Source: Heptranchias perlo
Lineage: Eukaryota
DNA length: 64,000 bases
NCBI RefSeq assembly: GCF_035084215.1
Contig: NC_090338.1
Span: 15,748,001-15,812,000 of the forward strand
Direction of reading: 5' to 3'
Shown: piece by piece, positions 1 to 64,000 of the stretch
Numbering within the stretch: position 1 is the stretch's first letter
How the letters are laid out: each line of letters starts with the position of its first letter
Translations under genes and position numbers: made by a program
The notes under the pieces: model-generated
The model's database searches: none
What the model was told of the DNA's origin: nothing
Seen by the model: the letters and a program-made list of their open reading frames with translations, nothing else

Positions 1-220
1 TATATTCGGTGGCCTTTTTAGGTGACACCTTTCTGTCTGCTCACTGTGATTGCCTTGGCAACGGGCAGTAATCACCAGGCATTGTTCTGTGATTTTAAAA
101 TGCGAAGGATTCGAAAATATCATTTCCACACCACCTGAGGAAGGAGGAAGCCTCCGAAAGCTTGTGGAATTAAAAATAAAATTGTTGGACTATAACTTTG
201 TGTTGTAAAATTGTTTACAA
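1..220 (+). mobile_element. 3' terminal repeat of a Penelope-like retroelement (runs off the window edge)
   Basis: Minimal hammerhead motif at 131-167 followed by AATAAA and a GT/T-rich tail, the usual layout of Penelope terminal repeats. Confidence 0.6.
131..167 (+). ncRNA. Minimal type I hammerhead ribozyme
   Basis: CCAC (stem I 5') - CTGAGGA core - extra A - GGAGG/AAG/CCTCC stem II - GAAA - palindromic AGCT stem III - cleavage triplet CUU - GTGG (stem I 3'). Confidence 0.65.
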
Positions 221-237
221 GGATCAGTGATGACTCT

Positions 238-307
238 TCAGCTCCCTCTTACTCTCGGGTTCAGTAATGTTAGCTCAGCTCCCTCTTACTCTCGGGTCCA
301 GTAATGT
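238..307. repeat. Local tandem duplication, period 37 bp
   Basis: TCAGCTCCCTCTTACTCTCGGGTYCAGTAATGT at 238-270 and 275-307 with one mismatch. Confidence 0.9.
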
Positions 308-317
308 GAAAAAAAAG

Positions 318-690
318 CTTGCATTTATGGAATGCCTGTCACATTCTTTGGGTGTCCCAAAGCACTTTATTGCTAATTAATTAGCTTCGAATGTTGTTTT
401 GAGGAAAATGCAGCTGCCAATTTGTGCATGGCAAAGTCCATAAACATCAGTAAGATGAATGACCAGTTAATCTGTTTTGGTTTTGTTGGTTGAGGCATAA
501 ATGTTAGCCAGGCCACCAGAAAAACCTTCCTGTTCTTCTTCAAAAAAATGCCACGGAATCTTTTATGTCCACCTGAACAGGCAGACAGGATCTCAGTTTA
601 ACATCTCACCTGAAAGACAGCACCTCTGAAAATACACCACTCTCTCAGGAATGCATTAAAGTGTCAGCTTCAATTACATGCACAACCCTG
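318..690 (-). mobile_element. Deu-domain SINE (SacSINE1-like), degraded
   Basis: Reverse strand resembles the Deu-SINE body and L2-derived tail ending ATAAATGCAAG; homologous to 1127-1390. Confidence 0.7.
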
Positions 691-1126
691 AGTGTGGTTA
701 GAATTGGTCTTAACTCCCCAGGTTAGAAAGAGGAGAAGTGACCACGGTTCCTGTTCCTGATTGCTGTCCAGCAATCACTACTGGAAGGTGTCCGTATGTG
801 GGCTTCAGGTGAAGACAGAATCAGACTCAGTTATAATGGCCTGTGGTCAAATAGTCCAACAAAACTCACTGTCAATATTTACATATGAATAATGGCCACT
901 TGAGTTATTACCAGAGGTCACCAGTTGACCATAGCTCAGCAAGCAGTCAACAGATTCAGGAGATCAGCAGAAAGAAATGATGGGCCCTGAAAATGCTGAG
1001 GTGTAAGTAAAGCATTTTGTGTTTGTTATTGATATGGCTGGTCCAGATAAGCATCATTACAGCTACCAATAGAAGAGAGTTAAAGGTTTTGTTGTTTACT
1101 AACTGCATGTGTACTGTGCATGGCAT

Positions 1127-1508
1127 AGAAAGAATGACTTGCATTTATATAGCGCCTTTCTCGACCTCAGGGCATCCCAAAGCTCTTTACAGTCAATGTA
1201 GTAATCAAGTAGACTTGTAGTCACTATTGTAATGTAGGAAACACGGCAGCCAATTCGTACACAGCAAGGTCGCACAAACAGCAATGAAATAAATGACCAG
1301 GTAATCTGTTTCAGTGATGTTGGCTGATGGATAAATATTGGACAGGACTCCTCTGCTCTTCTTCGAATATCCACCTGAGAGGGCAGACGGCACAAATTGG
1401 CTGCTGCGTTTCCTACATTACACTTCAAAATATTTCATTGACAGTAAAGTGCGTTGAGACATCCTGAGGTCGTGAAAGATGCTATACAAATGCAAGTGTT
1501 TTCTTTCT
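1127..1508. mobile_element. Two Deu-SINE pieces in opposite orientation (1127-1390 -, 1390-1508 +) forming a fold-back
   Basis: 1127-1260 is approximately the reverse complement of 1390-1508 (GCAGCCAATT/AATTGGCTGC; TTGCATTT/AAATGCAA). Confidence 0.75.
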
Positions 1509-2179
1509 TGCCGAAGAATAATGAAGGACACTGGAGGCAAGTGAGGGGTGGGGGTCTTAAACCCTTAATCTTTATGATTCAGAGGCGAGCATACTACCAC
1601 TGAGCCAAGGCTGACACCTACATATTCATGCATTCAAAATCACATATGTTACATTTATACTACAACTGTAACACACAGTATAAAGGATTTGTGGTACTTT
1701 TACAAGACTGAGCAAAATGTCACAGAATGGAGTAGGGCTCTATGTTAATAAACAGTGGGTGATTGAGAAAAGGTTGCAGTGATAGAGGGATACAAAATTA
1801 GTTCAGAAATTGAGTTTGCAGTCTGCCGACCCTTCTCTATGGTACCCTTCCACATGTTCAGCTGGGTTCATTGTACCGCAATACAGATGAATGTAGCAGG
1901 AAGTAGGATGTTGATGAAAGTTCAAACAACAGAAACCCTGTGGCTCTGAGCAAACAAGACTCATTGGAACAAGTACAAAATCTGGTGGTGTGCCATAGCA
2001 CTGCTTTGTGCAATTACAAAAGAGGGCACGGGGTGGCAATGGGTAGTTATGCAAGGTGTGTGCAGCATTGATGAATGGTGCGTGCAATTCATGACGTTAA
2101 AAGAATCACTCATGGTTACTTTTGAAAGCAAGACTATTCAGCCCCATCAGGCACATTGTAAAATGAATACAATTCTTAC

Positions 2180-2452
2180 CATTAACTTCAAGCTGGTACG
2201 TGATGTAAATTTTTGGCATGGTTCCATTAAATACAAGGCATTTCCATTTTCTGTTATTTTGCCCAATCTCCTGAATAAACAGCAACAGGCTGTGGTTTCC
2301 TTCTCCTGAAGGATTAAATGTTTTTTCTTTAACAAGGATTTTTCTGCCATTTTCCATCCAAACAAGTCTTGTTGCTCCACTAACATGAGAAGCAGAGCAG
2401 GTAAGGTTAACATTGTCTCCTTCAGCCAGACTGTGAGAGGGATTCGCTGTCA
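2180..2452 (-). CDS. IgSF exon, C2-type domain with WxC motif (CD4/LAG-3-superfamily-like), intact
   Basis: Acceptor TTGCAG|, donor |GTAAG, 273 nt, phase 1-1. Encodes VTANPSHSLAEGDNVNLTCS...RLVW...KWKCLVF...YQLEVN; paralogous to 48464-48723. Confidence 0.85.
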
Positions 2453-3539
2453 CTGCAACGAAGGAAAGTCAAATTTTCAGTAAAGGAGAATTTTAGGATA
2501 TTTTAACCCTAGAATTTCTGCTTTTCATACTTACCTCATCTAAAGAATTTCTCATCATGCTAAAGCGATACAGTGATGGGTATTTGTGAATTTTCTGCCC
2601 TGGATCTCTCATGCGTTCTAAGTAATGCAGACTACTTGCAATCAGTTCAAAGGTTAAAATGATAAGATGGCAATCCCCCTCACTGCGGGGGCTGCAATAA
2701 TCAATGAAGTGGTTTCAAGTAGCTTAGGAATTTGAACCCACTACTGTTTGATCTCACAGCATAGGGCAACACAGCTCAGCTCAAGAGATTGTCTCTCTTT
2801 GGGTCCAAGGAGTTCACAAGATAATTAATGATGAGGAAGACTATTTGGGCCATCTTAGTTTATGCATCTAGAAAGACCCTATAGTCTCCCCATTGCAATG
2901 TCCAATTGTTTTTTAAATGATTCCAGGGTTTTCACCTCCATTACTCAGTGGCAGATTGCAGATGTGGGTCCCTGAAGGTCTAGTTAACTGAAGCCTCCTT
3001 AAACATCGCTCCAGTGACATATTGAGGTATCTTTGAGTGTGGGTGGTTTACCTCTGTTGGACTCTAATTTCATTAGCCTGAAGCTGCCATCTTTGTTCCT
3101 CCTCTTCACAGCTCCAATTGGATACTGGATCTGTGCCCCTTGACTTTTTGGCCAGAAAAGGGAGTGGGGAAGGTTCAAAGTTGGGAGATTTAAATTGAGA
3201 AGGGAAAAAGTAAAGGGCAAAGTAGTTCATGATATCAACATAAGTACATGCATCACAACAAAGAATACAAGGCAGCAATACTAAGTGGAAAAAAAATATC
3301 TGACTCTATCTCAACAAAGAACATGACTCTCCTGCCAATTTTTACTGTGAAAAGGGCTCACACAACTGCTGTTATACATTAAACAGTAGGATTTCCCACA
3401 AAGTTTCTGGAATGCCTGCTGATCAGCAATTAACAACCTCAATTGATGACGCATACACAAAGTGCATTACTGCTTAGCTCAGCAATTCATTTTAAGATGT
3501 AATTTCAGAACTGGTTGCCAAAACTGAAAAGTCTGTTAT

Positions 3540-3815
3540 GGATGTCCAATTCTGGGCACCACACTTTAGAAAGGATATCAAAGACTTGGAGAGGGTGCAG
3601 AAGAGATTTACTAAAATGTTACCAGTTCTGTGGCGAGATTAGAGAAGCTGGGATTGTTCTCCTTAAAGCGAAAAGGTTAAGGGGAGTTTTAATAGAGGTG
3701 TTCGAAATTATGAAGGGTTTTGATAGAGTAGATAGGGAGAAACTGTTTGCATTGTCAGGAGGATCGGTAACCAGACGACATAGATTTTAAATAATTGGCA
3801 AAAGAACCAGGAGGA
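3540..3815 (+). mobile_element. CR1 LINE ORF2 3' fragment
   Basis: Encodes RLRGVLIEVFEIMKGFDRVDREKLF, a typical CR1 C-terminus. Confidence 0.85.
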
Positions 3816-3816
3816 G

Positions 3817-6207
3817 ATGAAGAAAGTGGTAAAGGAGAAAAAAATTAAAGAGGAGGATTGGAAAGCAGGAGTCTTGTTGTTTCAGTGTCAGGAGTTAGAG
3901 AGGTTGAGAGAGGAAGCTGAAGTTCTGAAGGGTAGGTTGAAAGTTGAGGAAGAAAGAAGAACAAAAAGAAAGATGGAGGGACCTTCACCACACCAGGCTT
4001 GGGTGAGGACATAGACTGTGAGCTTGAGATTTTGATTCGGTACAGAATGGGGTTAAGTCACAAACATCAGAAATTTTAAGTTGGTTTCAGGAAGGAGAAA
4101 GGGAGAGGATCACAAGCTACAGAATTGTTTTTTGTTTTCAATGTACTGTCTCTTTAAAAAGCTTGTCCTCATTGTGAGTGCTCTCTTTTCGCTGTTCAGG
4201 CTATGGCCCCTTTTTGATGCTTGTTATGTGTTTTCCTCTTTTGTGTAATGTTACAAAGATTTTGCTTTGCTGTGAAGGCAGTTATTTCCTGCATTTTACA
4301 GTTTTTGGAAAGATGCACCTGAAGAACGAATGAAACGAAAGATGCTGTCGTGTACTGGGTTTTAGTAAGCACGTGCTATATTGATAATTTTATCTGCTCC
4401 GTCTTGTGTTTAATTTTGATATTGCTGAATTAAAATTGGAGTTATTGAGGTTAACTAACCTATCAATTTGTAGAAAACAGACTTTTATTGTGGCCACAGT
4501 GAAATTCTGGTTCTGATAAATTTAAATGTGAGAGTGTCAAATTCCGGACATGAGATTATCACAAAAGAAAACTGACATTTTGAATTTCTTAAATGATTGA
4601 AGTTGTGATGTGCATTGGTTAGGGTGAATTGATCTGGTTGGAGTATTGGTGAGTGTGAATTGATGTGTAAGGAGTTAATGTGTGTAACTGTAATCAAAGA
4701 ACGATATCGTGTTATCTAGTATAGGGCATCAATTTTGAAAATTTTTAGATAATCATCTTAGTTGTACTGAAATGTGATAGCTGTTAGCAAACTGACAGCA
4801 CCCCTTTTATCTTGTGGTCAGAAAAATTGTCTGAAAAAAGAAACAATTAATGAAAGGATATCTCATATCTCTATGACAAGAATTGGGAAATGTCGTGTCA
4901 TTGGACTATTTAAGAGTTAATAAATTTTGGACGCCAGTGAATAAATCTTCTTGATAGAAAAAGCAGAAAACCTAGAACAGCTAGGGGAGTTGGTTAAGAT
5001 ACTAACTAAAGAAAAACAAGTGAGAAAGGAAAAGTGGAAAGCTGTAGTTGTGTTATGGCAAGGATAGCAAGTTAGAAAACTTAAGAAACAATTAGAAAAC
5101 TAGATGACCAGCATAGTGTAGCAGGAGTGTGAGATTATACCCACTGTCTAAAAAAAATACAGGAGCCGGAGGAAAGATTAAAATCCGAGATAGACGCTCT
5201 GAGACAGGAGATAGAATTCCTAAAGAAGCACTGAGATCACTCTGATCCTACCATTCCTCAGCAATTCCCTCCCCGCCAGTGTGGAAGCATAAACTGCTCA
5301 GCACCCACCCGTGAAAGTCAGGGACAGATGAAATGACGGTATGCGGCCTCTCCAGTCAAGGCAGCCTTGTGTGCATTGCACCGGGACCCTAATGGAAGGC
5401 CCCATACCAAAGCATGGTTTGAGGCTGCCCAAAAATATTGCTAGTAGATCCTGGCACGTCACATACCGTGGTATGTGGTGCACTTGACCAACAATTTGAG
5501 CTTCAAAGCACAATAGATCTAGGGGGCTTTGGAGGAGGAGGAGCTACGGGGAAGATGGTGGAGACGGAAGTTACAACAGTGGATGTTCACACTCGGCACA
5601 TAGTGTGGACTCAAAAACGACAGGAGACGGAGGATGGTATCTTAGGAGTAGATTGGATGGACAAGAACAATGTGGTAGTGGACATGGTCAATGTCTGATT
5701 GTGGCAAATGGGTTGCAGACTCTCCGCAAGGAGGGCCGCTGATAGGGATACAAGGTCAGTATGACCCAGCAGTGTAACTCTGACACGAACGGAGAGAATT
5801 TGATCAACAGCTAAAGACCGCCCCCATTGGGCACAACACAAGAATGAGTGTGGCAGAATAGAACGATTAGTACAGATTGAGGGACCTGACCCACCCCGAC
5901 CATCCCGACTATGCTGTTTCCTGAAGGAAGCGGAGATACTGATAGCAAGGGTAGTGAAGTCACTGGTTGAACAGGGAGTCCTGACAAAGACATCAAGCAC
6001 TTGTAACTCCCTAATTTGTCCCATCCATAAACTCCATGACTCATGGCAGTTAACCATTGATTACCGCGAAGTTAACAAATACTGTCCGGCGGTATCCCCG
6101 ACAGGAGCCTCCTCCCCTGAGACACCAATGAAAACATCAGCCCAATTCAAGATATTTACGTTTCAAATGAACTCTGGTCCATTCCCCTGACCAGTCAGAG
6201 CCAGTAT
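3817..6207 (+). mobile_element. Degraded endogenous retrovirus internal region (gag-like, protease, 5' RT), class III/spuma- or lokiretrovirus-like
   Basis: Protease LLVDPGTSHT...GILGVDW (5438-5698). RT N-terminus WAQHKNECG...GPDP...SLVEQGVL...CNSLICPIHK..DSWQLTIDYREVNK and SNELWSIPL...SQY (about 5828-6207). Stops and frameshifts throughout. Confidence 0.8.
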
Positions 6208-6281
6208 GTGAGTGGTTTGCCTGGGTGGTTCAAATCACCCCCCCGCCCCACCCTTACACAGTTCTAGACGACGGGAATTAC

Positions 6282-7301
6282 TGTGAACAGAATTGACTCA
6301 CGGTTAGGTTTTCTTTCGGACTCAATCGTACAGTGTTTATTAAGGTTAACACACACCGCCATCTTCAATATATCAAAAAAAAACAGTGGCGTAAGACAAA
6401 ACAGTACACTACGTCACTACGCAGAACCTTCCCACTAAACCCCTATGGCTTGGTTGGGAACACACAACACCCCTTCACACAATACCGGTGGTCTTAAGGA
6501 TGTGGACTTGGACAATGCTCACCTCGATTGTCCCTTGACTTTCTCACTGCTTCCCCTTGTAGAAAACGTGTCTCCTGGTTCCGTACCGCCGCGCAGTATT
6601 CAAGTCTCAGTTTGAGGTTCGTCCTTACAGTTGAAGAACGAGGCTCTGCTTCTTGTGGTGGTTTCTTCTCTCCACCCCAGGTGGAGTGCTCAGTTCTTGT
6701 TGTGAAGGTGAGGACAAGCGAAGATGAGAGCAGGCGAGGAAGCAAGAGAGTGAAAAGTCCCAATACTGCCTCCTCTTATACCCCCCAAAGTTCCAAACTT
6801 CTTTGTGCCAAAAAATGAAACGTTCCTTTTCCTGCGGTGCTGTTTTTGCAGCTTGCTGTTTTTGTGTAGTCAGTATCTTACAGTGATGTCGTTTTGCTTC
6901 CAACCGGTCTGGGATTTTGATGGCCCTCCTTTGTTTGGTTTCCCGCCCTTCGGAGTTACCTCATCTAGGTAATGGTGGTAATGGCTGATAGTGGGTTTCA
7001 CTTCGCACCTGGTCCTGGGTTAAGTGGTTTAACATTGATTAACAATGGTGTCTCCATCTCCTGCCAATAACCATATGCATTGCCCTTCCTGGCTCATTGT
7101 GTTCCCAGAGAAACTCTGTCCGTTCAGACATTTCCCTTAATTGGCTCAGGAGTCTGGTCAGAATCCGTTGTCCATTACACACACCTGGGCCACACCCACT
7201 TTTCAAACGGGCTGTTGTTTCTTTCAGCAGAAAAATGTCAAAACACAAAAGTCCACAAAATGTCTGTTTGTAAATCCCTGGGGCCTGTGCCGATGTTTAC
7301 A
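6282..7301 (-). mobile_element. Probable solo LTR
   Basis: TGTGAACA...TGTTTACA termini (7/8 inverted). On the - strand a TATA-like box (~6778) precedes AATAAA (~6338). No matching TSD seen. Confidence 0.5.
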
Positions 7302-7316
7302 GTCTCTTTTATTATT

Positions 7317-8083
7317 GGCCCAGATTTTGCTGGAGCAGGGCATCTCCCGAAGTGCCCGGTTAATTAGACTTTCCCTCACCCTTCAGCTCAAACATGTTTT
7401 GCCCTGTAAGTTGGTGGAAGTGCGAGCCGATAACGAGGGCAATTGGACATCTGGGACCTTGGTGAACAACGGGACCAACAGTCTATTTCCTTAACCAATG
7501 AGATTAAAGGACTGAGAAATAAACAGAGGAAGGACTGAGAAGGAGGGTGAATTAGAGTGGATGGATTCAATGTCAAATCAGGTACAGAAAGAAATAAAGC
7601 AAGGGAAAGAAAGATTGGATTAAGGGTATGAGAAAAAAAGAGACTGAAAGGAAAAGTAAGTAAAAGAAAATTAAAATTTGACATTAATAAAATCTCCATC
7701 AGCAATTCACTACCTGAAGGAATAAGACTCCACACTTTTAATTGTTCACTTTCTGGGCCAGAGAGGTTGATTGGCAGTCATTAACAATTATCACATCGTT
7801 AAATGGGAACTTGCACTATTAATTACGAGACTTAACTTTCTCTGGCGAGTTTAATGGGTAATTAACGTGCAAATACAGAAACTTCATGAAAGTCACCAGG
7901 AGGTTAAGTGCGAGAAGCAGTTTTCACGAAGCTAATGGTGCAGCAGCGCAAATCGGCCAGCAACTTGTGGCGATTCGTAATTCACGTGGTATCTCTTCAT
8001 CGCCACAAGTTGCTGGCCGATTTGCACTTTAATAATGGCGTGCGTAGTTCACATGCCGTTATTGTTTCAGCAAATTCTGGGCC
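7317..8083. mobile_element. PIF/Harbinger-type MITE
   Basis: TIRs GGCCCAGATTTTGCTG / CAGCAAATTCTGGGCC (15/16); 3-bp TSD ATT. Confidence 0.85.
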
Positions 8084-8158
8084 ATTATTGTTTAATTCAC
8101 TTCCACTTCTCTTCCAGGAATGTCCACCTTGGAGAAGTTCTGCTCTTCTCTCCGACCT

Positions 8159-9055
8159 CTGATGAAAGGTCATCGACCTGAAGCAACGGGCCAGAAATCG
8201 CCCAGAGCGTCGAGGCAACACTCACCGCAGCTCCTGCAAATTAAATTAACAAAAATATCTACTGCGGGCTCTGTGACGTCGAATTGCTTGAATTTGAACT
8301 TTAAACAAAATGGTGCGCTATCAACCCAGTCTCTGCACAGAGTGAGTTGCCGTGCGGCTGGAAACGTCCGTGAGGAGACACGCCGACAAAATCTGTCAGG
8401 AAGAGAAGTCACGCCCACAGATTCAGGCTGCATTGCTCAAGCAGGCAAGCAGACTTCATTTAAAGTTAGTATTCTGTATGTTATTGTAAATAAAAATGTA
8501 TTTTTTTATGAAAAGCCAAAGAAATAATTGAATTAAATTAAAGAGACAGAAGAGAAAAGTAAGAAAAATGTTTTAAATTTAATTTTTTTTTAATGATCAA
8601 ACACTATTAAAATAAGGAGTAATATGATACTCCACATTTTTAAAAGTTAATTTTTAGTTGTTTGGCAGTTATTAAGACTTACCGTGCTGTTAAAACTTAG
8701 TTCAGACCTGGTATTATAAGCGTACCTGTTTGGTGCTGTAATTAGTTACTTTCCAGCTGGGCAGATAAGCAAGCTGGCGCTTTTTCAATGATTTCTCTGA
8801 TTGTAGCGTGCGATGGCCCTTTAATTCGAAGCTGTCATATCGCTGGCAAACCACGAGGAGCAAGTTCACGATTTCTGCGTTTTACTGAGCGTGTGCAAAT
8901 ACGGGAACTCACTCCTTCAATTCACCAGTAAAAACAGAGAGCGCTGTTGGGCTCCTCTGGTATTGCGGGAGCGATTTCTGGCCCGTTATCTCTGTTTCTC
9001 TCTCCACAGATGCTGCCGTACCCGCTGAGTGTTTCCAGCATTTTTTGTTTATTTC
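8159..9055 (+). mobile_element. Hammerhead-bearing (Penelope-type) repeat tail split by the MITE at 8188-8984
   Basis: CTGATGA-A-AGGTC/ATC/GACCT-GAAGC left of the MITE; continues GTTATCTCTGTTTCTCTCTCCACAGATGCTGCC on the right. Confidence 0.55.
8188..8984. mobile_element. PIF/Harbinger-type MITE
   Basis: Perfect TIRs GGGCCAGAAATCGC / GCGATTTCTGGCCC, extended by flanking AAC/GTT. Confidence 0.85.
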
Positions 9056-9211
9056 TTACATGGTTGTGAATGTGTTGCAGAACTTCTGAACAAAATAAAA
9101 ATTTAACTGCAAGTTGTAAATAAATTCCCTGCAATATTATTAGTTATACACATTGAATTAAGGAATTGCTGTTTGATTTTAAAATATTTATTTTATATTT
9201 ATTTCTTGCAG

Positions 9212-9552
9212 AAAACACAAATCCTATCTTTTTTAGATAATGAAGGCAATTTCATATTAAATGGATCAGACAATCCTGGAAATGATCCTGTCATCTGGGA
9301 ATGGAGACCACATTCTGGGCAATAAACTACAAAGCAGTTGGGTACTTTTCACAGAAGATACAGGGTGGAGGGTACAATGGAGCAAGGAGCACAATAATAC
9401 TCAAAGCATTTACAACCAGATAGATCAGGACCAGAGTACCCATAATCTGAGGATTACAAGACCTGGATTTGACCTTGCAGGATTGCTCAGCTGCTGATAG
9501 ACACAGCCCAGGGAAACAATCCTGAAACAGTACAAAGTCTGTGGGATCAAAG
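9212..9552 (+). pseudogene. Inverted pseudo-exon paralogous to the Cys-less V exons
   Basis: Acceptor TTCTTGCAG|, donor AAG|GTGAG. Encodes GSDNPGNDPVIWEWRPHSGQ*...NLRITRPGFDLAGLLSC**TQPRETILKQYKVCGIK with stops and frameshifts. About 150 bp of upstream intron is also similar to that of the 32326 and 53771 exons. Confidence 0.85.
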
Positions 9553-9555
9553 GTG

Positions 9556-10345
9556 AGAATACATAAGAAATAGGAGCAGGAGTAGGCCAATCGGCCCCTC
9601 GAGCCTGCTCCGCCATTCAATAAGATCATGGCTGATCTGATCCTAACCTGAAATCTAAAATCATGTCCAATTTCCTGCCCGCTCCCCGTAACCCCTAATT
9701 CCCTTTACTTCTAGGAAACTGTCTATTTCTGTTTTAAATTTATTCAGTGATGTAACTTCCACAGCTTCCAGGGGCAGCAAATTCCACAGACCTACTACCC
9801 TCTGAGTGAAGAAGTTTCTCCTCATCTCAGTTTTGAAAGAGCAACCCCTTATTCTGAGATTATGCCCCCTAGTTCTAGTTTCACCCATCCTTGGGAACAT
9901 CCTTACCGCATCCACCCGATCAAGCCCTTTCACAATCTTATATGTTTCAATAAGATCGCCTCTCATTCTTCTGAACTCGAATGAGTAGTGTCCCAATCAA
10001 CTCAACCTCTCCTCATATGTCCGCCCCCTCATCCCCGGGATTAACTGAGTGAACCTTCTTTGTACTGCCTCGAGAGCAGGTATGTCTTTTCTTAAGTATG
10101 GACACCAAAACTGTATGCAGTATTCCAGGTGCGGTCTCACCAATACCTTCTATAACTGCAGCAATACCTCCCTGTTTTTATATTCTATCCCCCTAGCAAT
10201 AAAAGCCAACATTCTGTTGGCCTTCTTGATCACCTGCTGCACCTGCATACTAACTTTTTGCTTTTCTTGCACTAGGACCCCCGGATCCCTTTGTACTGCA
10301 GTACTTTCCAGTTTCTTGCCATTAAGATAATAACTTGCTCTCTGA
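9556..10345 (-). mobile_element. 5'-truncated young CR1 (same subfamily as 11975-16411)
   Basis: Near-identical to the 3' end of the full-length element; TTCTTATG tail; inserted just after the pseudo-exon donor. Confidence 0.95.
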
Positions 10346-10831
10346 TAACAAGTATTAGCAAAGGTACAATAATAACAGTTGGTTCTGGCCTCACTTCCAT
10401 TAGTTTTAGGGAGATATGCCTGCTGAGTACCTGCACCAATAGTACGTTGATTCCAAATTGACGGCCAAGGACTGGAAACTCCCGATATTGAGTCCCCACA
10501 TCCTTCCCCCTCCCCTCTGTGACAGTGGCCTTGATTGGTGTAGGCAGATGTTCTAGCCCCTAAACATGGCCGCAGGAATCTCCCTCTCATGACCAGAATC
10601 TGATGACATTGCTCAGAATTACGGTGGGTGTTCACAAGAACGGCTGAGCAATTTCAAAACTCTTCTTACGAATTCATCCTTCATGAATATATTGAAGTTT
10701 AACTCAATATGAGTAAAGCATTGTTTGTGTACTTGGGCCCTGGCCTCTACTCTTAGGTCCATGTATCTTGTGGTGCGATCATAAAATGTAATAGAGGACA
10801 GGTGAGGGAAAATTCATTCCATAAACACACA

Positions 10832-10986
10832 GGGGGTGAATTTGACTTTGGGCGACTGTGAAAAATGGGCGATATATCGATCAGCCGACCGTTATGCATC
10901 TCTCCTGATTTGTGGGAGAGATGTATAAAGGGCAGCTGATCGATATTAGCTGTTTTACACTGTCGCCCAAAGTCACAATCATCCCC
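10832..10986. mobile_element. Short Harbinger-type MITE (hairpin)
   Basis: About 33-bp imperfect TIRs GGGGGTGAATTTGACTTTGGGCGAC; TSD ACA/ATA within the palindromic flank AAACAC-NNN-GTGTTT. Confidence 0.75.
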
Positions 10987-11386
10987 ATAGTGTTTTACTA
11001 TTTGGTAGGGCAGTGTGAAGAATGTTGAAGATTGGTTATGTTGTTTCATCTGCTGAAATGACTTGTAAGTCCCTATTGCCTGATTCTTGTGTAATGTCGT
11101 GAACCACTGACTCCATGGGCTCGAATTTAGCAGGCCTGCGGGTTCCCAGCGGGTGGTCCTCCGGGAGCGTCGAAAACGCGAACGGCGAAATTAGTGGGTT
11201 GCCCACGCGATCGTAGCAGGCAACCCACTAAGAGGAATCAATTACCTGCTCCTCCGGGGTCCACGGCGCTGGCCTGCGCGTCGGTCGGGCTGCGCATGCG
11301 CAGTACGATCTGTCAGCTGGAGGCTCTCTAGTTAAAGGGGCAGTCCTCCACTGACAGATGCTGCAACCAATGGAACAAATTGCAGC

Positions 11387-11632
11387 ATGGAGCAGCCCAG
11401 GGGGAAGGCTGCTCCCAGTTTAATGATGCCTCACCCCAGGTATCATCAGATGGGGTGAGGAGGAGGGGGAGGACACAGATCTTCCCCCCGGCGGGCGGGA
11501 GGAAGCGGCCTGCCTCTGCCACCAAGAAGGCCTGGCTCGAGGTGGCAGAGGGGGTCACCTGCGCCACCAACATATGGCCCACCTGCATACAGTGCAGGAG
11601 GCGCTGCAATGACCGCAGTAGGTCAGCCACAG
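11387..11632 (+). pseudogene. Harbinger Myb/SANT-like DNA-binding protein remnant
   Basis: MEQPRGKAAP, then a frameshift, then FNDAS...TKKAWLEVAEGV...TCIQCRRRCND. Confidence 0.8.
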
Positions 11633-12168
11633 TGAGAACACGAAGTCTTTCCCCTACACTCCGTCTGCCACAACACTGCACCCACCCCACATCTCCTTCG
11701 GCACCGCCAACACTATTCTGTCACATCACCCTTCATACCCACTCACACCCCATCCTCATCTTACCTCCACCTACTCACCTCGCCAGTACTCATCCTGCCA
11801 CTAACACGCGACCCAATCCTCATACAATCTCATGGCTCCATCCCATACTCACCCTCTCGTGCATCTCCCTCACGGCCAGCCTCACTCAACCTGCCACCAC
11901 CTGTGCTGCAGCCACAGGGCATGCATCACATATGTGCAGTAGGCAGCGTAAGGCAAACGTCTCGTCAGCATGAACATAAGAACATAAGAAATTGGAGCAG
12001 GAGTAGGCCAATCGGCCCCTCGAGCCTGCTCCGCCATTCAATAAGATCATGGCTGATCTGATCCCAACCACAAATCTAAAGAACACAAGAAGTCGGAGCA
12101 GGACCCGGCCACATAGCCCCTGGGCCCTCTCCGCCACCCACAGGGCATTGACCGATCCGAACTCAGCT

Positions 12169-15117
12169 TCATGTCCAATTTCCTGCCCGCTCCCCATAAC
12201 CCCTAATTCCCTTTACTTCTAGGAAACTGTCTATTTCTGTTTTAAATTTATCTAATGATGTAGCTTCCACAGCTTCCTGGGGCAGCAAATTCCACAGACC
12301 TACCACCCTCTGAGTGAAGAAGTTTCTCCTCATCTCAGTTTTGAAAGAGCAGCCCCTTATTCTAAGATTATGCCCCCTAGTTCTAGTTTCACCCATCTTT
12401 GGGAACATCCTTACCGCATCCACCCGATCAAGACCCTTCACAATCTTATATGTTTCAATAAGATCGCCTCTCATTCTTCTGAACTCCAATGAGTAGAGTC
12501 CCAATCTACTCAACCTCTCCTCATATGTCCGCCCCCTCATCCCCGGGATTAACCGAGTGAACCTTCTTTGTACTGCCTCGAGAGCAAGTATGTCTTTTCT
12601 TAAGTATGGAGACCAAAACTGTATGCAGTATTCCAGGTGCGGTCTCACCAATACCTTATATAACTGCAGCAATACCTCCTTGTTTTTATATTCTATCCCC
12701 CTAGCAATAAAAGCCAACATTCCGTTGGCTTTCTTGATCACCTGCTGCACCTGCATACCAACTTTTTGATTTTCTTGCACTAGGACCCCCAGATCCCTTT
12801 GTACTGCAGTACTTTCCAGTCTCTCGCCATTAAGAAAATAACTTGCTCTCTGATTTTTCCTGCCAAAGTGCATAACCTCACATTTTCCAATATTATATTG
12901 CATCTGCCAAATCTTCGCCCACTCACCCAGCCTGTCTATATCCCCTTGCAGGTTTTTTATGTCCTCCTCACTCTCTACTTTCCCTCCCATCTTTGTATCA
13001 TCTGCAAATTTTGATATGTTGCACTCAGTCCCCTCCTCCAAATCGTTAATATAGATTGTAAAGAGTTGGGGACCCAGCACCGACCCCTGTGGAACACCAC
13101 TGGTTACTGGTTGCCAGTCCGAAAATGAACCATTTATCCCAACTCTCTGCTTCCTGTTCGATAACCAATCCTCCACCCATGCCAGAATATTACCCCCAAT
13201 CCCGTGATTTTTTATCTTAAGTAATAATCTTTTATGTGGCACCTTGTCGAATGCCTTCTGGAAGTCTAAATACACTACGTCCACTGGTTCCCCTTTATCC
13301 ACCCTATACGTTATATCCTCGAAGAACTCAAGCAAATTTGTCAGACATGACTTCCCCTTCATAAAGCCATGCTGACTTTGTCCTATTAAATTATGCTTAT
13401 CTAAATGTTCCGTTACTGTCTCCTTAATAATAGACTCCAAAATTTTACCCACCACAGATGTTAAGCTAACTGGCCTATAATTTCCAGCCTTCTGCCTACT
13501 ACCCTTTTTAAATAACGGTGTTACATTAGCAGTTTTCCAATCTGCCGGGACCTCTCCTGAGTCCAGGGAATTTTGGAAAACTATCACCAAAGCATCCACA
13601 ATCCCTACTGCCACTTCCCTCAAGACCCTAGGATGGAAGCCATCAGGTCCAGGGGATTTATCCGCCTTGAGTCCCATTATTTTACTGAGTACCATCTCTT
13701 GAGTGATTTTAATCGTATTTAGCTCCTCCCCCCCGAGAGTCCCCTGTTTGTCCAGTGTTGGGATATTCTTAGTGTCCTCTACTGTAAAGACTGAAACAAA
13801 ATATTTGTTCAGCATTTTTGCCATCTCCATGTTTCCCACCATTAATTTCCCGGTCTCATCCTCTAAGGGACCTATGTTTGCCTTAGCCACCCTTTTTCTT
13901 TTTATATAACTATAGAAACTCTTGCTATCTGTTTTTATATTTTTTGCTAATTTCTTTTCATAATCTAACTTCCCTTTCTTAATCAATCCTTTAGTTACTT
14001 TTTGCTGTCTTTTGAAGAATTCCCAATCTTCTATCCTCCCACTAAGTTTGGCTACCTTATATGTCCTTGTTTTTAGTCGGATACTATCCTTGATTTCTTT
14101 ACTTAGCCACGGGTGACTGTCATTCCTTTTACACCCTTTTTTCCTCAGTGGAATATATTTATTTTGAAAGTTGTAAAATAACTCCCTAAATGAACACCAC
14201 TGCTCATGTACCGTCTTACCCTTTAATCTATTTTCCCAGTCCACTTTAATCAATTCCGCTCTCATACCATCATAGTCTCCTTTATTCAAGCTCAGTACGC
14301 TTGTTTGAGAATCAACCTTCTCACCCTCTAATTGGATATGGAATTCAACCATGTTGTGGTCGCTCGTTCCAAGGGGATCCTTAACTAGGACATTATTAAT
14401 TAATCCTGACTCATTACACAGGACCAGGTCCAAGGTTGCCTGCCCCCTTGTAGGATCAGTTACATACTGCTCAAGAAATCCATCCCTGATGCACTCAATG
14501 AACTCGTCCTCAAGGCTGCTCTGCCCACTTTGATTTGTCCAGTTAATATGATAATTAAAATCCCCCATAATTATGGCTGTTCCCTTATTACATGCCCCGA
14601 CTATCTCCTGATTAATACTTCTTCCAGCAGAGTTGCAACTATTAGGAGGCCTAAATACTACGCCCACTAATGTTTTTTTTCCCTTATTATTCCTTATCTC
14701 CACCCAAACTGTTTCATTATCTTGATGCTTTGTCCCAATATCATTTCTCTGTATTACAGTGATTCCTTCCTTTATTAACATAGCCACCCCACCTCCCCTT
14801 CCTTCCTGCCTGTCCTTCCTGATTGTTAAATACCCTGGCATATTTAATTCCCAGTCGTTGTCACCCTGCAGCCATGTTTCTGTAATGGCCACAAGATCAT
14901 ACCCATACGTAGTTATTTGTGCCGTTAACTCGTCCATTTTATTACGAATGCTACGTGCATTCAGATAAAGAACTTTCAAATCTGTTTTGTGACGCTTAGT
15001 TCCTGCTTTTTCCTTTTTTAACACTTTACCTATTACTCCATACCTTCTGTCCCTTCCTGTTACGCTTTCCTCTCTCTCCCTGCTCAGGTTCCCAACCCCC
15101 TGCCACTTTAGTTTAAA
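12169..15117 (-). CDS. CR1 ORF2: AP endonuclease plus reverse transcriptase, uninterrupted
   Basis: YLNARS, ITETWL, MGDFN, SDH (APE); QHGF, YLDFQKAFD, GVPQGSVLGP, FADD (RT). Frame open from 15132; first AUG is at 14937, after YLNARS. Start coordinate given is the proposed slip site. Confidence 0.95.
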   Translation of the reverse strand, partial: FKLKWQGVGNLSREREESVTGRDRRYGVIGKVLKKEKAGTKRHKTDLKVLYLNARSIRNKMDELTAQITTYGYDLVAITETWLQGDNDWELNMPGYLTIRKDRQEGRGGGVAMLIKEGITVIQRNDIGTKHQDNETVWVEIRNNKGKKTLVGVVFRPPNSCNSAGRSINQEIVGACNKGTAIIMGDFNYHINWTNQSGQSSLEDEFIECIRDGFLEQYVTDPTRGQATLDLVLCNESGLINNVLVKDPLGTSDHNMVEFHIQLEGEKVDSQTSVLSLNKGDYDGMRAELIKVDWENRLKGKTVHEQWCSFRELFYNFQNKYIPLRKKGCKRNDSHPWLSKEIKDSIRLKTRTYKVAKLSGRIEDWEFFKRQQKVTKGLIKKGKLDYEKKLAKNIKTDSKSFYSYIKRKRVAKANIGPLEDETGKLMVGNMEMAKMLNKYFVSVFTVEDTKNIPTLDKQGTLGGEELNTIKITQEMVLSKIMGLKADKSPGPDGFHPRVLREVAVGIVDALVIVFQNSLDSGEVPADWKTANVTPLFKKGSRQKAGNYRPVSLTSVVGKILESIIKETVTEHLDKHNLIGQSQHGFMKGKSCLTNLLEFFEDITYRVDKGEPVDVVYLDFQKAFDKVPHKRLLLKIKNHGIGGNILAWVEDWLSNRKQRVGINGSFSDWQPVTSGVPQGSVLGPQLFTIYINDLEEGTECNISKFADDTKMGGKVESEEDIKNLQGDIDRLGEWAKIWQMQYNIGKCEVMHFGRKNQRASYFLNGERLESTAVQRDLGVLVQENQKVGMQVQQVIKKANGMLAFIARGIEYKNKEVLLQLYKVLVRPHLEYCIQFWSPYLRKDILALEAVQRRFTRLIPGMRGRTYEERLSRLGLYSLEFRRMRGDLIETYKIVKGLDRVDAVRMFPKMGETRTRGHNLRIRGCSFKTEMRRNFFTQRVVGLWNLLPQEAVEATSLDKFKTEIDSFLEVKGIRGYGERAGNWT

Positions 15118-15120
15118 CCC
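15108..15120 (-). promoter_or_regulatory. Candidate programmed -1 ribosomal frameshift site G_GGU_UUA_AAC_UAA
   Basis: Two overlapping X_XXY_YYZ heptamers in the ORF1 frame directly before its stop; ORF2 is open in the -1 frame. Confidence 0.6.
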
Positions 15121-16050
15121 TCCCCAACAGCACTAGCAAACACTCCTCCTAGGACAGCGGTCCCGGCCCTGCCCAGGTGCGGACCGTCCGGTTTGTACTG
15201 GTCCCACCTCCCCCAGAACCGTTTCCAGTGTCCCAGGAATTTGAATCCCTCCCCCTTGCACCATTCCTCTAGCCACGTATTCATTTGAAATATCCTCCTA
15301 TTTCTACTCTGACTAGCACGTGGCACTGGCAGCAATCCTGAGATTACTACCTTTGAGGTCCTATTTTTTAATTTACCTCCTAACTCCCTATATTCTGCTT
15401 TTAGGACCTCATCCCCTTTTTTACCTATATCGTTGGTGCCTATGTGCACCACGACAGCTGGCTGTTCGCCCTCCCCCTCCAAAATGTTCTGTAGCCGCTC
15501 CGAGACATCCTTGATCCTTGCACCAGGGAGGCAACACACCATCCTGGAGTCTCGGTTGCGGCCGCAGAAACGCCTGTCTATTCCCCTTACAATTGAGTCC
15601 CCTATCACTATAGCTCTGCCACTCTTTTTCCTCCCAGCCTGTGCAGCAGAGCTACCCAGGAAGTTGGCTGCTGCTGCCTTCCCCTGATAAGTCATCCCCC
15701 CCAACAGCATCCAAAGTGGCATATCTGTTTGAGAGGGGGATGGACACAGGGGACCCCTGCACTACCTGCCTGCATCTCTTACTCTTCCTGGTGGTCACCC
15801 ATTCACTTCCTGCCTGTATACCCTTTACCTGCGGTGTGACCAACTCGCTAAACGTGCCATCCACGAGTTTCTCTGCATCGCGGATGCTCCACAATGAGTC
15901 CACCCGCAGCTCCAGCTCCGAGATACGATCGGTCAGTAGCTGCAGGTGGACAGACTTCCCGCACACATGGTCGGCAGGGACACTGGTAGTGTCCATGACT
16001 TCCCACATCTTGCAGGAGGAGCATATCACGGGTGCGAGGTCTGCTGCCAT
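15108..16050 (-). pseudogene. CR1 ORF1 (zinc finger, coiled coil, SGNH esterase) with one frameshift near 15660
   Basis: CSSC...HVCGKS, LTDRISELELRVDSL; IVIGDSIVRG, VVHIGTND, DGPHL; split over two ORFs (15652-16050 and 15108-15722). Confidence 0.9.
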
Positions 16051-16207
16051 GACTTGCCTTAGCTGAGTTACCCCTTTTAAATTATGTTGAAATTAGAAAA
16101 TGTTAACTATACTAGGGACCTAGGTTCACTAAAAAAAACACTATCTGCTATAAAACCTGCAGATCTTCCCTTTCTTATTACTTTACTTACAGTAAAATGG
16201 TAGAAAT

Positions 16208-16411
16208 ACTCACCTGAACCTACTCACCAATCAGCTGCCTCCCCTGTGCCGCGTCACTTTCTGACTGGTGACGTCACCCCGAACTGCCGCTGGTCTCAGA
16301 GTCTCGCTCTCAGAGTAAGCTCTGGTCTCGCTCTCTCCGCACTGTTTATATCTCCGCTCTGGTCTCGCTCTCTCCCGCCGCTCACCGACTGGACTCTCGC
16401 TCTCTCCGCGC
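16208..16411 (-). promoter_or_regulatory. CR1 5'UTR internal promoter-like region
   Basis: GAGAGCGAGA repeats, TATAAA (16345-16350), CRE palindrome GGTGACGTCACC (16267-16278), CCAAT (16227-16231), two GTGAGT donor consensus sites (16227, 16213). Confidence 0.5.
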
Positions 16412-16499
16412 TGAAGGGGGTGCACAAGGGTGTCTGAGGGTTTGTCATGGGTGTTACCCATATTGAATTTCAGAGCAACAAACAGCACACATTATATTG

Positions 16500-16935
16500 A
16501 CACCACCACTGCCATGTCTCCGCGAATCCTGTCCGTTGTGTCCAATAATGCCCGCTCCTGGGTATCACTATGAGGACCCACCACTGATGCCACCCATCGT
16601 GTTACTGCAGAGTAGGTGCAGGTGTATTTGCAGGGCTCGTCCGCGCAGACGACTGAGAGACATCGGCGGTGTAGCCGGCTGCACCCTGGAAGGATACGGA
16701 GGAGAAGGTGTGGAGGGCAGTGGTGACTTTGCCAGCGACAGGTAAGCAGTTGGTGCTGGGGCCAGCCAGGAGCAGCTCGGCATGAAAGAGGCTGCAGATC
16801 TCCACGACTACATGTCGAGCGAATCTGCGCCTCCCTGTGCACTGCTGCTCGGAGAGGTCCGGGGAGCTGCGCCTCGGTCTGTGGACCCTGTGGCGAGGGT
16901 AGTGCCCTCTGCGACGCGTCTCTCTCTGCGGTAGC
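16500..16935 (-). pseudogene. Harbinger transposase (HARBI1-like) N-terminal remnant
   Basis: HYPRHRVHRPR...LSEQQC...EICSL...LPVAGKVTTALHTFSSVSFQGAAGYTADVSQSS; the catalytic DDE part is deleted. Confidence 0.85.
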
Positions 16936-17615
16936 CCTCCCTCCTGCTGTGCAGGTGGGCGTGCAACAACACCGTGTTGGGGGGATCCACGTCTCTGCGG
17001 CGGATGGCGTGGACTGCGAGGCTGCTGGTGCTGGTCATGCTCTTCGTCCTCCAAGGGTGTCCACACACCACCCAACTGGCAGGTGTTGGTCTGAGGGGTT
17101 GTGCAGGGTAGGTGTGTGGGTCCTCGGACTGGGGCTGCGGTTTCGTGTCGGTCTGTCCTCTGGCTTGGCGGGGGGTGGTGGGGGGCAGGGGTTGCCCTAT
17201 GTGACGCGGTGGCCTCCTGCGTGGGTGAGGGCTCTCCCCCGTGGAGTGCACCTTGGCACCTGCCACAGGCTGCTGGCTGCAACACGCCTGGTTTGAAGGG
17301 TCCTGTTTCCCCCAGTGTGGGAAACTGACTGCCTTGAACCTAAAATCCCACACTTCCTCTTTTGACAGCTGCTTCAGCTCATTAACTGACCACAACGAGC
17401 AAGTTAAGTACACTCAAGTGGAACCCCGCTGGCTTTAATTGCCTGCGGGATTCCCACCAGCGGGGCTTGCGCGCGCAGCCCCGCACGTCAGCACGGTACA
17501 CGGAAGTGGCCGGGATTTTGTCGCGATCCAGTCACGTGACCGGAGATCGGGATTTTCGGGGCCACCCCGCTGGTAACCCGCCGGAAACCCGACCCTAAAA
17601 TCGAGCCCCATGTCT

Positions 17616-17739
17616 GGGAATTTCCTCACCATTACTCCCGCTCTGCCACCGTAACTTCGCCGGAAGTGTGACAGAAACCCTGTTTACGCATGAGATGGAG
17701 TAATGGTGGCAGAGCGGGAGTAACTCTGAGGAAGTTCAC
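17616..17739. mobile_element. Short hairpin MITE next to Harbinger A1
   Basis: About 35-bp inverted repeats including perfect TTACTCCCGCTCTGCCACC / GGTGGCAGAGCGGGAGTAA. Confidence 0.7.
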
Positions 17740-18399
17740 TTTCCCATTACATCGTTGAATGATGCTTTCTGACTGAATTGTCCTGAAGATGCTTCACACT
17801 GTATATCTGCAGCTTTCAGTGCTGGCTTTAACATATTTAACTCGTCATTAATTTATTGACAAATCTTTGTACCAGGCTTGTTGAGTTTGTTGTTCCCTCC
17901 ACCTATTTCAAGTGGTTTCAGATTTCCATTTAGGCTGAACTGTTGCTCTAAGCTTTCTCTCAGGTGTTCCCCCACCCTATTATTTCTTCTAGTAGTAAAC
18001 AGTGTTATTTTTGACATTGCGTAATGTGAAATCACACCACATCCTGAAGTGGAGTGCGATGGTTAACCACAGCGTGTTTCTCATTGACTTGGGTGCCCTT
18101 CTCAGCTAACAAGTCTTAGAAGTTCATTGCAGGGAGTTTGCATTAATTGCAGCGAATCTACATCCTGGTTGAGAAGGAAATCAGCTCTTCATGTTCTGGT
18201 TGTCAGGTTTACATTTAGTAGTCTTGGTCTATGGTTTTAGGAATAAAAACATTTGCGAATGCTGCCCTGAAATCGGGGGAGTGGAGCAGCAGGAAATTGA
18301 CCCACGGATGTGGGAAATTGGGACATTGAGTGGTCTGCACAGCAAGGTTTATTAAGGAAGTAGTCAGCAACAGCTTGGTCATAGATCACGAGCACACAT

Positions 18400-19862
18400 A
18401 TGGGGTAGAGGAGCAGAGGGATCTGGGAGTACAGTTACACAAATCACTAAAAGTAGCGACGCAGGTTAATAGGGCCATTAAAAAAGCAAACAAAGCATTG
18501 GGTTTCATTTCTAAAGAGAGAGAATTGAAAAGCAGAGAAGTTGTGTTAAACTTGTATCAAACCTTGGTAAGATCACACTTGAAGTAGTGCGAATAGTTCT
18601 AGTCTCCATATTATAAAAAAGATATAGAGGTACTGGAGAAGGTGCAAAAGATTTACTCGGATGATACCAGAACTGAGAGAATATACCTGTCAGGAAAGAT
18701 TGAACAGGCATGTTCCCCTTGACATTCAACGGCATTACCATCGCCAAATCCCCCACCATCAACATCCTGGGGGTCACCATTGACCAGAAACTTAACTGGA
18801 CCAGCCATATAAATACTGTGGCTACGAGAGCAGGTCAGAGGCTGGGTATTCTGCAGCAAGTGACTCACCTCCTGACTCCCCAAAGCCTTTCCACCATCTA
18901 CAAATCACAAGTCAGGAGTGTGATGGAATACTCTCCACTTGATTGGATGAGTGCAGCTGCAACAACACTCAAGAAACTCGACACCATCCAAGGTAAAGCA
19001 GCCCGCTTGATTGGCACCCCATCCACCACCGTAAACATTCACTCCCTTCACCACCGGTGCACAGTGGCTGCAGTGTGTACCATCCACAGGATGCACTGCA
19101 GCAACTCGCCAAGGCTTCTTTGACAGCACCTCACAAACCCGCGACCTCTACCACCTAGAAGGACAAGGGCAGCAGGCACATGGGAACAACACCACCTGCA
19201 TGTTCCCCTTCAAGTCACACACCATCCCAACTTGGATATATATCGCCGTTCCTTCATCGTTGCTGGGTCAAAATCCTGGAACTCCCTTCCTCACAGCACT
19301 GTGGGAGAACCTTCACCACATGGACTGCAGCGGTTCAAGGAGGAGGCTCACCACCACATTCTCAAAGGCAATTAGGAATGGGCAATAAATGCCCGCCTCG
19401 CCAGCGACGCCCACATCCCATGAACGAATTTTAAAAAAGGCTGGGGCTCTTTTCTCTAGAAAAGAGAATGCTGAGGGGGTGACCTGATGGAGGTCTTTAA
19501 GACTGTGAAAGGGTTTGATAGGGTAAATGTAGAGAAGATGTTTCCACTTGCAGTGGAGACCAGAACTAGGGGGCATAAATATAAGAGAGTCACTAATAAA
19601 TCCAATAGGGAATTCAGGAGAAACTTCTTTACCCAGAGAGTAGTTAGAATGTGGAATTTGCTACCACAGGGAGTAGTTGAAGCGAATAGCATAGATGCAT
19701 TTAAAGGGAAGCTAGATAAGTACATGAGGGATAAAGGAATAGAAGGATATATTGATGGGGTTAGAAGAAGTTGGGAGGGAGGAGGCTCATGTGGAGCAGG
19801 AACACTGGCATGGAACTGTTGGGCCGAATGGCCAGTTTCTGTGCTGTGCATTCTATGTAATT
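18400..19862 (+). mobile_element. CR1 3' fragment interrupted by a second LINE family
   Basis: EEQRDLGV...LVRSHL and EVFKTVKGFDRV...RNFFTQRVV on either side of the insertion. Confidence 0.85.
18709..19437 (+). mobile_element. 3' fragment of LINE family B (CR1/L2 group)
   Basis: PLTFNGITIAKSPTINILGVTIDQKLNW...QVRSVMEYS...SLHHRCTVA; TSD AGGC; same family at 32511 and 59524. Confidence 0.85.
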
Positions 19863-20289
19863 CAGAGGATAGCAATAGATGTATTTATACTTAAAAATAT
19901 TAAAACTTGACCAACTTGACTCATTCTATTAAAGTTGTGTTTAAAACTGTAAAGACAATGAAGTGTAGTGATAATTACCACATGTTGGATAACTGCCAGT
20001 GGCATCAGTGATAATGATATTATTCACATTTTAATTGTTCCTTTTGTTGCTTGAAGCCTTTACGTAAGTGATTGCGGTAAGCTGGTGTTCTCGACAGGGC
20101 AAGGAATCAAAAAGCCTTGTTTGGTAACGATAATTTCCTTTATCCAACTATCCCATCTTCCCCCTTCGCCAGTCACCTTGGCCGACGCTTTCCTCGGGGG
20201 TTAACCTCTCGAATCTCGGCCCCATCCTGCTCAGCCTTCCCACTATCCAGACCCCACGGGTAGATTAGCAATCACAGCCCCTCTCGGTA

Positions 20290-20390
20290 TTTCCCTCCCT
20301 TCATTCAGTTGTGAACAAGGCCCTTGCTATTCATGACCTCATTGTGGATGATCCCGTCAACATCCTGGCACTGAGCAGAAACATGGCACA
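20290..20390 (+). mobile_element. L2-type LINE endonuclease N-terminal fragment
   Basis: Encodes VNKALAIHDLIVDD..NILAL.(E)TW. Confidence 0.5.
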
Positions 20391-20399
20391 TGGGAGGTA

Positions 20400-23080
20400 A
20401 TGGAAATGTAAATCTTTCTTTATATGGGGAAATGCTTTTGAGACACAGAGGTTGGGAGAGACAGAGAGTGAACCTCTAATGGAGTGAAGCGCTAACAGAG
20501 TGAGGACATTCAACTGGGAATTTGGTGAGTGTGGGAATTAGGTGCAGAGGGGGAAGGAGGTGCTTAGTGATTTAGACTAAGACTGAGTGGAGCATAAAGG
20601 GAATCGCATGAGGAATCAAAAGAAGCCAAGGAGGAATGTCGAGGGTAAGTCAGTAAGTAGTTATTTCATTGGTTATTGTTTTTAGTGGTTATTGGGGATT
20701 AAATGAGTGGGAGCAGAGGCTTGAGAGCAGAGTGGGACCAGCGACTGAGAGTAGGGCGGGATATAGGGTCGAGACCAACACAAACACAGGCCGAAATTTG
20801 TAAGAGTGACATCTGAGGACAGCGGGTTGATGACTGGTTGGTGAGTAATACATTTTTTTGCTCTCTGAGCTTGGGGAGTCGTATAAACTAGGAACCTATA
20901 ACATGCTAATACTTTATTAAATTAATAACTTAGACTAGATAAATTAATTTTATAAAAATAACTGAAAATAAACCAAGTGAATTCATTACATAATAACTTT
21001 AAATAAATAAAACCAGATTAGATCGAGATGGCAGTGCAAGTGATGTCCCATAATTGCAGCATGTGGGAGTTTGTGGAGAGCTGCGTGATCCCAGGCAACC
21101 ACATCTGTATTAAGTGTCTGCAACTCGAGGAACTTCAGCTCAGAGTGTTGAACTGGATTCCCGGGCCTTCTGTTTTACGCCTCGTGAAAGGAAGCGAGAA
21201 GGCCCGAGACTAACAGGTAGATGCCTAGAAAGGCATAGCCTGTGGGCCTGGAGGAGCAGGAGTGCTTTTCCCAGGCCCAACAAGCCTACCTGCACCGACC
21301 CCCCAACGATCCCGTGCCCACCCATGCCACCCGATTTCCCGCCCCCCCAACCCCATCCATAAAACAAAGACTTACCCGAAGACTTATCTGAACACGTCCT
21401 CTCCCTGACTGGTCTCTGGTCCAACTGAGACCAGCCTGTCAATCAGGCCGGTCAGTCGGACGGGAAACGGATAAAAAAAATAAAAGACATCCTTACGTCA
21501 AAATCGTAAGGATGTCCGTGGGTTTTCCATTCTCAATTTAATCCCCCCGCCCCTTCCCGGCTCGGTTTTAAAATTGAGCCCAGGATCTTAGCTCAGAAAA
21601 CAGGATGTAGAATCCGTATGGGTGGAGCTAAAAAATAACAAGGGGCAGAAAACAAGGGTGGGAGTAGTTTATAGGCCTCCTAACAGTGGTAATAGTGTTG
21701 GACAGAGTATAAATTAGAAGAACATGTAAGAAGGGTAATGCAAGAATTGTGGGGGCCTTTCATCTTCATGTAGACTGGGGAAACCAAATTGGCAAAAGTA
21801 GTTTGGATGTTGAGTTCATGGAATGCATTCGAGACAGTTTTCTAGAACAATATGTCGAGAAACCAACGAGGGAATAGGCTATTTTAGATCTAGTATTGTA
21901 TATTGAGATAGTGTTAATTAACAATCTTATTGTTAAGGATCCTCTGGGGAGGAATGATCATAATATGATGGAATTTCATAGAGTTTGAGAGCGATGTAGT
22001 TAAGTCCGAAACTAGGGCCTTAAATTTAAACAAAGCCAATTACGTAGATATGAGGAGCGAGTTGGCTAAGGTAGATTGGGAAATTAGATTAAAAGAAATT
22101 ATGGTAGATAAGCAATGGCAAACATTTAAAGAAATAATTCAAAATTCCCAACGAATATTCATTCCCTTGAGGAATAAAAACTCCACAGAAAAGTGATCCA
22201 ACCGTGGCTAACCAGAGAAGTTAAGGATAGTATTAGATTCAAAGAAGAGGCTTACAATATTGCCACGAAGAGTAGTAAGCCTGAGGATTGGGAGGGTTTT
22301 AGAAATCAGCAATGGATGACCTAGAAATTGTTAGAGGGAGAAAATTGAATATGAGAGTAAACTAGCAAGCAATTTAAGAACAGATTGTAAGAACTTCTAC
22401 AAGTATATAAAAAGTAAGAGATTAGCGAAAGTAAACGTGGGTCCCTTAGAGGCAGAGACAGGAGGGGGAATAAGGAAATGGCAGAGATGTTAAAAAAATA
22501 TTTTGTATCTGTCTTCACAGTAGAAGACACAAACAACATACTGGAAATAATGGGAACCAAGGGGCTAATGAGAGTGAGGAACTTAAAGCAATTTAGATTA
22601 GTAAAGAAAAAGCACTGGATAAATTAATGGGACTAAAAGTCAACAAACCCCTTGGACCTGATGGCCTACATCATAGGGTTTGAAAAGAGGTGACTGCAGA
22701 ATTAGTGGATGCATTGGTTTTGATCTTCTAGAATTCCCTAGATTCTAGAGCAGTCCCCGTGGATTGGAAGATAACAAATGTAATCCTGCAATTCAAGAAA
22801 GGAGGGAGAGAGAAAACAAGGCGACCGAGATGAGGAAAAATTTCTTCACTGAGGGTTGTGAATCTTTGGAATTCTCTACCCAAGAGGGCTGTGGATGCTC
22901 AGTCATTGAGTATATTCAAGACTGAGATCGATGGCTATTTGGACACTAAGGGAATCAAGGGATATGTGGACAAGGCGGGAAAGTGCAGTTGAGGTAGAAG
23001 ATCAGCCATGATCTTATTAAATGGCGGAGCAGGCTGGAATGGCCATATGGCCTACTCCTGTTTGTATTTCTTATGTTCTT
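20400..23080 (+). mobile_element. Rearranged CR1: 5'UTR, ORF1 start, partial MITE, ORF2 pieces, 3' end
   Basis: MAVQVMSHNCSMWE...HICIKCLQL at 21028; degraded APE/RT-linker 21590-22820; tail ending TTCTTATGTTC near 23080. Confidence 0.8.
21155..21581 (+). mobile_element. Partial GC-rich Harbinger MITE (family C)
   Basis: Colinear with 30766-31481; right TIR AAAATTGAGCCC; left part deleted. Confidence 0.85.
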
Positions 23081-23469
23081 CTGTTCTGATGAGACAGAAG
23101 ACAAGTGCTCTGTTTTAGAATGTGTGCTGTTATTCCTGGTGCTGTGGCCTAGTGGTGCTAAAGATCTGCAGTCGTGTTGGGGCTGGGAAATGAATTATCA
23201 CTCTGTAAACCACTTCCTCTGTGACAGGTTTGGTTTGCCTGATTTACTCAGAGTCAAATCTTAGTCCATTCAATAGAAAAGTTTCTTATTCGGAGAGCTC
23301 TGTCAGGTTTGTGTTCGAGGAAGGAATGTGTCAAGGCTCTGTGCTTTTGGCTGAAGTGAGGAGTTGTAGAATGGGAACCAGTTGGATAAGAGGCACAGAA
23401 ATATGGTAACTAGTGGAAAGTTTGAACATACACGAAGGGTGTGAGGTAATCTGTATTGTTCAGGATGTT

Positions 23470-24422
23470 TACATAGAATTACATAGAATTTTACAGCACA
23501 GAAACAGGCCATTCGGACCAACAGGTCTATGCCGATGTTAATCCTCCACACGAGTCTCCTCCCACTCTATTTACTTCATCTCACCCCATCGACATATCCT
23601 TCTGTTCCTTTCTCCTTCATGTACTTATCTAGCTTCACCTTAAATGTATCTATGCTATTCACCTCAACCACTCCATGTGCTAGCAAGTTCCACATTCTCA
23701 CCACTCCCTGAGTAAAGAAGTTTCTCTTAAATTCCTTATTGGATTTATTACAGACTGTCTTATATTTATGGTCCCTAGTTTTGGACTCCCCCACAAGTGG
23801 AAACATCTTCTCTACATCTACCCTATCAAACCCTTTCATAATTTAAAAGACCTCTCGTCTGTTCAGCCCTTCCTCATAGTTGTGCCCTCTCAGTTCTGGC
23901 CTCATCCTTGTAAATCTTTTTTGCACTTTCTCAAGTGGTTCTATATCCTTTTTGTAAGAACATAAGAAATAGCATCCAGAGTAGGCCATCCGACCCCTCG
24001 AGCCTGCTCCACCATTCAACAAGATCATAGCTGATCTTTTACCTCTGCCATTTTCCTGCACCATCCCCATATCCTTTGATGCCTTTAATACCTAGAAATC
24101 TATCGATCTCTGTTTTGAATGTACTCAATGACTGAGCCTCCACAGCCCTCTGGGGTAGCGAATTCCAAAGATTCACCACCCTCTGAGTGAAGAAATTTCT
24201 GCTCATCTCAGTCCTAAATGACCTACCCCTTATTCTGAGACTGTGACCCCTGGTTCTAGGTTCCCCAGCCAGGGGAAACATCCTCCCTGCATCTACCCTG
24301 TCGAGCCCTGTAAGAATTTTGTATGTTTCAATGAAATCACCTCTCATTCTTCTAAACTCTAGAGAATACAGGCCTAGTCTACTCAATCTCTCCTCATACC
24401 ACAATCCCACCACCCCAGGAAT
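23470..24422 (-). mobile_element. Two adjacent CR1 3' fragments (about 23470-23955 and 23957-24422)
   Basis: CR1 ORF2 C-terminal translations with separate tails (ACATAGAATT repeats; AACATAAG). Confidence 0.85.
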
Positions 24423-24459
24423 GAGATGCACACCAGAACTGTGTGAAATGCTCTAAAGG

Positions 24460-27400
24460 GACAGAGCAAACAAACAAAAGACAACAAATAGGGTCCAGGT
24501 AAGAAAAAATGGTAATAAGACAAATAGGGCCATAGTACAAAAAAATGTAAAGGTTTCTAAAAATGTTAAAAAGACAAATCTAAAGGCAGTGTATCTGAAT
24601 GCACTACACATTCGTAATAAGGTAGATGAATTTACAGTGTAAATAGATGTAAACGGATATGATATAATAGCAATTGCAGAGACATGGCTGCAGGGTGACC
24701 AAGGCAGGGAATATCCAAGGGTATTCGATATTTAGGAAGGACAGGCAAAAAGGAAAAGGAGGTGGGGTGGCGTTGTTAGTAAAGGATGAGATCAGAGCAA
24801 TAGTGAGAAAGGATATTGGCTCAGAAAATCAAGATGTAGAATCAGTCTGGGTGGAGTTAAGAAGCACCAAGAGGCAGAAAACACTGGTGGGAGTTGTCTA
24901 TAGGCCTCCAAACAGTAGTGGTAATGTAGGGGATGGGATCAAACAGGAAATTAGAGATGCATGTAACAAGGGTACTACAGTAATCACGGGTGACTTTAAT
25001 CAGCATATAGACTGGCCAAACCAAATTAGCAATAATACTGTGGAGGATGAATTCCTGGAGTGTGTACGAGATGGTTTTTTAGACCAGGAGCCAACTAGGG
25101 AACAGGCTAGCCTAGATTGGGTACTGTGCAATGAGAAGGGGTTAATTAATAATCATGCTAAGCGGGGTCCTTCAGGGAAGAGTGACCATAACATGATAGA
25201 ATTCTTCATTAAGATGGAAAGTGAAGTAGTCCAATCCGAAACCAGGGTCCTAAATCCAAACAAAGGAAACTACAAAGGTATGAGGAGTGAGTTGGCTATG
25301 ACAGATTGGGAAGGTTCATTAAAAGACATGACGGTGGATAGGCAATGGATAACATTTAAGGAACAATTGCATGAATTGCAACAATTATACATTCCTTTCT
25401 GACACAAAAACACAATAGGAAAAGACGCCCAACAATGGCTAACAAAAGAAATTGAGGATAGTATTAGATCCAAAGAGGAGTCATATAAATTTGGCAGAAA
25501 AAGTAGCAAGCCTGAGGATTGGGAGCAATTTCGAATTCAGCAAAAAAGGACCAAGAGATTGATTAAGAGGGGAAAAATGGAGTATGAGAGTAAACTTGCA
25601 AGGAACATTAAAGTGGACTGTAAAAGCTTCTACAAGCATGTAAAAAGAAAAAAATTAGTGAAGATTAATGTAGGTCCCTTACAGTCAGAAATCGGAGAAT
25701 TTATAATGGGGAACAAGGAAATGGCAGAGCAATTAAACAAATACTTTGGTTCTGTCTTCATGAAAGAGGACACAAATAACGTCCCAGAAATGCTAGGGAA
25801 CCAAGGGACTAGTGAGAAGGGGGAATTAAAGGAAATTCGTATTAGTAAAAAAATAGTCCTGGAAAAATTAATGGGACTGAAAGCCAATAAGTCCCCAGGG
25901 CCTGATAATCTGCATCCCAGAGTACGAAAAGAGGTAGCCATGGAAATAGTGGATGCATCAGTTGTCATATTCCAAAATTCTATAGATTATGGAACAGTTC
26001 CTGCAGATTAGAGGGTGGCAAATGTAACCCCACGATTTAAAAAAGGAGGGAGAGAAAACAGGGAACTACAGACCGGTTAGCCTAACATCAGTAGTAGGGA
26101 AAATGCTAGAGTCTATTATAAAGGAAGTGATAACAGGACACTTAGAAAATATCAATGGGATTAGACAAAGTCAACATGGATTTAGAACATAAGAACATAA
26201 GAAATAGGAGCAGGAGTAGGCCAATCGGCCCCTCGAGCCTGCTCCGCCATTCAATAAGATCATGGCTGATCTGGTCCTAACCTCAAATCTAAAATCATGT
26301 CCAATTTCCTGCCCGCTCCCCGTAACCCCTAATTCCCTTTACTTCTAGGAAACTGTCTATTTCTGTTTTAAATTTATTCAGTGATGTAGCTTCCACAGCT
26401 TCCTGGGGCAGCAAATTCCACAGACCTACCATCCTCTGAGTGAAGAAGTTTCTCCTCATCTCAGTTTTGAAAGAGCAGCCCCTTATTCTAAGATTATGCC
26501 CCCTCGTTCTAGTTTCACCCATCCTTGGGAACATCCTTACCGCATCCACCCGATCAAGCCCCTTCACAATCTTATATGTTTCAATAAGATCGCCTCTCAT
26601 TCTTCTGAACTCCAATGAGTAGTGTCCCAATCTACTCAACCTCTCCTCATATGTCTGCCCCCTCATCCCCGGGATTAACCGAGTGAACCTTCTTTGTACT
26701 GCCTCGAGAGCAAGCATGTCTTTTCTTCAGTATGGACACCAAAACTGTATGCAGTATTCCACGTGGGGTCTCACTAATACCTTATATAACTGCAGCAATA
26801 CCTCCCTGTTTTTATATTCTATCACCCTAGCAATAAAAGCCAACATTCCGTTGGCCTTCTTGATCACCTGCTGCACCTGCATACTAACCTTTTATGAAAG
26901 AGAAATCATGTTTGACAAACCTACTGGAGTTTTTTGAGGATGTAACTGGTAGAATAGATAAGGGAGAACCAGTGGATGTGGTTTATTTGGATTTTCAGAA
27001 GGCCTTTGATAAGGTCCCACATAAGAGGGTAGTGTGCAAAATTAAAGCACATGGGATTGTGGGTAATATACTGGCATGGATTGAAAATTGTTTAACAGAC
27101 AGGAAACAGTGAGTAGGAGTAAATGGGACTTTTTCGGGGTGACTAATGGGGTACCGCAAGGATCAGTGCTTGGGCCCCAGCTATTCACAATATATATTAA
27201 TGATTTGGATGAGGGAACCAAATGTAATATTTCCAAGTTTGCTCACGACACAAAACTGGGTGGGATTGTGAGTTGTGAGGAGGATGCAAAGAGGCTTCAA
27301 GGCGATTTAGACAAGTTGAGTGAGTGGACAAATACATGGCAGATGCAGTATAATGTGGATAAATGTGACGTTATCTACTTCAGAAGGAAAAACAGAAAGG

Positions 27401-28170
27401 CAGAGTATTATTGAAATAGTGATAGATTGGGAAATGTTGATGTACAAAGGGATCTGGGTGTCTTTGTACACCAGTCACTGGAAGCAAACATGCAGGTGCA
27501 GCAAGCAGTTAGGAAGGCAAATGGTATGTTGGCCTTCATTGCAATACGATTTGAGTACAGGAGCAAGGATGTCTTACTGCAGTTATACAGGGCCTTGGTG
27601 AGACCACACCTGGAGTATTGAGTGCAGTTTTGGTCTGCTTACCTAAGAAAGGATATATTTGCCATAGAGGGAGTGCAGTGAAGGTTCACCAGACTGATTC
27701 CTGGGATGGCAGGACTGTCGTATGAGGAGAGATTGGGTCGACTCGGCCTGTATTCACTAGAGTTTCGAAGAATGAGAGGGGATCTCATTGAAACGTATAC
27801 AATTCTGACAGGGCTAGACAAACTGGATGCAGGAAGGATATTTCCCCTGGCTGGGGGGTCCAGAACAAGGGTTCACAGTCTCAGAATACGAGGTAGGACA
27901 TTTGGGACTGAGATGAGGAGAAATTTCTTCACTCAGAGGGTGGTGAGCCAGTGGAATTCTCTACCACAGAAGGCTGTGGAGGCCAAGTCACTGAATATAT
28001 TTAAAAAGGAGCTAGATAGATTTCTAGACACAAAAGGCATCAAGAGGTATGGGGAGAGAGAGGGAATATGGTATTGAGATAGAGGATCAGCCATGATCAT
28101 ATTGAATGGTGGAGCAGGCTCGAAGGGCCGAATGGCCTACTTCTGCTCCTATTTTCTATGTTTCTATGTT
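24460..28170 (+). mobile_element. Older CR1 with nearly complete but disrupted ORF2
   Basis: APE and RT motifs in several broken ORFs (24674-28077); TTTCTATG tail. Confidence 0.92.
26185..26891 (-). mobile_element. Young 5'-truncated CR1 nested in the older CR1
   Basis: Near-identical to the 3' end of 11975-16411; TSD TTA inside the host QHGF-MK codons. Confidence 0.95.
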
Positions 28171-29158
28171 TGTAGCTAGATTAATTCATACAATAAAACC
28201 AAGACAAGTGTGCATAAAATCTGATGTTCCTCAGTGGATGCTAAGAAAAAGTCAGTCCTTGGTTCCAAAGTGGATAGATGATGATCTCAGGAATCCTGCT
28301 ATGATGAAAAGGAATGCTAATATCTGCATTTACTCCCTTAACAGGGAGGCTTCTAGGCAACTGAGTGTCTCCAACATGGAAGCATTTAATATTGGCTTGC
28401 AGGCCTTGGGAGACCTAATGAAGATAGAATTGACTACCAGATTCAGATTTCCACAGAGCAACTTCTCTGAGTGTTTGGTGGATATCAGGCACACTCTCTT
28501 TCAGGGGTTTGAAGATACTAATGATTCCATTCAGTCTGTTCTCCTACAGACCAGCAGTCATCAGCCTTCTGACCCTTCGTTCAGAGGAATAGCAAGAGAC
28601 TGTTCCCAGGAGCCTATTCTCCCTCATGACAGCAGATGAGGGGAACTCTCAGGACTGTCCTCTCAAATGTCTTCACAAGTAGGAGTTACTCTGCAGACGC
28701 AGACTGCCAAAGATACAAGCCCAGAGAAGCAATTTGTGGTGGGTCCATCCTGAGATGCAGCAGTCCCGAGAGGTGCATTCTAAAGGTCAGGAGCCATCTA
28801 CACTACAGAACCAAGACCCTTGTGTGGTATGTAGAAGTATTAGAATAGGGCAAAAGAGATATTGTAAAGCAACAATGGGTAAGCACAGTGGTGATTCTTA
28901 GGTAATTGAGATTAAAGTTCTTTAAGACTGATAATTATGTTGACGCATTTTGGGATTCTTTGACCATTGTTGCACAGAAGGAAGAGTTTCTTTTAAATTT
29001 TGGGATTTAAAGCAAAGTGTATTCGTACAAGTTGAAATAAAACATAAGTGGTCAAAATGCTTTACAGATAAGCTTTGATGTTGTTTCCCCATGGACTGGA
29101 GATAATCACCAATTTATTAAACTGTCTCGGCAATCGATAATCAATAGATGTCTCATAC

Positions 29159-29225
29159 CCATTGTGTTGGGAGTCTGGTCCCCTCGTGTTGTTAACAGAA
29201 GGACATAAAATACAGATAGAGACAT
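29159..29225 (-). CDS. Candidate signal-peptide exon (phase 1)
   Basis: ATG...MSLSVFYVLLLTTRGDQTPNTM then G|GTATGA, 67 nt; hydrophobic core is short, so support is weak. Confidence 0.3.
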
Positions 29226-30059
29226 TGGCAGACAGGCAGTTCAATCAAAGGCTGCAATGTCAGTCAGACTTGAAACAGAAAGCCACAAGGGCAGAAATTT
29301 AGTATGTAGGAGAATAGTTAGGAGTTAATTTGTTTACGTCACATTGTTGACACACATGTGTGGGAAAGTGTAGCGTGTTCATTATTGTGAACTTATACAC
29401 AAGGACAAGTTGCACTGATTGACCTAAGTGAATCTGATCATAACTGTTATTCTGTATGTTCGGTCGCTGCAATATAACAAATCATGAATGGTCCCGTCGC
29501 ACCAAAGGATTTTTTTGTCCGCCTTCAAAGAGACTATAGAAGTATGTTGCGATAGACACAAATATCCAGTTCAGATCACAAGGGGGTCTTATTCTTACAC
29601 CATTAGGTTATGTTATCATATCGTCAGGTAATGGGCAGAATGAGAATATCCCTAAATGTAAGACACTGAGACCACTTTTGTGAGTGACCAGCACCATGCA
29701 TCCAAGAGAATGTCTAAGGAAAGACCATAACCTTGTAACACATGTATTGGGTACCTTCAATTTGTTCGTATTTCTCCATTCCAATATAGACTGGAACAAA
29801 AGTTGCTATTATAGATTAATGGATTTCATTCTTTTTGATTGATACATGTGAATCGAAATGAATCCATTGAATTCACCTGGTTGGTCACATCGGCTCTTAA
29901 TGTCACCATTTTATATTTACACCCATTTTCCAGGACAAAAACAAGGACTACATTCTGCCATAAAATCCCACAGTGGTCTCTGTGCTCCCTGTACTTTGTG
30001 TGGAACAGTTTTATGTCAGTAACTATTTAATACCAACTGCAAGGTAGCTTTGGACTTAC

Positions 30060-30329
30060 TCTGATCCACATCAACATTTGTATTTCCAGTGAGAACATTG
30101 GTGTCATTATCTCGTACTTCCCACATAGACAAGTTCTGATTTTCTGTTCCAACGTGTCTGACTATCAGATCGACTGCATTATTCAAATAGATCTCATCAG
30201 TGTTCCTGCTGTTTTGCTGAGATGTGTCTCTTTGTTTCCAGTGAAGACTGACTGTATCTGAGAGCCTGGAGATGGTACAACTGAGGGTGATGTCACTGCC
30301 CATTACAGGCCTCTGTGAATCTGTCGCAA
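30060..30329 (-). CDS. IgSF exon, C2-type domain with the second Cys replaced by Trp
   Basis: TTTACAG| ... |GTAAGT, 270 nt, phase 1-1, open. Encodes VATDSQRPVMGSDITLSCTISRLSDTVSLHWKQRD...NLSMWEV; paralog of 51609-51878 (YVCEV). Confidence 0.85.
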
Positions 30330-30557
30330 CTGTAAAAAAAAGATAAATGACGTGAGGTATAGTTTTCTATAAATGTAAACTTTCTGAACTATTGCATTCA
30401 GAATTTGTTTTTACTACAGACATAGTCAGACAAATGCTAACCAGCTGTGCTTACTGCTGACAATTAAGGTTTCCCAGATAATGTCCACTTGTCCCCCTTG
30501 GCCTCCTCCACTTCCTCATCAAAATGCTGCTCCTTGGCAACATCATCCAAAGACATT

Positions 30558-31481
30558 GGGCTCAATTTTCAAATTAAAAAATGGGTGGGTTGGGGCGGGG
30601 GGGCATTGAAAATTGCCACCATTTCAGACCCGCCCCTAACCCCCCTTCAACCTGCCCATTTCCAGTTGTCACTGGGGCAGGATGAGGGGCGGACAACCAA
30701 CCAGCACTCAGGAGGCAGGTCGGGCCTTAAAACCTTTCAAGCAGGCTTCAGGGCTCTATTTTGGCCAGGATTCCCGGGCCTTCAGTTTACCGCCTCTTGA
30801 AAGGAAGCGAGAAGGCCCGAGACTAACATGTAGTGACTAGAAAGGCACAGCTTGAGGGACCAAAGGACCAGGAGTGCTTCGCCCAGGCCCAAAAAGTCTA
30901 CCTGCACCGACCCCCCAACAATCGCGGACATCCGACTCCCAATCGCGGGCGCCCGACCCCCGATAGCAGACCCCTCCTGATTGCAGACCCCCCGATCGCA
31001 GACCCTGACCCTGACCCCGATCCTCCTCCAACCCCCGATCCCCCGAACCCGATCCCCACCCCCACTCCGACCCTCCGAAACCAGACCCTCCCACTTAACG
31101 ATTGCGAACCCCCGCGATGACCCCCGATCCCGACATCCCCCGTGAATGACCCCCGATCCCATCCCACATGACTCGCGACCCCCTTGCCCACCTATGCCCA
31201 CCTATTCCCTTTGCCCACCCATGCCCCCGTGCCCACCCATGCCTCCCTCATCCATACACACAAAGACTTACCTGCAGACGTCCTCTCCCTGGCTGGTCTT
31301 CTGTCCGACTGAAACCAGCCTGTCAATCAGCTGGTCAGTCGGACGGGAAAATGACATAAAAAAATAAAAGACGTCCTTAAGTCAAAATCGTAAGGACATC
31401 AGGGAAACCCGTACTAATGGGTTTCCTGACCTCAGTTTGACCTCCCCGCCCCCTTCCCAGCTCCATTTTAAAATTGAGCCC
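30558..31481 (+). mobile_element. Complete GC-rich Harbinger MITE (family C) inserted in an L2 fragment
   Basis: TIRs GGGCTCAATTTT / AAAATTGAGCCC; TSD ATT; C-rich internal repeats; flanks are continuous L2 RT-like sequence. Confidence 0.92.
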
Positions 31482-31974
31482 ATTGAGTCAGCTTCTACAT
31501 GTATGTTCATGACTCACAGCTCTGTCTCTCCACCATCTCTCTCGACCCCTCCACTGCCTTTGTGCTGTCAAATTGCTTGTCTAACATCCAGTCTTGGACG
31601 AGCAGAAATTTCCAAAAGTTAAATATTGAGAAGATTGAAGCCGTTGTCTTTAGGCCTCTCCACAACCTCCATACCCTCACCACCAACTCCAACTCCCTCC
31701 CTGGCCAGTGCCTCAGGAATTTTAGGAGGATGGGCAAAAATTTGCAAACAAAAGCAAATGTTCACATTCAAGATTACTCGCCCTTAGTGCATAAACGAGT
31801 CCTAATGTACAGAGGATTTTTACCCAACCAGCTGATTTTAAAGAGAGATTCATTTTGGGATGGGGATAGAACTGGAGGATCATGACATGATCCCAACATT
31901 CCATTAGAAATATATGTGTAATTATTCACAGAAAATCATATTATTGAATCTTCTCAAGATTTTATCACGTTTAC

Positions 31975-32326
31975 CTTTGACCCCAAATGCTTCATACTGT
32001 TTCAGGATTTTATTACTGGGCTGTGTCTGAGTCCAGGTGAACAATCCCGCAAGTTCAAAGGTGGGGTTTCTGATTCTCAGATTAAGGGTACCCCAGTCCT
32101 CACGTATCTTCTGAGAAATGCCTCGTATCTTAATGTAATCATCACTCCAGTGTACGGCCCACCGCTGACCTTCTCTGTGAAAAGTACCCAATTGCTTTGT
32201 AGTTTGTTGCCCTTTGCCCTGAGTGAGGTCTCCTTTCCCAGACAATGGGACCATTTCCAGGATTGTCTGGCCCTTTAAATACAAAGTTGTCTTCCTGATG
32301 GAAAAAATAAATATATTTCGGGCTTC
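31975..32326 (-). pseudogene. Cys-less V-type IgSF exon frameshifted by a 7-bp tandem duplication
   Basis: CTTGCAG| ... AAG|GTAA; 352 nt = 345 + duplicated AGGGCAA. Encodes GSPKYIYFF...GPDNPGNGPIVWE...NLRIRNPTFELAGLFTWTQTQPSNKILKQYEAFGVK. Confidence 0.88.
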
Positions 32327-32510
32327 CTGCAAGAAAGGAGAACAAACATTTTAAAATCAGATAGCAATCTCCTCAATCCAATCTGTGTAATTATTAATGC
32401 TGTTGAGAATTTGTTTTCAATAAGTTGTTAGTTATCATTCATTTCAGAAGTGACACAACACATACACATTCCAGTAAGGAGCTGCATAGAGAAAATCACT
32501 TTCCGATAGA

Positions 32511-33294
32511 TTTTTTTTATTCGTTCATGGGATGTGGGCGTCGCTGGCGAGGCCAGCATTTATTGCCCATCCCTAATTGCCCTTGAGAAGGTGATGGTGA
32601 GCTGCCTTCTTGAACCACTGCAGTCCGTGTGGTGAAGGTTCTCCCACAGTGCTGTTAGGAAGGGAGTTCCAGGATTTTGACCCAGTGACGATGAAGGGAC
32701 AGCGATGTATTTCCAAGTTGGGATGTTGTGTGACTTGGAGGGGAACGTGCAGATGGTGTTGTTCCCATGTGCCCGCTGCCCTTGTCCTTCTAGGTGGTAG
32801 AGGTCGTGGGTTTGGGAGGTGCTGTCAAAGAAGCCTTGGCGAGTTGCTGCAGTGCATCCTGTGGATGGTACATACTGCAGCCACAGTGCGCCGGTGGTGA
32901 AGGGAGTGAATGTTTAGGGTGGTGGATGGGGTGCCAATCAAGTGGGCAGCTTTGTCCTGGATGGTGTCGAGCTTCTTGAGGGTTGTTGTAGCTGCACTCA
33001 TCCAGGCAAGTGGAGAGTATTCCGTCACACTCCTGACTTGTGCCATGTAGATGGTGGAAAGGCTTTGGGGAGTCAGTAGGTGAGTCATTCGCCGCAGAAT
33101 ACCCAGCCTCCGACCTGCTTTTGTAGCCACAGTATTTATATAGCTGGTCCAGTTAAGTTTCTGGTCAATGGTGATCCCCAGGATGTTGATGGTGGGGGAT
33201 TCGGCAATGGTAATTCCGTTGAATGTCAATGGGAGGTGGTTAGACTCTTTCTTGTTGGCGATGGTCATTGCCTGGCACTTGTCTGGTGCGAATA
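32511..33294 (-). mobile_element. LINE family B 3' fragment
   Basis: Same translation as 18709-19437; A-rich tail at 32511. Confidence 0.88.
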
Positions 33295-33891
33295 GTTATT
33301 ACAATAGATTATTGTTTCTCAGACATTCCCTTACCCCTCAAAAATTGAACAAAAACAAAAACTTACATTTATATAGCACTTTTAATGAAGAAAACATTCC
33401 AAGGCTCTTTACAAAGAGGGGAAAAATAGATAAAAGGATTAAAAGACAAGATGCAATGATGTGCAATTTAGGAGATATCACTGAACATTCAAAATAATGT
33501 GCTTGGAGAAGATTTTTAAAGAAGCACGGAGAAATGGAGAGCTGAAGAGATTTTGTGATAATTACAGACAGTGGATGAAGGCTCTCCCATTGATAGTAGT
33601 CTTGGGGTCGAGGGAAATAGTGGAAAGGGAGAGCTGGGTGTGCTCATCATACATATGGAAGTTGACCCTGTGCATAATGTCATCGAGGGGCAACGAGTAG
33701 ATAAGGATGAGGAGGGAAATATATACTTGGAAACAACCTGATGCCTTTTTCAACCTCGTCCATTTTTCCTTTTCCACAGCCTATTTGGTCTGTTCAGGTA
33801 ACAAGGGCAGAGAAAAGCTGCAGAACTTTAGGTGGACTTTCTCACCCTCCATATGGTGGATAACATAGTCTGGGCCATTTCATATCATTGC

Positions 33892-34880
33892 TGTAAGGGG
33901 TTTTGTTTCAGGGGCTTATTGTAGGTCAGCCAGTTATGTTTTCCTGAGCTGCCCTGCCCGCTGTGTGGTTTTGAATCGCTTTCCCCTTCCTGATTCTGAG
34001 CTCAGGACTTATCGAGCGGTAATAAGGACAGACGAACAGACCAGTGGATTGGTGCAAGGAAAACCAATGTTTATTAATAAGAAAACTAAAACTACAAAGT
34101 AAACAATATTATACAGAAGATAAAAGGAATCGCTATGGATGCAATACAGTCTTACACTTAACGGGGTGGAAGAAACGGACACATCGAGGGAAAATTCTAA
34201 AATCACAATTTTAGCAGTACCCCTTTAACTCCCACCCTTACACCTAGCTAGGTTGTCTTGTAATGGCCAGAAAAAAAATAATGCTCACCGATGAAACAGA
34301 TGAAAAAGGCCTGGCCCCTGTGTCCTGCTGTTGCCCTCGACATGTGGTTGCGATGTTTACTGGACGGCCTTCCTTCTTGGTTGCTAGCAGGCAAGCAGGA
34401 CGCCGGGCCAAGGCGAAGAGAAAAATGAGCGAGAGGTTCTGGGAGGCCACAGTTATACCCTCCAGGTAACAGGTTATTTTCGCGCCTCATTAGTTTGCTC
34501 CATTGTCCGATTTGGGTGTGAAAACGTAAGACAAAAGGGGTCCCGATCTTGGCCCATTTATATTAATGGCCGGTACCTGTACTGATCTGTTCCATAACTG
34601 CTTTCCATTGTTCCGAATGTTCCTTAATGGGCTACCTTAGTCCTGGGATTATTCCTGCTCGAATTTTGATTGTGTAGGCCGGCAACGTTAATGGCTTGCC
34701 TCAGGGCGTGAATGCAACTGCATTGTTCAAAGAAACCTGTCTGAAACACGAAGCCTGCCAAGCTGTCCAAGAATCCAATTTCAAATGCTGCAGGCCCTTG
34801 GCCATGTGTCTGACCGCAGCCATTTTGAAAGACCCTGGATTTTTTAAAAACACAGTCACACCAGGGTTTCTTTAATAACT
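33892..34880 (-). mobile_element. Possible solo LTR
   Basis: Begins TGTAAGGG; reverse-strand AATAAA (~34072) and TATA-like box (~34455), as in 6282-7301. Right end and TSD unresolved. Confidence 0.35.
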
Positions 34881-34989
34881 CCAATAAATCTTCGGGGTGT
34901 GGGGGGGGGGGGGGAACATGTGAAATTTTGCGAATCCCTTCATCGCCTTGTGAGCAAATATCCCTAACACTCCAGGGTCATGCTGGACC

Positions 34990-37900
34990 ACTGCAAACTT
35001 TCCTCCTCCACCATGTACCACCTCTTCAGACCTTTCAGCGGCAAGGTTCGCTCATTCGGACGGATGGCCTCCATCTTAACTTTCTGGGTGCACAGATGTT
35101 GGCTGAGAATTTTGAGGTTGCCTTTGGAGAGCATTTAAACTATTTGAGCCAAGATTAGATAAACCAGCCAGTAGTGGGGTAGGTAGCAATAATAGACTAC
35201 CTCGATTTTCTAAAGGTAAGGCACAGAAAGTGAATGGTACCCAGAGTCAGATCACTGACAAACCATTGAAATGCTTCTATGCTAATGCAAGAAGTCTTAG
35301 AAATAAACTGCTGGAACTACAATCTTACGCAACATTAGAAAACCCAGATGTTATTGGTGTTACTGAAATATGGCTAGATTTCAATGATGGTGCTGAATGC
35401 CGTATCGCAGGGTATCACTGTTTTAGGAAAGATAGAATAGGTCAGAAGGGAAGTGGTGTAACCTTATTTGTCAGAAATAAGTTGCCTCCCGTGGCAAGAG
35501 ATATTAGCACATCAGCAGGAGCTGAAGCTGTTTGGTTTCAATTAGTCCAAGCCAATGGCCCCAGGTTTATGATTGGCACCTGTTATAGACCTCCAGGACA
35601 GGCATCCCTGGCTGATGAGAAACTTAATTCACAAATTTCTGAGGCTTCTTGCCTGGACCCAATTTGCATTATGGGAGATTTCCACTTTATTTTTATTAAA
35701 TGATCTGATGGTGGAACCATCTAGTGTAGTGGGGAGAGCAGCTGAGACTTTTGTAGACACCATAACTGATTGTTTCCTTACACAGCATGTTGGTGAGGCA
35801 ACTAGGGATAAACAAATTCTCAATCAGGTGTTTAGCAGCGACCCTGGTGCTGTATCAAACCTCTGTGTGGGGAACACCTGGCCAGCTCTGATCATAACAT
35901 CATTAGGTTTAATCTTATTGGCCAATCCAAGGCTGCAGACAATCTAATGCTGGTCCCTAATTTAAAGAGGTCTAACTTTACAAAAATGGCTGAAGAACTG
36001 GCAAAAGTTGACTGGGCAACTCTCCTAGATAGGCAATCAAGTACTGAGGACAAATGGGTTCTATTTAAAACCATTCTCAAACAGAATAAAGCCATAGATG
36101 TCCCAATGGTTAAAAGAAGGGCAAATGGTAAAACAAAATCATTTTGGTTGACGAGGAATGTAGAGAGGCAAATTCGATCGAAACAAACGGCGTTCTATAG
36201 ACTTACTGCATTTAATTCGCAGGAGAACAGGGAAAAATATTGCATGCAATTAAGGAAGACAAAAATAGCCATAAGATTAGCCAAGCGATCTCTGGAAAAG
36301 AAGAAGGTGTGGTAATTGTGGCAGTAACAGGAAAAGCTTTTTTAGTATTGTCAGTAGTCAGAAGACCAGAAAGGACCACATCAGGCCACTAAAGGATACT
36401 GGAGGGCAGATTCAAACTGATTCTTGGGTTATGGGAGAGTTGCTAAATGACTATTTAGAATTAGTCTATACTCCTGTAGACGATGTTTATGTTCCAGATA
36501 AGGGGTGCTTTGTATTGAATAGCATTATTAATATTAAAATAGATAGTAATGTCCTCTTGGATAGGTCAGGAAAGCTCAAAGTTGATAGGGCTCCAGGTCT
36601 GGATAATATTCATCCAAGGAGATTAAAGAGATGGGGCAGGTACTCTGTAAGTCCCTTGCCCGGATCATTAATAGTTCAATAGAGTCCGGGATAGTTCCCT
36701 TAGACTGAAAGCTAGCTCATGTAGTTCCTATTTTTAAGAAAGGGGGCAAATCAGAGTCAGTGAACTACAGACCTATCAGCGAAGATGCTAGAAGGGATCA
36801 TAAGAGATGCCCTTTATGATCACTGGGAAAGGAAAGGGGCTATTAGAAATTCTCAACATGACTTTTGAAAAAATAGGTCGTGCCTAACAAGTCGCTTGGG
36901 TAGTGGATGAGGGTGATCCGGTAGATATTGTCCACCTGGACTTTCCAAAAGCAGATGATAAGGTACTTCACGCTTTGTTAATTCACAAGATAGAATCTTG
37001 TGATACAAGTAGAAATTTGAAGAGCTGGATTTGGAATTGGCTCCAATCCTGCAGCCAAAAGGTTGTAGTTAACATAAATGGTTCAGCTTGGAGACATGTT
37101 ACGAGTGGTGTCCCCCAGGGATCGGTCCTAGGCCTGCTATTCTTCATGGTCTTTATTAATGACCTGGACGGTGGTGTTGGGAGTTTGGTAAGTACGTTTG
37201 CAGATGACACCAAAATTTGTGCAAGGGTTAAGATGGTAGAGGAATGCAATCAAATCCAAAAAGGTTTAGATGTGCTGAGGGAATGGGCCACACATTGGCA
37301 AATGTTGTTTGATTTAGATAAATGTAGTGTCATGCATGTTGGTAGGATCAACACTGAATACATGTATCATTTGCAGGGAACAAACAATACTGAAAGAGAT
37401 TGAGTGACAAAAAGATCTTGGTGTTATTGTACATAGGTCACTAAAGATTCATGACCAATGTAGAGAAACTGTAGCTAAAGCTAATAAGGAATTGGATTGT
37501 ATTAATAGACCCATTCATTATAAATCAAGGGACACCATTTTGACACTATACAGGTCACTGGTCAGACTGTGCCGAACTTTGGTCCCCCCACATGGTGGGT
37601 GATTTAGTGACCTTGGAAAAAATCGAGAGGAGATCTACAAGAATGATTCCAAGGTTAAAGAACCTCAGCTACTCAGATAGGCTCAGGGACTTTGGTGTAT
37701 TTACTTTAGAGCAGCGTGGACTTAGAGATGACCTGATAAAGGTTTATAAAATAATTAAAGGACAGGCTATCATCCCTATTGATAGATTATTCCAGTTTAA
37801 CTGGTTGGGGAGGACCAGGGGAGATGAGTTTAAACTATGGAAGAGCAGGAATAGACTGAATGTTAGGTGGTTCTTCTTTTCCCAGAGAATTGTGAGCCTC

Positions 37901-38300
37901 TGGAATATATTGCGAGCTGGTGTTGTGGTGAGTGCTGACTCTCTGTGCCTTCAAGAGGCAGCTGGACTGGTTCCTGACTGGGGCAGAGAATGTACCATTT
38001 AGGTTAGTGTTTTTATAGATAACACTTGGTCCATGTGATCTTCTGGACTGGTTTCGATTGCTTGAGGGGGTAGAAGAAGAATTTTACAGAGTATTTTTTC
38101 TCATATTGACCCTGGGTTTTTTCTGTTTTTTGCCTCTCCCAGGAGATTACATGGCTGTGGGGGTGGATGTGAGGGAGGGAGGCCAGGGGAGGGAAGAAGT
38201 ATTTAGCCATGGTGGTCCGGCCACCATGGTCTGGGGCAGGCTTGATCGGCCAGCTGTTCTTTTCCTGCCCGTCAATTTTATATGTTCGTATGTTTGTATG
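34990..38300 (+). mobile_element. Divergent CR1-clade LINE (ORF1 esterase end plus broken ORF2)
   Basis: DGLHLNFLGAQML then TTTAAAC (35134-35140); FYANARS, GVTEIWL, MGDF, GVPQGSVLG, FADD. Clearly more distant from the other CR1s here. Confidence 0.88.
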
Positions 38301-38542
38301 TTCTGCCCCAGAGCCTCCATTGTGATCTTTGATAACAAATGCAAAGAGTTCATGGACGTTTTTGTCCAAAATCAAGGCAGCCTCTGCCTCCTCTGCTCCC
38401 TTCTCTCCCCCATCTTACACACTGTTAGTGATCCTAGAATTAGATCAGGAAGACATTTGCTGATCTCCCAAGGGTAGCTAAGATAAGTGTGCTCACACTT
38501 TGTCTCCTTTTACAATCTTACCTTCCAATTCATGCTATCAGT

Positions 38543-39090
38543 ATGTTGTGGGAAAATCACCACTCGGAGTCAGACTTAAAGATTCAACATGCAGTTTATT
38601 GGACAAAGTACTTTGGGAGAAGAACTGGACGCTCCGCAGCGTGCGCAACTACCTTCTCAACTTCAAAATGGTTGTCATGCTTTTTTAAACCTTTGAAATA
38701 CAGATTTTCAGTAGCTATTACAAATTTAGTCTTTATTAGTGTATGCATTAGCCAATTAAGCCCGCACAGCAACCGTGGACCTCCAATCATATTAAAACAA
38801 CTGTTATCACCTTGAGACAGTATGGTCTTTGTCTATTCAGTCTGGTTCTGTAGTTTTTATCAGCTCGTTGTGAAATGTCTTTTGTATTCCCAGACTGTAA
38901 GTCAGTTTTCGGAATATACAAACTCAGCACTTTAACTGTCTTTCTCACAGTCACAGAATCCATTTTGTTTAGTAGAGTCCATTTTGTTAGTAGTCAAGTG
39001 TTATATTTAAGCTTTTAATTAGGGTTAGTCTGGTCTGCACAAAGCGCATTTCAGTGTGGTCTTGGGGCAGTGACCGCTGCCATGCACACA
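38543..39090 (-). mobile_element. Possible solo LTR
   Basis: TGTTG start and reverse-strand AATAAA about 50 bp in; right end uncertain, no TSD. Confidence 0.3.
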
Positions 39091-39629
39091 ATAGTCACTT
39101 CATCTTTGCCTTTAACCCAACAGCCCAAATTTTACGCTAACACAGCACTTCACTGCAAGCTTGATGGAGCATCAAGGTGGGAAAATGCCCAGCTCCCTGA
39201 CAACTGTTCACCCACTTTCCAAATGTACAAAAACACTGTACAATCGAGCATGCTGCCAACACAAGATATCTGCATATTGCATGTTCACACACTCACATAA
39301 AGTGGTTGCTAGGTTTGGCACTAGGGTGGCATTGTCTCTGCTTTTCCCAATTCCAGCATATGTCTCTTTTGTATCTGCTTACTGAAGACTGCACATGTGA
39401 ACAGATTTTTATCTAAAGGGGACCTCCCAACCAGAGTTCACTGACTCTGAGTAAATTCAGCAATTCCGTACTCCCAGTGTAATTTATTTTGACAGTGAAA
39501 TGGGAAAAAGCTGTTTCCTTTGGTTTTCCATCCCAAATCAATTCGTCCAAATTTCCTTCACTTTTTTTTACCCTTCCCATGATCTGCTCTGGGATCTGTC
39601 CACAGATGAGCTAATTTACATATATTATA

Positions 39630-41740
39630 TATATGGGACAGCTAATGTTATTCCTAGATTTAAAAAGGTAGATAGAACAAGTCCAGGGAAATATCGACCT
39701 GTTAGCTCAATGTTGGTGGTAGGAACGATAATGGTGTCATCTTTACTCAAAGATGTAATAGAAAAACATCTAGAAACTGAAAAAATAATAAAGTATTGTT
39801 AACATGGATTTCAAAAGGAAGGGTCATGCTTGACCAACCTTATTGAATTCTTTGAAGAAGGAGCAGAAAGAGTAGACAAGGGTAATGTAGTAGATGTAAT
39901 ATACTTGGATTTTCAAAAGGCCTTCGATAAGGTACCACAGAGTAGTCTCATGTCTAAGGTCACAGCATGTGGATCAGGGGACAAGTAGCAAAATGGATAG
40001 CAAGCTGGCTGCTAAACAGAAAACAAAGAGCAGTGGTTAAAGACATTGGGGAAAAATTTCGATAGGGGCCATTTTTGGACGCGAGCAGCGCGATGCGCTC
40101 GTACCCCGCGCCCAATGGCCCCTGCGCAGGCAGGACGCAAGATTGGACTCACCAGAGCACTTACTTGCAATGAGTGTTCCTTTCCAGGCCTTGCACATGG
40201 AATCAATGCAATCCGCACTTTCCACCACCAGAGGGAACTCAATCTCGTAAAGAGAGACTGTTTCTTAGAATACTCTTAAAGGTAGCTGGTACCTGTTATT
40301 TGCTGAAAATAACAGTCTTCTGTCTGCACAGAGTCTGAACGGAGATCAGACATCACACACGTAGATCACAGATGCAGGTCCCGTCCCTATGTTTACAAAC
40401 TGTTGAGTTATGTTAAAACATTGAATATAGGTTGTGTACCACTAAATCCCACATCCTCCAATCTGACGGTTCGAGTTGGTACCAGACCTGCAAGAGTGTG
40501 TGCACCACGGTTCACTGATGATGCACTAGAGGCCTTGGTGCAAGAGGTGGCCAGAAGGAGGGGCACCCTATATCTGCCCGGGGGAGGGGGCAAGTGGCCC
40601 TCCAGTTATATGCTCAAAAGGCAGTCGGAGGCAGCAGGGGGTGAAGTCCATGCCAGCTGCATAGCACCATGAACATGAATGCAGTGCAGGAAGAAGTTCA
40701 ATGCTTTGACACGAATGATCAAGGTGAGTGAAGTCAACTCTCAAGTGCCATCTCCTACCAATGCCCCACTAGCCACATCCATTGCTCCACGCACTACACT
40801 CCCATCACCCACATACCATCAAACTCTTTCAATCAGTGCTCGAATCTTCCAATCAGATGCTTCCTCTTACCGTCACATATTATCACTGTTGCAAGCCGCG
40901 GATCCACAATACAGAGGTCATGCACTCTGGCAGCTATTCAACCATGATAGGTACATCACCCAGGCACACCTCCCACTTTCTTGTAGGAGAAGGTGGCGCT
41001 TATCAGGAGGCAGCAAGTGGTAGTGGCATTCAGCCCCTCGAGCCTGTTCTGCCATTCACCTGTGACCTAACTCCATATACCAGCCTTAGCCAATATCCCT
41101 TAATACCCTTGGTTCACAGAAATCTATCAATCTCGGCTTTAAAATTCACAATTGAGCTAGCATCAACTGCCATATGCAGAACAGCTCTCCAAACTTCTCC
41201 CACAAAAACATTCACAAATGCATCAGCAGCCAGAGGCAATAATCCAGCCACTAACCTGTAAATCCTGCATGGTCCCTTTAAATAGTGCTAGTGGGGGGTC
41301 CTCCAGGCACTCTAAGACACGTTCAGATGGTCGGGTTAAGACTTTGCATTGAGTTGTGCGTTAAGTCCCAAAATGGTGTCTTTCGCTTTAAATCAGCATT
41401 GCACACTGATTGAAGCCATTTTCTCCCTACTTTACATGATTCCAGCGTTTCTTATCTGCGCCTGCGCAAACTCCTGCACGTCACGCAGGAAACGTGCGTG
41501 CACATCCAAGTCACCATCTTGGATGTCGAAACAATGGGCGCTACACGGCCCAATTTAGCGCCCATTTACTCAGACTGGCGGACTGTGGGAAGTGGTGTTC
41601 TACAGGGATCAGTGCTGTTCACCGTTTACAGAAATGATTTGGACTCTGGAATCGGAAGTACAATTTTAAAATTTGAGGATCACACTAACTTGTATAGGAC
41701 CTTGGTTAGACCACACTTGGAGGACAGTACACAGTTCTAG
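39630..41740 (+). mobile_element. CR1 RT fragment interrupted by Harbinger family B
   Basis: YRPVS, HGF, YLDFQKAFDKV left of the insertion; YSDWRTVGSGVLQGSV right of it. Confidence 0.8.
40048..41563 (+). mobile_element. Non-autonomous Harbinger family B copy 1 (Myb/SANT remnant plus captured CR1 3' end)
   Basis: GGG...CCC ends with imperfect TIRs; TSD ATT; APRFTDDALEALVQEV...QCRKKFN followed by donor AAG|GTGAGT; colinear with 62870-64000. Confidence 0.8.
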
Positions 41741-44700
41741 AATCATAGAAACTTATGGCTTAGAAGGGGGCCATTTGGCCCATCATGTCCGTACCAGCCG
41801 AGAAAGAGCTATCCAGCTTAATCCCACTTTCCAGCACTTGGTCCGTAGCCCTGTAAGTTACGGCACTTCAAGTGCACATCCAAGTACTTTTCAAATGAGT
41901 TGAGTATTTCTGCCTCTACCACCCTTTCAGGCAGTGAGTTCCAGACCCCCACCACCTTCTGGGTGAAAGATTTTCTCCTCAGCTCCCCTCGAATCTTTCT
42001 ACTTAATAACCTTAAACCTATGCCCCCTGGTCACTGAGCCCTCTGCTAAGGGAAATAGGTCCTTCCTATTCATTCTACCCAGGTCCCTCATAATTTTGTA
42101 GACTTCAATTAAATCACCCCTCAGCCTCCTCTGTTCCAATGAAAACAACCCCAGCCGATCCCATCTTTCCTCACAGCTAAAATTCTCCATTCCTGGCAAC
42201 ATCCTCACAAGTCTCCTCTGCACCCTCTCTAGTGCAATCACATCTTTCCAATAATGTGATGACCAGAACTGTACGCAGCACTCGAGCTGTGGCCTAACTA
42301 GTGTTTATACAGTTCTAGCATAACCTCCCTACTCTAATATTCTATGCCACGGTTAATAAAGGTATCCCATATACCTGCTTAACCACCTTCTCTACCTGTC
42401 CTGCTAACTTCAGGGATCTATGGACATGCACTCCAAGATCCCTCTGTTCCTCTACACCTCCCAGTGTCTTCCCGTTTATTGTGTATTCTGTTTCTTTGTT
42501 TGCCCTCCCCAAATGCATTACCTCACACTTAAGAACGTAAGAACATAAGAAATAGGAGCAGGAGTAGGTCATCCAGCCCCTCGAGCCTGCTCCGCCATTC
42601 AACAAGATCATGGCTGATCTTCTACCTCTGCCATTTTCCTGCACCAACCCCATATCCCTTGATGCCTTTAATATCCAGAAATCTATTGATCTCTGTTTTG
42701 AATGTACTCAATGACTGAGCCTCCACAGCCCTCTGGGGTAGAGAATTCCAAAGATTCACCACCCTCTGTGTGAAGAAATTTCTCCTCATCTCAGTCCTAA
42801 ACGGCCTACCCTTTATTCTGAGACTGTGACCCCCGGTTCTAGGTTCCCCAGCCAGGGGAAACATCCTCCTTGCATCTACCCTGTCGATCCCTGTAAGAAT
42901 TTTGTATGTTTCAATGAGATCACCTCTCATTCTCCTAAACTCTAGAGAATACAGGCCTAGTCTACTCAATCTCTCCTCATACGACAATCCCACCATCCCA
43001 GGAATCAGTCTGGTGAACCTTCGTTGCATTCCCTCTATGGCAAGTATATTCTTTCTTAGGTAAGGAGACCAAAATTGTACACAATACTCCAGGTGCGGCC
43101 TCACCAAGGCCCTATATAATTGTAGTAAGACATCTTTACTTCTGTACTCAAATCCTCTTGTAATAAATATACCATTTGCATTCCTAATTGCTTGCTGCAC
43201 CTGCATGTTAGCTTTCAGTGACTCATGTACAAGGACACCCAGATCCCTTTGAAAATCAACATTTCCCAATCTCTCACCATTTAAAAAATACTCTGCATTT
43301 CTGTTTTCCTACAAATGTGGATAACTTCACATTTTTTCACATTATATTCCATCTGCCCTGTTCTTGCCCACTCACTTAGCCTGTCTATATCCCCTTGAAG
43401 CCTCTTTGCATCCTCCTCACAACACATTCCCACCCAGTTTTGTGTCATCAGCAAACTTGGAAATATTACATTTGGTTCCCTCATCCAAATCATTGATATA
43501 GATTGTGAATAGCTGGGGCCCAAGTACCGGTCCCTGCAGTACCCCACGAGTCACAGTCTGCCAACCTGAAAAAGACCTGTTTATTCCTACTCACTGTTTA
43601 CTGTCCATTAACCAATTCTCAATCCATGCCAGTATATTACCCCCAATTCCATGTGCTCTAACTTTGTTCACCAGTGTGGGACCTTATCGAAAACCTTCTG
43701 AAAATCCAAATACACCACATCCACTGGTTCTCCCTTATCTATTCTACTCATTACATCCTCAAAGAATTCCAATAGGTTTGTCAAACATGATTTCCTTTTC
43801 ATAAATCCGTGGTGACTCTGCCAAATCTTCTTATTATTTTCTAAGTGTCTTGTTATCACATCCTTTGTAATATATTCTAGCATTTTCCCGATTACAGATG
43901 TCAGGCTAACCGGTCTGTAGTTTCCTGTTTTCTCTCTCCCTCCTTTCTTAAATAGTGGGGTTACATTTGCTACCCTCCAATCTGCAGGAACCGTTCCAGA
44001 ATCTATAGAATTTTTGAAGATGACAACCAATGCATCCACGATTTCTATAACGACCTCTTTCAAAACCCTGGGATGTCGATCATCAGGTTCTTGGGATTTA
44101 TCAACTTTCAGTCCCATTAATTTCTCTAGTACTATTTTTTCACGAATACTAATTTCCTTCAGTTACTCATTCTTGCCAGACCCTTGGTTCTCTAGTATTT
44201 CTGGGAGGTTTTTTGTGTCTTCTTCCGTGAAGACAGACACAAAGGGCCCGATTTTAGCAGGGGTGCGGGTTCTCGGCGGGTGGGCAAGCGGGCGCGTGGG
44301 TAACGCGCCCGGTGAAATTAGTGGGTTTCCCGCGCGATCGTAGCAGGCAACGCACTAATTGGAGCCACTTACCTGCTCCTCCAGGTTCCCCGCTGCTGGT
44401 CTGCGCGTTGGGCGGGCTGCGCATGCGCAGTAAGATCAGTCTGCTGGAGGCGGTCTATTTAAAGGGGCAGTCCTCCACTGACAGATGCTGCAACAAACAG
44501 CAAAGATGACCGCATGGAGCAGCCCAGGGGGAAGGCTGCTCCCAGTTTAATGATGCCTCACCCCAGGTATCAATACATGGGGTGAGGAGGAGGGGGAGGA
44601 CAGAGATCTTCCACCCGGTGGGCGTGAGGAAGCGGCCTGCCTCTGCCACCAGGAAGGCCTGGCTCGAGGTGGCAGAGGAGGTCACCAGCGCCACCAACAT

Positions 44701-47700
44701 ATCGCCCACCTGCACACAGTGCAGGAGGCGGTCCAATGAGCTCAGTAGGTCAGCCACAGTGAGTACACGTAGTCTTTCCCCTACACTCCGTCTGCCACAT
44801 CACTGCCCCCACCCCACATCTCCTTCGGCACTGCCAACACTACTCTGTCACATCACCCATCAGACCCACTCAAACCCCATCCTCATCTTACCTGCACCTA
44901 CTCACCTCGCCAGTACTCACCCCGCCACTACCACGCAACCCAATCCTCATACAATCTCATGGCTCTATCCAATACTCACCCTCTCGTGCATCTCTCTCAC
45001 GGCCAGCCTCACTCAACCTGCCACCACCTGTGCTGCAGCCACAGGGCATGCATCACATATGTGCAGTAGGCAGCGTAAGGCAAACGTGTCGTGAGCATGA
45101 AGGGGATGCACAAGGGTGTTTGAGGGTTTGTCATGGTTGTTACTTCTATTGAATTTCAGAACAACTCACATCACACATTATATTGGCACCACTACTGCCA
45201 TGTCTTCGCGAATCCTGTCCAGTTTGTGCAATAATGCCCGCTCCTGGGTATCACTATGAGGACCCACCACTGATGCCACCCATTGTATCACTGCAGAGTG
45301 GGTGTAGGTGTATTTGCAGGGCTTTTCTGCGCAGACGACTGAGAGACATCGGCGATGTCCCCGGTTGCACCCTGGAAGGCTGTGGAGGAGAAGTTCGGGA
45401 GGGCAGTGGTGACTTTGACAGTGACAGGTAGGAAGATGGTGCTCAGGCCAGCCAGGAGCAGCTCGGCATGAAAGAGGCTGCAGATGTCCACGGCTACATG
45501 TCGAGTGACTCTGAGCCTCCATGTGTACTACTGCTTAGAGAGGTCCAGGAGGCTGAGCCTCGGTCTGTGGAACCAGCGACGCATCTCTCTCTGCGGTAGC
45601 CCTCCCTCCTGCTGTGCAGGTGGATGTGTCACAGCACTCTGTTGTGGAGCTCCACGTGTCAGAGGTGGACGGCATGGATGGCGAGGCTGATGAGGCTGGT
45701 GATGCTGTTCGCCCTCCGAGGAGGTCATGACTGCAGCTACGGCGGCCCCCATCCGCAAGATGTACATCTGAGGGGGTCCGCAAGGTAGGTACATGTCTCC
45801 GGACCCCGGGGTAAGTGTGCAGGTTGGTGACTTTGACCGTCAGGAGGAGGGTGGTGCAGGCCAAACTTTGTCCCAAGTGACAGAGTGGCCTCCTGCAATG
45901 GGTGAGGGTCTCCCCCCACCCCCCCTGTCAAATGGACCTTTGCAGCTGCCACAGGCTGACAGCTGCAACACGTCCATTCGATCTGGGAGTGTTTCCCCCA
46001 GTGTGTGAAACAGTCCCATGTTTATCCAAAATCACACACAGTCCCTTAATCAGGTCAGTTAATGACCTGAAATAGCTACATAAATACTCTCAAGTGGCAT
46101 CCCGCTGGCTTTAATTGCCTGCAGGATTCGCACCAGTGGGGGCTGCGCGCGCACGCCAGCGCGTCAGCGGGGAACCTGGAAGTGGGTGTGATCGAGGCGC
46201 GATCCGGTCGGGATCCTGGATTTTACGATTTTCGAGGCCCCCCCGCCGAGAACGCACCTGATAGCGGGTGCTAAAATCGGGCCCAAAGTATTTGTTTAAT
46301 TTCTCTGCCATTTCCTTATTCCCCACTATAAATTCTCCCGTCTGTGTCTGTAAGGGACCCACATTTGCCTTTGCCAGTCTTTTCCTTTTTACATACCTAT
46401 AGAGGCTTTTACAGTCCATTTTTATGTTTCTCGCTACTTTACTCTCAGATTCTATTTTCCCTTTCTTTATCAATTTCTTGATCCTCCTTTGCTGAATTCT
46501 AAAATGCTCCCAATCCTCAGGCTTACTGCTTTTTCTGGCAAATTTATATGCCTCTTTCTTTGATTTAATATTCTCTTTAATTTCTTTTATTACCATGGTT
46601 GAACCAATTTTCCTGTTGGGTTTATGTGCCTTAAAGTTAAATATATTTATTGCAAATTATGTATTAATTCTTTAAATGCTAGCCATTGCCTGTCCACCGC
46701 CATACCTTTTAATGTAGTTCCCCAATCATCTATCGGCAACTTGCACCTTATACTTTCGTAATTTCCTTTGTTTAGATTTAAGACCCTAGTTTCAGATTGA
46801 ACTACATCACTTTCAAACTTAATGAAGAATTCTATCATATTATGGTCACTCTTCCCTAAGGGCTCCTTTACAACAAGATTATTAATTAACCCTTTCTCAG
46901 TGCTCAATACTAGATCTAAAATAGCCTGTTCTCCAGATTGAATTCCATTTGCCACTTTTCTGCCCACCTGACCAGTCCATTGATATCTTCCTGCAGTCCA
47001 CAGCTTTCCTCCTCACTATCAACCACATGGCCAATTTTTGTATCATCTGCAAACTTCTTAATCATTCCCCTTGCATTTCGGTCTAAATCATTAATATATA
47101 CCAAAAATGCAAGGGACCTAGTACTGAACCCTGTGGGACCCCACTGAAAACAGCCTTCCAGTCACAAAAACACCCGTTAACCATTACCCTTTGCTGCCTG
47201 CCACTGAGCCAATTTTGGATTCAATTTGTCACTTTCCCTTGGATCCCATGGGCTTTTACTTTTCTGACCAGTCTGCCATGTGGGACCTTGTCAAAAGCCT
47301 TGCTAAAATCTATGTAGATTACATCAAATACGCTATCCTCATCGTCCCCCCCCCTTGTAACCTCCTCAAAATGAGGAGGAGCTCAAAAATCTCCATATTA
47401 CAAAATAGATATGGAGGCACTTGAGAAGATATGAAAAAGATTTACAAGGATGATACCAGAACAGAGAGGTTATAACTATCAGGAAAGATTGAACAGGCTC
47501 TTTTCTCTGGAAAAGTGAAGGCTAAGAGCTCACCTTTTACAGATCTTTAAAATTATAAAGGACTTTGATAGGGGGGTCGACGTAGAGAGGATGTTTCCAA
47601 TTATGGGGAAGTTCAAAACTAGGGGCCATAGTATAAGATATAGTCACTCATTAATGCAATAAAGAATTCAGGAGAAACTTCTTAACCCAGAGAGTTGCTG

Positions 47701-47915
47701 GAACGTGAAACTTGCTACCAATTGGAGTAGTTGAGGCGAATAGCACAGATGCCTTTAAGGGAAAACTAAATAAGTATATAAGGGAGCAAGGAATAGAAGG
47801 ATATGCGTGTAGGGTTAGATGCAGTAACAGGCAAAGAGGCTCTTGTGGAGCATAAACACTGGCATAGACCAGATGGGCTGAATGGCCTGTTTCTGTGCTG
47901 TAAATTCTATGTAAT
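41738..47915 (-). mobile_element. Stack of CR1 fragments (41738-42530 -, 42531-46935 -, 46936-47370 -, 47388-47915 +)
   Basis: Successive CR1 ORF2 translations with separate tails; 42531-46935 covers most of ORF2 and hosts Harbinger A2. Confidence 0.85.
44244..46284 (+). mobile_element. Non-autonomous Harbinger family A copy 2
   Basis: Perfect TIRs GGGCCCGATTTTAGCA / TGCTAAAATCGGGCCC; TSD AAA; splits the host CR1 codons LNKYF-VSVF. Confidence 0.95.
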
Positions 47916-48463
47916 ATATGAAATAATGAGGGCCACTGACTCTGCAGGCTCGAGTTTCCTGCTTTTGCACTCACAATGCACCAGCCCTAAATTAGAATGA
48001 GACAGATCAGAAACAGTTGTTTCCAGGATCAGCTGGGACAGGCAGAAAAGAAGAGTTTTTCAGAGCGTTAAGAGTGGAGAGTCTCAATTGCAATTTTTGA
48101 AGCTGGGAATTACATTTTGCTGTGATTTTTTTGGGTATTCTGCCACGACATTCTGATTGATTTTGGATAAGGAACCCAATGGAAACGGCTTCTGTACAAA
48201 TTTGCTGTCAAAAAAAAAAATTCTTACCCTGGCTCTGCATTTTTACCAAGAACGTATCTGAGACATACAGACCAGGAAATTTCCAGACTCGATCCCAGGC
48301 TGTGCTGGGTTATCTCGGGGTAAGTTTTCTGAGGCTCTGCACCACTGGTAGAGCCTCACACACAGGATATAAAGGAGGGGTTACTTCTGGCAAAAAGAAA
48401 AATAAGTGACAAGAATATTCTATTGAGATGATAAGTATAAAGATCAAACCATGTGTCACTTAC

Positions 48464-48723
48464 CGCTGGACTCCAGATAGTACGGGACTAAAACCAGGGG
48501 CCTGTTTTGATAAAACAAAGCACATATCCAGTTCCCTCTGCCTCTGTCAACTTTCTGAATATTCAGTCTCAATGATTTCTCTTCCCCATTCCTTCCATTC
48601 AATGTTTTTTCTCCTACAGTTTTGCCATCACTATTGATCCAAACAAGTCTGATTGATTCAGTGACATCAGAGACAGGGTAACGGTGTCTCCCTCAGTCAC
48701 TGCATCAGATGGTTCAGCTGTGA
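48464..48723 (-). pseudogene. WxC-type C2 IgSF exon with a 10-bp deletion removing the first Cys
   Basis: ACACAG| ... |GTAAGT, 260 nt. Encodes VTAEPSDAVTEGDTVTL[TCS deleted]...RLVWINSDG...GNWICALF...YYLESS; comparison with 2180-2452 shows loss of ACCTGCTCTG. Confidence 0.88.
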
Positions 48724-48801
48724 CTGTGTAAACAAGGAAATCATTTAGATTTTAAACAATGACTTTATCATTGAAAACAACGGCAACAATCTGTCTCCTA
48801 C

Positions 48802-49146
48802 CTTTAACTGTGATTAGTTTAATGGTAACATATTTATATGATCCCAGAGAACATGTGTAAACTCCGGCATCTTCAAACAGTACAGGGACAATCCTCACAC
48901 TGAAGTTCTCGCCATTAAAATTTGCCATTGTGGGAACCAGTCTTTTCCCAAAGTAGGTCCTGTTTACATTGATGAGCTCAGATTTCGAAGCAGATGCTAT
49001 TTCTTTCTCCTGATTCTGAAGATGATGTGACCTCCAGGCCCATGCAGCAGTATCGTAAGAATAAACATAATAATCATAGCAAATCTGGTAGAGTTCACTG
49101 TGCTCTGTGCCTGACTGATAAAGTGTGTAAATTTTATAATATAAAC
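48802..49146 (-). CDS. V-type IgSF exon, intact (not in the supplied ORF track)
   Basis: CTTGCAG| ... AAG|GTAGG, 345 nt, phase 1-1. Encodes LYYKIYTLY...ELYQICYDY...AAWAWRSH...FGKRL...FSVRIVPVLFEDAGVYTCSLGSYKYVTIKLITVK. Confidence 0.9.
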
Positions 49147-49289
49147 CTGCAAGAGAGAGACAGAGAACAAAGTATTAGAATTTTACAGGTCCCGAGATAC
49201 AGAGAAAAGCCAGAATAATTAACGGCCACAATTATATAAAACTATTTTGTGCTTTGATCATCATTTTATAAAGTGTTGTTAAAGATATG

Positions 49290-50757
49290 GGGCTTCATTT
49301 TAGCGCCCGCTATCAGGTGCGTTCTTGACTGGGGGGGGGGGCTCCGAAAATCGGGGAATCCCAAAGCGGGTTCGGAGCCCGGCTCCAACCCTCCCACTTC
49401 CAGGTTCCCCACAGAGGCGCCGATGTGAGAGCGCAGCCCCCGCATGTGGGAATCCCGCAGGCAATTAAAGCCGGCGGGGTGCCACTTAAAAGTATTTACT
49501 GAGGTATTTCAGGTCATTAACTGACCTGATTAAGTGAATATGTGAGGAGGGGTAGGATTTTATAGACAACTGGGACTGTTTCCCATACTGGGGGAAACAC
49601 TCCCAGTTCAAATGGACGAGTTGCAGCCATCAGCCTGTGGCAGCTGCAAAGGTCCATTTGACAGGTGGGGGGGGGAGGGTGAGACCCTCACTCATTGCAG
49701 GAGGCCACTCTGTCACTTGGGACAAAGTTTGGCCTCCACCACCCTCCTCCTGACAAGAAAATTCACCAACTTGCACACTTACCCCGGGGTCCAGAGACAT
49801 GTACCTACCTTGCGGACCCCCTCAGATGTACATCTTCCGGATGGGGGCCACCGTAGCTGCAGTCATGCCCTCCTCGGAGGGCGAACAGCATCACCAGCCT
49901 CGCCGGCTACGCCGTCCACCTCTGACATGTGGAGTTCCGAAACAGAGTGCTGTGACACATCCACCTGTACAGCAGGAGGGAGGGCAACTGCAGAGAGAGA
50001 TGCGTCGCAGAAGGCACTACCCTTGCCACAGGGTCCACAGACTGAGGCTCAGCTTCCTGGTCCTCTCTGAGCAGCAGTGCACACGGAGGCTCAGAGTCAT
50101 TCGACATGAAGTCGTGGACATCTGCAGCCTCCTTCATGCCGAGCTGCTCCCGGTTGGCCCGAGCACCATCTTCTTACCTGTCGCAGAAGGAGATGTGGGG
50201 TGGGGGCGGTGATGTGGCAGACTGAGTGTAGGGGAATGAGTAAGTGTACTCACTTTGGCTGACCTACTTAGGTCATTGGAGCGCCTCCTACACTGTATGC
50301 AGGTGGGCGATATGTTGGTGGTGCAGGTGACCTCCTCTGCCACCTCGAGCTAGGCCTTCCTGGTGGCAGAGGCAGGCAGCTACCTCCCGCCCGCCGGGGG
50401 GAAGATCTCTGTTCTCCCTCTCCTCCTCACCCCATCTAATGATACCTGGAGTGAAGCATCATTAAACTGGGAGCAGCCTTCCCCCTGGGCTGCTCCATGC
50501 TGTAATTTTTCCTATTTGTTGCAGCATCTGTCAGTGGAGGACTGCCCCTTTAAAAAGAGCTCCTCCAGCTAACAGACCTTACTGCGCATGCTCAGTCCGC
50601 CCGATGCGCAGATCATCAGTGGGGAACCCGGAAGACCAGGTAAGTGGATACAATTCGGCTGCGATCGCACGGGGTCAGACTGATTTCTCCGGGCGCGTTA
50701 CCCACACGCCCAATAGCCCCCCCGCCGCGAACCCGCAGCCCTGGTAACATCGAGCCC
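49290..50757 (-). mobile_element. Harbinger family A copy 3, reversed and internally deleted, in an intron of the IgSF gene
   Basis: Ends GGGCTTCATTTTAG / ATCGAGCCC; TSD ATG; transposase and Myb remnants joined near 50185. Confidence 0.9.
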
Positions 50758-51608
50758 ATGAACTGTTTAAGAATTTTACAGCTTGGAAGAATTCAATTCC
50801 CATGAGACCACAGAAATGTTTAAACAATGAAACCTTTTTGATTTTTAATATGATGAGATTTTTGTGCTATTGAAGACACCATGACATCACAGGCCCAGTG
50901 TTATGAGATTCGGTCAGTAACATGGAGTCCTGCTGGTGGCGGCTGCAGGTTGTGTAGAACTAAAGTTTGCACGGATCCATTTTGCTGACCCAAATATGGT
51001 TTCCTTCAGGCAAGTGCAATCCTCATTTATATGGAATAATTATTCAAAAAAGGTCTCATGCAGAATTTCACAAGTGTTTGAAAAATTCTGCCTCCAGTGC
51101 TCATCTCACCCATGCAAAATGGGCACATGTCAGCTCCATGGGCTTGGCCCACTTTAACATAATCCTTAAAGTAAGGTCGCTGTTGTTTGAGTTGGTGACA
51201 ACTTGTAGGTTTTTTCACAGTGAACATCTGTCTCCTATATGTAACATTTTGCACAGAGTTTATACCTGTGCTTTCTATTTCTGCTAAATCCTTCAATTTG
51301 CTAAACAAGACTATCCCACAGTCTTTTTAATTGCTGCTGCAATACAACTTGGCAGCTAACAAAGTGAGAAGGTTGGGAATACTTTACTTATTGTCCAGTG
51401 AGTACTTGAAATAGCAGCAGCACTCGGTTAGGAGTGGCACTGAGGGGAGAGCGGCCAGTATTTTGTTCAATGTTGACATGTGCACCAGGCCCCCACATGC
51501 TGACTGTAAGCATGAAGTGCTGATGTTTGACATGTATGACTCCACTTTGTATGTAACAGTTTTATATTAGTAACTGTTTAATATCTACTGTGAGGTAACT
51601 GCACCTAC

Positions 51609-51878
51609 CCTGGGTCACAGGAAAATCTGCTTTTCCTGTGAGAATAATGGATCCATTTTCCTGCACTTCACACACATACAACTCCTTATCCTCTACTTTA
51701 ACATGTTTGATTATCAGATAATCTGTGTTCTTTATTCGGATCTGATCAGTGTTCCTCCTGTTCTGCTGAGATGAGTCCCTTTGTTTCCATTGAAGACTGA
51801 CTGTATCTGAGAGTTTGGAGATGGTACAGCTGAGTATAACGTCACTGCCCACCACAGCACTCTGCGGACTTGACTCAA
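51609..51878 (-). CDS. C2-type IgSF exon, intact
   Basis: TTTCACAG| ... |GTAGG, 270 nt, phase 1-1. Encodes VESSPQSAVVGSDVILSCTIS...LQWKQRD...LIIKHVKVEDKELYVCEVQENG. Confidence 0.9.
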
Positions 51879-53429
51879 CTGTGAAAACAGATAAATAAAT
51901 TGCAGTACAGTTTACTGTAAGTAGTTGCATTCTAGAACAATTAGGTTCTAACTGACGTTAGGATGTGCTAATTATTTTACCTTGTTTCATTAAAGAGTCA
52001 GACCAGATTACACACAAGTGCATCTCAGCCGTAGAATATGATAATGAGGCCAAAAATTCTCAGTGAGGCAGAGCAGGGCTTTATTGCTGACCATGTGGGA
52101 GTATCCGGGGTCAGGTCAAGGTTACATAGTCTGGATGGCATTTGTGGATGCCCACCCCACAATAGACAGGTGATGGAAACTCACCAGAGGAGGGTGTGCT
52201 GGAAATGTAGTGCCCATATTATCAGACATGGAATAAGCTCATGGCATATTGTGTTCTCAATGTGCCTAGCACACTTCAGTAAGACCAACCAACACATGCA
52301 CTGGGAATCTGTGCACAAAATCCACATCAAAAGTACAACCTCAGAGGTTGGTAAAATTATGCATCTGTGCAGGGCTCCAATCATTGAGCATTCATGAGGA
52401 ACGGCACTTCAGGAACTGCTTGTGCTAAAATGCCCAACCTTACTTTCAGTCCCAGCAACAACATGGCAAGTAATAATCAAATCTTCAACAGGGACTTTCT
52501 TTTGAATGCCAGGTGAAAATAATGATAGCATCCATTGGCTGCTGATGCCTAACACTCTGGTACCGAACCCATGTGGCATTCCCTGTGTACCATGCACTGT
52601 GTACCATGAGCATCACTAAAAAATGTAAATGAGTTGATTTTCTATTATGGTCAACTCATTCTGGTGCAGTTGGGGCCAAAACCTCAGGAGCAATGGTCCA
52701 GGGCAAGTAGAGTCAGGATCATATTTTGGCCTCTGTGACACTTCATGATTGGATTATATTTTGTATCAAATTCATTTGACAGTGACCTTAACCACATTTT
52801 GATGTTAAAACACATCAACCAATCAGGATATGTCACTGCTTAGCAATATGCTTAGTTGGCAGAATCTAAAGATTATGATATATTTGTACTAATGGTTTTA
52901 AATACTATTGAGTTGATGCAATTTATCTATTTTTTTCTGCCATGTTTCTCCTTCATTTCCTGAAGGTGTTAACTCCTTAGCAGAGTACAAGTATCACGGA
53001 CACTTGACATCCTCTGGGACCTCAACTAAGTGACACATCGAATAGGTTCACTGGATAGCAATATACTGGCCAAACTTATACCTGTCCCAGGTTACTGAGG
53101 CCTACTACTACAAGTGATCTGTTGGTTTCATAACAGAATTCATTACATTTTACAGAGAGTCTATCAGTATATAGACCATAATACTCTCTGGAAAGGGTTA
53201 TTTACTCATTTCGCGACATGTAGTGAAATTGTCAAAATGCCTTCACTCATGTTGACCATTTCAGGGGAAATAATGAACAAAATCTTTCCCCTGGTTGTTT
53301 TAATGAGAGATGCACTCTGCACTGGGTGATATAAATCTCACATAATCCTGTCAGTCTCTTATCTTTACACATGAAATTATTTACAGAGAATCAATTTATT
53401 GAACCTTTTCTAGTCTTTGTCCCATTCAC

Positions 53430-53771
53430 CTTTGATCCCAAATATTTCATACTGTTTCAGGATTTTATTTCTGGGCTGTGTCTGAGTCCAGGTGAACAAT
53501 CCCGCAAGTTCAAACGTGGAATTTTGAATTCTCAGATTAATGGTACTCTGATCCCGCTGTATCATCGAGTACAAGTCGTTGTTTCTAAAGTGATCGCTCC
53601 ATTGTACATTCCACCAGCCATAATAACCTTTGTAAAAATTAACCAGCCGTTGGATTGGTTGCCCTGAGTGTGGTTTCCATTCCCAGACAACAGGGCCATT
53701 TCCAGGATTGTCTGGTCCTTTTAGTGGAAAGTCATTTCCCTTGTCCAAAAAATAAATATGATTTGGGTTTC
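53430..53771 (-). CDS. V-like IgSF exon lacking both canonical cysteines, intact
   Basis: CTAGCAG| ... AAG|GTGAA, 342 nt, phase 1-1. B-strand LKG, C-strand WEW, E-strand NLRI, F-strand LAGLFTW. Confidence 0.85.
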
Positions 53772-54209
53772 CTGCTAGAAAGAGGAACAATGTAAACATT
53801 TTAATATCAAATCACAACTCCTTAGTCGCATGTTTGTAATTATTAATATTGGACTTCATATATTTTCAGTCATATTTGTATATTCAACGGATTTAGCAAT
53901 GACACAGACACGCCCCTGTGTAGAGCTGTCTGTCTGGAATAATCAGGCCTAATCCAGTGATACTTTAAGACATTAGAGGGTAAATTTCGGCCACTGCACT
54001 CTGACCTCATGGGCTGGTGATGTCCAATTTCACAATATGTATTTCCAGCATTTGCTGGGAGTGCGGAAGGGGAATCGTTCCTCCCATATTGTTAAGAAAT
54101 TTGAAATACTGTCGCAATAATCAGCATTCTCCTAAAATTGAATTCAGTACTGATGCAGTCATATCACTTCAGGCTCAAAAATCAGGACAGTGATCTTTAA
54201 AAGTGGTCT

Positions 54210-54530
54210 ACATAAGAACATAAGAAATAGGAGCAGGAGTAGGTCATACAGCCTCTTGAGCCTGATCCGCCATTTAATAAGATCATAGCTGATCTTCGAT
54301 CTCAACTTTACTTCCCCGCCTGATCCCCATATCCCTTGATGCCTTTAATATCAAGAAATCTATCGAACTCTGTTTTGAATGTATCTAATAACTCAGTATC
54401 CACAGCCCTCGGGTAGAGAATTCCAAAGATTCACCACCCTCTGAGCGAAGAAGTTCCTCCTCACCTCAGTACTAAATCGCTCACCCCTTATCCTGAGACT
54501 ATGACCCCTAGTTCTAGACTCTTCAGTCAG
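54210..54530 (-). mobile_element. CR1 3' fragment
   Basis: ACATAAGAACATAAG tail and CR1 3'UTR. Confidence 0.85.
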
Positions 54531-55243
54531 TGACCTCTCCTCTTGTGCAATGCACAGTAAGTTGTTGCTTCTCCTGGACCACCGGTGACCAGGCTACCCA
54601 CAGGACTACCTATAACAAAGGGAGGCAGGATTTCCCATTTTGCCATAATCTGGCTGTAGGTCAGTGTGACAGACTCTGTCTTCCCCCACTGCAAACCCCA
54701 GGGAATTTTCTCAGGTCAGCCTAACTTCCATAATTTCCAGCAGGATTTGTGCTTTGATCTGAGGAACCCACCTGGGAGAGGGAGAAAGATGATTGCTGCA
54801 GGTCTCGAGCACGTGCAGCAGCAGATCAGGACTGACTACCTGCGAGGTAGCTGAAGAGAAGGGGCAACTTTTGAAAAAGAGATTGATCACCTCATGATCA
54901 ATTGACTTGCTTCAGAAAGATCTTTGAAAATTAAACCCCCTCCCACACACCATTGCAATGCTGGATGCCGGGAACATGCTGCTGTCCTTTGTGATCCAGC
55001 ATTGCTACGGCGGTAATGACGGGGAATGTAACATCTGATATCACTTGGCCATTCAGGCAATGTGAATAAACCTGTCCAGATTTGGGTCCATATATTCAAT
55101 GAAGTGACGACAATCTGCAGGGAGCAGGTTGCCGGATCCCCACCCCTACTTTCTGATCCTGCCAACCACAATCTATCCAAAATTGGGCAAGAAGGGAGAG
55201 CGAAATCCTCTCCCATTATGATCCCAAGAAACTAGCAAAGCTC

Positions 55244-55325
55244 CTTCATTGAGAAGTTCAGTCCAGAGAAGTTTGTAATAACACACAAATACACAAGGAG
55301 GAAGCACTGTATCATGTCGCCTTCA
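55244..55325 (-). other. Candidate leader exon of the IgSF gene, donor absent or damaged
   Basis: Polypyrimidine tract and CTGCAG|, ATG at 55315 giving MIQCFLLVYLCVITNFSGLNFSMK, then AAG-GAG rather than GT; about 1.5 kb upstream of the first Ig exon. Confidence 0.35.
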
Positions 55326-55929
55326 CTGCAGGCAGTGTTACAGAGAAAAACAGAACAATTCCATTATACATTCAGTGTATCTATTACTAGTTATCAGAAC
55401 ATACAACATTACTACAAAAAATAATCAAATAAAAAGAGAGGACATGGCTAAATTCCATGTTACAGAAAATAAAGGCTCCACATTTTCTTGCGACTCCTGC
55501 TCTAAAGGGGACAGTATCAGGGTGGAGAGGAGCTAGCGGGAGAGAAATTGGAGAGGGATACGGTTATATTGGGTCTCCACCCCATTTGTCCTGTGAGGGG
55601 TTTCCTGAGGTGGGAGGAGATCAAGCAGTTCCTGAGTCCGACCCCCCTCCTTGTCTAAAAAGACAGCGTGACAAAGATAAACCAGCTCTTGGAACCTGAC
55701 TTGCAGCCTCTTTCCACCAGGTATTTTGCTGTATCTCTGAAAGGTCACAGCAACAACAACAACTTGCATTTATATAGTGCCTTTAACGTAGCAGAACATC
55801 CCAAGGCGCTTCACAGGAATGTTATCAAACAAAATTTGACTCCAAACCACATAAGGAGATATTAGGACAGGTGACATTTTGATAGGCAGAATAAGGGAGC
55901 CACATCCTGCTTGGATAATAAGAGTCTAA

Positions 55930-56465
55930 ATGAGGCAGTGGAGATGAGGGATCTGGGGGTTCAGATACACAAATCACTAAAAGTAGCGATGCAGGTTAAT
56001 AAGGCCATAACAAAAAAGGAACCCAAGCATTGGGGTTGAATCCCAGAGAGATACAACTGAAAAACAGAGAAGTTGTGTTAAACTTGTATAGAACCTTGGT
56101 TAGACCACACTTGGATTACTGTGAACAGTTGTGGTCTCCATATTATAAAAAGGATATAGAGGCACTGGAGATGTTGCAAAAAATATTTACTAAAAATATA
56201 CCAGAACTGACGTGTTATACCTATCAGGGAAGGCGAAACAGGCTGGGGCCCCTGTATCTAGAAAAGAGAAGACTGAGAGGTGACCTGATAGAAGTCTTTA
56301 ATATTATTAAAGGGGTTGATAGGGTAGAAGATGTTTCCTCTTGCGGGGAAAGACCAGAACCAGGAGCCATAAACATCAGATAGTCACCAATAAAACTAAT
56401 AGGGAATTCAGGAGAAATTTCTTTCCCCAGAGAGTTGTTAGAATGTGGAACTTGCTGCCACCAGG
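55930..56465 (+). mobile_element. CR1 ORF2 3' fragment joined to ORF1 of the next CR1
   Basis: LYRTLVRPHLDYC...RLRGDLIEVF...RNFFPQRVVRMWN. Confidence 0.85.
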
Positions 56466-57519
56466 TGTACTTGAGGCGACCCATTGCCTGCAATTCCTGC
56501 GCCATGTGGGAACTTCAGGACGCTTCATGTGTCCTGGAGGGCCACGTGTGCAGGAAATGCCTCCAGTTGCTCGAGCTCAAGCTGAAGGTTTCTGATCTTC
56601 ACAGACACATCTGGAGTCACTGCAGAGAATAAGGGAGACTGAAGGTTTCCTGGATCGTACGTTCCAGGAGTTGGTCACCCCGCAGCCACAGAGAGTTCAG
56701 GATAGCAAGTGGGTGGTCATCCAAAAGGGTAGGAAGAGGCAGGAAATGCAGGAATCTTCTGGGTGTGTGGCACTCGGCATTCAATACCAGTGAGCGTGAC
56801 AACACGTCAGAGGAGTGCAGTCTTGAGCATGGGGCAAAGGACTGCACGGGGATCACTGTGAAGTGTAGAAATGCAGTAGTCAAAGGGGATTTGATAGACG
56901 GAGGACAGACAGGCGATTCTGTGACTGCTGACGTGAGTCTTGCATGGTGTGTTGCCTCCCTGGTGCCAGGGTAAAGGACATCACGGAGAGGGTGCAGAAC
57001 GTTCTGCGGGGGGAAGGTGAACAGCCAGAAGTCGTGGTCCATGTGGGAACTAACGACAGGAAAGAGATCCTGCGGTCTGAGTTTCAGGAGCTAGGGAGGA
57101 AGTTAAAAGTCAGGATTCAAAGGTAGTAATCACTGGATTACTCCCAGTGCCATGCGCTAGTGAGTACAGAAATAGAAAGATAAAGCAGGTTAATGCGTGG
57201 CTACACACATGGTACAAGAGGGAGGGCTCCAGATTCTTGGGGCATTGGGACCAGTTCTGGGGCAGGAGGAACCTGATCAAGATGGACGGGTTGCACCTCA
57301 ACAAAGATGGGACCAATTAAGTTAATTAGTGCTGTGGGGGCGGGTTGAAACTTTAAACTAATGTGTCAGAGGGATGGGCACCAAGATGTAGCATTGGAAA
57401 GGAGAAACAAGGTGCACAAAGGATTGGGAGAGACAGATAGTGTAAGAAATAATACAGTATTAGGTAGGATCAGCCTAAGAGAGAATACGAGAAGGTCGAA
57501 GATAGGTTTAGAGTGCATG

Positions 57520-58570
57520 GGGGTGATTTTAAAATGGAGCCGGGAAGAGGGCGGGGGGGTCAAATTGAGGTTGGGAACCCATTAGTACGGGTTTCCCAGA
57601 CTTCCTTACGATTTTGACGTCAGACGTCTTTTATTTTGTTTTTGTCGGTTTCCCATCCGACTGACTGGCTGATTGACAGGCTGGTTTCAGTCGGACTGGA
57701 GGTCCGTCTTCAGGCAAGTTTGCAGGTAAGTCTTTGTTTGAATGGATGAGGGAGGCAAGGGGGGGCATGGGTGAGCACGGCGGGGCATGGGTGGGCACGG
57801 GTTGCATGGATGGGCACGGGTTGCAGGTGTGGGCATGAGGGCATAGGTTGGCATAGGTGAGCACAGGTTGGCATGGGGGTCGCGAGTCATGGGGGATGGG
57901 ATCTGTGGTCAATCACGGGGGGGTGTCGTGATTGGGGATCATCGCGGGGGCCCGCAATCGTTGAGGGGTAGGATTGGGGGTGGGTGGATCAGAGTTGAGG
58001 GGGGATGATTGGGGTCAGGGGGAGGATCAGAGTTGGGGGGAGGATCGGGTTGTGGGATCGGGATCCAGGGGTCGGAGGTGGAGGATCGGGGTCGTGGGTT
58101 GGTGGATCGTGAGTTGAGGTCGGGGGTCCGCGATCATGGATCCCCTGACCCCGATGGGTCCGCGATTGGAGGGTCGGGGGTCCGCGATCGTTGGGGCGGT
58201 CGGTGCAGGTCGGCTTGTTGGGCCTGAGAGAAGCACTCTTGCTCCTCTGGGCCCACAGCTGTGCCTTTCAAGGCACCTACCTGTTAGTCTTGGGCCTTCT
58301 CGCCTCCTTTCACGAGGCGTAAAACAGAAGGCCTGGGAATCCCGGCCGCCCTGCATTGAAATTGGGAATTGGAGACAAATGGAGGCCTGAACCTCCTTGA
58401 AAGGTTTTAAGGGCCATCCCACCTCCTGAGAGCGGGTTGGTTACCCGCCCCTCGTCCATGCCGGTGCAAACCGGAAATGGGCTGGTTGGAGGCGGGTTGG
58501 GGGCAGGTTGGAAATGGTGGCAATTTTCAATGCCCCCCGACCCCAACCTACCCGTTTTTTAATTTGAAAC
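57520..58570 (-). mobile_element. GC-rich Harbinger MITE family C, reversed, one TIR lost
   Basis: Reverse complement of 30558-31481; interrupts host codons LECM...RSVVNK. Confidence 0.88.
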
Positions 58571-59523
58571 TCACGAAGCGTGGTAAATAAGGTCGGTGAG
58601 CTGCAGGCACAAATAACCACATGGGAATATGATGTAATGGCGATAACGGAGACCGGGCTCAAAAAAGGGCAGGATTGGATACTAAATATTCCTGGATACA
58701 AGATGTTCAGGAAAGATAGGAAAGGAAAAAAAGGAAGGGGTGGCATTATTGATTAAGGAGGATATTGCAGTGCTGGAGAGAGAGGATGTCCATGAGGGGC
58801 TAAGGACAGAATCTATTTGGTTAGAGTTAAGAAACAATAGAGGCGCCATTACAATCCTGGGAGTATTCTCTAGGCCACCAACCGGTGGGAAGGATATAGA
58901 GGAGCAAATTTGCAGGGAAATTACAAAGAGGTGCAAGAACTATAGAATAGTGAAAATGGGGGACTTCAACTATCCCAAAATAGATTGGGATATTTCTGGT
59001 CCAACGAGGAAGGAGGAATTGCTGGATCTGGTTATGGGGAATGAGGTGGATCAAGTGGAGCAAGTGTCAGTGGGGGAGCATTTAGGGAACAGTGATCATA
59101 GTATCATAAGGTTTAGATTAGTTATGGAAAGCAGCAATCTCGAGTAAAAATATTCAATTGGAGGAGGGCCAATTTCAGTGAGTTGAGAATGGATCTGGCC
59201 CGGGTAAATTGGAATCAAAGATTGGTAGGCAAAACTGTATATCAAACAATGGGCTGCCTTTAAAGAAGAGATGGTTCAGGTACAGTCTAGGTACATTCTC
59301 ATGAGTGGGAAAAGTAGGGCAAACAAATCCAGAGCTCCCTGAGTGACGAAAAAGATAGTCAGATGAAATAGAAAAAGGGATGTACGCCAGATGTCAGCTT
59401 GATAATACAAGTGAGACCCAAGCTGAATATAGAAAGTAAAGAGAAGTGAAAAAGGAAATAAGAGGGGCAAAGGCAGAGTATGAGAATAGATTGGCAACTA
59501 ACATCAAAGGGAATCCAAAAATC

Positions 59524-61134
59524 TTTTTTTTTATTCATTCATGGGATGTGGGCATCGCTGGCAAGGCCAGCATTTATTGCCCATCTCTAATTGCCTTTGA
59601 GACGGTGGTGGTGAGCCACCTTCTTGAACTGCTGCAGTCCGTGTGGTGAAGGTTCTCCCACAGTGCTGTTAGGTAGGGAGTTCCAGGATTTTGACCCAGG
59701 GACGATGAAGGAACGGCGATATATTTCCAAGTCGGGATGGTGTGTGACTTGGAGGGGAACGTGCAGGTGGTGTTGTTCCCATGTGCCTGCTGCCCTTGTC
59801 CTTCTAGGTGATAGAGGTCATGGGTTTGGAAGGTGCTGTCGAAGAAACTTTGGCGATTTGCTGCAGTGCATCCTGTGGATGGTACACACTGCAGCCATGG
59901 TGCGCCGGTGGTGAAGGGAGTGAATGTTTAGGGTGGGGGATGGGGTGCCAATCAAGCGGGCTGCTTTGTCCTGGATGGTGTCTAGTTTCTTGAGTGTTGT
60001 TGGAGCTGCACTCATCCAGGCAAGTGAGTATTCCATCTCACTCCTGACTTGTGCCTTGTAGATGGTGGAAAGGCTTTGGGGAGTCAGGAGGTGAGTCACT
60101 CGCCTCAGAATACCCAGCCTCTGACGTGCTCTTGCAGCCACAGTATTTATATGGCTGGTCCAGTTAAGTTTCTGGTCAATGGTGACCCCCATGGTTGATG
60201 GTGGGGGGTTCGCCGATGATAATGCCATTGAATGTCAAATGGAGATGGTTAGTTTCACTCTTGTTGGAGATGGTCATTGCCTGGCACTAGTTGGCGCGAA
60301 TGTTACTTGCCACTTATCAGCCCAAGCCTGGATGTTGTCCAGGTCTTGCTGCATGCGGGCACGGACTACTTCATTATCTGAGGGGTTGCGAATGGAACTG
60401 AACACTGTGCAATCATCAGCAAACATCCTCATTTCTGACCTTATGATGGAGGAAAGTCATTGAGGAAGCAGCTGAAGATGGTTGGGCAGAGCACAATGAC
60501 CTTTGTGCTAGGTATGACTCCAGCCACTGGAGAGTTTTACTACTGATTCCCATTGACTTCAATTTTAATAGGACTCCTTGGTGCCACATTCGGTCAAATG
60601 CTGCCTTGATGTCAAGGGCAGTCACTCTCACCTCACCTCTGGAATTCAGCTCTTTTGTCCATGTTTGGACCAAGGCTGTAATGAGGTCTGGAGCCGAGTG
60701 GTCCTGGCGGAACCCAAGCTGAGCATTGTTGAGCAGGTTATTGGTGAGTAAGTGTCGCTTGATAGCACTGTCAACAACACCTTCCATCACTTCGCTGATG
60801 ATTGAGAGTAGACTGAGAGTAATTGGCCGGATTGGATTTGTCCTGCTTTTTGTGGACAGGACATACCTGGGCAATTTTCCACATTGTCGGGTAGTTGTAG
60901 CTGTACTGGAACAGTTCGGCTATAGGCGTGGCTAGTTCTGGAGCACAAGTCTTCAGCACTTTAGCCGGGACGTTGTCAGGGCCCATAGCCTTTGCTGTAT
61001 CCTGTGCACTCAGCCTTTTCTTGATATCACGTGGAATGAATCGAATTGGCTGAAGACTGGCTTCTCCGGTGGTGGGGATATCGGGAGGAGGCCGAGATGG
61101 ATTATCTACAAGGCACTTCTGGCTGAAGATGGTT
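59524..61134 (-). mobile_element. LINE family B, RT-containing 3' fragment
   Basis: QLGFRQDHS, ALDIKAAFDRMWH plus the shared family-B C-terminus and tail. Confidence 0.88.
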
Positions 61135-62869
61135 CTATCGGCATATAAATAGGGAACAGGTAGTAAGAGGGGCAGTGGGGCCGGTTAGGGACCAAAAAGG
61201 AGATGTATGCATGGAGGCATAGGGCATGGCTGAGGTATTAAATGAGTACTTTGCATCTGTCTTTACCAAGGAAGAAGATGCTGCCAAAGTCACAGTATAA
61301 GAGGAGGTAGTTGAGATACTGGATGGGCTAAAAATTGATAAAGAGGAGGTACTAGAAAGGCTGGCTGTACTTAAAGTAGATAAGTCACCCGGTTTGGATG
61401 GGATGCCTCCTAGGTTGCTGAGGGAAGTAAGGGTGGAAAAATTGCAGAGCTGCTGGCCATAATTTTCCAATCATCCTCAGAGATGGGAGTGGTGCCAGAG
61501 AACTGGGGAATTGCAAATGTTATACCTTTTTTCAAAAAAGGATAAACCCGGGAACTACAGGCCAGTAAATTTAATCTCGGTGGTGGGGAAGCTTTTAGAA
61601 ACGATAATCCGGGACAAAATTAATCGTCACTTGGACAAGCGTGGATTAAAAAAGGAAAGCCAACAGGGATTTGTTTAAAGGCAAATCTAGTTTAACTAAC
61701 TTGATTAAGTTTTTGATGAGGTCAATGCAGTTAATGTTGTTTATATGGACTTTCAAAATGCTTTTGATAAAGTGCCACATAACAGGCTTGTCCACAAAAT
61801 TGAAGCCCATGGAGTAAAAGGAGCAGTGGTAGCATGGATACGAAATTGGCTAAGTGACAGGAAACAGGTCAACGATTGTTTTTCGGACTGGAGGAAGGTA
61901 TACAGTGGTGTTCCCCAGGGGTCAGTCCTGGGACCACTGCTTTTTTTGATATATATTAATAATTGGACTTGGGTGTACAGGGCACAATTTCAAAATTTTC
62001 AGATGACACAAAACTTGGAAGTGTAGTAAAGTGAAGAGTATAGTAACAGACTTCAAGAGGACATAGACAGGCTGGTGGAATGGGCGGACACATGGCAGAT
62101 GAAATTTAATGCAGAGAATTGCGAAGTGATACATTTTGGCAGGAAGAATGAGGAGAGGCAATATAAATTAAATGGTATAATTCTAAAGGGGCTGGAGGAA
62201 CACAGGGTCCTGGGGGTGTACGTGCACAAATCTTTGAAGGTACAGGACAGGTTGAGAAAGTGGTTAAAAAAGCATACGGGATCCTGGGCTTTCTTAAAGA
62301 GGCAAGGAGTACAAAAGCAAGGAATTATATTGAACCTTCATAAAACACTGTTGGGCTCAATGGGCCGAATGGCCTCCTTCTTTGCTGTAACAATTCTATA
62401 ATTCTATAATTCTATGAATCTATGATTCTATGACTTGCACATTTAATGGGAAGCTGGATAAACACACGAGGGAGAAAGGAATAGTAGGATCTGCTGATAG
62501 GATTACAGGAAGTAGGGAGGGAGGAGGCTCGTGTGGATATAAACACCAGCATGGACCTGTTGGGTCAAATGGCCTGTTCCTGTGCTGTACATTCTTTGTA
62601 ATTCTGTGAAAGGTGACCAAGTGATTGGTCAAAAAGGTCGGTTTTAAGGAGTGTTTTAAAGGAGGAGGAAGAGGTTTAGGGAGGGAATTCCAGATCTTAG
62701 GGCCTGGGCAGCTAAAGGCACAGCCACCAATGGTGGAGCGACTAAAATCAGGGATGCACAAGAGGCCAGAATTGGAGAAGCAGAGAGATCTCGGAGGGTT
62801 GCAGGGCTGGAGGAGATTACAGAGACAGGGAAGTAACAACTGTGGCTACGAGAGTGACAAAGACATTTA

Positions 62870-64000
62870 GGGGAAAAATTTGATATGGGCCGTTTTGGGG
62901 TGTAGGTAGCGTGATGTGCTATTGCCCCGCGCCCAATGGCCCCTGTGCAGGCAGGTCGCAAGTTTCAGCCCACCCGAGGACTTACCTGCAATCAGCATTC
63001 CATTCCAGGCCTTGCAAGTGGAATCAATGCAATTTGCACTTTCCACCACCAGAGGGAGTTCAATCTCTTAAAGGGAGGATGTTTCTTGGAAATCTCTTAA
63101 AGGTAGCTGGTACCTGTTATTTGCTGAAAATAACAGTCTACTGTCTGCACGGAGATCAGACATCGCACACATAAGACTCAAATGCAGGTACCATCTCTAT
63201 GTTTACACAGGGATGAGTTATGTTGAAACATCGAATAAAGGTTGCGCATTACTAAATCCCAGATCCTCCAAGCTGCACGCCACACCTCACCAATATGCCG
63301 ATCTGAGTTGGTACCAGGCCTGCGAGAGTGCATGCACCAAGGTTCTCTGCTGATGCACTAAAAACCTTGGTGCAAGAGCTGAACAGAAGGAAGTACATCC
63401 TATATTCGCAGGGGGGGTGTGGTGTGGGGTGAGGGGGGGGGGGGCAAGAGGCCCTCCAGACATATACCAAAAGGCAGTGGAAGGCAGTGGGAGACAAAGT
63501 CAATGCCAGGTGCACAGCATCATGAACATGGATGCAGTGCAGGAAGACGTTCAATGTTTGAAATGAATGATCAAGGTGAGTGAGGTCAACTGTCAAATGA
63601 CGTCTCCTACCAACTGCACCACGCACCACACCCCACATCCCCCACATACCAACAAACTCTTTCCATCAGTACTCAACTCTTCAAACCAGATGCTTCCTCT
63701 CACCCTTACACATTACCACTATTTCAAGCCACCCACCCACACACAACTCACAGGCCACACACAATGGCAGCTATTCAACCATAACAGGCACATCACCCAG
63801 ACACACGTCCCGTTTTCTTGCAGGAGAAAGTGGCGCGTATCAAGAGACAGCAAGTGGCTGTGGCATTTAGCCCGTCGAGCCTGTTTCGCCATTCATTGAG
63901 ATCATGGTGGACCTGTGACCTAACTCAATATACCTGTCTTAGCCCCATATCCTTTAACACCCTCGGTTCACAGAAATCTATTAATCTCAGATTTAACTTT
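62870..64000 (+). mobile_element. Harbinger family B copy 2 (runs off the window)
   Basis: Colinear with 40048 onward, including the Myb remnant and the CR1-derived piece. Confidence 0.85.

What the first reader, a model, noticed from the sequence alone, without database searches (positions are those of the whole stretch)
15050..15135. Candidate programmed -1 ribosomal frameshift joining ORF1 and ORF2 of a vertebrate CR1 LINE
Seen: on the - strand ORF1 ends GAG GGT TTA AAC TAA (stop 15110-15108). This places two overlapping slippery heptamers, G_GGU_UUA and U_UUA_AAC, in register in the ORF1 frame. The -1 frame (TTT AAA CTA AAG TGG CAG GGG...) opens after a TAG at 15135-15133 and runs unbroken through ORF2 to 12169. 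The first AUG (14937) lies after the endonuclease motif YLNARS, so AUG initiation would truncate the domain. A G-rich tract (GGGGG-UU-GGG...GGG, with a weak GGGUU/AACCU hairpin) starts about 10 nt downstream. Established: U_UUA_AAC is the coronavirus-type -1 slippery site; -1 frameshifting is typical of retroviral gag-pol, whereas L1 ORF2 is thought to be made by re-initiation. Inference: this CR1 makes a Gag-Pol-like ORF1-ORF2 fusion. I do not know of this being demonstrated for CR1, but I could not search the literature.
Basis: partly seen in the sequence, partly recalled or inferred. Interest (0 to 1): 0.88.

Follow-up and report, generated by a model that had tools for sequence, protein, structure and literature searches.

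The report
Conserved frameshift signal in CR1 LINEs
An abundant jumping gene (a CR1-type LINE) ends its first gene with the same seven-letter slippery sequence that coronaviruses use, kept letter for letter across very different families, and its second gene sits one base back with no usable start codon, so ribosomes likely slip back one base to make a fused protein, which would answer how these elements make their reverse transcriptase.

Summary
Observation confirmed. The window holds a full-length copy of a young esterase-type CR1 LINE (host likely a shark). ORF1 ends U_UUA_AAC plus stop; ORF2 is open in the -1 frame from there, and its first AUG lies past the residue that aligns with L1 endonuclease Asn14. 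The heptamer is under selection: 102 of 109 aligned copies carry it, and 14 of 14 family representatives keep T|TTA|AAC behind six different amino acids while the catalytic DGLHL codons vary. In pattern scans free at synonymous sites, 4 of 4 CR1-like loci carry it against 0 of 41 others. Linkers of 14 lengths all keep the -1 phase. Distant ORF1 proteins end LN, GN, KN or GF, the dipeptides of the four shiftiest heptamers (protein level only). Best reading: programmed -1 frameshifting giving an ORF1-ORF2 fusion (0.87, not shown experimentally). Not supported: the second heptamer G_GGU_UUA, the hairpin, and a shared 3' stimulator. This copy's ORF1 is broken. No CR1 report turned up in 10 searches, but the primary CR1 papers were not held; -1 frameshifting is stated for Dictyostelium TRE5-A/TRE3-A. 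The scan noted this before on other DNA.

The parts
11972..16413 (-). Full-length esterase-type CR1 LINE copy, about 4.4 kb
   Evidence: 5' boundary shared with 3 of 4 sister loci compared; 3' octamer repeat; both flanks match an uninterrupted repeat at 45027-45185
15108..16050 (-). ORF1 (Cys-pair motif, SGNH esterase); broken in this copy by an 8-nt deletion near 15657; 316 aa in intact sisters
   Evidence: (PF13472, E 1.6e-12)
15111..15117 (-). Slippery heptamer U_UUA_AAC in ORF1 register (last two codons Leu-Asn)
15108..15110 (-). ORF1 stop TAA directly after the heptamer (TAA 59, TAG 41, TGA 0 of 109 copies)
15133..15135 (-). -1-frame stop five codons before the heptamer; limits the overlap and excludes upstream entry into ORF2
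15068..15107 (-). G-rich tract 3' of the site; possible two-tier G-quadruplex; lineage-restricted, role unproven
   Evidence: (G4Hunter 1.44)
14980..15111 (-). AUG-less -1-frame linker (K/G/R/S/E-rich) between the site and the endonuclease
12169..15132 (-). ORF2, -1 frame, APE endonuclease plus reverse transcriptase, 987 aa stop to stop; first ATG 14937
   Evidence: (PF03372, PF00078)
11972..11990 (-). 3' terminal 8-nt repeat, 2.4 copies

Best explanation
This CR1 family likely makes its endonuclease-reverse transcriptase as an ORF1-ORF2 fusion by programmed -1 ribosomal frameshifting at U_UUA_AAC, the last two codons of ORF1. Shown: the heptamer, its register, the adjacent stop, the open AUG-less -1 frame, and conservation at synonymous sites. 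Inferred: tRNA-Leu and tRNA-Asn slip one base back in a minority of ribosomes, giving ...GEGLN-LKWQG and a predicted fusion of about 1,296 aa from intact copies (316 + 980), while most ribosomes stop and release ORF1p, which sets a high ORF1p:ORF2p ratio. Less certain: the pause likely comes from the stop codon abutting the site, helped by lineage-specific 3' elements (G-tracts in some families, hairpins in others).
For: 102 of 109 copies aligned by an ORF1 C-terminal profile end in TTTAAAC (142 loci examined, 33 had no aligned C-terminus). 14 of 14 family representatives: third base T before TTA in Gly, Asp, Ala, His, Tyr and Phe codons, Leu always TTA, Asn always AAC, while the invariant Leu of DGLHL uses 5 codons and the invariant Gly 4. 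Scans free at synonymous sites: 3 of 3 metagenome loci with a downstream endonuclease have T TTA AAC TAG and an open -1 frame, 0 of 28 others; 1 CR1-like contig has it, 0 of 13 others. 14 distinct open linker lengths, 77-362 nt, all in -1 phase; 57 of 66 open copies have no AUG in the linker. Linker stops: 5 in the -1 frame against 74 and 127 in the other two, over 1,093 codons. The -1 frame opens only 6-18 nt before the site, without AUG, in 15 of 15. The YLNARS Asn aligns with L1 endonuclease Asn14 (its catalytic role is recalled). Of 101 distant ORF1p representatives, 45 end LN, 12 GN, 3 KN, 2 GF, none IN, VN or MN; 63 of 101 fit XXXYYYZ against 70 of 1,111 background dipeptides. [quoted passage not shown] The classes replace each other by clade.
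Against: No translation data. No shared 3' structure: fold z-scores -2.6 to +1.0 in 14 representatives, pseudoknot score beyond shuffles (p <= 0.05) in 1 of 15, G-quadruplex in the MFE in 4 of 15, and L104 has almost no structure. 27 of 104 copies have the endonuclease in another frame; I read them as decayed copies, since each has its own or a twice-seen linker length. GN, KN and GF classes were seen only as proteins, with no DNA and no named host. 17 of 101 representatives show no such dipeptide, 49 of 150 were dropped for lacking a usable C-terminus, and the search profile favoured LN. 3 of 10 representatives with a located endonuclease motif do have an AUG in the linker. Families share ancestry, so counts are not independent. 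Odon 2013 (PMC3708506, passages) argues ORF1 products need to be separate from ORF2.
Confidence: 0.87

Rival explanations
1. Termination-reinitiation: ribosomes finish ORF1 and restart ORF2 at a nearby non-AUG or AUG codon, as proposed for L1 and SART1; the conserved motif would be a termination or reinitiation signal.
For: Han 2010 (PMC2881922, passages) gives ORF1-dependent unconventional initiation as the model for L1 and SART1. The motif sits at the stop. 9 of 66 open copies have a linker AUG, and most linkers have near-cognate codons.
Against: No start codon is shared across families and L104 has none. Reinitiation does not require a fixed -1 phase over 14 linker lengths, a linker open right up to the heptamer, or LN/GN/KN/GF swaps. 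Several distant groups carry KN, GF or FF before a short tail rather than at the stop.
Confidence: 0.08
2. The conservation reflects protein constraints in two frames (Leu-Asn-stop in ORF1, Phe-Lys-Leu in ORF2) or an unrelated RNA or DNA signal, with ORF2 made some other way.
For: FKL is invariant in the -1 frame of every representative shown, and overlapping frames do fix codons.
Against: FKL could be translated only from an upstream start, but the -1 frame is closed 2-6 codons earlier with no AUG. Both frames would tolerate AAT, yet AAC is 14 of 14. Leu to Gly or Lys swaps without Ile, Val or Met argue against a hydrophobic protein constraint.
Confidence: 0.03
3. ORF2 is made from a spliced or subgenomic RNA that uses the AG of TTTAAACTAG or another acceptor.
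For: The 5' UTR has donor-like sites, e.g. CAG|GTGAGT at 16216-16208.
Against: 59 of 109 copies, including this one, end in TAA and have no AG at that place. No GT-AG joint to ORF2 among the 15 of 20 joints shown in four contig runs (contigs of uncertain RNA origin, weak).
Confidence: 0.02

Closest known systems
Coronavirus ORF1a/1b (IBV) U_UUA_AAC and retroviral gag-pol / pro-pol -1 frameshift sites
   Same: Identical heptamer in ORF1 register, -1 downstream polymerase frame; IBV's site is given as U_UUA_AAC in PMC5009743. A stop directly after the site recalls RSV gag-pol and BLV pro-pol (recalled, not retrieved; not held).
   Different: Host is a non-LTR retrotransposon with no Gag or protease; no conserved pseudoknot or stem-loop was found.
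Dictyostelium TRE5-A / TRE3-A (APE-type non-LTR elements)
   Same: A figure legend in PMC5911963 states both require a -1 frameshift for ORF2 translation.
   Different: Different clade, unrelated ORF1, tRNA-gene targeted; I saw no slippery site or experiment in the passages read.
Mammalian L1 and silkworm SART1 ORF2 translation
   Same: Bicistronic LINE RNA, with ORF2 output dependent on ORF1 translation (PMC2881922).
   Different: Those use reinitiation and give a separate ORF2p; SART1 has a UAAUG stop-start (PMC3708506). Here there is no AUG at the stop and the phase is fixed at -1.
ZfL2-1 and other esterase-ORF1p non-LTR elements (Schneider 2013, PMC3905857)
   Same: ORF1p with an SGNH esterase.
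   Different: The passages read do not address how ORF2 is made. A long-branch esterase group (P0217, P0223, P0249) and P0119/P0120 lack the terminal dipeptide, so the signal is not universal among esterase elements.
Paramecium non-LTR groups 1-3 (PMC5405496)
   Same: Recoding suggested for ORF2 from consensus sequences.
   Different: +1 frameshift or readthrough, different clade.

Membership tests
CR1-type LINE with esterase ORF1 | ORF2 with APE endonuclease and reverse transcriptase | tested here: met
   PF03372/PF14529 and PF00078; profile matches L1 endonuclease 1VYB at E 4.7e-07
CR1-type LINE with esterase ORF1 | ORF1p with Cys-pair motif and SGNH esterase | tested here: met
   PF13472; homologs in sharks, rays, coelacanth, a teleost, frogs, turtles, squamates
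CR1-type LINE with esterase ORF1 | 3' end in a short octamer repeat rather than poly(A) (feature recalled) | tested here: met
   8-nt unit, 2.4 copies at 11972-11990
CR1-type LINE with esterase ORF1 | RT phylogeny within the CR1 clade against named references (versus L2, Crack, Rex1) | not tested
   No named reference RTs were fetched; the CR1 label rests on ORF1 homology, architecture and 3' repeat
Programmed -1 frameshift signal (X_XXY_YYZ type) | Heptamer in the upstream ORF's register with an overlapping open -1 frame | tested here: met
Programmed -1 frameshift signal (X_XXY_YYZ type) | Conservation at synonymous positions and exchange among slippery variants | tested here: met
   DNA: 14 of 14, 4 of 4 versus 0 of 41. 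Exchange among variants at protein level only
Programmed -1 frameshift signal (X_XXY_YYZ type) | Stimulatory RNA structure 5-9 nt downstream | tested here: inconclusive
   Strong hairpins in L102 and L126 (0 of 40 shuffles as good), G4Hunter >= 1.2 in 8 of 14, nothing shared by all; window hairpin z = 0.06
Programmed -1 frameshift signal (X_XXY_YYZ type) | Trans-frame product whose level depends on the heptamer | not testable with these tools
   Needs a reporter, ribosome profiling or mass spectrometry
SART1/L1-type termination-reinitiation | AUG overlapping or close to the ORF1 stop, upstream of the endonuclease | tested here: not met
   First ATG 171 nt past the stop and inside the domain; 57 of 66 open linkers lack AUG
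SART1/L1-type termination-reinitiation | AUG-independent initiation (reported for L1; recalled, and mentioned in PMC5009743) | not testable with these tools
   Cannot be excluded by sequence; no shared near-cognate codon

The most novel reading that the evidence does not exclude
The whole esterase-CR1 lineage, including the dominant LINEs of sharks, reptiles and birds and distant relatives of unknown host, has used retrovirus-style -1 frameshifting since early in its history, swapping among the four shiftiest heptamers, so that its reverse transcriptase is made covalently joined to a lipid-binding esterase ORF1p. The site may work with little RNA structure through the adjacent stop codon, and in some lineages through a G-quadruplex, which would be a natural use the 2016 review called not currently known.
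Probability: 0.6. Interest if true: 0.85.

Novelty: new variant of a known kind. Interest (0 to 1): 0.74.

Why it matters
How bicistronic LINE RNAs make ORF2p is described as unclear, with reinitiation the working model (PMC3708506, PMC2881922). A defined seven-base signal in a very large vertebrate LINE lineage makes the question testable with one reporter and a few synonymous changes. It predicts that the active enzyme is a fusion carrying the esterase, that annotated CR1 ORF2 proteins starting at the first AUG are truncated, that an intact ORF1 frame is needed in cis (so copies with an intact ORF2 alone, like this one, would be dead), and that frameshift-restricting host factors could act on LINEs.

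Tried and rejected
G_GGU_UUA as a second site: not conserved. GGGUU/AACCU hairpin: z = 0.06. Shared pseudoknot: a crude stem search beat shuffles in 1 of 15. Long-range partner for the G-tract: best duplex -31.4 against a background best of -30.1 among 25 random 30-mers, not convincing. TTTAAACTA at 37829 lies in the 3' part of an ORF2 and is not a junction. Natural single-frame fusions: 'longer' search found none among 8,000 candidates (weak). DNA for GN/KN elements: own-genome pattern gave 1 match that is a G-run variant of the shark type; viral contigs, plasmids and phages gave nothing usable (with 47, 59, 60, 61). Cluster look-ups gave no host names. DNA search of the own genome returned only the window, because common words are skipped. 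Expression: no RNA holder listed; the four laid runs are contigs of guessed RNA origin. Single-sequence PDB search found nothing; the profile did. The tree is the quick IQ-TREE run, as the careful search did not finish.
Full report
What is there. The - strand of 16413-11972 is one full-length LINE. Its 5' edge is shared with 3 of 4 sister loci compared, it ends in an 8-nt repeat, and both flanks match an uninterrupted repeat elsewhere in the window. ORF1 encodes an SGNH esterase and ORF2 an APE endonuclease and reverse transcriptase. The closest named ORF1p is from a sawshark at 77%, so the host is likely a shark. The family is young: the 150 best genomic matches to the ORF1 C-terminus are 98-100% identical, and all 30 loci fetched share the junction. 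The CR1 label rests on architecture and homology; no RT tree with named references was built.

The observation. The Asn of YLNARS aligns with Asn14 of human L1 endonuclease, so starting at AUG 14937 would remove the first strand and a residue I recall as catalytic. This copy's ORF1 has an 8-nt deletion relative to L005 and stops early, so the mechanism applies to the family, not to this copy.

Conservation in the genome. I gathered loci by the ORF1 C-terminus, a Pfam esterase model, a divergent endonuclease from window 35242, a divergent ORF1p and 40 listed places. Of 142 loci (138 own, 4 external), 109 had an ORF1 C-terminus placed by a profile: 102 end in TTTAAAC, followed by TAA in 59, TAG in 41, TGA in none. 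The endonuclease lies in the -1 frame in 77 of 104. The other 27 have lengths seen once or twice and look decayed. 66 of the 77 are open from the site to the domain, 57 of these without AUG, over 14 linker lengths from 77 to 362 nt. Stops in linkers number 5 in the -1 frame against 74 and 127 in the others. One family is a chimera of two others joined inside the linker, in phase.

The synonymous test. In 14 representatives the invariant residues of the catalytic DGLHL loop use many codons (Leu 5, His 2, the later Gly 4), while the end is T|TTA|AAC in all 14, the first T being the third base of Gly, Asp, Ala, His, Tyr or Phe codons. ORF1 codon usage predicts this in 1.7% of cases per family. 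The families are related, perhaps eight or nine deep lineages, so I do not multiply the odds as if independent. G_GGU_UUA is not conserved.

Outside the genome. A pattern demanding DGLHL..G and a terminal Leu(or Phe)-Asn-stop but free at synonymous sites gave 31 metagenome loci. The 3 with a downstream endonuclease (L102, L104, L126) all read T TTA AAC TAG with the -1 frame open; none of the other 28 has TTTAAAC (3 have T TTA AAT). Among 14 genome-contig loci only L265, a 257-base CR1-like contig too short to hold the endonuclease, has it.

Exchange among slippery variants. Of 150 cluster representatives, 101 had a C-terminus 18-50 residues after the DGxH motif and 49 were dropped. They end LN 45, GN 12, KN 3, GF 2, never IN, VN or MN; 63 of 101 fit an XXXYYYZ heptamer against 70 of 1,111 nearby dipeptides. 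Counting internal KN, GF, FF, FL, GN or LN before a short tail gives 84 of 101 against 15 of 101 control windows. [quoted passage not shown] On a quick tree of 98 esterases, built without the C-terminus, the classes are clade-specific (24 changes against 49.8 shuffled), which shows clustering, not co-evolution. This is protein evidence only, the profile favoured LN, and the hosts of the GN, KN and GF groups are unknown. All 14 new proteins were inspected: 6 end GN, 5 carry FF, GF or FL at or near the end, 3 show none.

The stimulator is open. No structure is shared: fold z-scores run from -2.6 to +1.0, G4Hunter reaches 1.2 in 8 of 14, L102 and L126 have strong hairpins 10-11 nt after the site, and L104 has almost nothing. 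The one constant neighbour in the LN class is the stop codon, so I favour a termination pause with lineage-specific helpers; this step is the least supported.

Mechanism and rivals. Most likely a minority of ribosomes slip -1 on U_UUA_AAC and make a fusion of about 1,296 aa (0.87). Reinitiation (0.08) does not explain the fixed phase, the linker open up to the heptamer, or the dipeptide swaps, though 3 of 10 representatives have a linker AUG. Dual-frame protein constraint (0.03) fails because the -1 frame is closed 2-6 codons upstream. Splicing (0.02) fails for TAA copies, and no matching joint was seen (weak).

Literature. Ten full-text searches listed no paper proposing frameshifting for CR1; I judged most hits from listings and abstract starts. 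Read as passages: PMC11835228 (frameshift mentions concern ALV; first 300,000 of 609,807 characters held), PMC5009743 (no 'CR1' in the 300,000 of 449,034 characters held), PMC4255032, PMC3905857, PMC3708506, PMC5405496, PMC2881922, PMC5006619, PMC5911963. The last states that TRE5-A and TRE3-A require a -1 frameshift, so the idea is not new for LINEs in general. Haas 1997, Kapitonov and Jurka 2003, Alisch 2006, Kojima 2005 and Jacks 1988 were not held, Kajikawa 1997 and Haas 2001 were not looked up, and no supplements or Repbase notes were seen; an earlier remark on the CR1 overlap may exist there. The scan noted the same signal in two other genomes; these are unchecked AI notes, seen after my reading was set, and one of them supplied the TRE5-A lead.

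Verdict. A real, selected signal and a well-supported but untested mechanism: a new variant of a known kind, interest 0.74.

Noticed in passing
window 15135-15133 (-) and 12 family representatives: A -1-frame stop lies 2-6 codons before the heptamer in 12 of 12 representatives, with different stop codons; the background chance of that closeness is 0.18-0.79 each. It may guard against premature entry into ORF2.
   Followed up: partly
L035 (also L036, L044, L047, L057, L061, L295): Chimeric family: ORF1 and linker 96% like L033, then linker and endonuclease 94% like the window's family, joined in the -1 phase (only L035 was compared, the others share its linker type).
   Followed up: partly
window 16230-16185 (-): Three splice-donor-like sites in the 5' UTR (TTG|GTGAGT, CAG|GTGAGT, ACT|GTAAGT); no matching joint among those shown.
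   Followed up: partly
109 aligned junctions: The ORF1 stop is TAA or TAG, never TGA, although TGA would keep Leu in the -1 frame.
   Followed up: no
window 35134 (+) and 57352 (+): Two more CR1 junctions in the window; the one at 35134 belongs to a lineage only about 28% identical in ORF2 and keeps the heptamer.
   Followed up: yes
window 45027-45185 versus 11900-11974 and 16412-16499: The element sits inside another dispersed repeat whose uninterrupted copy lies in the window; the two flank matches overlap by 4 bases, and no duplication of 8 or more bases was found.
   Followed up: partly
P0006; L265: A shark-like CR1 ORF1p is annotated as a Pseudomonas aeruginosa SGNH hydrolase, and a CR1-like junction lies in a 257-base contig of a Jeotgalibacillus assembly; both are likely contamination.
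   Followed up: no
P0039: A stingray predicted protein runs from ORF1 through GFKL into the endonuclease in one frame, probably a decayed copy or a gene-model artefact.
   Followed up: no
P0217, P0223, P0249, P0119, P0120: Esterase ORF1 proteins without any slip-type dipeptide; they may mark the edge of the frameshifting lineage.
   Followed up: no
L075, L077, L078, L080: Lineage-C endonuclease copies with no esterase or heptamer upstream and a shared unrelated flank; probably 5'-truncated copies later duplicated.
   Followed up: no

Follow-up and report, generated by a model that had tools for sequence, protein, structure and literature searches.

A conserved U_UUA_AAC heptamer at the ORF1/ORF2 junction of a divergent CR1 LINE lineage in the genome of Heptranchias perlo: a candidate -1 frameshift signal

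CR1 elements are abundant in the genome of Heptranchias perlo, and copies of several ages lie in the window examined here, a stretch of 64,000 nucleotides. One of them, at positions 35033-38304, is a dead, 5′-truncated copy of an old CR1 LINE family, termed family B in this work. Its features, all on the forward strand, are as follows.

35033..38304, + strand: decayed CR1 LINE copy of family B; the end of ORF1, then ORF2 broken by stops and frameshifts
35033..35140, + strand: 3′ end of ORF1, encoding an SGNH esterase; DGLH motif at 35063
35116..35143, + strand: ORF1/ORF2 overlap; the ORF2 frame opens past TGA 35113-35115 and is ATG-free upstream of the heptamer
35134..35140, + strand: slippery heptamer T_TTA_AAC (U_UUA_AAC), the predicted -1 shift site
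35141..35143, + strand: ORF1 stop position, TAT here
35141..35283, + strand: linker in the ORF2 (-1) frame, with no stop and no AUG in family B
35284..35703, + strand: start of the APE endonuclease; NARS at 35284; PF03372, E=1.2e-7
36828..37400, + strand: reverse transcriptase core; PF00078, E=2.6e-15; 45% identity to the young family A
38281..38304, + strand: 3′ tail, three TATGTT units at 8-nt spacing

Matches between this copy and further copies in family B begin at 35033 and extend to 38292. The esterase end, DGLHLNFLGAQMLAENFEVAFGE (35063-35131), is followed by CAT (35132-35134), TTA (35135-35137), AAC (35138-35140) and TAT (35141-35143), exactly the CAT TTA AAC TAT that an earlier, sequence-only reading of this DNA had singled out. 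The frame entered at 35134, in which no stop occurs between 35116 and 35703, reads FKLFEPRLDK...KPLKCFYANARS and gives a hit to Exo_endo_phos (E=1.2e-7); its first Met is codon 146 (35569), beyond NARS at codon 51, in line with the same reading, which had described a -1 frame open into the endonuclease with no AUG. Relative to other family B copies, the linker of the window copy has undergone two 6-nt deletions, both of which keep the frame. ORF1 of this family ends in TTA AAC plus a stop position, and ORF2 lies in the -1 frame without an AUG until codon 146.

CR1 elements characteristically end in short tandem 8-nt repeats rather than poly(A) and are 5′ truncated, and the window copy has both such repeats and such a truncation. 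Its ORF2 contains an APE endonuclease followed by a reverse transcriptase, as expected for a CR1-clade LINE. The esterase remnant at 35033..35140 is too short to match any Pfam family on its own; in longer family B copies, GDS, HVGTND and DGLH motifs are present and the alignment with CR1 esterases shows 30-35% identity, which provides the SGNH esterase ORF1 of the vertebrate CR1 type. Known CR1-clade LINEs with an SGNH esterase, represented by the ZfL2-1 esterase (PDB 4C1B; PMC3905857), are similar in combining a CX2C..CX2C plus SGNH ORF1, an APE plus reverse transcriptase ORF2 and 8-nt tail repeats, and the ORF1 of family A matches both PF13472 (E=1.6e-12) and 4C1B (E=4e-32), whereas family B differs from the known CR1 esterases in sharing only 30-35% identity with any that was retrieved.

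A search of the same genome with the window copy produced 41 matches, and 40 copies were aligned; columns were counted in 36 of them, one from each of four near-duplicate pairs having been removed. An exact TTTAAAC is found at the ORF1 end in 36 of the 40 copies, and the codon after it is TAG in 22, TAA in three and a sense codon in 15. Since TAG or TAA follows the heptamer in 25 of 40 copies, the TAT of the window is a decayed TAG, as had been suspected from its being a single base off a stop. In the -1 frame, no column across 294 nt (98 codons) has ATG or a stop as the commonest state among the 36 copies, and the other two frames contain 5 and 12 stop columns in the linker up to NARS. Among the first 30 copies, the linker length is in frame in 22, of which 19 are open and none contains an in-frame ATG. 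The ORF2 frame opens only 21 nt (6-7 codons) upstream of the heptamer. The family as a whole therefore retains TTTAAAC, lacks an in-frame AUG before NARS and has a stop after AAC, which bears out at the level of a genome-wide alignment what had been read from one decayed copy.

The two parts of this junction have mutated very differently. Only 3 changes have occurred in the heptamer of family B compared to 11.1 expected from the base-corrected background, a deficit that is not clear within any single one of the six other families analyzed (A and C-G). By contrast, the stop position has 16 base changes versus 5.4 expected (P=2e-4, a post hoc value, with the four near-duplicates dropped), of which nine are transversions and which are scattered across the tree. 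Of the 40 copies (L001-L030 and L296-L305), 18 have an altered stop; a sense codon stands in its place in 15 of these, eight different ones in all, and ORF1 is extended in the stop-less copies by a few codons, seven in most. No such excess is observed in the other six families (9 changes versus 7.0 expected). Either a mutation hotspot or a loss tolerated or favoured in source copies could account for the excess of stop loss in family B. As the stop has changed beyond the background, the adjacent stop may be dispensable in this family. One copy, L002 (G000:C14:15908664-15909119), is the sister of the window copy at 95% identity and sits on the opposite strand at a distance of some 125 kb; the two have TAT and part of the 5′ flank in common and probably represent a local duplication.

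Family B is the most divergent CR1 lineage in this genome. The longest single-frame hits between its reverse transcriptase and that of family A show 45-47% identity; sauropsid-type CR1s are closer to family A, at 53%. A quick reverse transcriptase tree places it on its own branch with a support of 100 and a length of 0.5, family B being represented by three rows (B_window, B_L276 and B_L277) that are linked to the window copy by blastn; the rows B_L279, B_L282, D_L288, F_L291 and possibly those of family G were ignored, as they are reverse transcriptases of nested other elements. In the same tree, which was built without named L2 or jockey references, family B clusters with the shark and sauropsid-type CR1 rows (SH-aLRT 88-89). 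Its esterase is 30% identical to that of family A and at most about 36% identical to any of 120 homologues, and forms its own branch in the esterase tree (support 100, length 1.32). The description of this lineage as highly divergent thus holds in both trees, and its linker is indeed unlike that of the full-length CR1, the first 9 nt being all that the linkers of families A and B share by blastn.

The same junction is present in two further CR1 copies of the window.

15108..15120, - strand: junction of the young full-length CR1 (GGT TTA AAC TAA), family A; kept in 30 of 30 copies
57352..57361, + strand: junction of a third CR1 copy (TTTAAAC TAA), family C; 7 extra nt just upstream in this copy

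The family A copy, located at 11975-16411 on the reverse strand, has an intact ORF2 frame of 987 codons and an ORF1 with a frameshift. Family A is abundant, with 55,868 candidates at first look, and very young, the 150 that were scored all showing 99-100% identity; the closest named match of its ORF1 is from Pristiophorus japonicus (78%). Heptamer, register and frame are the same here as in family B, as the earlier reading had stated, with GGT TTA AAC TAA running from 15120 to 15108. The family C copy has a 12-nt deletion as well as the 7 extra nt before its heptamer (57300-57361), and an insertion of approximately 1 kb of GC-rich sequence splits the start of its endonuclease (57520-58570). 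Additional CR1 ORF2 fragments, with 20-94% identity to family A, occur across 3544-62353 of the window, long pieces being found at 21490-22830, 24535-28071 and 42631-47370. TTTAAAC occurs 14 times in the 64-kb window, compared to 12.4 expected, and the chance of its being fixed at an ORF1 end is about 1e-4 per site.

Relatives of the family A junction were collected by protein search, and five further families were sampled. In all seven shark families, ORF1 ends in NNT TTA AAC TAR, and the heptamer is exact in 30/30 copies of A, 36/40 of B, 15/20 of C, 14/15 of D, 12/15 of E, 11/15 of F and 15/15 of G. An unselected 800-kb sample of the genome gave the heptamer at 13 of 13 esterase ends, 10 of them exact and followed by TAA or TAG and three differing by one base. 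A scan of metagenomes revealed 46 loci, 16 of which extend to the ORF1 end; TTTAAAC is found there in 12, in register in 10 and after indels in two, and the remaining four of the 16 are decayed. These copies, which appear to be avian, cluster with lizard and turtle proteins in the esterase tree. At the DNA level, taxon breadth comprises this genome and the 16 metagenome copies. At the protein level, LN is the C-terminus of 84 of the 98 ORF1 homologues that extend to the esterase end, in sharks, rays, the teleost Paramormyrops, the coelacanth Latimeria, frogs, turtles and squamates. The -1 frame runs on as FKL across the junction in three records (P0124, P0038 and P0160), which come from rays and a distant lineage; they are mutated copies or gene models, so that a functional fusion is not implied.

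Several other records deserve mention. CR1 sequence has been absorbed into two ray gene models, P0026 and P0124. P0006, a shark-type CR1 ORF1 with 64% identity to family A, is labelled as an SGNH hydrolase of Pseudomonas aeruginosa, and this label probably reflects host contamination. The eight loci detected in prokaryotic genomes are weak matches (25-30%) that resemble ordinary bacterial SGNH hydrolases and in which no CR1 junction was seen, and no relatives were found in the viral contigs scanned.

The heptamer could owe its persistence to the protein that it encodes: the esterase might need a C-terminal Leu-Asn, with inheritance and AT-rich codon bias doing the rest and ORF2 being expressed in some unconnected way, for instance from a transcript of its own or by internal entry. 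It is true that the terminal Asn is invariant (30/30 in alignment A1) and would lie in the last helix region of the fold. However, the synonymous choice is fixed at three positions. The codon test set comprised the seven families and nine metagenome copies, the latter picked because their register was kept. In it, Leu may be preceded by G, H, A, T, S or C, yet the third base of that preceding codon is T in 16/16 cases, Leu is always TTA (16/16) and Asn always AAC (16/16), whereas the conserved upstream D, G, L, H, L and G residues of the DGLHL motif, which served as a control, use 2-5 synonymous codons each. TTA and AAC make up 25% and 34%, respectively, of the corresponding codons in family A, and the rough chance of finding TTA and AAC in four further lineages is 2e-6, an optimistic value considering that the lineages share ancestry. 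Related esterases, moreover, end in GN, FF, VCS or VRT, and in all five resolvable families it is precisely the -1 frame that is open across the linker. We therefore regard a purely protein-level explanation as very unlikely. Because the codons of the heptamer are invariant while the control codons vary, comparison of these sequences shows conservation at the nucleotide rather than the amino-acid level across lineages.

Inheritance, with purifying selection acting in a lineage that separated long ago, is the best reading of the shared junction, not convergence or separate origin. The sequence-only reading had proposed independent conservation of a recoding signal; fixation at the DNA level across lineages agrees with this proposal, independent origin does not, the signal having apparently been kept by descent, and recoding itself is a prediction from the arrangement of the frames. 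Owing to shared ancestry, the lineage counts given above are not independent of one another.

The stretch between the heptamer and NARS is informative with regard to how ORF2 may be translated. It is open in the -1 frame over 52 codons in family A, 60 in C, 71 in D and 94 in G, and in the five resolvable families (A, B, C, D and G) it is free of stops in this frame, compared to 3-14 stop columns in the other frames, the probability of such an open linker being 0.003-0.03 per family. In families E and F, the register cannot be fixed because a G-run after the stop varies in length, and reading through in the -1 frame is seen in only four of the 15 family F copies. As the linker is kept open, translation should traverse it from near the heptamer. 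In family B, TTG at +144, immediately ahead of the endonuclease, is a near-cognate codon at which translation might begin; as the sole start it was rejected, since 48 stop-free codons would be left unexplained. A splice or branch-point reading of CTAAT/CTAG was ruled out as well, as the bases past the stop differ between families.

Two routes could bring ribosomes into the linker at this point. The best reading of the sequences is that they do so by -1 ribosomal frameshifting at U_UUA_AAC, which would yield an ORF1-ORF2 fusion, and we consider this probable. Alternatively, ribosomes might terminate at the ORF1 stop and restart just downstream in the -1 frame, at an AUG or a non-AUG codon, releasing free ORF2p, with TTTAAAC-TAR acting as a cis signal for termination or ribosome retention. 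Stop-start coupling through UAAUG is a reported mechanism (PMC2699510), and in L1 the AUG of ORF2 can be replaced by any sense codon (PMC1965478). AUG-independent reinitiation in L1 and UAAUG coupling (CHV1, SART1) are likewise ways of translating a second ORF from a bicistronic LINE RNA, and some CR1 lineages do possess an AUG or UAAUG at the corresponding place. Eight of 15 sauropsid-type copies have an in-frame AUG at codons 4-6 after the heptamer; a UAAUG stop-start overlap at codon 4 is found in 5/20 copies of family C, 2/15 of family E and one sampled copy; the near-cognate codons AUU, AUA and AAG occur at codon 4 in families C, E and A; and 19 of 20 family C copies have a Met three codons before NARS, inside strand 1 of the endonuclease. 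Reinitiation would also account for the open linker.

However, L1 differs from CR1 in that its ORFs do not overlap and no slippery heptamer is needed, and family B has no start near the stop. A downstream -1 ORF that overlaps ORF1, is open from the heptamer and has no start of its own is found in families A, B, D and G, whereas in family C and the sauropsid-type copies this ORF contains in-frame AUGs. In families B, D and G, neither AUG nor a near-cognate is the commonest codon at positions 4-6; the codons there are GTT GAG in B (codon 4 GTT in 33/40 copies and codon 5 GAG in 37/40), AAT AGT in D and GAG TGG in G. Codon 5 varies even among sister lineages (ATG, GTG, TTG, TCG, TGG). Neither the occurrence of an XXXYYYZ heptamer exactly in the -1 register nor the T kept as third base in codons for six different amino acids is predicted by reinitiation, and the under-mutated heptamer and over-mutated stop of family B are the opposite of what a mechanism dependent on the stop would predict. 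We thus consider it unlikely that reinitiation is the route, but it is the most serious of the alternatives. A combination is also conceivable: frameshifting would be the ancestral, general mode, and a post-stop AUG would have been gained in some lineages for free ORF2p. The heptamer is retained even in copies with an AUG, but the AUG may be just a Met at a tolerant position, and this combination, which overlaps with frameshifting as the best explanation, has only a very small probability of its own.

The fusion could also be produced by ordinary translation if an extra base were introduced at the RNA level in the T and A runs, by polymerase slippage, editing or a small splice. In principle, the TTT and AAA runs could slip and the same fusion would result. 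However, these runs are merely three bases long, and retrotransposed copies preserve the RNA as cDNA; the heptamer has gained a base in 0/40 copies of family B and 0/30 of family A, which makes this the least probable of the explanations considered. In contigs from four runs presumed to be RNA, the rows listed contained no indel or joint at the heptamer, an observation that argues neither way.

In the frameshifting model, ribosomes translating active elements would slip back one base on U_UUA_AAC just ahead of the ORF1 stop, by tandem slippage of the Leu and Asn tRNAs onto UUU AAA. The product would be a minor fusion protein containing esterase, endonuclease and reverse transcriptase, and the ORF2p:ORF1p ratio would be low, in the manner of retroviral Gag/Gag-Pol. 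The observed heptamer indeed follows the X_XXY_YYZ pattern in the ORF1 frame; its fixation in exact register, the short overlap and the open, AUG-free -1 linker, whose length varies, agree with the predictions of -1 frameshifting, and Atkins et al. 2016 (PMC5009743) rank U_UUA_AAC and G_GGA_AAC among the most shifty heptamers on mammalian ribosomes. The -1 sites of coronaviruses and retroviruses described there share the identical U_UUA_AAC, the X_XXY_YYZ register, a short overlap and a pol-type ORF in the -1 frame. The CR1 junction differs from these viral sites in that it lies in a LINE, is known from sequence alone, has a 0-frame stop that abuts the heptamer and shows no predicted stem-loop or pseudoknot at 5-9 nt, the spacing at which a canonical viral stimulator is located.

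Folding of the 80 nt downstream of the heptamer revealed no shared or significant structure in the seven families and seven metagenome copies, with z-scores ranging from -2.7 to +1.8 and nearly all near 0, under a fold model that does not include pseudoknots or G-quadruplexes. Folding of the 60 nt upstream gave no shared significant structure either, and an Rfam search over 34900-35500 returned one chance match (E=0.62) and nothing relevant. The stimulator, if there is one, is therefore probably not a folded 3′ structure, and candidates are a pause at the adjacent stop or a G-run 8-12 nt downstream. The first is weakened by family B, in which the stop is the most mutated part of the junction. 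The second is present in most lineages and absent from family B, and G-quadruplexes are described in PMC5009743 as boosting frameshifting only in synthetic constructs. In the metagenome contigs L162-L199 and in families A, C and G, the ORF2 frame continues past the stop as F-K-L-x-[M/L/V/S/W]-[K/Q/R]-G-x-G; this post-stop G-run or peptide motif, shared by sauropsid-type and shark lineages, is absent from family B.

Frameshifting in LINEs has a precedent, since the Dictyostelium elements TRE5-A and TRE3-A, non-LTR retrotransposons of the L1 clade, are stated to require a -1 frameshift for ORF2 in PMC5911963. These elements differ from CR1 in clade, ORF1 type and host, which is amoebozoan, and are likened to it by this stated requirement alone. 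For CR1 itself, our full-text literature search found no report of frameshifting; classic descriptions of CR1 lay outside its scope and may already note the overlap or the heptamer. ORF2 translation or frameshifting in CR1-type elements was not found to be mentioned in the portion consulted of PMC3905857 (Schneider et al. 2013), nor was CR1 frameshifting in the corresponding portions of PMC5009743, PMC5911963, PMC1965478, PMC7175516, PMC2817409, PMC5203782 and PMC4255032.

A more distant group of esterase ORF1 proteins (P0105 and P0172-P0198) may extend this pattern. In 13 of its 28 members the protein ends in GN, mostly as QGN, and the others end near FF or GFL. Judged from protein sequence, the GN end is compatible with another heptamer, G_GGA_AAC, and the ends near FF or GFL with other slippery heptamers; no natural fusion records were found among the protein records of the GN-ending group. 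It is possible, albeit somewhat short of an even chance in our estimation, that the whole clade, sharks through to reptiles and birds and probably also invertebrate lineages with G_GGA_AAC, shifts to the -1 frame on the final two ORF1 codons without the help of a folded structure, and so yields an esterase-endonuclease-reverse transcriptase fusion; such a system would be Gag-Pol-like, more than 400 million years old and so far unnoticed in a LINE that is dominant in many vertebrate genomes.

Because family B is the most divergent lineage and has neither a start codon nor a G-run at the junction, it isolates the heptamer as the shared feature, and it adds an unusually informative lineage to those with this clade-wide candidate -1 signal in CR1 LINEs. 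CR1 elements are the main LINEs of birds (PMC2817409), and the mode of ORF2 translation in CR1 is not addressed in the literature searched. If CR1 elements do frameshift, the active enzyme would be an ORF1-ORF2 fusion bearing the esterase, the annotation of CR1 ORFs and assays would change, and the ratio of ORF1 to ORF2 would be set as in retroviruses. They would also provide a natural -1 site that seemingly works without a folded stimulator.

Follow-up and report, generated by a model that had tools for sequence, protein, structure and literature searches.

CD4 and LAG-3 are regarded as a family of two members whose tails oppose each other. The DICPs of ray-finned fish and coelacanth show activating/inhibitory pairing and have a D2 of the WxC type, and the way in which ITIM-bearing and charged-TM receptors signal in general is established knowledge. 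A continuous strand across the V-C2 pair is a feature of CD4 and LAG-3, according to a paper that also covers the shark forms of both (PMC10768021). DICPs are D1-D2 and D1-D2-D1-D2 receptors found in clusters, the four-domain ones lacking most of the DICP-specific cysteines (bioRxiv 2021.06.11.448072); G6fL has four Ig domains (PMC3528668), and the MDIRs are activating and inhibitory receptors of elasmobranchs (PMC3031540).

The locus compared here with these systems lies in a stretch of 64,000 nucleotides from the shark Heptranchias perlo (the window). It belongs to a receptor family that is neither CD4 nor LAG-3 but a related paired-receptor family. With a probability of about 0.75, the module in the window is a frameshifted, leader- and TM-less likely pseudogene of this clustered CD4/LAG-3-like family, whose intact members are likely paired inhibitory/activating immune receptors.

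Exon anatomy and lesions of the window copy

The pieces of the family found in the window are as follows, from the 5' end of the window copy onward.

53772..55550, minus strand: intron 1 remnant, containing the supposed leader-like stretch; no exon of the receptor family
53430..53771, minus strand: D1 exon, 342 nt, V-type Ig, zero cysteines, frame open; 92% identity to D1 of the intact paralog P0002
51609..51878, minus strand: D2 exon, 270 nt, C2-type Ig, YxC (not WxC) in strand F, frame open
48802..49146, minus strand: D3 exon, 345 nt, V-type Ig (DAGVYTC), frame open
48464..48723, minus strand: D4 exon, C2-type, WxC (WIC) in strand F, broken by a 10-nt deletion
31975..32326, minus strand: D5 exon, opening domain of a second unit; a tandem duplication of 7 nt shifts its frame
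30060..30329, minus strand: D6 exon, C2-type, last exon of the window copy, Trp at the F-strand Cys site
9185..9557, plus strand: D1/D5-type exon of the receptor family, decayed (stops and a frameshift) and separate from the window copy
2180..2452, minus strand: D4 exon (WKC) belonging to a divergent family gene, "type B", whose D1-D3 are missing

The exons of the window copy have AG/GT ends, are in phase 1 and lie on the minus strand, which bears out the four phase-1 exons V-C2-V (DAGVYTC)-C2 (W-x-C in strand F) of the first-pass annotation. That annotation overlooked D5 and D6, which belong to the same gene as D1-D4 and lie 16-18 kb downstream; the copy is both broken and leaderless. The Ig domains contain zero to two cysteines each; paralogous D6 domains likewise lack the Cys at the F-strand site. 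In Pfam, D2 matches Ig_3 (E 2e-9) and D3 matches V-set (E 2.7e-5, short of the curated cut-off), with no match for D1 or for the tested part of D4. Alignment with paralogs reveals a copy-specific, in-frame 9-nt deletion in D3 at 49066. D4, whose splice ends agree with RNA-type contigs of paralogs, retains WIC in strand F, as had been read, but the deletion had been missed: 10 nt at 48673/48674, present in all eight aligned paralogous D4-type exons, are absent, leaving an exon of 260 nt (no multiple of 3) that has no B-strand Cys and a shifted frame, the spliced frame reaching a stop after about 36 codons.

The "leader-like exon" proposed near 55325 does not hold up: an intact paralog has the matching DNA, at 93% identity, in its intron 1. 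A word-7 blastn search of 664 kb with four paralog leaders found six leader exons elsewhere and none upstream of the window copy. Its D7, D8 and TM were not found either, and the window contains no family TM or tail exon, as the first pass had stated. The TM and tail exons just beyond the window edge belong to the type-B gene. Only between intron 1 and a point shortly after D6 is the window copy homologous to the intact gene P0002. Among 54 related proteins of 201-2000 aa none matches the window D3 at 100%, while neighbouring intact genes do occur in that set without a single difference (P0002, 100%). A stretch near 25774 that looked like a D8 remnant was discarded, because its DNA is not similar to that of paralog D8/D12 and it lies on the antisense strand of a LINE.

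From its sequence, the window copy is most likely a pseudogene, because D4 carries a deletion and frameshift and D5 a frameshift, and there is no leader or TM exon of its own; it would have arisen by duplication and deletion inside the receptor cluster. We regard it as improbable that the copy works, whether with the D4 deletion being an assembly error or a single allele, with D1-D3 acting as a soluble decoy, or with splicing past D4-D5 onto the type-B D4 and TM. The D1-D3 frames and every splice site are unbroken, dN does not exceed dS relative to the nearest paralog, and the exons are all phase 1, so that exon skipping would preserve the frame; the copy has diverged little from that paralog (dS 0.04-0.06), and intact frames are therefore also to be expected after a recent loss. 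The deletion is seen in the assembly, and its junction is not bridged by the DNA contigs listed for runs X3 and X4 (5 and 4, filtered contigs with variants dropped), which outside the assembly neither confirm nor refute it. RNA-type contigs contain a D3-D4 splice and a join of D4 to an inhibitory TM, both for paralogs; at 48910 and 49003 all contigs of the RNA-type runs X5 and X6 carry the paralog letters, such contigs being unable to show absence. A working gene would, however, have to accommodate the second, independent frameshift in D5, the absent leader exon and the lack of D7, D8 and TM; the TM of the type-B gene, further downstream, carries two Arg substitutions. Neither lesion is a homopolymer slip: the D4 deletion sits between short CAG repeats and the D5 insertion is a tandem duplication.

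The receptor cluster, its two tail types and the range of the family

The window copy is part of a birth-and-death cluster of about 750 kb, flanked by an ARAP-type gene (ArfGAP/RhoGAP/PH) and a P4HA gene; the flanks were sought by visual inspection of the 150 longest among 1203 unmasked ORFs, of which 23 were submitted to Pfam and 8 matched. Intact paralogs have one to three V-C2-V-C2 units followed by either a neutral TM and ITIMs or a Lys-bearing TM and a short tail. P0037 (ITIM) and P0040 (Lys-TM) lie in the same cluster and are nearly identical in D3-D4.

The 54 elasmobranch relatives comprise 33 with a neutral TM and ITIM, 6 with a Lys-TM, 4 with an Arg-TM and 3 with a neutral TM, these last three groups all without ITIM; a TM was not detected in 8. 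Tails of intact members span at least four exons and contain IxYxxV/VxYxxI motifs. The Cx(C/H) motif is found in the tail of none of the 46 TM-bearing elasmobranch relatives and none of 22 other named members, the window copy having no tail, and the LAG-3-type (F/Y)xxL(D/E) pattern occurs in only two of the 54, in both adjoining the TM. The ITAM and Grb2-binding YxN tail of G6F-like is absent, family tails being of ITIM type or short. The family thus has what marks paired receptors: its genes are clustered and alike in their ectodomains, and they end in an ITIM tail or in a charged TM followed by a short tail. Such tails point to paired receptors and away from a co-receptor.

An expansion in cartilaginous fish had been proposed, and for the close subfamily this stands, all 54 of its matches being from sharks and rays; the wider family, however, has members in chimaera, sturgeon, bichir, bowfin, teleosts, coelacanth and frogs, nearly all of them listed as "uncharacterized". 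No description of it was found in the literature searched, most subscription papers lying outside that coverage, and the family is apparently unnamed.

Relation to CD4, LAG-3 and other named families

By profile search, profile-profile comparison and fold search alike, CD4 and LAG-3 are the nearest named relatives, which agrees with the earlier view of a CD4/LAG-3-related gene that is not CD4 itself. In hhalign the family aligns with CD4/LAG-3 at a probability of 99.85 over 351 columns with 19% identity. The AlphaFold model of paralog P0040 (pLDDT 87.8) has a V-set fold in D1 and strands 124-138 and 331-346 continuous across D1-D2 and D3-D4; each V-C2 pair is predicted to fold as a CD4-like rod. 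Its top fold match is rat CD4 D3-D4 (Z 15.7, rmsd 2.5 A, 170 aa); a second fold search also put LAG-3/CD4 on top, with a diabody at Foldseek rank 3, and the best fold matches are 1cid, 4q6i, 8dgg, 7tzg and 1wio. The margin is small, nectin-1 D1 reaching Z 14.5, though for one domain only. In PDB searches by sequence alone CD4/LAG-3 did not come out on top (PD-L1 leads in one; titin, NCAM and CEA stand above LAG-3 in another), and feature searches of a protein atlas gave generic Ig clusters, with LAG3 at rank 12.

In a tree whose rows were picked by similarity to the shark profile, with shark CD4/LAG-3, DICP and MDIR left out, 26 family rows fall on one side of a branch (100/99) and 12 CD4/LAG-3 rows on the other, and the family is not nested inside CD4 or LAG-3. 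A tree of V-C2 units places both family units near CD4/LAG-3 D1-D2 with an SH-aLRT of merely 85, its deep nodes being without resolution, and therefore no order of duplication is claimed.

The family shares with CD4 and LAG-3 the V-C2-V-C2 order, phase-1 exons, WxC in D4 and the predicted continuous G-A strand of each V-C2 pair. It differs in being a multigene cluster of one to three tandem units, whereas CD4 and LAG-3 have about one gene each, in a D1 mostly without cysteines and a D2 with YxC instead of WxC, in canonical ITIM tails or Lys/Arg TMs instead of a Cx(C/H) Lck motif, and apparently in its gene neighbours. The Trp of WxC is present in D4 of 55 of the 58 family rows with a residue there and in D2 of only 1 of 60; both are invariant in 14 of 14 CD4/LAG-3 rows. 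As a mark of CD4/LAG-3, then, the order and the D4 motif hold, but CD4 and LAG-3 have WxC in D2 too and the family in D4 only; V-C2-V-C2 plus WxC alone is insufficient to call a shark gene CD4.

It is hardly credible that the window gene is the CD4 or LAG-3 of the shark, or was duplicated directly from one of them. Domain order, D4 WxC and the CD4-like predicted fold would all suit such a gene; the missing Cx(C/H) and the separate clade would not, nor would the multi-exon tails with ITIMs, the LAG-3 tail being a single exon with (F/Y)xxL(D/E). Furthermore, catshark CD4 is on chromosome 16, while catshark family members are on a 244-Mb sequence, which by size ranking presumably cannot be that chromosome. 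Identity with shark CD4/LAG-3 is largely refuted. The genome's own CD4 and LAG-3 were not located by coelacanth CD4 and LAG-3 queries (best E 0.002-0.01), and a search with a CD4/LAG-3 profile yielded nothing beyond coelacanth CD4 and one G6f-like protein; TPI, which we take to be a CD4 neighbour, is on contig C90, and MHC II alpha on the unplaced contig C1093.

It is also rather unlikely that the family is the shark counterpart of a named multigene family (DICP, G6F-like or skate MDIR), with only the link being new. DICPs are likewise clustered, two- or four-domain Ig receptors derived by unit duplication, and their four-domain forms lack most of the extra cysteines. By description, however, most DICP domains have four cysteines, the family's two or none, and bowfin DICPs lie in the MHC, the shark cluster between ARAP-type and P4HA genes. 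G6fL resembles the family in its four Ig domains and groups with CD4/LAG-3 in trees, but it is a thrombocyte collagen receptor with an ITAM tail; the single sequence compared scores 17 bits against the D3-D4 profile (CD4/LAG-3, 47-89) and forms a long branch outside the family clade, and no particular kinship with G6F-like emerged. The MDIRs of clearnose skate, elasmobranch receptors too, resemble KIR, LILR, CD300 and SIRP in having clustered genes, alike in the ectodomain, that encode either ITIMs or a charged TM; they are described as CD300/TREM/pIgR-like (PMC3031540), whereas the family ectodomain is CD4-like. To judge by their descriptions, DICP and MDIR are probably distinct from the family; the names DICP, G6F and MDIR are absent from the 54 relatives, from 30 look-ups and from the 120 listed of 161 matches.

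Proposed function and significance

By analogy with ITIM receptors in general, ligand binding by the intact members would lead to phosphorylation of the ITIMs by Src-family kinases and recruitment of SHP-1/2, while the Lys-TM forms would pair with a DAP12-type adaptor and the Arg-TM forms with an FcR-gamma-type one, as charged-TM receptors do. The variable V domains D1 and D3 may bind the ligand, probably a self surface protein mimicked or exploited by pathogens. Pooled dN/dS among paralogs is 1.41 for D3, 0.71 for D1, 0.51 for D2, 0.47 for D4 and 0.35 for D5, in a sample of 4-6 non-independent paralogs with few synonymous changes. A more far-reaching idea, which we hold to be doubtful, is that the family is a third, unrecognised CD4/LAG-3 branch extending from chimaeras to frogs, whose paired receptors, on innate or NK-like cells, read MHC class II or some related self ligand; if so, CD4 and LAG-3 would be specialists, each with a single gene, derived from a paired family of this kind.

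The window copy itself is merely a decayed family member. A sister family that shares the rod-like ectodomain of CD4 and LAG-3 and consists of clustered ITIM-bearing and charged-TM receptors would bear on co-receptor origins, and the family adds candidate innate inhibitory receptors in fish and amphibians. Lys-TM forms are also found in bowfin and sturgeon.

Exons and lesions of the window copy

The four Ig exons proposed in the first-pass annotation are all present on the minus strand with AG/GT ends, and two additional exons of the same copy follow them.

Ig exons (D1-D6) of the window copy
D1, 53771-53430, minus: Ig exon, AG/GT ends, V-like, without cysteines
D2, 51878-51609, minus: Ig exon, AG/GT ends
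D3, 49146-48802, minus: Ig exon, AG/GT ends, DAGVYTC motif
D4, 48723-48464, minus: Ig exon, AG/GT ends, 260 nt, WIC in strand F
D5, 32326-31975, minus: additional exon, frameshifted by a 7-nt duplication
D6, 30329-30060, minus: additional exon

The same annotation's failure to find a transmembrane (TM) or tail exon was borne out: D6 is not succeeded by a D7, D8, TM or tail exon. Its leader near 55325 did not survive, since the sequence there matches the first intron of an intact paralog at 93% identity; of six occurrences of the true family leader across 664 kb, none precedes the window copy. The original observation thus stands for the Ig exons but not for the leader.

Among the window copy and eight paralogous D3-D4 regions, only D4 of the window copy lacks 10 nt, at 48673/48674. 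This deletion, flanked by short CAG repeats and with a junction found once in the genome, removes the B-strand Cys and leads to a stop after about 36 codons. At 49033-49204 and 48200-48354, where the sequence is copy-specific, DNA contigs from run X1 agree with it without a single difference at a depth of about 17, and the copy therefore exists, though the DNA runs used may come from the assembly's own sample. None of five X3 and four X4 contigs over 48600-48760 spans the deletion junction; such contigs are filtered and drop variants. Whatever the status of this deletion, a pseudogene is likely given the second frameshift, in D5, and the lack of both ends. The window locus is thus a probable pseudogene, and the copy yields no receptor.

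The receptor cluster on C14

The window spans positions 15748001-15812000 of C14. Relative to the gene for P0002, which matches the window's contig at 100%, the window copy is an inverted and incomplete paralog; the shared region runs from intron 1 to just beyond D6 at 88-95% identity. The family cluster extends from about 15.24 to 15.98 Mb on C14 (1.06 Mb mapped) and also carries many broken or orphan pieces.

Apparently intact genes of the cluster
P0037/38: 4 domains, ITIM tail
P0040: 4 domains, Lys-TM
P0007: 8 domains, ITIM
P0002: 12 domains, ITIM
type B: divergent

Genome matches (at least 13 for D3, 15 for D4 and 20 for D1/D5) all lie on C14, either within the cluster or at a single 26.6-Mb location. 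In RNA-type contigs D3 is spliced to D4, and D4 to the inhibitory TM exon, with the letters of paralogs. The flanking genes, at 15.17-15.24 Mb (L076-L082) and 16.07-16.09 Mb (L099-L101), encode a protein with ArfGAP, RhoGAP and PH domains and an alpha subunit of prolyl 4-hydroxylase (P4HA), presumably ARAP3 and P4HA2, both at human 5q31.

At 15849324-15837428, minus (L016-L017), exons for an inhibitory TM and an ITIM tail stand as orphans; they are paralogous, in inverted orientation, to the 3' end of the P0002 gene and, lying upstream of the window copy, are unable to complete it. At 26.61-26.64 Mb, minus (L133-L135), 10.6 Mb from the cluster, is a divergent four-domain member with an ITIM-like tail (products P0079/P0202, one isoform labelled CEACAM5-like by its source). 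In an eight-domain ITIM paralog the TM exon is split by about 210 bases (L065, 15460459-15460129) and D1 is broken; its annotated product, P0005, lacks both. Within the window, a 987-codon open frame at 15132-12172, minus, with endonuclease and reverse-transcriptase motifs recognized by eye, is preceded by an ORF1-like frame (15761-15111), apparently an intact CR1/L2-type LINE.

Distribution, tails and possible signalling

The D3 search returned 54 proteins, all from sharks or rays, with source names such as "uncharacterized", "hypothetical", "obscurin-like" and "VCAM-1-like". Their tails comprise a neutral TM with ITIM (33), Lys-TM (6), Arg-TM (4) and neutral TM without ITIM (3), the TM being undetected in 8; the Cx(C/H) tail motif occurs in none of the 54. 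On our reading the intact genes would encode paired receptors: by established paired-receptor biology, the versions with ITIMs would act through SHP-1/2 recruitment and those with a charged TM through an ITAM adaptor. Paralog variation lies mostly in the V domains, a pattern consistent with ligand binding that is under pressure from pathogens; pooled dN/dS, from few and non-independent pairs, is 1.41 for D3, 0.71 for D1 and about 0.5 for C2 domains. MHC class II would be the boldest candidate ligand.

Searching 1.84 billion representatives with a family profile yielded 151 matches at E <= 1e-10, and names were looked up for 30 of the 150 listed. These 30 include uncharacterized members from chimaera, sturgeons, bichir, bowfin, eels, tarpon, pike, carps, catfish, characins and four frogs, followed by CD4 and LAG-3 of coelacanth, lungfish, caecilian, turtle and a lizard; a separate search found a coelacanth family member. 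Amniotes among the 30 contribute CD4-type proteins only, from which absence of the family from amniotes does not follow. The activating-type TM motif GYLxxK is common to shark, bowfin and sturgeon members (P0040, P0092, P0099), whose ectodomains do not cluster together in the tree.

Relationship to CD4 and LAG-3

In a 40-row ectodomain tree, built without shark CD4/LAG-3, DICP or MDIR, a branch with support 100/99 separates the 26 family rows, among them the window gene with X at its break, from the rest; of the 12 CD4/LAG-3 rows, 5 were labelled by look-up and the others by tail motifs. A tree of V-C2 units does not resolve its deeper branching. Profile-profile comparison of the family with CD4/LAG-3 gives a probability of 99.85 at 19% identity. 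In the predicted structure of P0040 (64-sequence alignment, pLDDT 87.8), strands continue from D1 into D2 and from D3 into D4; the model's best Foldseek matches are LAG-3 and CD4, and its best VIA-align match is rat CD4 D3-D4 (Z 15.7, rmsd 2.5 A, 170 residues), with single V domains next at Z 14.5. Sequence-only PDB searches ranked LAG-3 high, not first.

The family differs from CD4/LAG-3 in its tails and many gene copies, and in WxC, which is present in D4 of 55/58 rows but in D2 of only 1/60, whereas in CD4/LAG-3 it is invariant in both. D1 lacks Cys altogether in 18/32 rows, and its F-strand site holds Cys in 5/36. The earlier reading, of one member in a chondrichthyan expansion of CD4-related receptors, is partly supported: the modelled fold, best matched by CD4 and LAG-3, favours likeness to them, but the locus is a probable pseudogene and members also occur outside cartilaginous fish. 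Provisionally, the family it derives from appears to be an unnamed CD4/LAG-3-like paired-receptor family.

Shark CD4 and LAG-3 have been defined by tail and location (PMC10768021), in a paper whose consulted sections make no mention of such a family. Background on DICP, G6F-like and MDIR comes from bioRxiv 10.1101/2021.06.11.448072, PMC3528668 and PMC3031540, respectively. The literature searched yielded no description of the family, and since it mostly excluded subscription papers, novelty is provisional.

P0109 and P0115, on a 12.8-Mb record, have three to four V-C2 units, WxC and a multi-tyrosine ITAM-like tail, and outscore CD4 against the family D3-D4 profile. We presume, as a guess, that they are from lamprey; they may be related to the lamprey CD4-like molecule.
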